A stretch of 32,000 bases of DNA. Origin: Candidatus Altimarinota bacterium. Lineage in GTDB: Bacteria; Patescibacteriota; Gracilibacteria; UBA1369. The stretch spans positions 70,036 to 102,035 of the forward strand of contig JBAZYK010000006.1 in NCBI GenBank assembly GCA_041659405.1, in the 5' to 3' direction. Positions 1-32,000 of the stretch are shown piece after piece (the first letter of the stretch is position 1; each line of letters opens with the position of its first letter). Position numbers and translations under genes: made by a program. Below the pieces are notes generated by a model, which did no database searches, was not told the origin of the DNA, and saw nothing but the letters and a program-made list of their open reading frames with translations.

Positions 1-536
1 ACAGAATTCACAACTCCAACAAAATCACGTTTTCCAAGTGGTGGTTTGTAAAAAACCTTCAAATCATTTTGATCCTGCGAACTCTGATTTTGATCCATCA
101 ATGAAATTTTACTAATCTCCAAATCTTCAAATGAACTTATATTCATGGTTTGAACTGAATTTGCGCCACAAGCATCGGCATCATTACCCTGCACAGCGTG
201 ATAAGGATTTATCAAATATTGAACCGGAACGACCGGCTGACCACCCTGACCCTGACCATTTTGAGAATCAGAAACCCGCAAATCTACACCATAACAGGCA
301 ATTCCCGTTTGTGATTTTCCAGCTTCCTGAAATGTCACCAACTGCCCACTTTTAGCTTTCTGTTCCTGTTCTTTAAAAATACTAATAAGCGTATCCACAC
401 CCAATTCCAACTTGGCCTGTTTTCTGGTGGCGGCATAATTACCAACCGCAACCGCACCAATAATGCCAACGATTGTAATCACAACCAGCATTTCTATCAG
501 TGTAAAAGCCTTTCTTGTTTGAGGAGCCTTGCGCAT
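1..536 (-). CDS. Type IV pilin / pseudopilin-like protein; C-terminus runs off the window edge
   Basis: Absent from the ORF track because it is open at the window edge. Reverse translation from the ATG at 536-534 gives MRKAPQTRKAFTLIEMLVVITIVGIIGAVAVGNYAATRKQ... This is the prepilin N-terminal cleavage/methylation motif (A-FTLIEML plus a hydrophobic helix). I hand-translated to position 1 and saw no stop. It lies directly downstream of pilC. Confidence 0.8.
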   Translation of the reverse strand, partial: MRKAPQTRKAFTLIEMLVVITIVGIIGAVAVGNYAATRKQAKLELGVDTLISIFKEQEQKAKSGQLVTFQEAGKSQTGIACYGVDLRVSDSQNGQGQGGQPVVPVQYLINPYHAVQGNDADACGANSVQTMNISSFEDLEISKISLMDQNQSSQDQNDLKVFYKPPLGKRDFVGVVNS

Positions 537-555
537 CGAATCTTAGTACAAAAAA

Positions 556-1806
556 TTAAACCAGCTGACTTAAACGGAAAATCGGAGTAAGAATGGCCAA
601 AGCCAAAATCGCTACAGTCAAGCCAACAAACACGATCATAATTGGCTCAAATAATGAAGTTAAACGCTTCAAAGAATTATCAATTTCAAGATCATACTGC
701 TTGGCGATTTTTCCGGAGATCAAACCAATCGAAGCCGATTGTTCGCCAACCGCCAACATCTGCACAACTGTTTCCGGAAACAAAAAAGGCGTATCCATCA
801 AACTGCTGGAAATTTTTTCACCCTGCTGCACGCGGGAAATCACCTCAAAAACTTTCAAACGATAAAGTTCGCTACTTAATGAAGTCGCCACAATATTTAA
901 AATTTGAACCAAAGGCAAACCGGCTTCAACCAAAATTCCCAACATGCTTACAAAACGCAACACCAGCATGTTTCTAAAAAGTGGTCCCAGAATCGGTAAT
1001 TTCAATTTAAAATAATCCCATTTATAACGACCACTTTCTGTAGTAACTATAATTCTAAAAAGTAAAACGGCTATAATCAGGCCAAAAAGGACGGCCCACC
1101 AATAACCCGCAAAAATCGCACTAATCGTAATCAACAATTTGGTCGCAAACGGAAAATCGGCCTCTTTAAGACCACCTTCCTGCAAAAGATTAACCAGAGT
1201 TGGAATCACCCAAATTAACATTGCGGTAGAAGCCAAAACCAAAACGCCCAAAACCGCTATAGGATAAATAGAAGCGGTCACGAGTTTAATTTGAAGTTCA
1301 TTGGTTTTGCTGAGCTGCTCGGACAAACGAAGTAACATTTTATCCAGATTTCCCGCAGCTTCCCCGGCTTTCACCACACCAACTTCCAGTTCACCAAAAA
1401 CATTTGGAAAACGGGCCATGGATTCCGAAAGCGTTTTACCCTGACTAACGTTATAGGCAATTGTATTCAAAATACGGCGAAGACGTTCACTTTTGGTCCT
1501 ACCGGCAAGCATTTTTAAGCCCTGCATGGTTGGAATTCCGGCATCCACAATCACCGCCAAAAGTTGGAAAAAATAAGCTTTTTCCTGCAACGGCACATGA
1601 CTATGATCAACAAAAAAGTCATTCAAGCGCGTAAAAAGCGAATGCCTGGAAGCGTCATACAAACCATAAATAATTTCAGGCTTAGCGGCAGTCGCCTTGC
1701 TTTGACCGGCTTGCAGATCTTTTAAAACACTCTGCGAAGAACTCGTTGCATTGCTTGTGGCAGCAACAGGCGCTTCGTTCGAATTTGAGAAATTAATTTT
1801 TTCCAT
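556..1806 (-). CDS. pilC: Type IV pilus assembly platform protein PilC (GspF / T2SS-F family)
   Basis: 416-aa ORF with two T2SS-F-like repeats (RLNDFF...QLLAVIVDAGIPTMQGL and LRFVSMLGILVEAGLPLVQIL) and three or more TM segments. It sits between PilO-like and pilin genes. Confidence 0.9.
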   Translation of the reverse strand: MEKINFSNSNEAPVAATSNATSSSQSVLKDLQAGQSKATAAKPEIIYGLYDASRHSLFTRLNDFFVDHSHVPLQEKAYFFQLLAVIVDAGIPTMQGLKMLAGRTKSERLRRILNTIAYNVSQGKTLSESMARFPNVFGELEVGVVKAGEAAGNLDKMLLRLSEQLSKTNELQIKLVTASIYPIAVLGVLVLASTAMLIWVIPTLVNLLQEGGLKEADFPFATKLLITISAIFAGYWWAVLFGLIIAVLLFRIIVTTESGRYKWDYFKLKLPILGPLFRNMLVLRFVSMLGILVEAGLPLVQILNIVATSLSSELYRLKVFEVISRVQQGEKISSSLMDTPFLFPETVVQMLAVGEQSASIGLISGKIAKQYDLEIDNSLKRLTSLFEPIMIVFVGLTVAILALAILTPIFRLSQLV

Positions 1807-1815
1807 AAAGTTTGA

Positions 1816-2373
1816 TTAAATTCGATCCTGATAATAAGTTTCCATGTTCAAATTAAAATTAACGCGGGTCGCACCGGTATCGGTTTTTCCGGTCTGCACC
1901 GTAATTGATTTCACCACCAATTTACGGGTATTCCCTTCAACCGCCCGCAAAAAATCAATCAAAGCGGTATCGCTGCTTGTAACATTAACATTTACAGTCG
2001 CCCTTTTAATTTTATCTTGAGTATTTCCGGCCAAACTAAAGTTCACGCCATTCAAAGTCACGTTGGCTTTTTGGGCAAGATCGGTCAAATCCTGCAAAAG
2101 TTTATCCTGTTCAAAACGCTCGGGAATAGAAGCCAAAGTTGTCTGCTGGCTGACTTCCGAACTTGCATTCAAGCTTTTCTGCAAATCCTGAAGATCCTGA
2201 TATTGCTTGGAGAAAGTATCTTTTTGCTGTTGCAGACTAAAGACCTCGGTTTTCAAGCCGCCCACCTCACTCCAAAGCGGACTAACGTAATAAAGGCCGC
2301 CTCCCAAAATAATCAAAAAAATGATTAAAGTTGGAAGAGCGTAATGTTTTTTGGATGATAAAGTCGTTGTCAT
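1816..2373 (-). CDS. PilO-like pilus biogenesis protein (N-terminal TM helix, coiled coil, C-terminal beta-rich domain)
   Basis: 185 aa. Single TM helix (LPTLIIFLIILGGGLYYV), then a Q/L-rich coiled coil, then a C-terminal domain with the ALIDFLRAVEGNTRKLVVKSITV pattern typical of PilO. Position in the pilus operon agrees. Confidence 0.6.
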   Translation of the reverse strand: MTTTLSSKKHYALPTLIIFLIILGGGLYYVSPLWSEVGGLKTEVFSLQQQKDTFSKQYQDLQDLQKSLNASSEVSQQTTLASIPERFEQDKLLQDLTDLAQKANVTLNGVNFSLAGNTQDKIKRATVNVNVTSSDTALIDFLRAVEGNTRKLVVKSITVQTGKTDTGATRVNFNLNMETYYQDRI

Positions 2374-2410
2374 AAAATTATTAAAATGGAAATTAATTTT
2401 GAGTTTAAGA

Positions 2411-3106
2411 TTATGGCACCAGGGTTTGTGTTAGGGCTGGAGCCACGGTTGGCGTTGCAGCCGGATTTACTGTCGGAGTTCTTGGAACCGGTTTTGGTTG
2501 AATTTGAACCGATTGATCAACTACAGGCGTTAAATTTTCCGGAGCCTGTTCGGTATATGTAACATTGAAAATAAAACTCAAAATGGTTTGGCCGTTATCG
2601 GCAAGGCCTTTAGTAACCGAAGGAATGTAAGCATCCCGGAAATAAGCACTATTGTTAAAAACATTAATAAGCTGAGAAACATCAGCAAATGGAGGAATTA
2701 CGGCCGGAGTTGTTTCCGCGTTAAGCGTCAATTTTCCACCCGCCGCTCCGGAATAAGACAAAAAGTGAATTTTTGAAGCATTGCTAAATGAATCAACCGG
2801 AATATTTTTCTGCAAAGCGCTCAAAACCTTTGACCAGACAATTTCGCTTTTTTGACTTTCAGCGAGCCAATTTTTGGCCAACTGAGCCGCCTCAATCTTT
2901 TTACTCTTCAAATCGTTAATTTGGGTTTGGAGCAAATCGACGTCGGTCTTTATTTGATCGCGCTGCGATACAATTGCCGACTTTTGGAAAAAAAGATAAA
3001 ATCCAGCTGCCGTTAATGAAAGAAGTAGAATAACCCCTAAAACAAGCAATGCCGGACTACTTTTTTGAACCTCGACGATCGAAGCTACCGTTTTTTTTGT
3101 TTCCAT
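2411..3106 (-). CDS. PilN-like fimbrial assembly protein with Pro/Thr-rich tail
   Basis: 231 aa. TM helix (ALLVLGVILLLSLTAAGFYLFF) followed by a coiled coil (DLLQTQINDLKSKKIEAAQLA), placed upstream of the PilO-like gene. The assignment rests on architecture and context only. Confidence 0.5.
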   Translation of the reverse strand: METKKTVASIVEVQKSSPALLVLGVILLLSLTAAGFYLFFQKSAIVSQRDQIKTDVDLLQTQINDLKSKKIEAAQLAKNWLAESQKSEIVWSKVLSALQKNIPVDSFSNASKIHFLSYSGAAGGKLTLNAETTPAVIPPFADVSQLINVFNNSAYFRDAYIPSVTKGLADNGQTILSFIFNVTYTEQAPENLTPVVDQSVQIQPKPVPRTPTVNPAATPTVAPALTQTLVP

Positions 3107-3150
3107 AGGTTTTAGAAAAGGATTAAATCTCTATATAATACCATTTTTCA

Positions 3151-3552
3151 GTGAAAAAATCTACTGCCAAAACTGCTAAAAAGGGTCATCCAAGCAAAAA
3201 ATCGTCTGCCCGGGGTGAAAAAACCACCGAAAGGCGCAATTTCATCCATCTTAACGAGGGATTTAGCTGTGGCAAATGCGGCAAAATGAACCCAAAAGCT
3301 GCAGGAACCTGCCGCAACCATTGCCGATTTTGCCTGTTTTCAAGACATGTCGATGCCAAAGTCCCCGGCGACCGCGCAAGCAAATGCCAAAATTTGATGG
3401 AACCGGTGGCAATCAAAGCCGATGGAAAAAAGGGCTTTCAAATTCTGCATCGTTGCCTTGAATGCGACAAAGAAATCTGGAACAAAAAAGCCGATGACGA
3501 TGAACTTGATGCGATTATCGCTCTTATGCAAAGACAGAACAACTCAAATTAA
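3151..3552 (+). CDS. RNHCP domain-containing zinc-ribbon protein
   Basis: 133 aa with a GTG start. Contains the literal RNHC motif with surrounding Cys pairs (CGKCGK...GTCRNHCRFCLFSRHVD...CLECD) that names the RNHCP family. Confidence 0.7.
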   Translation: MKKSTAKTAKKGHPSKKSSARGEKTTERRNFIHLNEGFSCGKCGKMNPKAAGTCRNHCRFCLFSRHVDAKVPGDRASKCQNLMEPVAIKADGKKGFQILHRCLECDKEIWNKKADDDELDAIIALMQRQNNSN

Positions 3553-3593
3553 AACTTCGGCAAACCAACCGAAAATGTCACAAAAAACTTCTT

Positions 3594-4658
3594 ATGACGG
3601 AAAACGAATTCGAAAAAAATCTGGATACATATCTAAAAAACGGCTCCACCATGATCGTGGGCGTTTCCGGCGGCCCCGATTCGATCTATTTATTAAAGCG
3701 CCTTTTTGACTATTCTCAAAACCACCAACTCAAAATTATTGTTGCCCATGTAAATCATGGTTTGCGCGGTAAAGAAAATCAGATCGAAGAAAAATTCGTC
3801 CAAAATCTGGCAATAAAATATGAATTCCCTTTTGAATCAATCAAACTTCATCTAAAAACCCTGCACGGAAAGAAGCCCACTCCGCCCGCTACAAAAAAAG
3901 AAACTTCATTCGTGGCAAAATCCCAAAAAAACGGGGAAACCAACGGCAATCTGGAAGAAATCGCCCGCCAAAAGCGTTACGCCTTTTTTGAAAAATTGCG
4001 TCAAAAATATGATGCCGATTACGTTATTGTCGCCCATCACCTTAATGACAATATCGAAACCGCCCTTTTTAATCTGATCCGCGGAGCCTCTTTTCAGGGC
4101 ATTAAAGGCATGAAAATGTACAACCACCAAACGCACATTTTAAGACCGCTGCTCAAAATCACCAAAAAAGAAATTCTTGATTTTCTAAAGAAAAACAAAC
4201 TTAAATCTCACTTTGATGAAAGCAACAAGGATCTGCGATTTTCCCGCAACCTTCTGCGCCAAAAAGCCATTCCACTTTTTAATAAAATCAACTCCGGGTT
4301 TGAAAAAACTTTCCAGGAAAATCTTCAAAATTTCACCGAAATTGCCGAATTTATTGAAGAAAAAAGTACAACGTGGCTCCAAAAAAATCTGCAGGATCAA
4401 CGTTTTCCGCTTACAAAGTTTCTTGAACTCCCCTCGTTCCTCCAAAAAAACATTCTCGTCCAGCTTTATCAAACAACTTACGGCTCAACCAACAAACTCA
4501 CACTCCAACAACTTCAGGAAATTTTAAAAGTTTTAAAACTCCAAAAATCCAATCGCAAAAAAGAATTTGGCACCCGATTTTTCATTCAAGTCATCAAAAA
4601 AAACGAAAGCTCCCCGCGTGAAGTTGAACTCAAATTGAAGCCATTGAAAAAAGCTTAA
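3594..4658 (+). CDS. tilS: tRNA(Ile)-lysidine synthetase
   Basis: 354 aa. PP-loop motif [13 protein letters not shown] followed by AHVNHGLRG and [12 protein letters not shown]. Lies immediately upstream of ftsH, a common tilS-ftsH arrangement. Confidence 0.85.
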
Positions 4659-4689
4659 AAAAGTCTACAATAGTGACACCTTAAAAGAT

Positions 4690-6603
4690 ATGCCAATGCT
4701 TAAAATACAAAACCGAAAACCCGGAAACAGTTTCATTTATTTAATAGTAGCCGCTTTAATAATTGCCGCCGCCTTCATTATTTTTAGTCCGGGCAGCAGC
4801 AACATCAAAAAAATCACCCTGGACCAATTCGTTCAGCAGGCCAAAAGTGGTGAAATCGGAAAAATATCCTTAAGCGATAACAAGCTCAACATCACCAGAA
4901 TTGATGATACCAAGGAATATACCTATAAAGAAGGAGGTCAAACCATCAGTGATCTTTTAAAAGACGTACCGGAACAATCCAAAAAAGATATCCAGATTGA
5001 TATTCAGGCACCGGACGGCCAGGACTTTTGGCTAAATCTGATCATCAGCATTTTACCCTTCTTATTAATAGTTGGATTTTTTGCCTTCATGATGCGCCAG
5101 GCGCAAAGCAGCAATAATCAGGCTATGTCTTTTGGTAAAAGCAAAGCCCGCCTTTATGATAAAGATAAACAAAAAACCACTTTTCAGGATGTGGCCGGTG
5201 CCAAAGAAGCCAAAGAAGAATTGATTGAAATTGTCGATTTCCTTAAAAACCCAACCAAATATACGCAAATGGGAGCCAAAATTCCTAAAGGTGTACTTTT
5301 GGTGGGAGCCCCCGGAACAGGTAAAACTTTGCTCGCCCGCGCAGTTGCCGGTGAAGCCAACGTACCTTTCTTTAACATCTCCGGTTCTGAATTTGTAGAA
5401 ATGTTTGTGGGAGTTGGAGCAAGCCGTGTTCGCGACCTGTTTAAAAAAGCAAAACGCAACGCTCCATGTATTATTTTCATTGATGAAATCGATGCCGTTG
5501 GCCGCCAGCGCGGAACAGGACTCGGTGGAGGACATGATGAACGTGAACAAACTTTGAATCAGATTTTGACCGAAATGGATGGTTTTGAAAAAGACACCAA
5601 TGTTATTGTAATGGCTGCCACAAACCGTCCAGACGTTTTGGATCCGGCGCTTCTTCGCCCGGGTCGCTTTGATCGTCGCATTGTTGTGGATGTTCCGGAC
5701 ATGGAAGATCGTGAAGCAATTTTAAAGGTTCACGGCCGCAATAAACCTTTGGCAAAAGAGTGTGATCTTCTGAAAATTGCTCAACACACTCCTGGTTTTG
5801 CCGGTGCCGATCTTGAAAACTTGATGAACGAAGCTGCCATTTTAACCGCTCGCCGTAACAAAAAACAGGTAACCATGTCCGAGCTTGAAGAGTCTATTGA
5901 AAAAGTTATGATGGGCCCGGAACGCAAATCCCGAGTACTTTCAAAAAAAGAAAAAGAGATCACCGCTTATCATGAAACAGGTCATGCTTTGGTGGCTCAA
6001 CTTCTGCCAAATTGCGACCCGGTTCATAAAGTTTCAATCATCTCACGCGGTATGGCTTTGGGTGTTACCTGGTTCTTGCCAGAAGAAGATAAGCACCTTT
6101 ATCTTCGCAGCAAATTTGAAGATGAAATGTGTTCACTTTTAGGTGGATATTTATCTGAAATCGCAATCTTTGGCGAAATGACCACAGGTGCTTCAAATGA
6201 CCTTGAAAGAGCAACTCAAATCGCCCGCAACATGGTTACAAAATATGGTATGAGCAGACTTGGCCCGGTCATTTTTGGTGAGCAGAATCACGAAGTTTTC
6301 TTAGGCCGCGATTTTGGCCATGTCAGAAATTACTCAGAAGAAGTTGCTAAAGAAATCGATGAAGAAGTAAAAGAAATCATCAAAAAAGCCGAAATCAGAA
6401 CAAAGGATATCATCCAAAAACATTTGGATAAAATCCACATCATTGCCAAGTTTTTGATCGAAAAAGAAACTATCAACCGTAAACAATTCCTAAAATTCTT
6501 TGGTGAAAAAGAAGAAAAAGAAATCGAAAAAAAGAAACGCAAAATGGCCGAAATGAACGAGACCGAAGCCACCGAAGAAAAAGCAAAAACCACCGAAAAT
6601 TAA
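4690..6603 (+). CDS. ftsH: ATP-dependent zinc metalloprotease FtsH
   Basis: 637 aa. N-terminal TM helices, AAA+ Walker [19 protein letters not shown], Walker [13 protein letters not shown] region, and zinc site HETGHALV. Confidence 0.97.
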
Positions 6604-6615
6604 AAAAACATCCGT

Positions 6616-6693
6616 GTTCAGTTTATGGAATATTATTTGAACACACAGGGCCCCTACCCCGGATGTGTTCAAATAATATTCCATAAACTGAAC
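6616..6693. repeat. Palindromic element copy A: perfect 30-bp inverted repeat with 18-nt loop
   Basis: Arm 6616-6645 (GTTCAGTTTATGGAATATTATTTGAACACA) is the exact reverse complement of arm 6664-6693. The loop CAGGGCCCCTACCCCGGA is the reverse complement of the loop in copies B and C. Confidence 0.9.
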
Positions 6694-6713
6694 AATCATT
6701 AATCACTAATTAA

Positions 6714-7217
6714 ATGAGAAAGCTTGTTGCAACAGCTTCTGTTCAAACCCAAAATAAACGTGTTTCCCCTGCTTCCACACGGAATGCAGCCGGCGCGCCA
6801 AGAACGGCTTCAAGAAACGCCATAGTAAGTGGAGCTTCCGGTTCCTCACCTTTTACCAATGCACCTTTAACCGCAAGCTCGGAAGAAGGCCAGTTGGCCC
6901 TGGACGTGTATCAAACTCCTACGGAAATTATAGTCATGGCGCCAATTGCCGGCGTAAAACTTTCCGATTTGAATGTAACAATGACCGAAGACGTACTGAC
7001 TATTAAAGGAAATCGTTATCTCGAATTTGATATTCCCGAACAAGACTATTTAACCCAGGAATGTTTTTGGGGCGACTTCAGCCGATCAATCGTTCTACCG
7101 GCATCGGTCGATTCCACCAAAATCAACGCCAGCTTCAAAGACGGCGTCCTAAAAGTCTCAATCCCCAGAACCGAACCAACAAAAACGAAGATAATACGAA
7201 TTAAAACCGACTTATAA
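6714..7217 (+). CDS. Small heat-shock protein, Hsp20 / alpha-crystallin family
   Basis: 167 aa. Alpha-crystallin domain pattern LALDVYQTPTEIIVMAPIAGVKLSDLNVTMTEDVLTIKGNR...GDFSRSIVLPASVDSTKINASFKDGVLKVSIPR. Confidence 0.9.
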   Translation: MRKLVATASVQTQNKRVSPASTRNAAGAPRTASRNAIVSGASGSSPFTNAPLTASSEEGQLALDVYQTPTEIIVMAPIAGVKLSDLNVTMTEDVLTIKGNRYLEFDIPEQDYLTQECFWGDFSRSIVLPASVDSTKINASFKDGVLKVSIPRTEPTKTKIIRIKTDL

Positions 7218-7246
7218 CGAATTATAAAAAAAATAATTATAAGCGT

Positions 7247-7328
7247 GTATTCGGATTGTAAGAATATTTCTGAACACATCCGGGGTAGGGGCCCTGTGTG
7301 TGAAGGAATATTGTTACAATCTGAATAC
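7247..7328. repeat. Palindromic element copy B (imperfect about 32-bp arms, same loop as A in opposite orientation)
   Basis: The left arm GTATTCGGATTGTAAGAATATTTCTGAACACA pairs with the right arm TGTGTGAAGGAATATTGTTACAATCTGAATAC, with G-T wobbles and a GAA/GAA mismatch block. The loop is TCCGGGGTAGGGGCCCTG. Confidence 0.85.
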
Positions 7329-7391
7329 CACCTGAACACAATCCGGGGTAGGGGCCCTGTGTGCGAAGGGGTACTTCTATATTCTGAACAC
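7329..7391. repeat. Palindromic element copy C (truncated arms) plus a third partial CTGAACAC motif
   Basis: The core at 7333-7367, TGAACACAATCCGGGGTAGGGGCCCTGTGTGCGAA, is nearly identical to the copy B core at 7271-7304. CTGAACAC recurs at 7384-7391. Confidence 0.75.
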
Positions 7392-7400
7392 CCCCCTACT

Positions 7401-8267
7401 ATGAAGATTAGAAAAGCTGTTTTCCCCGCCGCCGGTTTCGGCACCCGTTTCCTCCCCGTCACCAAATCGCAACCCAAAGAAATGTTGCCGATTGTGGATA
7501 AACCGGTCATCCAATATCTGGTTGAAGAAGCCGTTGCGTCCGGAATTGAAGAAATTATTATTGTCACCGGCCGCGGTAAACGTTCCATTGAAGATCATTT
7601 TGATTATTCTTTCGAGCTTGAGCACACGCTGGTTGAAAAGGGCAAACACTCACTTTTAAAAGAAGTCCGTGCCATTTCCAAACTGGCCAAGTTTATCTAT
7701 GTGCGCCAGCCTATGCCGCTTGGTGATGGCCACGCCATCCTTTGCGCCAAGGAAGTTGTTGGCAATGAACCTTTCGCCGTTCTTTTTGGAGATGACATTG
7801 TGGATTACAAAGTTCCGGCCTTAAAACAGCTGATTGATGTTTATAATAAGACCGGCTGCAGCGTCCTTGGGCTCCAAGAAATCGACCCAAAAGAAAGTGA
7901 AAACTACGGCATGATCAAAGCAAAAAAAGGTTCAAGCCATGATCGTCTATGTGAAATTGAAAAGCTTGTTGAAAAACCAAGTCCGGAAAAAGCTCCTTCC
8001 AATCTTGGAATTATCGGAAAATATATAGTAACACCGGAAATCATTGAGGCTCTGGAAAAGGCCAAACCAAGCCACGGAGGTGAAATAAGACTCATTGACG
8101 GGTTTTCCCAACTCCTCAAAAAACAAAAAATTTACGGCTACGAAATCATGGGAAAAAGATATGACACCGGCACCAAAATGGGGCTCATCACCGCCACCAT
8201 CGATTTTGCCCTAAAGCGCAAAGACCTTGGCCCGGAACTTAGAAAATACCTAAAAAGCCTAGAGTAA
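7401..8267 (+). CDS. galU: UTP-glucose-1-phosphate uridylyltransferase
   Basis: From the ATG at 7401: MKIRKAVFPAAGFGTRFLPVTKSQPKEMLPIVDKPVIQYLVEEA, the canonical GalU N-terminus. The track ORF starts at 7245, but its extra 52 codons read through palindromic elements B and C. Confidence 0.92.
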   Translation: MKIRKAVFPAAGFGTRFLPVTKSQPKEMLPIVDKPVIQYLVEEAVASGIEEIIIVTGRGKRSIEDHFDYSFELEHTLVEKGKHSLLKEVRAISKLAKFIYVRQPMPLGDGHAILCAKEVVGNEPFAVLFGDDIVDYKVPALKQLIDVYNKTGCSVLGLQEIDPKESENYGMIKAKKGSSHDRLCEIEKLVEKPSPEKAPSNLGIIGKYIVTPEIIEALEKAKPSHGGEIRLIDGFSQLLKKQKIYGYEIMGKRYDTGTKMGLITATIDFALKRKDLGPELRKYLKSLE

Positions 8268-8387
8268 AAACCTCTAAAGCTGCAAAATCAGCCCAAAACC
8301 GGCAAAATAAACGCCTTAAACTTCGTGGTTGAGTTTTTAGGCGTTTTCAGCTATAATGTTCGGATAACAAAAATAAAAACAAACAAT

Positions 8388-8996
8388 ATGATGAAGGAAC
8401 AAACCCCGCTTAATCCTTTGTTGGAGGAGGCCGAACAAAAAAAGTTAAAGGGTGAACATTTGGAAGCCATCAAGGTTTGTGAAAAAATCCTGATCAATGA
8501 TTTGGATTGCATTGAAGCCTACGAAGAAATTGGCGACAACTATTTAAGTCTGCGCCAGTACGACAAGGCCAAGAAAGCCCTTGCCAGAGCCATTCATCTT
8601 GATGCCCGCAGTGCCAACGCCAATTATCTTTCGGGCTTTGTTTTTTCCGCGATCGGCAACTTTAAAAAATCAATTGAATACCTTGAACGTGCCGATGAAA
8701 TCCAACCAAATCATCCGGAAATTTTACGTTGTCTGGGTTGGTCAATTTTTCATGATGGCCAACGCAAACGCGGCGTGATCCTTTTGGAAAGAGCTTTGAA
8801 TTTAAAGAAAGATGATCCATTAATTTTAAGCGATTTGGGAATTTGCTATTTAAATGACAAGAATTTTGACCGTTCATCTGTGCTTTTCAAACGCGTGCTG
8901 GAAATCGAACCACAAAACGAAAAAGCCCGCGAATGCCTAAACGCCGTCAGATTCTTCCAAAAAGAATTCAAAAAGTTCCGACAGGAGAATAGCTAA
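8388..8996 (+). CDS. Tetratricopeptide (TPR) repeat protein
   Basis: Repeated TPR-like units (AYEEIGDNYLSLRQYDKAKKALARAI, ANYLSGFVFSAIGNFKKSIEYLERA, etc.). I prefer the in-frame ATG at 8388 (MMKEQ...) to the GTG at 8325. Confidence 0.8.
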   Translation: MMKEQTPLNPLLEEAEQKKLKGEHLEAIKVCEKILINDLDCIEAYEEIGDNYLSLRQYDKAKKALARAIHLDARSANANYLSGFVFSAIGNFKKSIEYLERADEIQPNHPEILRCLGWSIFHDGQRKRGVILLERALNLKKDDPLILSDLGICYLNDKNFDRSSVLFKRVLEIEPQNEKARECLNAVRFFQKEFKKFRQENS

Positions 8997-9023
8997 ACTC
9001 ACTCCGCTCGCGATAACAGGATT

Positions 9024-9284
9024 TCACAATCCTTCATAAATATCCTTACGATGCCTGGCATAAATAAGGATAATTTTTTGCTTTTCCAGTTTAAAAACCA
9101 GGCGATAATCACCAATTCTAAATCTAAAAACATCTTTATATCCCTTGAGTTTTTTGGCAAACAACAAAGGGTTTTCAGTCTTTATCAAAAAACTCAGTTT
9201 TTCTTTTATTCTCGGCTGAAGACTTTTCTCCAGTTTATTAAAATCATCAACAAAATCTTTAGTGGTGATAAATTCGTACATCAA
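9024..9284 (-). CDS. Type II toxin, RelE/ParE family
   Basis: 86 aa. Contains KGYKDVFRFRIGDYRLVFKLEKQKIILIYARHRKDIYE, the typical RelE/ParE core. The start codon abuts the stop of the upstream antitoxin ORF. Confidence 0.85.
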   Translation of the reverse strand: MMYEFITTKDFVDDFNKLEKSLQPRIKEKLSFLIKTENPLLFAKKLKGYKDVFRFRIGDYRLVFKLEKQKIILIYARHRKDIYEGL

Positions 9285-9545
9285 TTACAAAATAGATTCT
9301 AAAGGGAATTTTTTGGCCTTCTTAAGCTTTTTCAAGCTTGCATCCAGCTCTGTTTTAAACTCATTTTTTAACGGCAGATTTTCTTCGATTAAATCTTCAA
9401 ACTCCTGTTTACTCAAAAAAATACCAATCTCCTTGCCATTTTTAACAATACGAACAATTTTGGCATCAAGAGCTTTAGCCGGATTTTTTTGCAATTCCGA
9501 AAGCGAAACAATCTTTTCTTTGCTTAATACGGACGAGGTGGTCAT
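9285..9545 (-). CDS. Type II antitoxin (Phd/YefM-like)
   Basis: 86 aa from the ATG at 9545-9543: MTTSSVLSKEKIVSLSELQKNPAKALDAKIVRIVKNGKEIGIFLSKQEFEDL... The pattern (seLrknl...vvi.knGk.v.vlls.eeye.l) is typical of the family. The longer track ORF reaching 9863 would run through the predicted promoter. Confidence 0.75.
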   Translation of the reverse strand: MTTSSVLSKEKIVSLSELQKNPAKALDAKIVRIVKNGKEIGIFLSKQEFEDLIEENLPLKNEFKTELDASLKKLKKAKKFPLESIL

Positions 9546-9573
9546 ATAAAGTTTATAGTTAAATACTACTATA

Positions 9574-9602
9574 AGTTTATCGTAGAATTCCCAATTAGTC
9601 AA
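9574..9602 (-). promoter_or_regulatory. Putative sigma70-type promoter of the toxin-antitoxin operon
   Basis: On the minus strand, TTGACT (9602-9597), a 17-nt spacer, then TAAACT (9579-9574). The inverted repeat TATAGT/ACTATA (9554-9559 / 9568-9573) and the direct repeat AAGTTTAT (9549-9556 and 9573-9580) lie between the -10 box and the start codon, so they are possible autoregulatory operators. Confidence 0.4.
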
Positions 9603-9644
9603 CGGATAGGGCGCAAGATTCACGGGCAAATAAGTCATTATTAT

Positions 9645-9672
9645 TTGACATGTGGAAATATTTTCATAAAAT
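9645..9672 (+). promoter_or_regulatory. Putative sigma70-type promoter for ORF 9694-9996
   Basis: TTGACA (9645-9650), a 16-nt spacer, then TAAAAT (9667-9672), ending 21 nt before the ATG. Confidence 0.45.
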
Positions 9673-9693
9673 GGAACCACATTATTCAAAATT

Positions 9694-9996
9694 ATGGCAT
9701 TTTCACAAGAAACAATCACAGCCCTTGGTCGCGAATATGACGACGCACTAAAAGTTGTTACTGAGGTCAAACAACAAAGACGAGTACTCAAATTAGCTGG
9801 TTTACCGGGAAAAATCGATAGTGGCCCACTCACAGTTATAAGAGCTACATTAGACAGCCTCACTAAAGCTTTAGAAGGAATTAATGATCCTAATCAAGAT
9901 GGCCCCAACCTTGTTGTAGCAAGATTGAGAAAAAAAGTAGGAACCTTGCAACGTTGTTTACTAGAGTTAGACCCAGTACAAAAAGAGGAAGCCTAA
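9694..9996 (+). CDS. Hypothetical protein, 100 aa, predicted helical
   Basis: Intact ORF with a near-consensus promoter upstream. I recognised no motif. Confidence 0.45.
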   Translation: MAFSQETITALGREYDDALKVVTEVKQQRRVLKLAGLPGKIDSGPLTVIRATLDSLTKALEGINDPNQDGPNLVVARLRKKVGTLQRCLLELDPVQKEEA

Positions 9997-10028
9997 TAGA
10001 ATCCATCCCGCGCAGTCAGCTCAAGCCC

Positions 10029-10056
10029 TTGCCAAATTTCAAATTCCGTATACAAT
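10029..10056 (+). promoter_or_regulatory. Putative promoter of the RNase P RNA gene
   Basis: TTGCCA (10029-10034), a 16-nt spacer, then TACAAT (10051-10056). The predicted transcription start at about 10062-10063 coincides with the 5' strand of helix P1. Confidence 0.5.
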
Positions 10057-10060
10057 TAAC

Positions 10061-10680
10061 AAGCTCTACCAGTGAATGATCGCTGCAGCTTTCTTTTCTA
10101 AAAAAAAGCATGAACGAAAAAGCTTGAAGCAAAGCGTGAATTATTTTGGGATTGGGTCTCGTGGGTCCCAATCCCAAAATAATTCCGCTACCGCGAAAAG
10201 CTTTTAAGTGAATACAATATAGGGAAAGAGAGCACCACGAGAGAAAACCGTCAGGTTGTCTCTCGTGAACTGCAGAGGAAAGTCCGAGCACCATGGAACA
10301 GGATGGCTTCTAACGGAAGCGGCTCAGCATGAAAGTGTTGAGTACGGAAAGTACCACAGAGACTATGAAAGCTGCGCGCAAGCGTAGCCAAAGGTGAAAA
10401 GCCCAGTCGTAAAGCGTAAAATTCCAGGCCGCGGCGCAAGCCAATAAGCCAGAATGTAACGCCAGACAGGGCGCCCCTCGGTGACGAGGAGACGTGGCAA
10501 ACCCTATCCGGTGCAAGGTGGGATGGAAGAAAAAGATCAAGTTTTGTTCCAAAACCTTTTTCTGCCCACCGCACGATTTCATAGGCAACTATGAAACAAG
10601 AGAGATGATCATACTTTGTTTATGCGCCGCAAGGTGCATCAACAGAGAACAAAACTCGGCTTATGATCTGGTAGAGCAAT
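10061..10680 (+). ncRNA. rnpB: RNase P RNA, bacterial type A core with a greatly expanded P3
   Basis: P4 5' strand AGGAAAGTCCGAGC (10276-10289). 3' strand ACAGAGAACAAAACTCGGCTTAT (10642-10664), pairing with the conserved bulged U. P1 GCTCTACCAG (10063-10072) pairs with CTGGTAGAGC (10668-10677). P2 ATGATC (10076-10081) pairs with GATCAT (10607-10612). P18-like hairpin TTTCATAG-GCAA-CTATGAAA. P19-like hairpin ATGCGCC-GCAA-GGTGCAT. GGTGAAA-type J11/12 sequence is present. Confidence 0.88.
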
Positions 10681-10813
10681 ATTGAAAACCAAAAATTATC
10701 GCAAAATCCATCCCCATCCGCTATACTTGCGAAGGTTTTTGAATTGCGCGACTTTGCTGCACGACCATGCCCGCAACTTTCTCGCAAACTCCCACGCACC
10801 CTCACACCCGCAC

Positions 10814-12256
10814 ATGAAACGTTCCGAAATCGCTTTTGGCTTACTGCGCATCCCCATCGACTTTTTGATGACCCTCTTCGCCTTTTTGTTGGCGTATCGC
10901 ATCAGAGCGATTGTGGATTTAATTCCCGGAATTCATCTTCCTTTAGACCTGGAATCGTTTCCGTCACTCGACCAATACGTCCAATTCAGCATCACCGGCG
11001 CGCTGGCACTTGTGGCGCTTTTTGCCTTAAACAAAATGTATTCGCTCAAATCCACCACCGGCAAAGGCCGCGAACTCGGGCAAGTCATCATCACCACAAT
11101 TATCTGGTTAATGCTGATTATTGCCTACTTTTTTCTGACCAGAACCTTTCCATTTTCACGCCTTGCCTTAATTTACACCTGGGTTTTAACAATCCTGCTT
11201 ATTTCCGTTGGAAGGCTATTTATCCGCATGCTGCAGCACTTTATTCTACTCGCCGGAATCGGCAAAAAAAGAATTGTTTTTGTGGGCGATAACGAAATCA
11301 GCCAAAAACTTTATAAAATGCTCAAAAAAGACAGCAGTTATGTCTGTTTGGGTGTGATTGATGAGCACGAAAATCCCAAATACGAACTCCCCTCTTTGGG
11401 ATCGCTTAAAGATCTGGCGCAAATCGTCAAAAATCATGAAGTTGAAGAAATCATTCAAACCAAATCCGACCTTAAAAAAGAAGAAGCCACCCAGTTGTTG
11501 GAATTCTGCCGCGAAAATCACTTAAGTTTTAGTTTTGTGCCGAGTTTGCTGGAGGTTCAGCAGACCAATGTGGAAACCATTGCGATGGCCGGAATCCCTG
11601 TAATTAAGCTTAAACCGACTGCGCTTGATGGCTGGAGCAAAATCATTAAAAGAATTTTTGATATTTTTGGAGGAATTATTGGTCTGATTATTTTTTCTCC
11701 GATTTTTTTGGTAATTGCGATTGCGATTAAACTTGATTCCAAAGGCACAATTTTCTTTAAATTTTTGGATGATGGATCCCGCGTAAAGCGCGTTGGTGAA
11801 CACGGCCGGCTTTTCTATTTTTACAAATTCCGCACGATGCACCCAAAAACGCACAACCTGCGCTACACCGAACTGGCCAAGCAAAACACGCGCAGTGATT
11901 CCCCGCTTGTGAAGATTAAAAACGATCCACGAGTGACTAAAGTCGGCAAGTTCCTGCGCAAAACCAGCCTGGACGAACTTCCACAACTCCTCAATGTTTT
12001 AAAAGGTGAAATGAGTTTGGTTGGCCCCCGCCCGCATTTGCCGGAAGAGGTCGCCAAATACCAAAAACGCCACCGGTTTGTGCTGACAATTAAGCCCGGA
12101 ATTACCGGTCTGGCCCAAATCAGCGGCCGCAGCGACCTGAATTTCGAAGAAGAAATCCGCCTGGACACTTTCTACATTGAACACTGGTCTTTATGGCTTG
12201 ATATAAAGATAATCCTAAAAACTTTCCTGATTCCGTTTAAGCGATATGAGGAATAG
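10814..12256 (+). CDS. Polyprenyl-phosphate hexose-1-phosphate transferase (bacterial sugar transferase, WbaP/WcaJ type)
   Basis: N-terminal multi-TM region and central linker. C-terminal sugar-transferase domain: [39 protein letters not shown]...[10 protein letters not shown]...[38 protein letters not shown] prefer the ATG at 10814 because the TTG at 10682 directly abuts the RNase P RNA 3' end. Confidence 0.85.
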
Positions 12257-12257
12257 T

Positions 12258-12279
12258 GGAGCTAAATGAAAACAGCTCC
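12258..12279. terminator. Weak hairpin between convergent genes (possible bidirectional terminator)
   Basis: GGAGCT (12258-12263) pairs with AGCTCC (12274-12279) around a 10-nt loop, in the 29-nt gap between the sugar transferase and carD-like stops. There is no U-tract. Confidence 0.3.
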
Positions 12280-12285
12280 TCCCAA

Positions 12286-13380
12286 CTACTTTCTAAGATA
12301 ATTAATCACGCCTTCAGCTTTTGCGGTTAATTCGTATTTACCACCCGGTAATTTTTCGAGCAAATCTTCTTCAATTAAGAAACTAATCTGCTCGGCAGCC
12401 CCCTTAAAACTACTAATCAATCCACTTATATCACCGGTCCCCGTCCTATAAGTTACCATCAAAACAATCACAGCCTGTGGCCGAGCCCTTAAACTGGCAA
12501 TAAGCTCCAGTTTAACCAGTATTTCCCTTAACCTGGAAATTGCGATTGCCTGTTTTAATTCCAAAACAAGTTTTGAATCTGTAAGATTTAGAGTTGTGGC
12601 TTTTGAAAGTATTGCCTCTGATAATTCGGCTCTCTCCCCGGATTCGGCAATCTTGGTTTGAACTTCGGCACAAATTGTTTCTGGTCCTGGAGCTTGTGTT
12701 GAACAATAATCGGGATAAGCATGCGTTTTCCTGTCCCTGGGATCAGCCACGGGCACTTTAGCTGTAACATCAACTGCAAAGATCACTTCGATTTCTTCTT
12801 TAAACGTTCTGTCAGCCAAACCACGCACAAAGGCAATCTCTTTAACAATTAGTTCTAAAGCACGATCATATATTTCCTTTTCAGCAGGAGACAATTGTCT
12901 AATATTTCTTCTGGAAGATAGATCACGGAAAACCTCAGCCAAATCATAAATGTTTCCGGTTGCAAGTTTAATCTTTAAATTTTTAAAATGCCTATACCAG
13001 TCTGCCCCACTGATAGATAATTTAGCGGGTTGTTCATGAAATATCTTAAAAACTTCACGAACTTCTGCCTCGCCAATCAACGGACGAAGACCTAAAGTTC
13101 GTGCCGTTTCAACAGGAACTATTATCTTATGATTGGTTCGATTGAGAGTTGAAAGTGGAGTCGCAACAACCCCGAGTACGTAACATTTCTGCCGATTTCC
13201 AGCCATGTCATTTTCTTCTATCGCAATCACCTCCACAACACCCTGCCCGGGATAAACAACTTTATCACCAACTTTAAAATCGCCTTCAGGCGCAGAAAGA
13301 GTATCGGCAACAACCGGAGCAACAGGGCTTGCAAACGGCACTGCCGGGTCTAGATCATCATGTATTCCTTCTGCAGCCAT
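12286..13380 (-). CDS. CarD/CdnL-family RNA-polymerase-binding regulator with a C-terminal extension of about 170 aa
   Basis: Residues about 35-200 read FKVGDKVVYPGQGVVEVIAIEENDMAGNRQKCYVLGV...KIIVPVETARTLGLRPL...IKLATGNIYDLAEVFRDLSSR...LSPAEKEIYDRALELIVKEIAFVRG, which is a CarD_CdnL_TRCF domain plus the CarD C-terminal helical domain. About 170 further residues follow that I could not assign. Confidence 0.8.
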   Translation of the reverse strand: MAAEGIHDDLDPAVPFASPVAPVVADTLSAPEGDFKVGDKVVYPGQGVVEVIAIEENDMAGNRQKCYVLGVVATPLSTLNRTNHKIIVPVETARTLGLRPLIGEAEVREVFKIFHEQPAKLSISGADWYRHFKNLKIKLATGNIYDLAEVFRDLSSRRNIRQLSPAEKEIYDRALELIVKEIAFVRGLADRTFKEEIEVIFAVDVTAKVPVADPRDRKTHAYPDYCSTQAPGPETICAEVQTKIAESGERAELSEAILSKATTLNLTDSKLVLELKQAIAISRLREILVKLELIASLRARPQAVIVLMVTYRTGTGDISGLISSFKGAAEQISFLIEEDLLEKLPGGKYELTAKAEGVINYLRK

Positions 13381-13400
13381 AGTAATAAAAAATCAAGTGC

Positions 13401-13565
13401 CTACGCCGCACGATTAAACAATCCCATTTTTTCCATTTCTGCTAACCTTTTAGCTTGCATACCGGCAATTTTTTTATCATCGCATGGTACTGCAATAGTT
13501 TCACTTAGATCTGCTGTTACAACAACTGATTCACCTTCACCTGGTCCGTCTTTTAATTGTGCCAT
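13401..13565 (-). CDS. Small hypothetical protein (54 aa) upstream of the carD-like gene
   Basis: Below the ORF-track size cutoff. Hand translation gives MAQLKDGPGEGESVVVTADLSETIAVPCDDKKIAGMQAKRLAEMEKMGLFNRAA, then a stop. It ends 20 nt before the carD-like ATG on the same strand. Confidence 0.35.
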   Translation of the reverse strand: MAQLKDGPGEGESVVVTADLSETIAVPCDDKKIAGMQAKRLAEMEKMGLFNRAA

Positions 13566-13787
13566 AAAAATTAAATTAAAATATAGAAAATTTAATACAA
13601 GGGTATATTCTATCTAATCCCGTGATTTTGTCAATGTTTCCGCCGGAAAATCAACGCAAAAACATGGATGAACAGGTACTTTCAACAACACTACTTGAAT
13701 TAGCCATTGCCCATTTACTTTAAGCCAAAAATCTTTTAGACTCTTAAACGCGCTTTTAGCATAAAACTAATCATTAATTGAACTCCC

Positions 13788-16532
13788 GTGATCCACAAAA
13801 TTATCAACAAACTTCTGGGCGACCAAAACGAAAAAGAGCTCAAAAAGCTTTGGCCTTTGGTTGCCAAGGTTAACGCCGTCTATGAAGAGTACGAGAAAAA
13901 TCTGCCGGAATCCGACATCCCTAAAAAAACCGAGGAATTCAAAACTCGCCTAAAAAACGGAGAAACTCTGGATCAAATTATGCCGGAAGCATTCGCTTTG
14001 GTTAAACATGCCTGCAAAAAACTCATTGGCAAAAAATGGCTTGTGCGTGGCAACGAAACCACCTGGGACATGGTTCCTTTTGACGTTCAAATTCTTGGTG
14101 GAATCGTTCTTCATCAGGGCCGCATCGCCGAAATGAAAACGGGTGAAGGTAAAACTCTGGTTTGTACCATGCCGGTTTATCTTAATGCTCTTGCCGGAAA
14201 AGGCGTGCACGTTGTTACGGTTAATGACTATCTTGCTCATCGCGATTCCGAATGGATGGGCGGTCTTTTTAAATTCCTTGGTCTAACCGTTGGAATTGTT
14301 GTGCATGAACAGCCGCGTGAAGCCAAAAAAGAGGCTTACAACGCCGACATCACTTATGGCACAAACAACGAATTTGGTTTTGATTATCTGCGTGATAACA
14401 TGGCGCAAAGCCAGGAAAATATCGCTCAGCGTGAGCTTTCTTATGCCATTGTGGATGAAGTGGATTCCATTTTGATTGATGAGGCCAGAACGCCGTTAAT
14501 TATTTCCGCTCCGGCCGAGGAATCGACTTCCAAATATGTTCGTTATTCTCAGCTTGTACGCAATCTTTTGGAAGTAACCGATTATGTTATTGATGAAAAG
14601 CAAAAAACCGCAAGTTTGACCGAAGAAGGTATCGCCAAAATGGAAGGTCTTCTGGGGGTTGATAACATTTATACCGATGCCGGATTTAGTGAAGTACATC
14701 ACCTGGAACAGGCGCTCAAAGCTCAAACAGTTTATAAAAATGACATCGATTATGTGGTAAAAGATGGTGAAATTTTGATTGTTGATGAGTTTACCGGCCG
14801 CATTATGCCGGGTCGTCGTTACTCGGATGGTCTGCATCAGGCAATTGAAGCCAAAGAAGGTGTGGAAGTTAAGCGTGAAAGCCGCACACTCGCCACCATT
14901 ACTTTTCAAAATTATTTCCGTCTCTTTAAAAAATTGGCGGGCATGACCGGTACAGCACTAACAGAAGCCGAAGAATTCCTCCAAATTTACCGACTTGAAA
15001 CAATTGTGATTCCAACTCACCATGCGGTTCAAAGGTTGGATGGAGCCGACATGATCTACAAAAATCAGAAAGGCAAATACATGGCTGTCGCTAAAAAGGT
15101 TAAGGAATTATACGAAAAAGGTCAGCCGGTTTTGATTGGTACGATTTCGATTGAGAAATCCGAAATCATGAACAAATTGTTGCAAATGGAAGGCGTTCCG
15201 CACAATGTTTTGAATGCCAAAAATCACGAACGCGAAGCCGAAATCGTGGCAAAGGCAGGCCAAAAAGGAGCCGTTACCATTGCCACCAACATGGCCGGTC
15301 GTGGAACGGATATTAAACTTGGTGAAGGTGTTACAGATTTGGGTGGTTTAGTGGTGATTGCCACCGAGCGTCATGAAGCCCGCCGCATCGATAACCAGTT
15401 GCGTGGTCGTAGTGGTCGTCAGGGTGACCCGGGTGAAAGCCAATTTTTTGTTTCGATGGAGGATGATTTGATGCGTTTATTTGGTTCCGATCGCATTCAA
15501 AAAGTTATGGAAGGTTTAAATATGCCCGACGACATGCCAATTCAAAATAAGTGGATCAGCAATTCGATTGAAACTGCCCAAAAAAGCGTGGAAGGCCGCA
15601 ACTTTGATATTCGTAAACATATTGTTGAATACGACGACGTAATGAACAAACATCGTGAAATTATTTATTCCCGCCGTCACAAAGTTTTGCAGAGCGACAA
15701 CATCAAAAACGACATTATAATTCTGCTTGAAAAAGAAATTGAAAGTCTGGTTTTGCGTAACCGTAAAGAAGAAGCCGATCGTGACGAAAGCAAATATGAT
15801 TACGAAAAAATGCTGGAAGAAATAAACGCACTTCATAAAGATTCGGTTTATCCGCTTTCAATTGACCTTCTTTCCAAAGCGGACGATCAGGAAGATTTGA
15901 TCGAAGCCGTAAAATTGTACTTCTTCAAGGAGTACGAAGAAAAAGAAAAAATGTTGAAAGATTCTTCAATTATGCGCCAAATTGAACGCGGCATTTATTT
16001 GAATGTGATCGATACTTTTTGGATGGAGCACATCGACAACATGACCCATTTGCGTGAAGGTGTAGCCCTGCGCGGTTATGGCCAGCGCGACCCGTTGGTT
16101 GAATACAAAAAGGAAGCTTTCAGCATGTTCAGCAAGATGATGGTTGGAATTCAGGCAAATACGGTAACTACAATTTTCAAATTGAATTTAAAAGCTCAAC
16201 TACCGCAAGAAATGCTGCAAGTTGGCATGGCTCCAACAGTTCAAATGTTTACGAATGAAAACCAGATTGAATCGGTACTTTCCGGCGATCATGGCGGCGG
16301 CATGGTTTTAGGTGAGAGCACGAATACGGGTTTTGGCGCAGGTAGTGGCGCAAACATGAACTCAGGCTTTAGCGCGAACGGTGGCGCGGGCACGGGCGCA
16401 AGCGGCAATCCGACCATAATCAAAGCCGATTCAGCCCCAGCCGGAAGCCACAAACCGGAAATCGGCCGCAACGATCTATGCACCTGCGGAAGCGGAAAAA
16501 AATATAAGAAATGCCATCAGTTAGCCAAATGA
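13788..16532 (+). CDS. secA: Preprotein translocase ATPase SecA
   Basis: 914 aa. Walker A MKTGEGKTLV, DEAD-like DEVDSILIDEARTPLIIS, TNMAGRGTDIKLG, and C-terminal SEC-C zinc motif CTCGSGKKYKKCH. Confidence 0.97.
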   Translation: MIHKIINKLLGDQNEKELKKLWPLVAKVNAVYEEYEKNLPESDIPKKTEEFKTRLKNGETLDQIMPEAFALVKHACKKLIGKKWLVRGNETTWDMVPFDVQILGGIVLHQGRIAEMKTGEGKTLVCTMPVYLNALAGKGVHVVTVNDYLAHRDSEWMGGLFKFLGLTVGIVVHEQPREAKKEAYNADITYGTNNEFGFDYLRDNMAQSQENIAQRELSYAIVDEVDSILIDEARTPLIISAPAEESTSKYVRYSQLVRNLLEVTDYVIDEKQKTASLTEEGIAKMEGLLGVDNIYTDAGFSEVHHLEQALKAQTVYKNDIDYVVKDGEILIVDEFTGRIMPGRRYSDGLHQAIEAKEGVEVKRESRTLATITFQNYFRLFKKLAGMTGTALTEAEEFLQIYRLETIVIPTHHAVQRLDGADMIYKNQKGKYMAVAKKVKELYEKGQPVLIGTISIEKSEIMNKLLQMEGVPHNVLNAKNHEREAEIVAKAGQKGAVTIATNMAGRGTDIKLGEGVTDLGGLVVIATERHEARRIDNQLRGRSGRQGDPGESQFFVSMEDDLMRLFGSDRIQKVMEGLNMPDDMPIQNKWISNSIETAQKSVEGRNFDIRKHIVEYDDVMNKHREIIYSRRHKVLQSDNIKNDIIILLEKEIESLVLRNRKEEADRDESKYDYEKMLEEINALHKDSVYPLSIDLLSKADDQEDLIEAVKLYFFKEYEEKEKMLKDSSIMRQIERGIYLNVIDTFWMEHIDNMTHLREGVALRGYGQRDPLVEYKKEAFSMFSKMMVGIQANTVTTIFKLNLKAQLPQEMLQVGMAPTVQMFTNENQIESVLSGDHGGGMVLGESTNTGFGAGSGANMNSGFSANGGAGTGASGNPTIIKADSAPAGSHKPEIGRNDLCTCGSGKKYKKCHQLAK

Positions 16533-16876
16533 ACACCTTCCTCACCAAATCCCAAAATTTCCTCAAATACCTGATTTTCACAATCATCGGGATGCTGGTG
16601 AGTTTTTTCCTTTTTGGAGCAGCCCTAAAAATCGGCTACAGCTTCAATCTGGAACTTTACGAAATCGTCCTGACTTTTTTTGCCGCACTCTACGGATTCA
16701 TCAAATTAAAAAAATTCAAAGCAGAACACACTAAAAACAAATTCCTGAAAATAATCGGAACCCAAAATCTGACAAAATCCATCCGCTACCTCATCTTAGG
16801 TTTAATGATCGGAAACGCACTCTATCTAATCACAATCATTGCCGGCGTAGCAACCCTGTCCGCACTGTTCAAATAA
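16529..16876 (+). CDS. Small integral membrane protein, hypothetical
   Basis: The ATG at 16529 overlaps the secA TGA (ATGA). About 115 aa with three hydrophobic helices. Confidence 0.55.
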   Translation: MNTFLTKSQNFLKYLIFTIIGMLVSFFLFGAALKIGYSFNLELYEIVLTFFAALYGFIKLKKFKAEHTKNKFLKIIGTQNLTKSIRYLILGLMIGNALYLITIIAGVATLSALFK

Positions 16877-16894
16877 GAAATGTTAATTGAAACA

Positions 16895-17148
16895 CTAAAC
16901 GATCCCGCTAATCTTCAGGTCTTTTATGTGATCCTCAGGGCTTTTTACAGCAAACTTTCCGGCAGCCAAATCAGCCTCGGATTCCTTTAAAGCAGTCTCC
17001 AATTCACATTCACGAAGATAATTATATTGATCCATAGTAAGGATAATAAAACTTTTCTCACCACGAATGGTGTACCATTGATTTTAGCTTCATGTAAAGA
17101 TGGCGTTGGCCGCCAGTTGCCCAAAATACTTTTTTTTGCTAGCGTCAC
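16895..17148 (-). pseudogene. Possible frameshifted Phd/YefM-like antitoxin remnant with no toxin partner
   Basis: One minus-strand frame reads ...WYTIRGEKSFIILTMDQYNYLRECELETALKESEADLAAGKF...IV, then a stop (codon at 16895-16897), and is closed upstream by a TAA. A neighbouring frame from the GTG at 17148 reads VTLAKKSILGNWRPTPSLHEAKINGTP. Joined by a 1-nt shift, the two resemble a full antitoxin. A 46-aa ORF (17035-16895) remains intact. Confidence 0.35.
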
Positions 17149-17172
17149 CCTGACATTTTATAACTAAAAATT

Positions 17173-17799
17173 ATGGATACTCCAAGAAATGCATTTTTTC
17201 AATATCCGGAAGGCCTTAATGAGGCAAAATTAGTCGAATTGATTCAGACTATTCTTGATGGAATTGATCGCGACCAATTGATGAAAGATGAACATTTGCC
17301 CATAGTTCGTCATCCTCTTCTTCAGGAAAGAATTGGCACTGAGGTTGCCCTAAACACAGAAATACACAATTTAATTTCCAACGTTGCTTCAAAAACAAGA
17401 TCAGATCAACCAACTGATGTTGAAGAAAAAATACTGCTCGCCAATGCTTCAAATCCTAAACAAATGGCCACAAGCCTTGCAGCATTTAAAGAAGCAATAA
17501 CAAAGCTTGCGCCATTAAACATAGACGAAATCTATCCAATAGACACATTCGTCAGTATGCTGTTAATGGGAAAATTAAAAATGCCTACGCATGCTCAAGA
17601 GGCCATTCTTTATCCCGCTGTAAATCATGACCTCTATGAATCCTCCAAAGACGAAATATTGGGAGTAATAGAAAATTGCAGAAAAAAGTTACTTTCATGG
17701 ATAGAAATTGCCGATGATAAAAAAGCTACAGAATTCGGCAAAGAAGTTAGCGCCGAAGCTGATTTTGCCAAAGACTGGTTCGAAAAAAGGGCAGCCTAG
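17173..17799 (+). CDS. Hypothetical protein, 208 aa
   Basis: Intact ORF, predicted helical and soluble. I recognised no motif. Confidence 0.6.
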   Translation: MDTPRNAFFQYPEGLNEAKLVELIQTILDGIDRDQLMKDEHLPIVRHPLLQERIGTEVALNTEIHNLISNVASKTRSDQPTDVEEKILLANASNPKQMATSLAAFKEAITKLAPLNIDEIYPIDTFVSMLLMGKLKMPTHAQEAILYPAVNHDLYESSKDEILGVIENCRKKLLSWIEIADDKKATEFGKEVSAEADFAKDWFEKRAA

Positions 17800-17986
17800 C
17801 CAACCAACAAGCCTTTTACGGCTTATTTAAGCTGTGCTGTTATAATTCAGCAGTTTGTTCCTACATCAGATATTGGTTTTTCTAGAATTGTAACAGTGAG
17901 TAAAGAACCATCTTTTAAACGACCCAAAAAGAAAAGAAAGGATCAAATCCAATTGGCAACCTCAGAACCAGCTTGGAGTTTTTAGA

Positions 17987-19132
17987 TTACTTGTTCCCGT
18001 ACCCATTCGGATGATTTTCATGCCACTTCCAAGCGGTTGCGATGATGTCTTCCAACTTATTTAGTCGCGGATTCCAACCGAGCACCTTGCGTGCTTTTGT
18101 CGAATCGGCAACCAACACGGCCGGATCCCCTTCTCTGCGCGGACCTTCTTCAATTGCGATTTTTTTGCCGGTGACTTGTTCGGCAACTTTCAAAACTTCG
18201 CGAACCGAAAAGCCTGAACCATTTCCCAGATTAAAAATTTCGCCGGAACCTTTCTCAACGCCGCCGTTTGAGGCCACCCCACCAGAAACCTGCGTGCCAT
18301 TTTGATCGCTGACGCCCGAACCTTCATTAGCATCCGTCTGCCCTTTTTTAAACAAATAATCCAGCGCCAACACGTGCGCATCAACCAAATCGGTCACATG
18401 AATGTAATCGCGGATACAGGTTCCATCTGCGGTTGGATAATCCGTTCCAAAAAGTTTCAGATCGCCAATTTTACCAGTAAGCGCCTGCATAATGCGCGGA
18501 AGGATGTGCGTGGAAGGCTCATAATCCTGACCAATTTCACCGGAAGAATCGGCTCCACAAGCATTAAAATAGCGCAAAGCCACAAAATTAAATCCATAAA
18601 AATCCGCATATTTTTGGAGGATCTGTTCAAAAAACAATTTCGACTGTCCGTAAAAATTAGTCGGATTTAGCGGATCAGTTTCTAAAATTGGCACATGCAC
18701 CGGATTGCCATAAACCGCAGCAGTTGAAGAAAAAATGATCTTCTTCACCGGACGCGCGCCGCCGATCGCATCACCCGCACTCCGCATCGCCTCCAAAAGC
18801 CGCACACCATTTACAGTATTATTTTCAAAATATTTTTCCGGAATTTTCATGGATTGACCAACTTCAATCGATCCCGCAAAGTGCAAAACCGCATCAATTT
18901 CATTTTCAGCAAAAACCTTTTGCAAAGCCGCAGAATCAGACAAATCAAGCTGCACGAACTTAGCCGAAACGCCAGCTTTGCCACCACCAGCCTTCGCCGC
19001 GCGCTCCACCGCCTCTTTATGCCCCTTGGAAAGATTATCAACAACCACAACGTCATAACCTTTTTCCACCAACGCTTTTACCGCATGCGACCCAATATAA
19101 CCGGCCCCACCGGTAACCAGAATCTTAGCCAT
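17987..19132 (-). CDS. galE: UDP-glucose 4-epimerase
   Basis: 381 aa. Rossmann motif KILVTGGAGYIGSH, catalytic YGQSK, RYFNACGA, and DGTCIRDYIHVTDL. Carries a Gly/Ser-rich insertion before the NLGNG motif. Confidence 0.92.
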   Translation of the reverse strand: MAKILVTGGAGYIGSHAVKALVEKGYDVVVVDNLSKGHKEAVERAAKAGGGKAGVSAKFVQLDLSDSAALQKVFAENEIDAVLHFAGSIEVGQSMKIPEKYFENNTVNGVRLLEAMRSAGDAIGGARPVKKIIFSSTAAVYGNPVHVPILETDPLNPTNFYGQSKLFFEQILQKYADFYGFNFVALRYFNACGADSSGEIGQDYEPSTHILPRIMQALTGKIGDLKLFGTDYPTADGTCIRDYIHVTDLVDAHVLALDYLFKKGQTDANEGSGVSDQNGTQVSGGVASNGGVEKGSGEIFNLGNGSGFSVREVLKVAEQVTGKKIAIEEGPRREGDPAVLVADSTKARKVLGWNPRLNKLEDIIATAWKWHENHPNGYGNK

Positions 19133-19201
19133 AAAAAATCACAAAACAAAAATTTAAGTTCGAACCACTGGTTGTTACTCCCTCTGCCCGACAGATCCAC
19201 T

Positions 19202-21490
19202 TTAATTAATATAAATCTCCCTCGCCTTCGCCCCGTTCACCGGCCCAATCGCGCCGTTTTGCTCCATCATATCAAGCAAACGGGCCGCACGAGCATATCC
19301 CAACTTCAAACGTCTTTGCAACAATGACGCGGAAGCCTTGCGACTTTCAATCACAACCTGCAAAGCCTGCTGATACATTTCTTCATCATCCGAATCAGCC
19401 AAAGTGCTTTCCGGAATTCCCTGAACTTTTTCCTGGGCAACCTTTGTGGAAATAATTTCTTCCAAATAATCCGGCGCAGGACTCACCAATTTAATATTAT
19501 TGGTAACACGTTCAATTTCTTTTGTGGAAACGTAAATTCCCTGAATACGAACCGGCTTACTCATGCCACCGGGCAGATAAAGCATGTCACCTTTTCCAAG
19601 CAAATCTTCTGCACCAATTCCGTCCAAAATCGTTCTGGAATCGATTGAAGAACTCACTGCAAAAGCAATACGCGCAGGAATGTTAGCCTTAATCAATCCG
19701 GTAATAACATCCACAGAAGGTCTTTGGGTAGCCACAATCAGATGAATACCAACCGCGCGCGCCATCTGCGCAATTCTACAAATTGAAGCCTCAACTTCTT
19801 TCCCGGCTGCCATCATCAAGTCAGCCAACTCATCAATCACAATGACAATGTTTGGCATTTTTTGATGACCCACCGATTCTCTTCCTTCCTCGTGAACATC
19901 AACACAAGTATTAAACTCGGTAATATTGCGATGCTTATTTTCCGCACATAATTGATAACGACGATTCATTTCCGCAACCGCCCAACGCAACGCAATCGCA
20001 GCCTTTCCCGGATCGGTAATCACCGGCGTCAAAAGATGCGGAATTCCGTTATATGAACCCATTTCCACACGTTTAGGATCGATCATAATCAACTTCAAAT
20101 CGTTTGGAGAATTCTGATACAAAAGCGAAATCAAAAACGTATTCATTCCCACAGATTTTCCGGAACCGGTGGCACCCGCGACCAATAAATGAGGCATGGC
20201 AGCCAAATCTCCACACATCGGTTTTCCGGAAACATCACGTCCCAAAGGCAATCTTAAGTTAGATTGAATTTCATTAAATTCTTTAGTCTCCAAAATTTCA
20301 CGCAAATGCACCAAAGTTCGGTGATCGTTCGGCACTTCAATTCCAACCAAAGATTTTCCCGGAATCGGAGCTTCAATACGAATCGCCTTAGCCGCAAGAG
20401 CAAGCGCTAAATCGTTCTTCAGCGCCACGATTTTTGAAAGTTTAATTCCTTCATGAGGACGCAAAGTATATTGAATTACCGTTGGCCCAACATGAACCTC
20501 GTGCATGCCAACATCAATCCCAAACTGGGAAAGTTTTTCGCTGATCTTCTGGGCATTATCCTTCAATAAAGCATCATCGGATTCACCTTCGGAAATCGCA
20601 GCAGGATTCAACAAATCCATTGATGGCGGAGCCCAATTTGAAAAAACATCTTCATCACCTTCCTTGGAAGTAAGAGCTTCACGTTCCTCATTTTTAATTG
20701 GAATAATACGCTCAATGGTGGCGGTAGTCGCGATCGGCACAGTTGGCGAAATCTGCGCCCTTTTAATCGTAATCATTTCTGCAGGATTATGATCAGCCGG
20801 CTTTTTAAAATCATCATCAACCAGAGCTTCAACTTTTCTCAACAATTCCTCGGGCATGTTCTTTAACAAATCCTCATCTTCGTCCTCTTCCTCATCTTCA
20901 TATTTACCTGAATTTCGTTGGCGAATAAAATGCAAATCCGGTTTCAGGAAACTGACAAAATTAACAATCGAAACCTCAAAAGTTAAAAGAATCGAAACAA
21001 TTAGCAAAGTTATAAAAATAGCACTCGCTCCAATCGCATTTATACCTATGATCTCCCTCACCAAAAAATTGGTAACAAAGCCAACATATCCACCATAATT
21101 GCCACCCTGGGCCATAGTATAAAGATCATTCATCGGCACCGAAAGATGCAAAATACTCAAAGATGAAACCATTAAAAGAAAAATTCCAACCAGTCTGGAA
21201 AAAGGGAAAACAATCTTCTTGGAAAGAAAAAGCATTAACGAAGCCCCGATCAAAAAAACCGGCAAAGCGTAAGTCCCCCAGCCCAAAATAGGCTTTAAAA
21301 CACTAACCCACATCGCGCCGGCATCACCAAAATTATTGCGCAAACTTAAGAAGGTAATTGCGCCCAGGCCCAGGTAAAAAACCGCATAAATTTCACGCAG
21401 AACCGAAGATTTAACCTTAAAAGTTATTGCCCCCCTTTTGCGCCGAGTTGTGCGCGTCTGATTGCGACGACGTCTTCGAGCCATAATCAA
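19202..21490 (-). CDS. ftsK: DNA translocase FtsK/SpoIIIE
   Basis: 762 aa. N-terminal TM helices, acidic linker, motor domain with Walker A LVAGATGSGKS and Walker B IVIVIDELADLMM, and a C-terminal gamma winged-helix (LLQRRLKLGYARAARLLDMMEQNG). Confidence 0.95.
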   Translation of the reverse strand: MIMARRRRRNQTRTTRRKRGAITFKVKSSVLREIYAVFYLGLGAITFLSLRNNFGDAGAMWVSVLKPILGWGTYALPVFLIGASLMLFLSKKIVFPFSRLVGIFLLMVSSLSILHLSVPMNDLYTMAQGGNYGGYVGFVTNFLVREIIGINAIGASAIFITLLIVSILLTFEVSIVNFVSFLKPDLHFIRQRNSGKYEDEEEDEDEDLLKNMPEELLRKVEALVDDDFKKPADHNPAEMITIKRAQISPTVPIATTATIERIIPIKNEEREALTSKEGDEDVFSNWAPPSMDLLNPAAISEGESDDALLKDNAQKISEKLSQFGIDVGMHEVHVGPTVIQYTLRPHEGIKLSKIVALKNDLALALAAKAIRIEAPIPGKSLVGIEVPNDHRTLVHLREILETKEFNEIQSNLRLPLGRDVSGKPMCGDLAAMPHLLVAGATGSGKSVGMNTFLISLLYQNSPNDLKLIMIDPKRVEMGSYNGIPHLLTPVITDPGKAAIALRWAVAEMNRRYQLCAENKHRNITEFNTCVDVHEEGRESVGHQKMPNIVIVIDELADLMMAAGKEVEASICRIAQMARAVGIHLIVATQRPSVDVITGLIKANIPARIAFAVSSSIDSRTILDGIGAEDLLGKGDMLYLPGGMSKPVRIQGIYVSTKEIERVTNNIKLVSPAPDYLEEIISTKVAQEKVQGIPESTLADSDDEEMYQQALQVVIESRKASASLLQRRLKLGYARAARLLDMMEQNGAIGPVNGAKAREIYIN

Positions 21491-21543
21491 AAATTACAAA
21501 AACAGCGATATTATACTAAAAAAGCTTCGTTTTGGAAATAAGG

Positions 21544-21939
21544 TTATTTACTTGCAGGTGCCCACGGCCCAAAATAAGGTTTTTTCCGTTTATTTATTGT
21601 AAAAAGCTGACAACCTTTCTCATCATAGACAAATTTACCTCTCCCCTGTTCATTTTTCGCTTTCTTATTTTTGGGAATTATATATTTCTCAGCTAAAAGC
21701 TCGTCAAAGGCCACATCAAAATGGGCACGGTCTTCAGGCTTAATGCCCAAATCCTCTACAAGCTGCTCTCTTGAAAACGGATAACAAGTATCAAAATGTA
21801 GCTCATGTTGCGCATCCAATCTTGTTCGTAAAAGATGCTTAAATATAACCACGTTATCTTCAGGCAAAATTTCTCCCCCCATTCTGACTCCAGGCGTTCT
21901 TGGTTGTTTCTCAGTCCTTCTTTCTACTTCGAGTGCCAT
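21544..21939 (-). CDS. Hypothetical protein, 131 aa, basic tail; possible winged-helix-like segment
   Basis: Intact ORF preceded by a good promoter. The segment FSREQLVEDLGIKPEDRAHFDVAFDELLAEKYIIPKN looks HTH/wHTH-like, but this is a guess only. Confidence 0.6.
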   Translation of the reverse strand: MALEVERRTEKQPRTPGVRMGGEILPEDNVVIFKHLLRTRLDAQHELHFDTCYPFSREQLVEDLGIKPEDRAHFDVAFDELLAEKYIIPKNKKAKNEQGRGKFVYDEKGCQLFTINKRKKPYFGPWAPASK

Positions 21940-21961
21940 ATTTTACGATTAAAACAAGCGT

Positions 21962-21990
21962 ATAATATCACCTTTAATCGCCACAGTCAA
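21962..21990 (-). promoter_or_regulatory. Putative promoter of the 131-aa gene
   Basis: On the minus strand, TTGACT (21990-21985), a 17-nt spacer, then TATTAT (21967-21962), ending 22 nt before the ATG. The -35 box is part of the duplicated module. Confidence 0.5.
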
Positions 21991-22075
21991 CACCATCGCA
22001 GCAGTAAGCCTTAAAACGATCCTTCGTCAACGAAGTCGCGAATAGAACAGATTATTTCAAACTCGCAATTTAATC
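21976..22075. repeat. Duplicated upstream module, copy 1 (~100 bp)
   Basis: Aligns with 23435-23535. The 48-bp block CGCAGCAGTAAGCCTTAAAACGATCCTTCGTCAACGAAGTCGCGAATA (21997-22044) is identical to 23453-23500. The flanks are about 80-90% identical by eye. Confidence 0.9.
22022..22035. promoter_or_regulatory. 6-2-6 inverted repeat CTTCGT-CA-ACGAAG within module copy 1 (candidate operator/activator site)
   Basis: Perfect 6-bp arms, centred about 41 bp upstream of the -35 box. The identical site occurs in copy 2 at 23478-23491. Confidence 0.4.
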
Positions 22076-22080
22076 AAATT

Positions 22081-23388
22081 CTACATCAAAGTATAAGCCG
22101 CCCGCATTTTTACATCTTTCTTACCCTCTCCAACTTTAACAAACCAGCGCTTTCTATTATCAACTAGATCAACATACTCAACTTTGGTAACTCCTGTTAA
22201 TGTGATCCTAACATTATCAGCATCTAAAAAACCCACTTTGACATTAGAATCAAGTTTAAATTCTTCTGATCCATCTAAAGCGGTACAATCGCTCTCGGTC
22301 CTATCAATTATAGGCGGCAACTCATGCTTCGCCACTGACCAATATTGACCTTCATATCTTTTTAAAGATTTTTGCGTAAGTCCCAAGTATTCATAATCTT
22401 TTATTAATCTTAAACCATGTTCTTTTAGATAATCATGAGAATTTTCATCAAAATTTCGAGCAGGAGAATCCACACCATCACAAATACTTACTTCACATCT
22501 TTCCAATGGGCCAGACCAGCCAGATGAATCATCTTGTATTTTAGTTGGCTCCAAGTAAATCAAAGTTGGCTCACCACCTCTATTATTTAAAAACTGCATA
22601 CTTATACCAAGAATTTGGTGTCTATTTCCTTGCAAATTCATATTTTGAACTAATTTTTTCGGAGATTGACGAGCAGGACTGATTACCAACTCCGGAGTTC
22701 GCATAACATTAATAATATTTTTTAATTGTTGTGGACTTAGTGCCATTATTTTACGAATTACTTGTTCTTTAGTAGGCACATAAATTTCAGGATCCAATTC
22801 CTTTGCAGAGAAAACGGCATCATCATAACCAGCCACTAATTTTAATATTTTTTCTTTTTCGAATTTATTAAATGGTAGCTGTTCAACAAAATCCATCAAA
22901 TCCTTTTCAGCATCATCCCTTAAAGGTTCTGTGCTTTTTTGTGTAACAGAATAAAGGCTCTTGCCTTTTGAATTTGATTTAAAAGCAGCACCCATCGCCT
23001 TTGAAACTCTTTGGTTAACTTTATTTAATCTTCTACGCATTGCAGGAGTAACCACTTCTTCGCTATCTGATCTCAATAACCTTTTTCCAGTTTTTTGAAT
23101 TTCTTCTAACCTCTCTATACGACCTTTAGTTTCTTCTAAATAACTCTTTAAATAAACTTTAAAATTCTCAAGGTAACCTAAAAGTTCGTTCACCTGTTTA
23201 ACCGTAAAATCTTCCTGAGCTGTAATCCCAATTTTTGATGCATATTCATCAACATCCGAAATTTCCAAAAAAAATTTTCTTAAATAAAAATTCATTTTTT
23301 TTGGATCTCCAATTTTATTAAGTTCCTCCAATAAATGTTCCGGAGATGGTTCAGAACTATTTATTTCTAAATTTTTTGAGAACGTCAT
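22081..23388 (-). CDS. Hypothetical protein, 435 aa (orphan family member 1)
   Basis: Long intact ORF with its own promoter. N-terminal half is coiled-coil-like. I recognised no catalytic motif. Collinear short motifs are shared with the 383-aa protein at 26917-28068. Confidence 0.7.
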   Translation of the reverse strand: MTFSKNLEINSSEPSPEHLLEELNKIGDPKKMNFYLRKFFLEISDVDEYASKIGITAQEDFTVKQVNELLGYLENFKVYLKSYLEETKGRIERLEEIQKTGKRLLRSDSEEVVTPAMRRRLNKVNQRVSKAMGAAFKSNSKGKSLYSVTQKSTEPLRDDAEKDLMDFVEQLPFNKFEKEKILKLVAGYDDAVFSAKELDPEIYVPTKEQVIRKIMALSPQQLKNIINVMRTPELVISPARQSPKKLVQNMNLQGNRHQILGISMQFLNNRGGEPTLIYLEPTKIQDDSSGWSGPLERCEVSICDGVDSPARNFDENSHDYLKEHGLRLIKDYEYLGLTQKSLKRYEGQYWSVAKHELPPIIDRTESDCTALDGSEEFKLDSNVKVGFLDADNVRITLTGVTKVEYVDLVDNRKRWFVKVGEGKKDVKMRAAYTLM

Positions 23389-23417
23389 ACATTCATGCTT
23401 AGATTTATTTTCTATAC

Positions 23418-23446
23418 ACTATACCATTTTAAAGAATCGCAGTCAA
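23418..23446 (-). promoter_or_regulatory. Putative promoter of the 435-aa gene
   Basis: On the minus strand, TTGACT (23446-23441), a 17-nt spacer, then TATAGT (23423-23418), ending 29 nt before the ATG. Confidence 0.5.
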
Positions 23447-23535
23447 CACCGCCGCAGCAGTAAGCCTTAAAACGATCCTTCGTCAACGAAGTCGCGAATA
23501 AACCAGAAAATCCCAAACTCGCAACTGAATTAAAC
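23435..23535. repeat. Duplicated upstream module, copy 2 (~100 bp)
   Basis: See copy 1. The identical 48-bp core is at 23453-23500 and includes the CTTCGT-CA-ACGAAG palindrome at 23478-23491. Confidence 0.9.
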
Positions 23536-23628
23536 ACGCCATGATTTGGAGCAAACCACTCATCTCAAATTTTGCCATAATGACAAATATTGCTATTATA
23601 AGCACGATTTTTTAATTTTGCCCACCCC

Positions 23629-25329
23629 ATGCGCACCCGTTTTGCCCCTTCACCTACAGGTTACCTCCATGTTGGAGGCCTTAGAACTTGTTTATACAAC
23701 TACCTGATCGCCAAAAAAAATAAAGGCACTTTTATTCTTCGCATTGAAGATACCGACCAGACTCGTTATGTAGAAGGCACCGTGGAAAGCCTTTTATCAA
23801 CTTTGAATTGGATGGGGCTGGATAATGATGAAGGCCCATTTTTGGAAAAATCCGCCGATTCCAAATCCGAAACTGCCAATCCTGCTCACGACCAAAAATC
23901 CGCCGCCGGAAAATCCACCACCATCGCCCAAAAAGGCAACTTTGGCCCATACATTCAATCTCAAAGAACCGAACTTTATCGCAAACATGCACAAGAATTA
24001 TTAGAAAAAGATGCCGCTTATTTTTGTTTTTGTACGACTGAGCGACTGGAGCAAATGCGTGAGCAGCAAGCCAGAAACAAGCAAGCTCCCATGTATGATC
24101 GCACCTGTTTAAAACTGAAACCGGAAGAAGTCGAAGCCAAAAAACAAGCCGGAACACCTTTTGTAATCCGCCAAAAAATCCCCCGTGACCAAAAAGTCAC
24201 CATCAAAGATCTGATTCGCGGACGCGTTGAATTTGACGGCAAAACTATTGATGATCAGGTTTTAATCAAATCCGACAACTTCCCGACTTATCATTTGGCC
24301 AATGTTGTTGATGACCATTATATGGAAATCACCCACGTGATCCGCGGTGAAGAATGGCTTCCTTCTACGCCAAAACACATCTTTCTGTACAAAGCTTTTG
24401 GCTGGCAGGAACCTGAATTTGCGCATATTCCCCTGCTCCTTAATAAGGACAAAACTAAACTCAGCAAGCGCCAGGGCGACGTAAGTGTGGAAGACTACAT
24501 CAAAAAGGGCTATTGCAAAGAAGCCATCATCAATTTTATTGCGCTTCTTGGCTGGCATCCGGGCAAAGGTGAAGAACAGGAAATGTTTAGTTTGGATGAG
24601 CTGGTAGAGAAATTTTCGTTTGAGCAAATCCACAAAGCCGGCGCGATTTTTGATATCGAAAAACTGAACTGGTTTAATTTTAAGTGGAACAAAAAGAAAT
24701 ATCAGGAAAAATTGGAGAAAATTGCCAAAGAAATCGATCCAAATGCGACAATCACTCAAACCGAAAAAGGCGAATCAATTTACAGCTTTAGTAAGCCAGA
24801 ATCTGAAAAAACTTTTACCGAAAAGCGTGGTGAAATTCTTTACAACATGGCTGAAAATCATCTACCGGAAGAGTGGAAGAAAGAAGTTGCGACCGCCGAC
24901 AAAAATACGGTCCCAAAACTTTACCGCTGCCTTATCACCATTGAAGAAAAAATTCTGCGCACACCACTTGAAGCTAAAGACCACCTTAACTTCTATTTTG
25001 AACAAAAAACTTTAGATAACGAAGCTTTATTTGCTCTCATGCTCAACCCAAAAATGAAGGTTGATCAGGAAACTGCCAAAAAAGCGATCAATACAGCTCT
25101 CGTCAAACTCACAGAATTGGATAACGACAACTTTAACAATCAGGAAAAAATCAAAGCCACACTTTTACAAACCGTAATCGACTTAAACCTTAAAAATGGC
25201 CAGGTTCTGTGGCCACTCCGCGTTTCGCTTACCCACGAACAATTTTCCCCGGGAGTTTTTGAAGTAATTTGGGCTTTAGGCAAAGAAGAAACCATTCAAA
25301 GACTCAAAAAGGATCTGGCACTTTTATAG
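23629..25329 (+). CDS. gltX: Glutamate-tRNA ligase
   Basis: 566 aa. RTRFAPSPTGYLHVGGLRT (HIGH-type motif) and the KMSKS-type motif KLSKRQG. Also NVVDDHYMEITHVIRGEEWL. Confidence 0.95.
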   Translation: MRTRFAPSPTGYLHVGGLRTCLYNYLIAKKNKGTFILRIEDTDQTRYVEGTVESLLSTLNWMGLDNDEGPFLEKSADSKSETANPAHDQKSAAGKSTTIAQKGNFGPYIQSQRTELYRKHAQELLEKDAAYFCFCTTERLEQMREQQARNKQAPMYDRTCLKLKPEEVEAKKQAGTPFVIRQKIPRDQKVTIKDLIRGRVEFDGKTIDDQVLIKSDNFPTYHLANVVDDHYMEITHVIRGEEWLPSTPKHIFLYKAFGWQEPEFAHIPLLLNKDKTKLSKRQGDVSVEDYIKKGYCKEAIINFIALLGWHPGKGEEQEMFSLDELVEKFSFEQIHKAGAIFDIEKLNWFNFKWNKKKYQEKLEKIAKEIDPNATITQTEKGESIYSFSKPESEKTFTEKRGEILYNMAENHLPEEWKKEVATADKNTVPKLYRCLITIEEKILRTPLEAKDHLNFYFEQKTLDNEALFALMLNPKMKVDQETAKKAINTALVKLTELDNDNFNNQEKIKATLLQTVIDLNLKNGQVLWPLRVSLTHEQFSPGVFEVIWALGKEETIQRLKKDLALL

Positions 25330-25480
25330 CCAAAAATCAACTCAAAGGAAATCACAAACCTTTACAACCATAAATTTTAAAGGCATCATTGGGGCGAACA
25401 CACAAAGCTCGCTCACCCAACGGTACAAGCAGCTCTTCGGGCCCACTAGTAACTGTAATTCCCATAACCTCTAGCAGCCC

Positions 25481-25804
25481 ATGAACTTTTCAGAACTTCA
25501 ACAAATCATTAAACACTTAAAAAAAGAGGTACCCTGCCATGCTTGCCAGAAAAAGTTTGGCAACAGAGGCATGCAGGTAATTTCCACTTTTCAGAACGAA
25601 GCCTTGCTGCAAATGGATTGTTTTAATTGTACCAACCGTCTGCTTGTTCACGTCGCGATCATCAATCAGCAACAGGAAAAAGGCACACTTAAGCCCCAAG
25701 CGGAATTCACTTTTCACAGTGAAATCAGCAAAAACGAAATCTTGGACATGCACAATTTTCTGAATAAATTTAATGGAGATTTTAAAGAACTCTTCACCAT
25801 ATGA
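25481..25804 (+). CDS. Hypothetical small protein with two CxxC pairs (possible zinc ribbon)
   Basis: 107 aa with CHAC and CFNC spaced about 25 residues apart. Its stop overlaps the next ATG (ATGA). Confidence 0.5.
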   Translation: MNFSELQQIIKHLKKEVPCHACQKKFGNRGMQVISTFQNEALLQMDCFNCTNRLLVHVAIINQQQEKGTLKPQAEFTFHSEISKNEILDMHNFLNKFNGDFKELFTI

Positions 25805-26106
25805 AAAATATGAAAAAAAATTCTTTCACCACGCATGCAAGCAAAACAAGCTCCATTCTAGCGCTAGGCGCTTTTGCTCTAACCGCAGCGATAATTCTGG
25901 GCGGTTGCAACCAACTTAAAGAACAAGCTCAAGGTCTTAGAAAAAGCGGCGAAACTTTGGTAAATCAGGCCTCACAGCAGGCCGAAGCGGCGAAAACCCA
26001 ACTAATCCAAACCAAAGCGGAAATCGACCAAAAAGTTAAGGATTTGCAAGATGCCGGCCAAAAAGTCCAAGAGGCCAACGCCGCAATCCAGAAACTGGGA
26101 AAATAA
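25801..26106 (+). CDS. Putative lipoprotein with coiled-coil body
   Basis: 101 aa. Signal peptide ending in the lipobox ILGGC, followed by a Q/A/K-rich helical region. Confidence 0.6.
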   Translation: MKNMKKNSFTTHASKTSSILALGAFALTAAIILGGCNQLKEQAQGLRKSGETLVNQASQQAEAAKTQLIQTKAEIDQKVKDLQDAGQKVQEANAAIQKLGK

Positions 26107-26149
26107 TTTAATTCTAAAAATCCTTTCACAAGGGTACTAGGGTCTTCAA

Positions 26150-26222
26150 GGGAATAAATGTGTCATTTGAACACATCCCGCAGCAAAGCGAGGACTGTGT
26201 GAAAAGGACGCATTTATTCTCC
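26150..26222. repeat. Palindromic element copy D (same inner stem as B and C, different loop)
   Basis: The core at 26168-26203 is TGAACACATCC-CGCAGCAAAGCGAGGA-CTGTGTGAA. The arms GGGAATAAATGTGTCATT and AAAAGGACGCATTTATTCTCC are largely complementary. The element ends 1 nt before the ATG at 26224. Confidence 0.8.
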
Positions 26223-26223
26223 T

Positions 26224-26916
26224 ATGAAATTAAAGATACAGTTTCACCTCCATACCAAAAAAGACCCGCTTGATGCCGTAAAACACACCGAAATGGAGCT
26301 GATCGACGAAGCGGCCCGCCTTGGATATGATGTTTTGGCCATCACCTGTCATGATGTGCTTATTTTTGAGGAAAGTTTAAAGAAATACGCCGAAAAAAAG
26401 CGCATTTTGCTGATTCCCGGGATCGAAAAAACCATTCTCGGCCGGCATGTTTTGATCATCAACGCCGACATCCACTCCCAATACATCAAAAATTTTGCGG
26501 ATCTTAAAAAATATCGCCAAGATCATCCCGAAATTCTGGTGATTGCCCCGCATCCATGCTATCCGGGCCCAATTTGTCTTCATAAACATCTGGAAAAACA
26601 CATCGACCTTTTTGATGCGATTGAGTATTCCTGGTATCACTCGGCCAAACTGAATCAGTACAACAAAAAAGCCATCGCCATTGCCGAAAAGTATCATAAA
26701 CCATTAATTGGTACTGCCGATAACCACATCCTAAAATACCTGAACATGACTTATAGCCTTGTGGACAGCGAAAAAAACGTGCCATCAATTTTCAAAGCCA
26801 TCAAAGCCAACAATCTTCAAATCGTCAGCCTAAATCTACCCTGGTGGAAACTGTTTACGATTATGCCTTACATGCTAATCACGGCATACATAAAAAAGTT
26901 CACGCTGAAGTGCTAA
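26224..26916 (+). CDS. PHP-domain metal-dependent phosphoesterase
   Basis: 230 aa. N-terminal FHLHTKKD...ELIDEAARLGYDVLAITCHD and later histidines (APHP, ADNH) fit the PHP family pattern. Confidence 0.75.
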   Translation: MKLKIQFHLHTKKDPLDAVKHTEMELIDEAARLGYDVLAITCHDVLIFEESLKKYAEKKRILLIPGIEKTILGRHVLIINADIHSQYIKNFADLKKYRQDHPEILVIAPHPCYPGPICLHKHLEKHIDLFDAIEYSWYHSAKLNQYNKKAIAIAEKYHKPLIGTADNHILKYLNMTYSLVDSEKNVPSIFKAIKANNLQIVSLNLPWWKLFTIMPYMLITAYIKKFTLKC

Positions 26917-28068
26917 CTAAGCTTCCTTTGGCACATAAAGCCCCCCGGCCGAACGACGAACGCGAAGGTCCCTATCCTGATACCCAGAACGGGAGCTACG
27001 CAAGCCGACCTTGACCTCATAAGTATCCCCGACGGGAACAAGCGGACTTTCTCCTCTTTCGCCCATATCAAGAAGACTAACACCGACTAAATCAATAGGG
27101 TTGCCTTCTTCTTTCATTGCTGTCGCCAAAACGGCATAAGCAGAAGGAGACGGATGTTGCATTTTATCCGCGACTAATTCCTTTCGTGAAAAATCATAAT
27201 TTTTCCCATTATTGTAATGGTCGCTGGCAGGATTGTCGCAATCTACCGGTAAATATGAAAGTTCACTATCCGCAGCACCTTCTACGATCCTGATATCAAA
27301 CTTACGGGATTTCTTTTCCACTCCAGCTTCTGGGGTCTTCCCTCCAAAGAAAATAGGTTTTTCAGGGTCAGGACAAAAGAAATCATTTTCTTTTCTTTCA
27401 GAAAGGGCTTTAATTTCTTCGGGGGTTAATTCAGGAGCGACAACCAGTTTAGGCGATTTTAAAGTTCGTAATTTATCAAGATCGATTTCTCCTTTTTCAT
27501 GCAATTCAGCCAAAAAAACTAGAGATTGCAGATGAGTTGGAACACCTTCCGCAAGCTTCCTGGCTTTTAATACACCAAGATTTTTACCGTAATCCGCAAA
27601 AAATCCAAATTTATTTAGAAACTTACGATTCTTCGGTGTTAATCTTGTTAATGCTGTTTTAGCAAGAACAGCAGCAACTTTTTCATGTTGTCCTTTTGCA
27701 ACCTCCGCTACAATCTCATCACCATAACCTTTTACCTCATAACTACCTTCTAACATTTCCTTTACCTCCTGTAATGCCGCAATAAAATCTTCTACTGTCT
27801 TGGCTTCCATTTCCGCTTCATTTTCAGACGTTATAAATCCTTCAGTCTTTAAATAAAAATAAAAAGTCCCATCAGAAGTATTAACCGACCCATGATCAAA
27901 AAAATCTTTTACCGACATTATCTTTAATTCCGGCTTACTGGCAATATGATCTCTCAATAAGTTAATACCTTTACTCAATTTCACTTTCATTTGGTACTGA
28001 ACCGTTTCCGTTTTGATAGCTTGACGTTCATGCCCTCGAACCTCAGCTTGTTCTGATTCTAAACTCAT
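26917..28068 (-). CDS. Hypothetical protein, 383 aa (orphan family member 2)
   Basis: Long intact ORF with its own promoter. Shares collinear motifs with the 435-aa protein: TPKNRKFLNK vs TPAMRRRLNK, SPKLVVAP vs TPELVISP, and RDLRVRRSA vs KDVKMRAAY near the C-termini. Confidence 0.7.
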   Translation of the reverse strand: MSLESEQAEVRGHERQAIKTETVQYQMKVKLSKGINLLRDHIASKPELKIMSVKDFFDHGSVNTSDGTFYFYLKTEGFITSENEAEMEAKTVEDFIAALQEVKEMLEGSYEVKGYGDEIVAEVAKGQHEKVAAVLAKTALTRLTPKNRKFLNKFGFFADYGKNLGVLKARKLAEGVPTHLQSLVFLAELHEKGEIDLDKLRTLKSPKLVVAPELTPEEIKALSERKENDFFCPDPEKPIFFGGKTPEAGVEKKSRKFDIRIVEGAADSELSYLPVDCDNPASDHYNNGKNYDFSRKELVADKMQHPSPSAYAVLATAMKEEGNPIDLVGVSLLDMGERGESPLVPVGDTYEVKVGLRSSRSGYQDRDLRVRRSAGGLYVPKEA

Positions 28069-28113
28069 AATTTTTAAATTATTTAATAAATTTGCACCAC
28101 ATTAAAGGCACAC

Positions 28114-28143
28114 AATATACAACGTAATTTGCGTGTTTGTCAA
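28114..28143 (-). promoter_or_regulatory. Putative promoter of the 383-aa gene
   Basis: On the minus strand, TTGACA (28143-28138), an 18-nt spacer, then TATATT (28119-28114). Confidence 0.45.
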
Positions 28144-28177
28144 TTTTAGCAAACACCTGCTTACCCGTTTATCAAAG

Positions 28178-28314
28178 TTTCCGGAGGGAATGGCTTCTTG
28201 GCGACATTGCGAGCGCAGCCGGTCGAGCATCATGATGCGAGACCTTCGCGGAGGCGTACATGTAGCCGCAGCGAACTGGCGAAGCGTTCGCCAAGAAGCC
28301 ATTCCCTCCGAAAA
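28178..28314. repeat. Large compound hairpin (about 26-bp closing stem, 83-nt structured interior)
   Basis: TTTCCGGAGGGAATGGCTTCTTGGCGA (28178-28204) pairs with TCGCCAAGAAGCCATTCCCTCCGAAA (28288-28313), with one bulged C. The interior holds the palindrome GGTCGAGCATCA/TGATGCGAGACC (28221-28244), which has a tandem GA/GA mismatch, and further stems (TTCGC...GCGAA, GGCGAA-GCG-TTCGCC). The outer pairing CCCGTTTATC / GATAAACAGG extends the structure to 28164-28339. Confidence 0.85.
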
Positions 28315-28352
28315 CTCCCCTGAAAAAGCGATAAACAGGCACGCGTTCCCCA

Positions 28353-28381
28353 TTGAAGAAAAAGCCAAAAAATGCTATAAT
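28353..28381 (+). promoter_or_regulatory. Putative pta-ackA promoter
   Basis: TTGAAG (28353-28358), a 17-nt spacer, then TATAAT (28376-28381). The ATG at 28404 follows 22 nt later. Confidence 0.5.
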
Positions 28382-28403
28382 TAGACAAAATAAAAACCAA
28401 CCA

Positions 28404-29447
28404 ATGGACTTCTTAAAAGAAATCAAATCAAAAGCCAAAACTCTTCAAAAAAGGATCGTTTTCCCGGAAAGTTTTGATGACCGCACGCTGCAAGCGCTTG
28501 AGGTTATTTTGAATGAGCAAACCGCTCAGCCAATTTTGCTTGGAAAAACCCAAGAAATTCAAGCTCAAGCTGCTAAACTCGGCCTTAAAATCGACTGGAA
28601 TAAAGTTAAAATTATTGACCCTAAAGATCCAACTTACCTCCAAAAATACACTGACGAGCTTTATAATCTGCGCAAAGATAAAGGTCTGACCAAAGACCAG
28701 GCCGCCAAACTTCTTGAAAATCACGACTATTTTGGCGTGATGGCTGTTCACATGGATGATGCCGAGGGCATGATCTCGGGCGCCGTTGGCACAACTGCCG
28801 AAACGGTTCTTCCCGCGCTTCAGATCATCAAAACTAAAGAAAAATTCCATAAAGTTTCCGGAATTTTCTTTATGGTGCTGGAAAAACGTCTGCTGCTTTT
28901 TGCTGATTGTGCCGTGAATATTGAGCCGGATTCGCATGAACTCGCCGATATTGCCATTGATACTGCCGAAACCGCTCTTCGTTTTGGGCTTGTGCCAAAA
29001 ATTGCCATGCTCTCTTTTTCGACTAACGGATCAGCAAAACACCCACTCGCTAACAAAGTGCGTGAAGCCACCCAAATGGTTAAATTTCGCCGCCCCGACC
29101 TTATAATTGATGGAGAAATGCAAGTTGATGCCGCACTTGTCCCAAATATTTGCGCTACAAAATTTCCCGGAAGCGCTTTACATGGCGACGCCAATATTCT
29201 TATTTTCCCTGATCTGCAAGCCGGAAATATAGCTTACAAATTGGTAGAAAGATTGGCCGGCGCAAAAGCCATTGGCCCAATTTTACAGGGTTTGCAAAAA
29301 CCAATTAACGACCTTTCCCGTGGCTGTTCTTTTCATGATATTGCCGATCTGGCCGCCTTTACTTCGTGTGAATCACAAGAAATTCATTACGAACTAAAAG
29401 CCGAAGCCATGCACGAAATTGTTCGCTCACATAAAGACACAAAATGA
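28404..29447 (+). CDS. pta: Phosphate acetyltransferase
   Basis: From the ATG at 28404: MDFLKEIKSKAKTLQKRIVFPESFDDRTLQA... and ANILIFPDLQAGNIAYKL, matching the PTA_PTB family. The earlier in-frame start at 28353 would overlap the predicted promoter. Confidence 0.9.
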   Translation: MDFLKEIKSKAKTLQKRIVFPESFDDRTLQALEVILNEQTAQPILLGKTQEIQAQAAKLGLKIDWNKVKIIDPKDPTYLQKYTDELYNLRKDKGLTKDQAAKLLENHDYFGVMAVHMDDAEGMISGAVGTTAETVLPALQIIKTKEKFHKVSGIFFMVLEKRLLLFADCAVNIEPDSHELADIAIDTAETALRFGLVPKIAMLSFSTNGSAKHPLANKVREATQMVKFRRPDLIIDGEMQVDAALVPNICATKFPGSALHGDANILIFPDLQAGNIAYKLVERLAGAKAIGPILQGLQKPINDLSRGCSFHDIADLAAFTSCESQEIHYELKAEAMHEIVRSHKDTK

Positions 29448-30598
29448 AAATCCTTGTAATAAATTCAGGATCCTCTTCCCTAAAATTCCAGCTGATGGAA
29501 TCGAGTTGCTGGCAGTGCCTTTATAAAGGCATGGTTGACGCAATTGGACTTTCCAACTGCACATTCAATCAACAGATCAAAACTCCTCAAATTAAAAATC
29601 ACCATCAGGCGCTTAAATTCAGCCTGGAAATGTTAGTCACAAAAAAAGTTCTCAAAAGTCTAAACGAAATTAAAGCTGTAGGCCATCGTGTTGTGCATGG
29701 CGGCGAAAAATATCGCCAGGCAACACTGATTACACCCAAAGTTCAAAAAGTAATTAAAGATTTATGCGAACTTGCGCCGCTTCATAATCCGCCAAATCTT
29801 GCCGGAATTAAGTCCTGCCAAAAATTGCTGGCCGGCATTCCACAAGTCGCGGTTTTTGATACGGCTTTTCATCAAACCATGCCGGAAAAAGCTTATCTTT
29901 ACGCGCTTCCTTTGGACTATTATAAAAAATTGGGAATTCGCCGCTACGGTTTCCATGGCACAAGTCACGAGTATGTAAGCCAGGAAACCATTAAACTGTT
30001 ACAAAAGAAATCCAGCAAAATCGTTATCTGTCATTTGGGAAATGGATCCAGCATCACAGCGGTTATAAATGGCAAATCTGTAGATACAAGCATGGGTTTA
30101 ACTCCGCTGGAAGGCGTTCCCATGGGTACCCGCAGCGGCGATCTTGATCCGGCAATTGTGCTTCATTTGCTTGAACAACATAACATTAAGCCGGAAGAAG
30201 TTTCCACAATCCTCAACAAAAAATCCGGATTATTAGGATTAACCGGCATCAGCAGCGATGTTCGAACTCTTTATGCCAAAGCCACAAATCCCAAAGTAAA
30301 ACGAGCTTTTCAGATTTTGACTTACCGCATTGCCAAATATATTGGCAGTTATGCCGCAGCCATGAACGGCCTTGACGCCATCACTTTCACCGGCGGAATC
30401 GGCGAAAATGCCTGGTATCTCCGCCAAGACATTTGTGATTATTTTAAATTTTTAGGACTAGAACTCGACCCGAAAAAAAACAAAAAAAACGCACAAGAAA
30501 TTAGCACAAACAAAAGCAAAATCCGCGTTTACGTTATCCCAACAAACGAAGAAAAACAAATCGCGATCGAAACAATGACAATCATCTCAAAAATTTAA
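29444..30598 (+). CDS. ackA: Acetate kinase
   Basis: 384 aa. MKILVINSGSSSLKFQL, GHRVVHGG, YGFHGTSH and FTGGIGEN. ATGA overlap with the pta stop. Confidence 0.95.
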   Translation: MKILVINSGSSSLKFQLMESSCWQCLYKGMVDAIGLSNCTFNQQIKTPQIKNHHQALKFSLEMLVTKKVLKSLNEIKAVGHRVVHGGEKYRQATLITPKVQKVIKDLCELAPLHNPPNLAGIKSCQKLLAGIPQVAVFDTAFHQTMPEKAYLYALPLDYYKKLGIRRYGFHGTSHEYVSQETIKLLQKKSSKIVICHLGNGSSITAVINGKSVDTSMGLTPLEGVPMGTRSGDLDPAIVLHLLEQHNIKPEEVSTILNKKSGLLGLTGISSDVRTLYAKATNPKVKRAFQILTYRIAKYIGSYAAAMNGLDAITFTGGIGENAWYLRQDICDYFKFLGLELDPKKNKKNAQEISTNKSKIRVYVIPTNEEKQIAIETMTIISKI

Positions 30599-30614
30599 TT
30601 TTTAATCAAAAAAC

Positions 30615-32000
30615 ATGTACTACTTAAAACCAAAAAAAATCGCCATCCGCGTAGGCAACAAATACGTCGCCCTGCTCAACAAAGAAACGGCGCATAAGCT
30701 GGATCTTCATCCTTCAGATCGTATTTTCCTTAAAAATGGCAAAAATGAAGTAACAGCCATTTTGGATATCATGGAAAATCAGGAATTAAAAGAAGGCCAA
30801 ATCGGTCTTTACGCAGAAACTTGGGAAAAATTAAAAATCACCAAAGGTGATCGCCGCATTTCTGCTGCCATTGCAGACAGACCAAAATCGGTTATTTACA
30901 TTCGCTCCAAACTTGATGGCAAAGAATTAACAGCTGAAGAAATGGATACAATCGTAAAAGATATCGTTGCCGAAAGACTTTCGGATGTGGAAATGACTTA
31001 TTTTGTTTCCGGTTGTTTTACAAGAGGAATGTCCGACGCCGAAACCGTTGCGCTCACCAAATCAATTGTGGCAAACGGTGGAAGGCTTCAATTTAAAGAT
31101 AAAATCGTCGTTGATAAACATTGTATTGGTGGAGTTCCGGGAAACCGCTCAACCATGCTCGCCGTGCCAATTATGACTTCACTTGGCCTGCGTATGCCAA
31201 AAACATCTTCACGCGCCATTACCAGCCCAGCCGGAACCGCCGATACCATGGAGGTATTTTGCAAAGTTACAAACAGCGCTGAAAAACTTATGAAAATCGC
31301 CATGAAAGTTGGTGGATTTATTACTTGGGGTGGAGGTGTTGATATTGCCGCAGCCGATGACAAACTGATTAAGGTCAGAAATCCAATGAGTCTTGATCCA
31401 CAAGGTATGTTGCTGGCTTCAATTTTGGCTAAAAAACATTCGGTTTCCGCAACACACGTTTTGATTGATATTCCTTATGGCCCGGACGTTAAGGTCAAAA
31501 ATGCCAAGGATGCGCAACCACTAAAAGAAAAATTCGAAAAAATCGGTGCAATGCTGGGTATGAAAGTCAAAGTTGTTCTTTCTGATGGAAGCCAACCTAT
31601 TGGCAACGGTGTTGGTCCAGTTTTAGAAGCACTGGATATTTTGAAAGTGCTAAAAATGGAACCGGATGCTCCACAAGATTTGGTTACCAAAACTATTTGG
31701 TTATGTGGAGTAATGCTGGAAATGACCGGCAAAGCCAAAGAAGGAAAAGGCGCAGAAATGGCCCGCGAAGCGCTTGTTTCCGGCAAAGCTTACAAGAAAA
31801 TGCAGGAAATTATTATCGCCCAGGGCAAAAATCACACTCCTCTCAAAGTTGGCAAACTGACTCATGACGTTGTAGCCACAAAATCCGGAAAAATCACCGC
31901 AATCAATAATAAACTTATTTCCCGTTATGCCCGTCTTGCCGGAGCTCCAATCAATGTGGGAGCCGGCCTTTTCATCCACAAAAAAATCAGTGACACGGTT
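30615..32000 (+). CDS. AMP phosphorylase / archaeal-type thymidine phosphorylase family protein; C-terminus runs off the window
   Basis: Absent from the ORF track because it is open at the window edge. From the ATG at 30615 there are 462 in-frame codons to position 32000 with no stop. An N-terminal extra domain of about 85 aa (MYYLKPKKIAIRVGNKYVALLNKETAHKLDLHPSDRI...) is followed by VVDKHCIGGVPGNRSTMLAVPI, TSSRAITSPAGTADTME and GGVDIAAADDKL, as in the AMPpase (DeoA type 2) subfamily. Confidence 0.88.
   Translation, partial: MYYLKPKKIAIRVGNKYVALLNKETAHKLDLHPSDRIFLKNGKNEVTAILDIMENQELKEGQIGLYAETWEKLKITKGDRRISAAIADRPKSVIYIRSKLDGKELTAEEMDTIVKDIVAERLSDVEMTYFVSGCFTRGMSDAETVALTKSIVANGGRLQFKDKIVVDKHCIGGVPGNRSTMLAVPIMTSLGLRMPKTSSRAITSPAGTADTMEVFCKVTNSAEKLMKIAMKVGGFITWGGGVDIAAADDKLIKVRNPMSLDPQGMLLASILAKKHSVSATHVLIDIPYGPDVKVKNAKDAQPLKEKFEKIGAMLGMKVKVVLSDGSQPIGNGVGPVLEALDILKVLKMEPDAPQDLVTKTIWLCGVMLEMTGKAKEGKGAEMAREALVSGKAYKKMQEIIIAQGKNHTPLKVGKLTHDVVATKSGKITAINNKLISRYARLAGAPINVGAGLFIHKKISDTV

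Follow-up and report, generated by a model that had tools for sequence, protein, structure and literature searches.

In the 32,000-nucleotide stretch of DNA analysed here (the window), the gap between ftsK and gltX holds an extra piece of 1,456 bp (1.46 kb) that is made up of a poorly known gene, encoding a protein of 435 amino acids, and a second copy of a promoter region. The two copies of this region lie as direct repeats on either side of the 435-aa gene, and they probably mark the gain of a 1,456-bp unit comprising the 435-aa gene and a duplicate of the promoter region already resident there. Two observations lead to this reading: L005, the closest relative available, lacks the 435-aa gene and carries the region once, and no other gene of the window has so low a GC3 as the 435-aa gene. 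The presence of a second promoter-region copy alongside a gained gene suggests an ordinary footprint of gene gain and not a new regulatory system. A first-pass annotation of this DNA had proposed two interpretations, a control module shared by two genes under one regulator and the scar left by delivery of the 435-aa gene; the latter is the best supported, by the state of L005, the GC3 value and the variability of the gap.

A repeat search of the window reported one repeat family, D1, whose two copies (Table 1; copy 1 is the reference copy) are 114 nt long, 82% identical and spaced by 1,456 nt. Alignment of the copies with blastn matched 21984-22068 to 23440-23524 (85 nt at 90.6% identity). The duplicated module of about 100 bp that had been described at 21976-22075 and 23435-23535 is thus real, with coordinates a few bases off; as the 435-aa gene and the neighbouring 131-aa gene are both on the minus strand, its orientation also had to be corrected, and the modules are read from right to left. 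The perfectly identical core of 48 bp was confirmed at the positions given in Table 1. Identity is 48/48 in this core and about 70% in the flanks, and 48 identities in succession have a probability of approximately 1e-4 in a 114-nt repeat containing 20 mismatches, so that identity along the repeat is truly uneven. This is unlike the outcome of a simple duplication, whether old or recent, and invoking gene conversion or selection is an extra assumption. A 47-nt pattern of the core has two exact matches in the window, with 0 expected from shuffled sequences. The repeat search found no inverted repeats terminating either the module or the 1,456-bp unit, and no small ORF is common to the two module copies. 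Rfam gave no match, either at the gathering threshold or at E <= 1, and the predicted folds of the module on both strands did not differ significantly from those of shuffled sequences (z -1.0 to -0.1).

We then consider how widely the module occurs. Searches with blastn and nhmmer, which covered contig positions 1-49,919 and thereby no more than roughly half of a single contig of the genome, returned the two known copies and no third. A 20-mer from the core had 0 matches in three public collections (genomes, metagenomes and viruses); with a degenerate pattern of the module, 0 matches were obtained in the metagenome collection. The core was therefore not seen at many unrelated sites, the pattern that the first-pass annotation had associated with a generic repeat, in these 50 kb or in the three public collections. 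A dispersed repeat or MITE was rejected, given that the searched sequence holds two copies only and that terminal inverted repeats are absent.

Each module copy contributes a predicted sigma-70-type promoter, located 22 nt (131-aa gene) and 29 nt (435-aa gene) from the ATG, and both scored 10/12 in a consensus scan. The promoters annotated earlier, TTGACT with a 17-nt spacer and TATTAT or TATAGT, are present and stand at a proper distance from each ORF. We infer from their sequence that both TTGACT-17 sites function as promoters. The predicted promoter region of ftsK is conserved in L005 (local alignment z 7.0).

Both copies also contain the inverted repeat CTTCGT-CA-ACGAAG. On the minus strand, the palindrome of copy 1 forms a 5-bp hairpin followed by GATCGTTTT. 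A terminator scan flagged CTTCGTTGACGAAG followed by GATCGTTTTA, with a stem of just 5 bp and a U4 run 5 nt beyond it; the terminator-like hairpin has a folding energy of -7.4 kcal/mol, which is no better than that of shuffled sequences. The earlier description of the palindrome holds in so far as it occurs in both copies with its centre 41 nt from that of the -35 box, whereas it is not conserved in L005, where alignment showed no palindrome in the promoter region, and chance is a plausible origin: we estimate the probability of a 6+2+6 palindrome in about 114 nt at approximately 0.1. The second palindrome exists only through the duplication and is therefore not independent evidence. Judged on these comparisons, the palindrome is neither conserved nor significant alone.

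Table 1. Positions in the window of the genes, predicted promoters and repeat elements discussed in the text
Feature	Position	Strand	Remarks
ftsK predicted promoter	21510..21538	-	TTTCCA-17-TATAAT; downstream of the 131-aa gene; consensus scan
131-aa gene	21544..21939	-	ORF list; singleton, possible winged-helix protein
Predicted sigma-70-type promoter, 131-aa gene	21962..21990	-	TTGACT-17-TATTAT; TG before the -10 box
Module copy 1	21965..22078	-	Fills the gap from the 435-aa stop codon to the 131-aa gene
Identical core, copy 1	21997..22044		48 nt; perfect match to copy 2
Inverted repeat CTTCGT-CA-ACGAAG, copy 1	22022..22035		Pattern search; flagged by the terminator scan
435-aa gene	22081..23388	-	ORF list; stop codon 22081-22083
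Predicted sigma-70-type promoter, 435-aa gene	23418..23446	-	TTGACT-17-TATAGT; TG before the -10 box
Module copy 2	23421..23534	-	Between the divergent gltX and 435-aa genes
Identical core, copy 2	23453..23500		48 nt; perfect match to copy 1
Inverted repeat CTTCGT-CA-ACGAAG, copy 2	23478..23491		Pattern search; flagged by the terminator scan
gltX predicted promoter	23572..23599	+	TTGCCA-16-TATTAT; divergent from module copy 2; consensus scan
383-aa gene	26917..28068	-	Probable distant paralogue of the 435-aa gene

The composition of the 435-aa gene sets it apart from its neighbours. Its AT-richness, first noted by eye, is borne out by a GC content of 0.333, compared with 0.430 for ftsK and 0.419 for gltX, and by a GC3 of 0.23, the lowest of 25 window genes; GC3 ranges from 0.31 to 0.52 in 12 conserved reference genes. 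The protein had been labelled an orphan, which proved wrong: an exhaustive search recovered 42 proteins at E <= 1e-3 including the query, i.e., 41 other representatives, and phmmer found 15 proteins at E <= 1e-10, again counting the query. When the window proteins were left out of the family profile, the 435-aa protein still scored E 1.3e-41 against it, and a search with the family profile via a word index returned the window's own proteins only. On the basis of these sequence matches, the protein is a member of a sparse, unnamed and modular family. Its N-terminal helical domain (residues ~1-150) is common to DUF4256 fusion proteins, the C-terminal domain of about 280 aa is the defining part of the unnamed family, and one tandem array is made up of DUF4256 genes and 435-aa family members in alternation. 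Pfam gave no match for the 435-aa protein, PF14066 included, and the alignment of the C-terminal domain with DUF4256 (hhalign E 0.054 over 27 columns) leaves homology between the two unsupported. No mention of DUF4256 was found in the literature searched. The protein has no sequence match in the PDB, and a single-sequence structure model with a pLDDT of 38 was unusable.

A second gene of the window, encoding 383 amino acids, is probably a distant paralogue of the 435-aa gene. Comparison of its product with the 435-aa family by hhalign gave a probability of 59% (E 9e-5, 217 columns), and hmmsearch gave 10.4 bits only. The syntenic site of L005 lacks the 383-aa gene, pta directly following the PHP gene. 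As for the proposal that the 435-aa and 131-aa genes form an undescribed two-gene unit, it finds no support: no 131-aa-like neighbour was found beside other members of the 435-aa family. The 435-aa and 131-aa proteins are unrelated to each other.

The history of the locus can be read against L005, which shares 86% (FtsK) and 77% (GltX) identity with the host and is the sole close relative compared. Its gene order is ftsK, a small 115-aa ORF and gltX. A homologous promoter region, GATgGTTTaAgGGCTTAtTatTGCG..TGTTGACT-17-TATTAT, occurs there once, before the 115-aa ORF beside ftsK and at the position equivalent to the 131-aa-gene promoter. Local alignment of the window modules with this region gave z values of 3.6 and 4.9. 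No homologue of the 435-aa protein was detected in L005 by tblastn or profile search. The first-pass annotation had suggested looking in relatives for a site without the 435-aa gene, and L005 has one, with the unrelated 115-aa ORF at the position of the 131-aa gene. The two module copies preserve different parts of the L005 region: copy 2 keeps an L005-like 5' flank and -35/-10 spacer, and copy 1 keeps the L005-like sequence from the -10 region onward, TATTATAnGC. Conservation in L005 amounts to 60% for the core compared with 50-56% for the flanks. In distant relatives, ftsK either adjoins gltX directly or is separated from it by unrelated genes, and the module and the 435-aa gene are absent from all of these genomes.

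Taken together, the preferred explanation is that the repeats are two copies of a promoter region belonging to the small gene beside ftsK, and that a 1,456-bp unit, consisting of the 435-aa gene and one copy of an upstream region of about 115-140 nt, became fixed in the ftsK-gltX gap of this lineage. As a result, a separate promoter of the form TTGACT-17-TAT(T/A)(A/G)T would now precede each of the two genes. Ancestral sequence would survive in the outer flanks, on the side of copy 2 that faces gltX and at the -10/leader end of copy 1, and the inner flanks would be derived. The hairpin and T-run of copy 1, situated just past the 435-aa stop codon, may also terminate the 435-aa transcript. For a core that is perfect while its flanks have diverged, gene conversion or a short recent tract is the most likely cause; a specially constrained operator is improbable, because the core is no better conserved in L005 than the flanks. 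With regard to the direction and mechanism of the event, which we infer, a candidate is the single-crossover integration of a circle that carried a homologous module, and an alternative is unequal exchange between alternative alleles of the variable gap. The repeats, being in direct orientation, could recombine with each other, which would delete the 435-aa gene and restore the single copy.

This reversibility also bears on the opposite order of events, in which the module duplication and the 435-aa gene are older than the split from L005 and L005 has lost the gene through recombination between the repeats. Deletion between direct repeats would yield exactly the single-copy state of L005, and losses do occur here, as illustrated by the pair L032/L007, in which 3'-terminal sequence of the L007 gene persists as a remnant in the shorter gap. 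We nevertheless consider such an ancestral arrangement unlikely, since all more distant relatives are without module and gene, the GC3 of 0.23 speaks for a gene of foreign origin that arrived recently, with a composition not yet adjusted to the genome, and a perfect 48-nt core would be unexpected at the divergence of GltX (77%) unless gene conversion had acted.

In the reading of the module as a shared operator, the palindrome and core, at about -74 of both promoters, would bind one factor, for which the 131-aa protein is a candidate; both genes would be co- or autoregulated, and selection would keep the core identical. A word-index search of 5.8e9 proteins found no homologues of the 131-aa protein, and family libraries that include HTH families (Pfam, NCBIfam, PHROGs and PADLOC) gave no match. 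Its single-sequence model (pLDDT 60) has the topology H-H-H-beta-beta-beta; the best Foldseek match in the PDB is the winged-helix domain of Rpa2, which at E 0.075 is not significant, and GntR-type regulators rank next, so that the model points to a possible winged-helix protein. The 115-aa ORF at the same position in L005 shows no significant similarity to it, and the 'resident gene' may therefore itself be a replacement. The palindrome lies at the same distance upstream of the -35 box in both copies and the identity of the core is non-random, both in line with an operator, as is the fold of the model. However, the palindrome is missing from L005, where the core stands hardly above its flanks, its second copy is a by-product of the duplication, and other family members lack such a partner gene. 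We find a shared operator distinctly unlikely. Of the earlier one-regulator proposal, what persists is thus the low-confidence winged-helix model, against which stand the unconserved palindrome half and the missing HTH family match.

Site-specific recombination at the core could also account for direct repeats, perfect in the core and diverged in the arms, around one gene of atypical composition; the copies would then represent attL and attR of a mobile, integron- or Xer-like cassette, and the recombinase would be either the 435-aa protein or the product of a gene elsewhere. The similar size of a second insertion (26917-28345) and the variability of the gap across the clade would fit this, yet several results make it very unlikely. 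Searches of Pfam, NCBIfam, PHROGs and PADLOC found no recombinase domain in the 435-aa protein, none was found in its wider family, and no integrase family is among the Pfam matches listed for the called genes of the 50 kb. The repeat is partly homologous to the resident promoter of L005 and hence chromosomal, not element-specific, and the sequence searched contains no other copy. Flanking repeats were not found around another member of the 435-aa family, around genes inserted in the same gap of other relatives or, in the form of direct repeats like D1, at the 383-aa insertion. Moreover, the geometry of dif and attC sites differs from the 6+2+6 palindrome, which is neither dif-like nor attC-like. 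The window contains no tRNA or tmRNA genes usable as an att target. A dif/Xer element was rejected for its wrong palindrome geometry, for a GC skew without a switch across the window, and because rpmH-rnpA-yidC, at a distance of about 15 kb, points to a nearby origin rather than terminus. A combined version, in which the unit is a recombinase-less cassette with its own promoter that hops at the core within the ftsK-gltX gap while the 131-aa protein binds both palindromes, strikes us as scarcely plausible; if it were true, it would represent an exchange and control system specific to small-genome Peregrinibacteria-type bacteria.

The linkage of module, 435-aa gene, second module and 131-aa gene is known from one metagenome assembly with k=141, a value read off the name of the source contig. 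That two strain alleles, or a free circle and the chromosome, were joined artificially through the shared core is barely credible: this single assembly does underlie all records and the k=31 Logan contigs end at the core, leaving the linkage unsupported by them, but k=141 exceeds the 114-nt repeat, so that real 141-mers should span the copy-specific flanks, and the unique join of the 435-aa stop codon to a module copy must be in the reads. The host is an uncultured bacterium with a Peregrinibacteria-type genome. Recoding of UGA, prompted by the NCBI label 'Gracilibacteria', was rejected, since the related genomes are Peregrinibacteria/Peribacteria and translation table 11 leaves the long conserved ORFs uninterrupted.

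If the 1,456-bp unit was gained as proposed, the locus would provide a clean and datable case of a small-genome uncultured bacterium acquiring a gene and providing it with a functional-looking promoter copied from its neighbour, in a gap where genes appear to turn over in this clade. The former orphan now has relatives, in a family whose members occur in tandem arrays and seem to swap their C-terminal domains with those of DUF4256 proteins. Current understanding is unchanged by these results, and their main use lies in annotation and in offering a candidate for structure prediction with a family alignment.

Several known systems resemble parts of the locus. Class I activator sites, e.g., those of CRP at -61.5 or -72.5 of sigma-70 promoters, correspond to the inverted repeat, whose centre lies about 74 nt before the predicted start of transcription; the palindrome described here differs in having half-sites of only 6 bp and in being unconserved in L005. 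The Correia elements of Neisseria are dispersed repeats that carry promoters, and as with such repeats or MITEs a short repeat provides the downstream gene with a -35 box and upstream region, whereas the locus has two tandem copies around one gene, with no others in the sequence searched, and no terminal inverted repeats. The cassettes of integrons, bounded by attC sites, likewise consist of one gene lying between repeats of about 100 nt, each with an inverted repeat inside. In contrast to integrons, the locus has no array and no integrase among the listed Pfam matches of the 50 kb; integron cassettes are usually promoterless whereas the repeat carries a complete predicted promoter, and attC sites have the architecture R''-L''/L'-R' rather than 6+2+6. 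DUF4256 (PF14066) proteins share the N-terminal ~150 residues of the 435-aa protein and differ in the C-terminal domain. Single-crossover (Campbell-type) integration or segmental duplication leaves direct repeats. The locus differs from these in having no recombinase or element ends, in a repeat that is partly resident promoter and in its patchy identity; it agrees with them in that direct repeats bracket one inserted gene, with outer flanks that appear ancestral, inner flanks that appear derived, and an arrangement that would be reversible.

A repeat search returned one strong direct repeat, at 21965-22078 and 23421-23534 (114 nt, 82% identity, spacing 1,456 nt), which bears out the duplicated module that the first-pass annotation had placed around the 435-aa gene; by blastn, the two copies are 90.6% identical over 85 nt. 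On the minus strand, the block TTGCGAGTTTG comes first in each copy; about 20 variable bases follow, and then a core of 48 identical nt (21997-22044 and 23453-23500) that reads TATTCGCGA-CTTCGTTGACGAAG-GATCGTTTTAAGGCTTACTGCTGCG and holds the palindrome CTTCGT-CA-ACGAAG. After the core come GGTGTTGACT, which contains the -35 box, a 17-nt spacer and TATTAT or TATAGT as the -10 box, preceded by TG in both copies. Copy 1 extends from 3 bases past the 435-aa stop codon to 25 nt ahead of the start codon (ATG) of the 131-aa gene. The two copies match unevenly along the repeat, a run of 48 identities in 114 positions with 20 mismatches having a p of ~1e-4.

Genes and the predicted ftsK promoter at the two proposed sites of insertion (window positions; L005 is the closest available relative)
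Feature	Position	Strand	Remark
ftsK	21490->19202	minus	downstream of 131-aa gene
ftsK own promoter	21538->21510	minus	predicted by scan; conserved in L005
131-aa gene	21939->21544	minus	
435-aa gene	23388->22081	minus	
gltX	23629-25329	plus	divergent
383-aa gene	26917-28068	minus	within lineage-specific insertion 26917-28345 relative to L005

The lack of any Rfam match rules out a known RNA as the identity of the repeat: at the gathering threshold the whole window gave only an RNase P RNA, which lies outside the repeat, and at E <= 1 the region 21400-28450 gave nothing. On both strands the repeat folds no better than its shuffles (z -1.0 to -0.1), no small ORF common to both copies was found and the window holds no tRNA genes. 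The RNase P RNA is of bacterial class A (10247-10679, plus strand, 143.7 bits) and is overlapped on the opposite strand by a spurious 107-aa ORF; the stretch of lowest GC in the window (0.326) holds a toxin-antitoxin-like pair on the minus strand (9024-9638), consisting of an 86-aa ORF that carries Pfam ParE_toxin in the source record and a 117-aa ORF ahead of it. Nor is a dispersed repeat supported. A search for additional copies of the core, as suggested in the first-pass annotation, gave only the two in the first 49,919 positions of the source contig (110.5 kb), where the module likewise has no further copy, and a 20-nt core pattern matched nothing in genome, viral and metagenome collections. 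Of all fetched loci, a degenerate pattern of the conserved columns hit only the window copies and a single relative, and it had no hit in the metagenome collection.

At NCBI the proteins are filed under 'Candidatus Gracilibacteria bacterium' (locus tags WC843_03850, WC843_03855); in contrast, the close relatives of GltX and FtsK are all Peregrinibacteria/Peribacteria. Read with table 11, the long conserved ORFs stay intact; recoding of UGA therefore does not apply. In the closest species representative, L005 (CAZOQT010000006.1; GltX 77%, FtsK 86% identity), the order is ftsK, a 115-aa ORF and gltX, and the 435-aa gene is lacking. Upstream of the 115-aa ORF, a region of 199 nt shares homology with the module's 3' half, with GATgGTTTaAgGGCTTAtTatTGCG, then TGTTGACT, 17 nt and TATTAT (local alignment z 3.6 for copy 1, 4.9 for copy 2); in L005 neither the palindrome nor any sequence upstream of it is conserved. 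These alignments identify the module as the promoter region that belongs to the small gene beside ftsK in the lineage of the window and L005. More widely, ftsK and gltX are immediate neighbours in seven relatives (L008, L009, L010, L011, L012, L017, L032), and in five others (L007, L016, L018, L019, L033) the gap holds unrelated genes as 0.7-1.3-kb inserts, none flanked by repeats, which marks the gap as a place where genes turn over across Peregrinibacteria. In L032 a trace of the L007 gap gene survives (ATTCGCACTTAG, from its 3' end), which points to a deletion there. Two k=31 Logan contigs from independent assemblies (L002 and L004, SRR6484324) break exactly within the 48-nt core, L002 spanning window positions 23482 to 22015, and are therefore silent on linkage either way and blind to an empty-site allele.

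Compared with each other, copy 2, on the gltX side, retains the L005-like 5' flank and -35/-10 spacer, whereas copy 1 retains the L005-like -10 region TATTATAnGC and leader. Polarised in this way by L005, the outer flanks hold the ancestral sequence and the inner ones a derived sequence, as would be expected if 1,456 bp, comprising the gene and one module, had been added. The 435-aa gene, which had looked AT-rich by eye, has a GC of 0.333 and a GC3 of 0.23, the lowest of 25 genes measured (0.31-0.52 in 12 conserved reference genes), with GC1 > GC2 > GC3 as in real coding sequence. This composition favours foreign DNA gained in this lineage; loss from L005 through recombination between the repeats is a possible alternative. 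Together with the single region in L005, the flank polarisation and the low GC3 support the earlier suggestion that the repeats are the scar of an insertion. As candidate mechanisms for such a gain, a circle with a homologous module may have integrated, alternative alleles of the gap may have exchanged unequally, or template switching may have occurred. The core is about as conserved against L005 (60%) as its flanks (50-56%), and we therefore think that its perfect identity probably reflects a short recent tract or gene conversion, and not an operator under deep constraint.

A word-index search with the 435-aa protein returned only itself. Searched exhaustively with phmmer, 1.84 billion representatives gave 42 proteins at E <= 1e-3 and 15 at E <= 1e-10, self included in both, so that with 41 other representatives the protein is not the orphan it was taken for; against a profile built without window proteins it scores E 1.3e-41. 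The family spans 240-660 aa, bar one protein of 3,280 aa, and all 10 members checked carry 'hypothetical protein' at most. Conserved motifs include KEKL..GY.EAV.TAKE.DP, M.KP.LII.P..SF.E, KV.VSIVD, GMRLI...EYA..Q.SLR.Y and LRGR..VQV. Some matches have only the N-terminal ~150 residues in common, with Pfam DUF4256 replacing the C-domain (5 members, best E 2e-57). At L087 (5995-10715), five tandem paralogues have a common N-terminal ~65 aa (MNENC.KWHEQ...), followed by DUF4256 in three and by the 435-family C-domain in two; upstream of the array stand two very large ORFs, one of which matches AAA_5 faintly. Homology between the C-domain and DUF4256 was not supported, no PDB sequence matched, and no mention of DUF4256 was found in the literature searched. 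What emerges as a by-product is an uncharacterised protein family, sparse and modular, that is tied to DUF4256. Next to its closest member, P0003, L085 (5392-5869 and 7618-7878) has two overlapping 80-aa ORFs that by eye resemble an antitoxin of AbrB type and a toxin of RelE/ParE type, and a nearby 86-aa ORF begins with a duplicate of the P0003 gene's 3' end (42 nt, 93% identical).

Compared with L005, the window has a second lineage-specific insertion, bounded on one side by the stop codon of a PHP-domain gene and on the other by the pta promoter, which is conserved; no direct repeats were seen to flank it. Its 383-aa gene, missing from L005 at the syntenic PHP-pta site, has a predicted promoter TTGACA-18-TATATT (28143->28114). 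By hhalign its product matches the 435-aa family at E 9e-5 (probability 59%), and by hmmsearch at only 10.4 bits; it is probably a distant paralogue of the 435-aa protein. Between this promoter and pta, within the part absent from L005, lies a G+C-rich element of ~140 nt (28180-28330) with near-perfect inverted arms of 23-29 nt (CGGAGGGAATGGCTTCTTGGCGA / TCGCCAAGAAGCCATTCCCTCCG), which is single-copy in all sequence examined and has no Rfam match.

The first-pass annotation had also proposed an orphan two-gene unit with the 131-aa protein as a possible regulator. No homologue of this protein was found by word-index search, no family library matched and no relationship to the 115-aa ORF of L005 was detectable. 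Its single-sequence model (pLDDT 60) has three helices and then a beta-hairpin region, and among PDB entries a winged-helix domain matches it best (E 0.075), which is suggestive only of a winged-helix-like fold. Since no other 435-aa family member has a 131-aa-like neighbour, the genes do not form a conserved pair and the two-gene unit is not supported; the proposal of a shared regulator is weakly founded. From the sequence and the orthologous promoter conserved in L005, we infer that each copy would give its downstream gene a predicted sigma-70-type promoter. Transcripts of the 435-aa gene would enter copy 1, where a weak hairpin and T-run may end them; alternatively, they may read through to the 131-aa gene and ftsK. 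Because the copies agree at 61 of 63 positions between about -36 and -98, any factor acting there would affect both genes, and such co-regulation would be a consequence of duplication, not a sign of a designed two-gene system. Overall, the locus is best read as a further case of a known kind of event, in which a variable intergenic site gains a gene and a promoter is duplicated with it.
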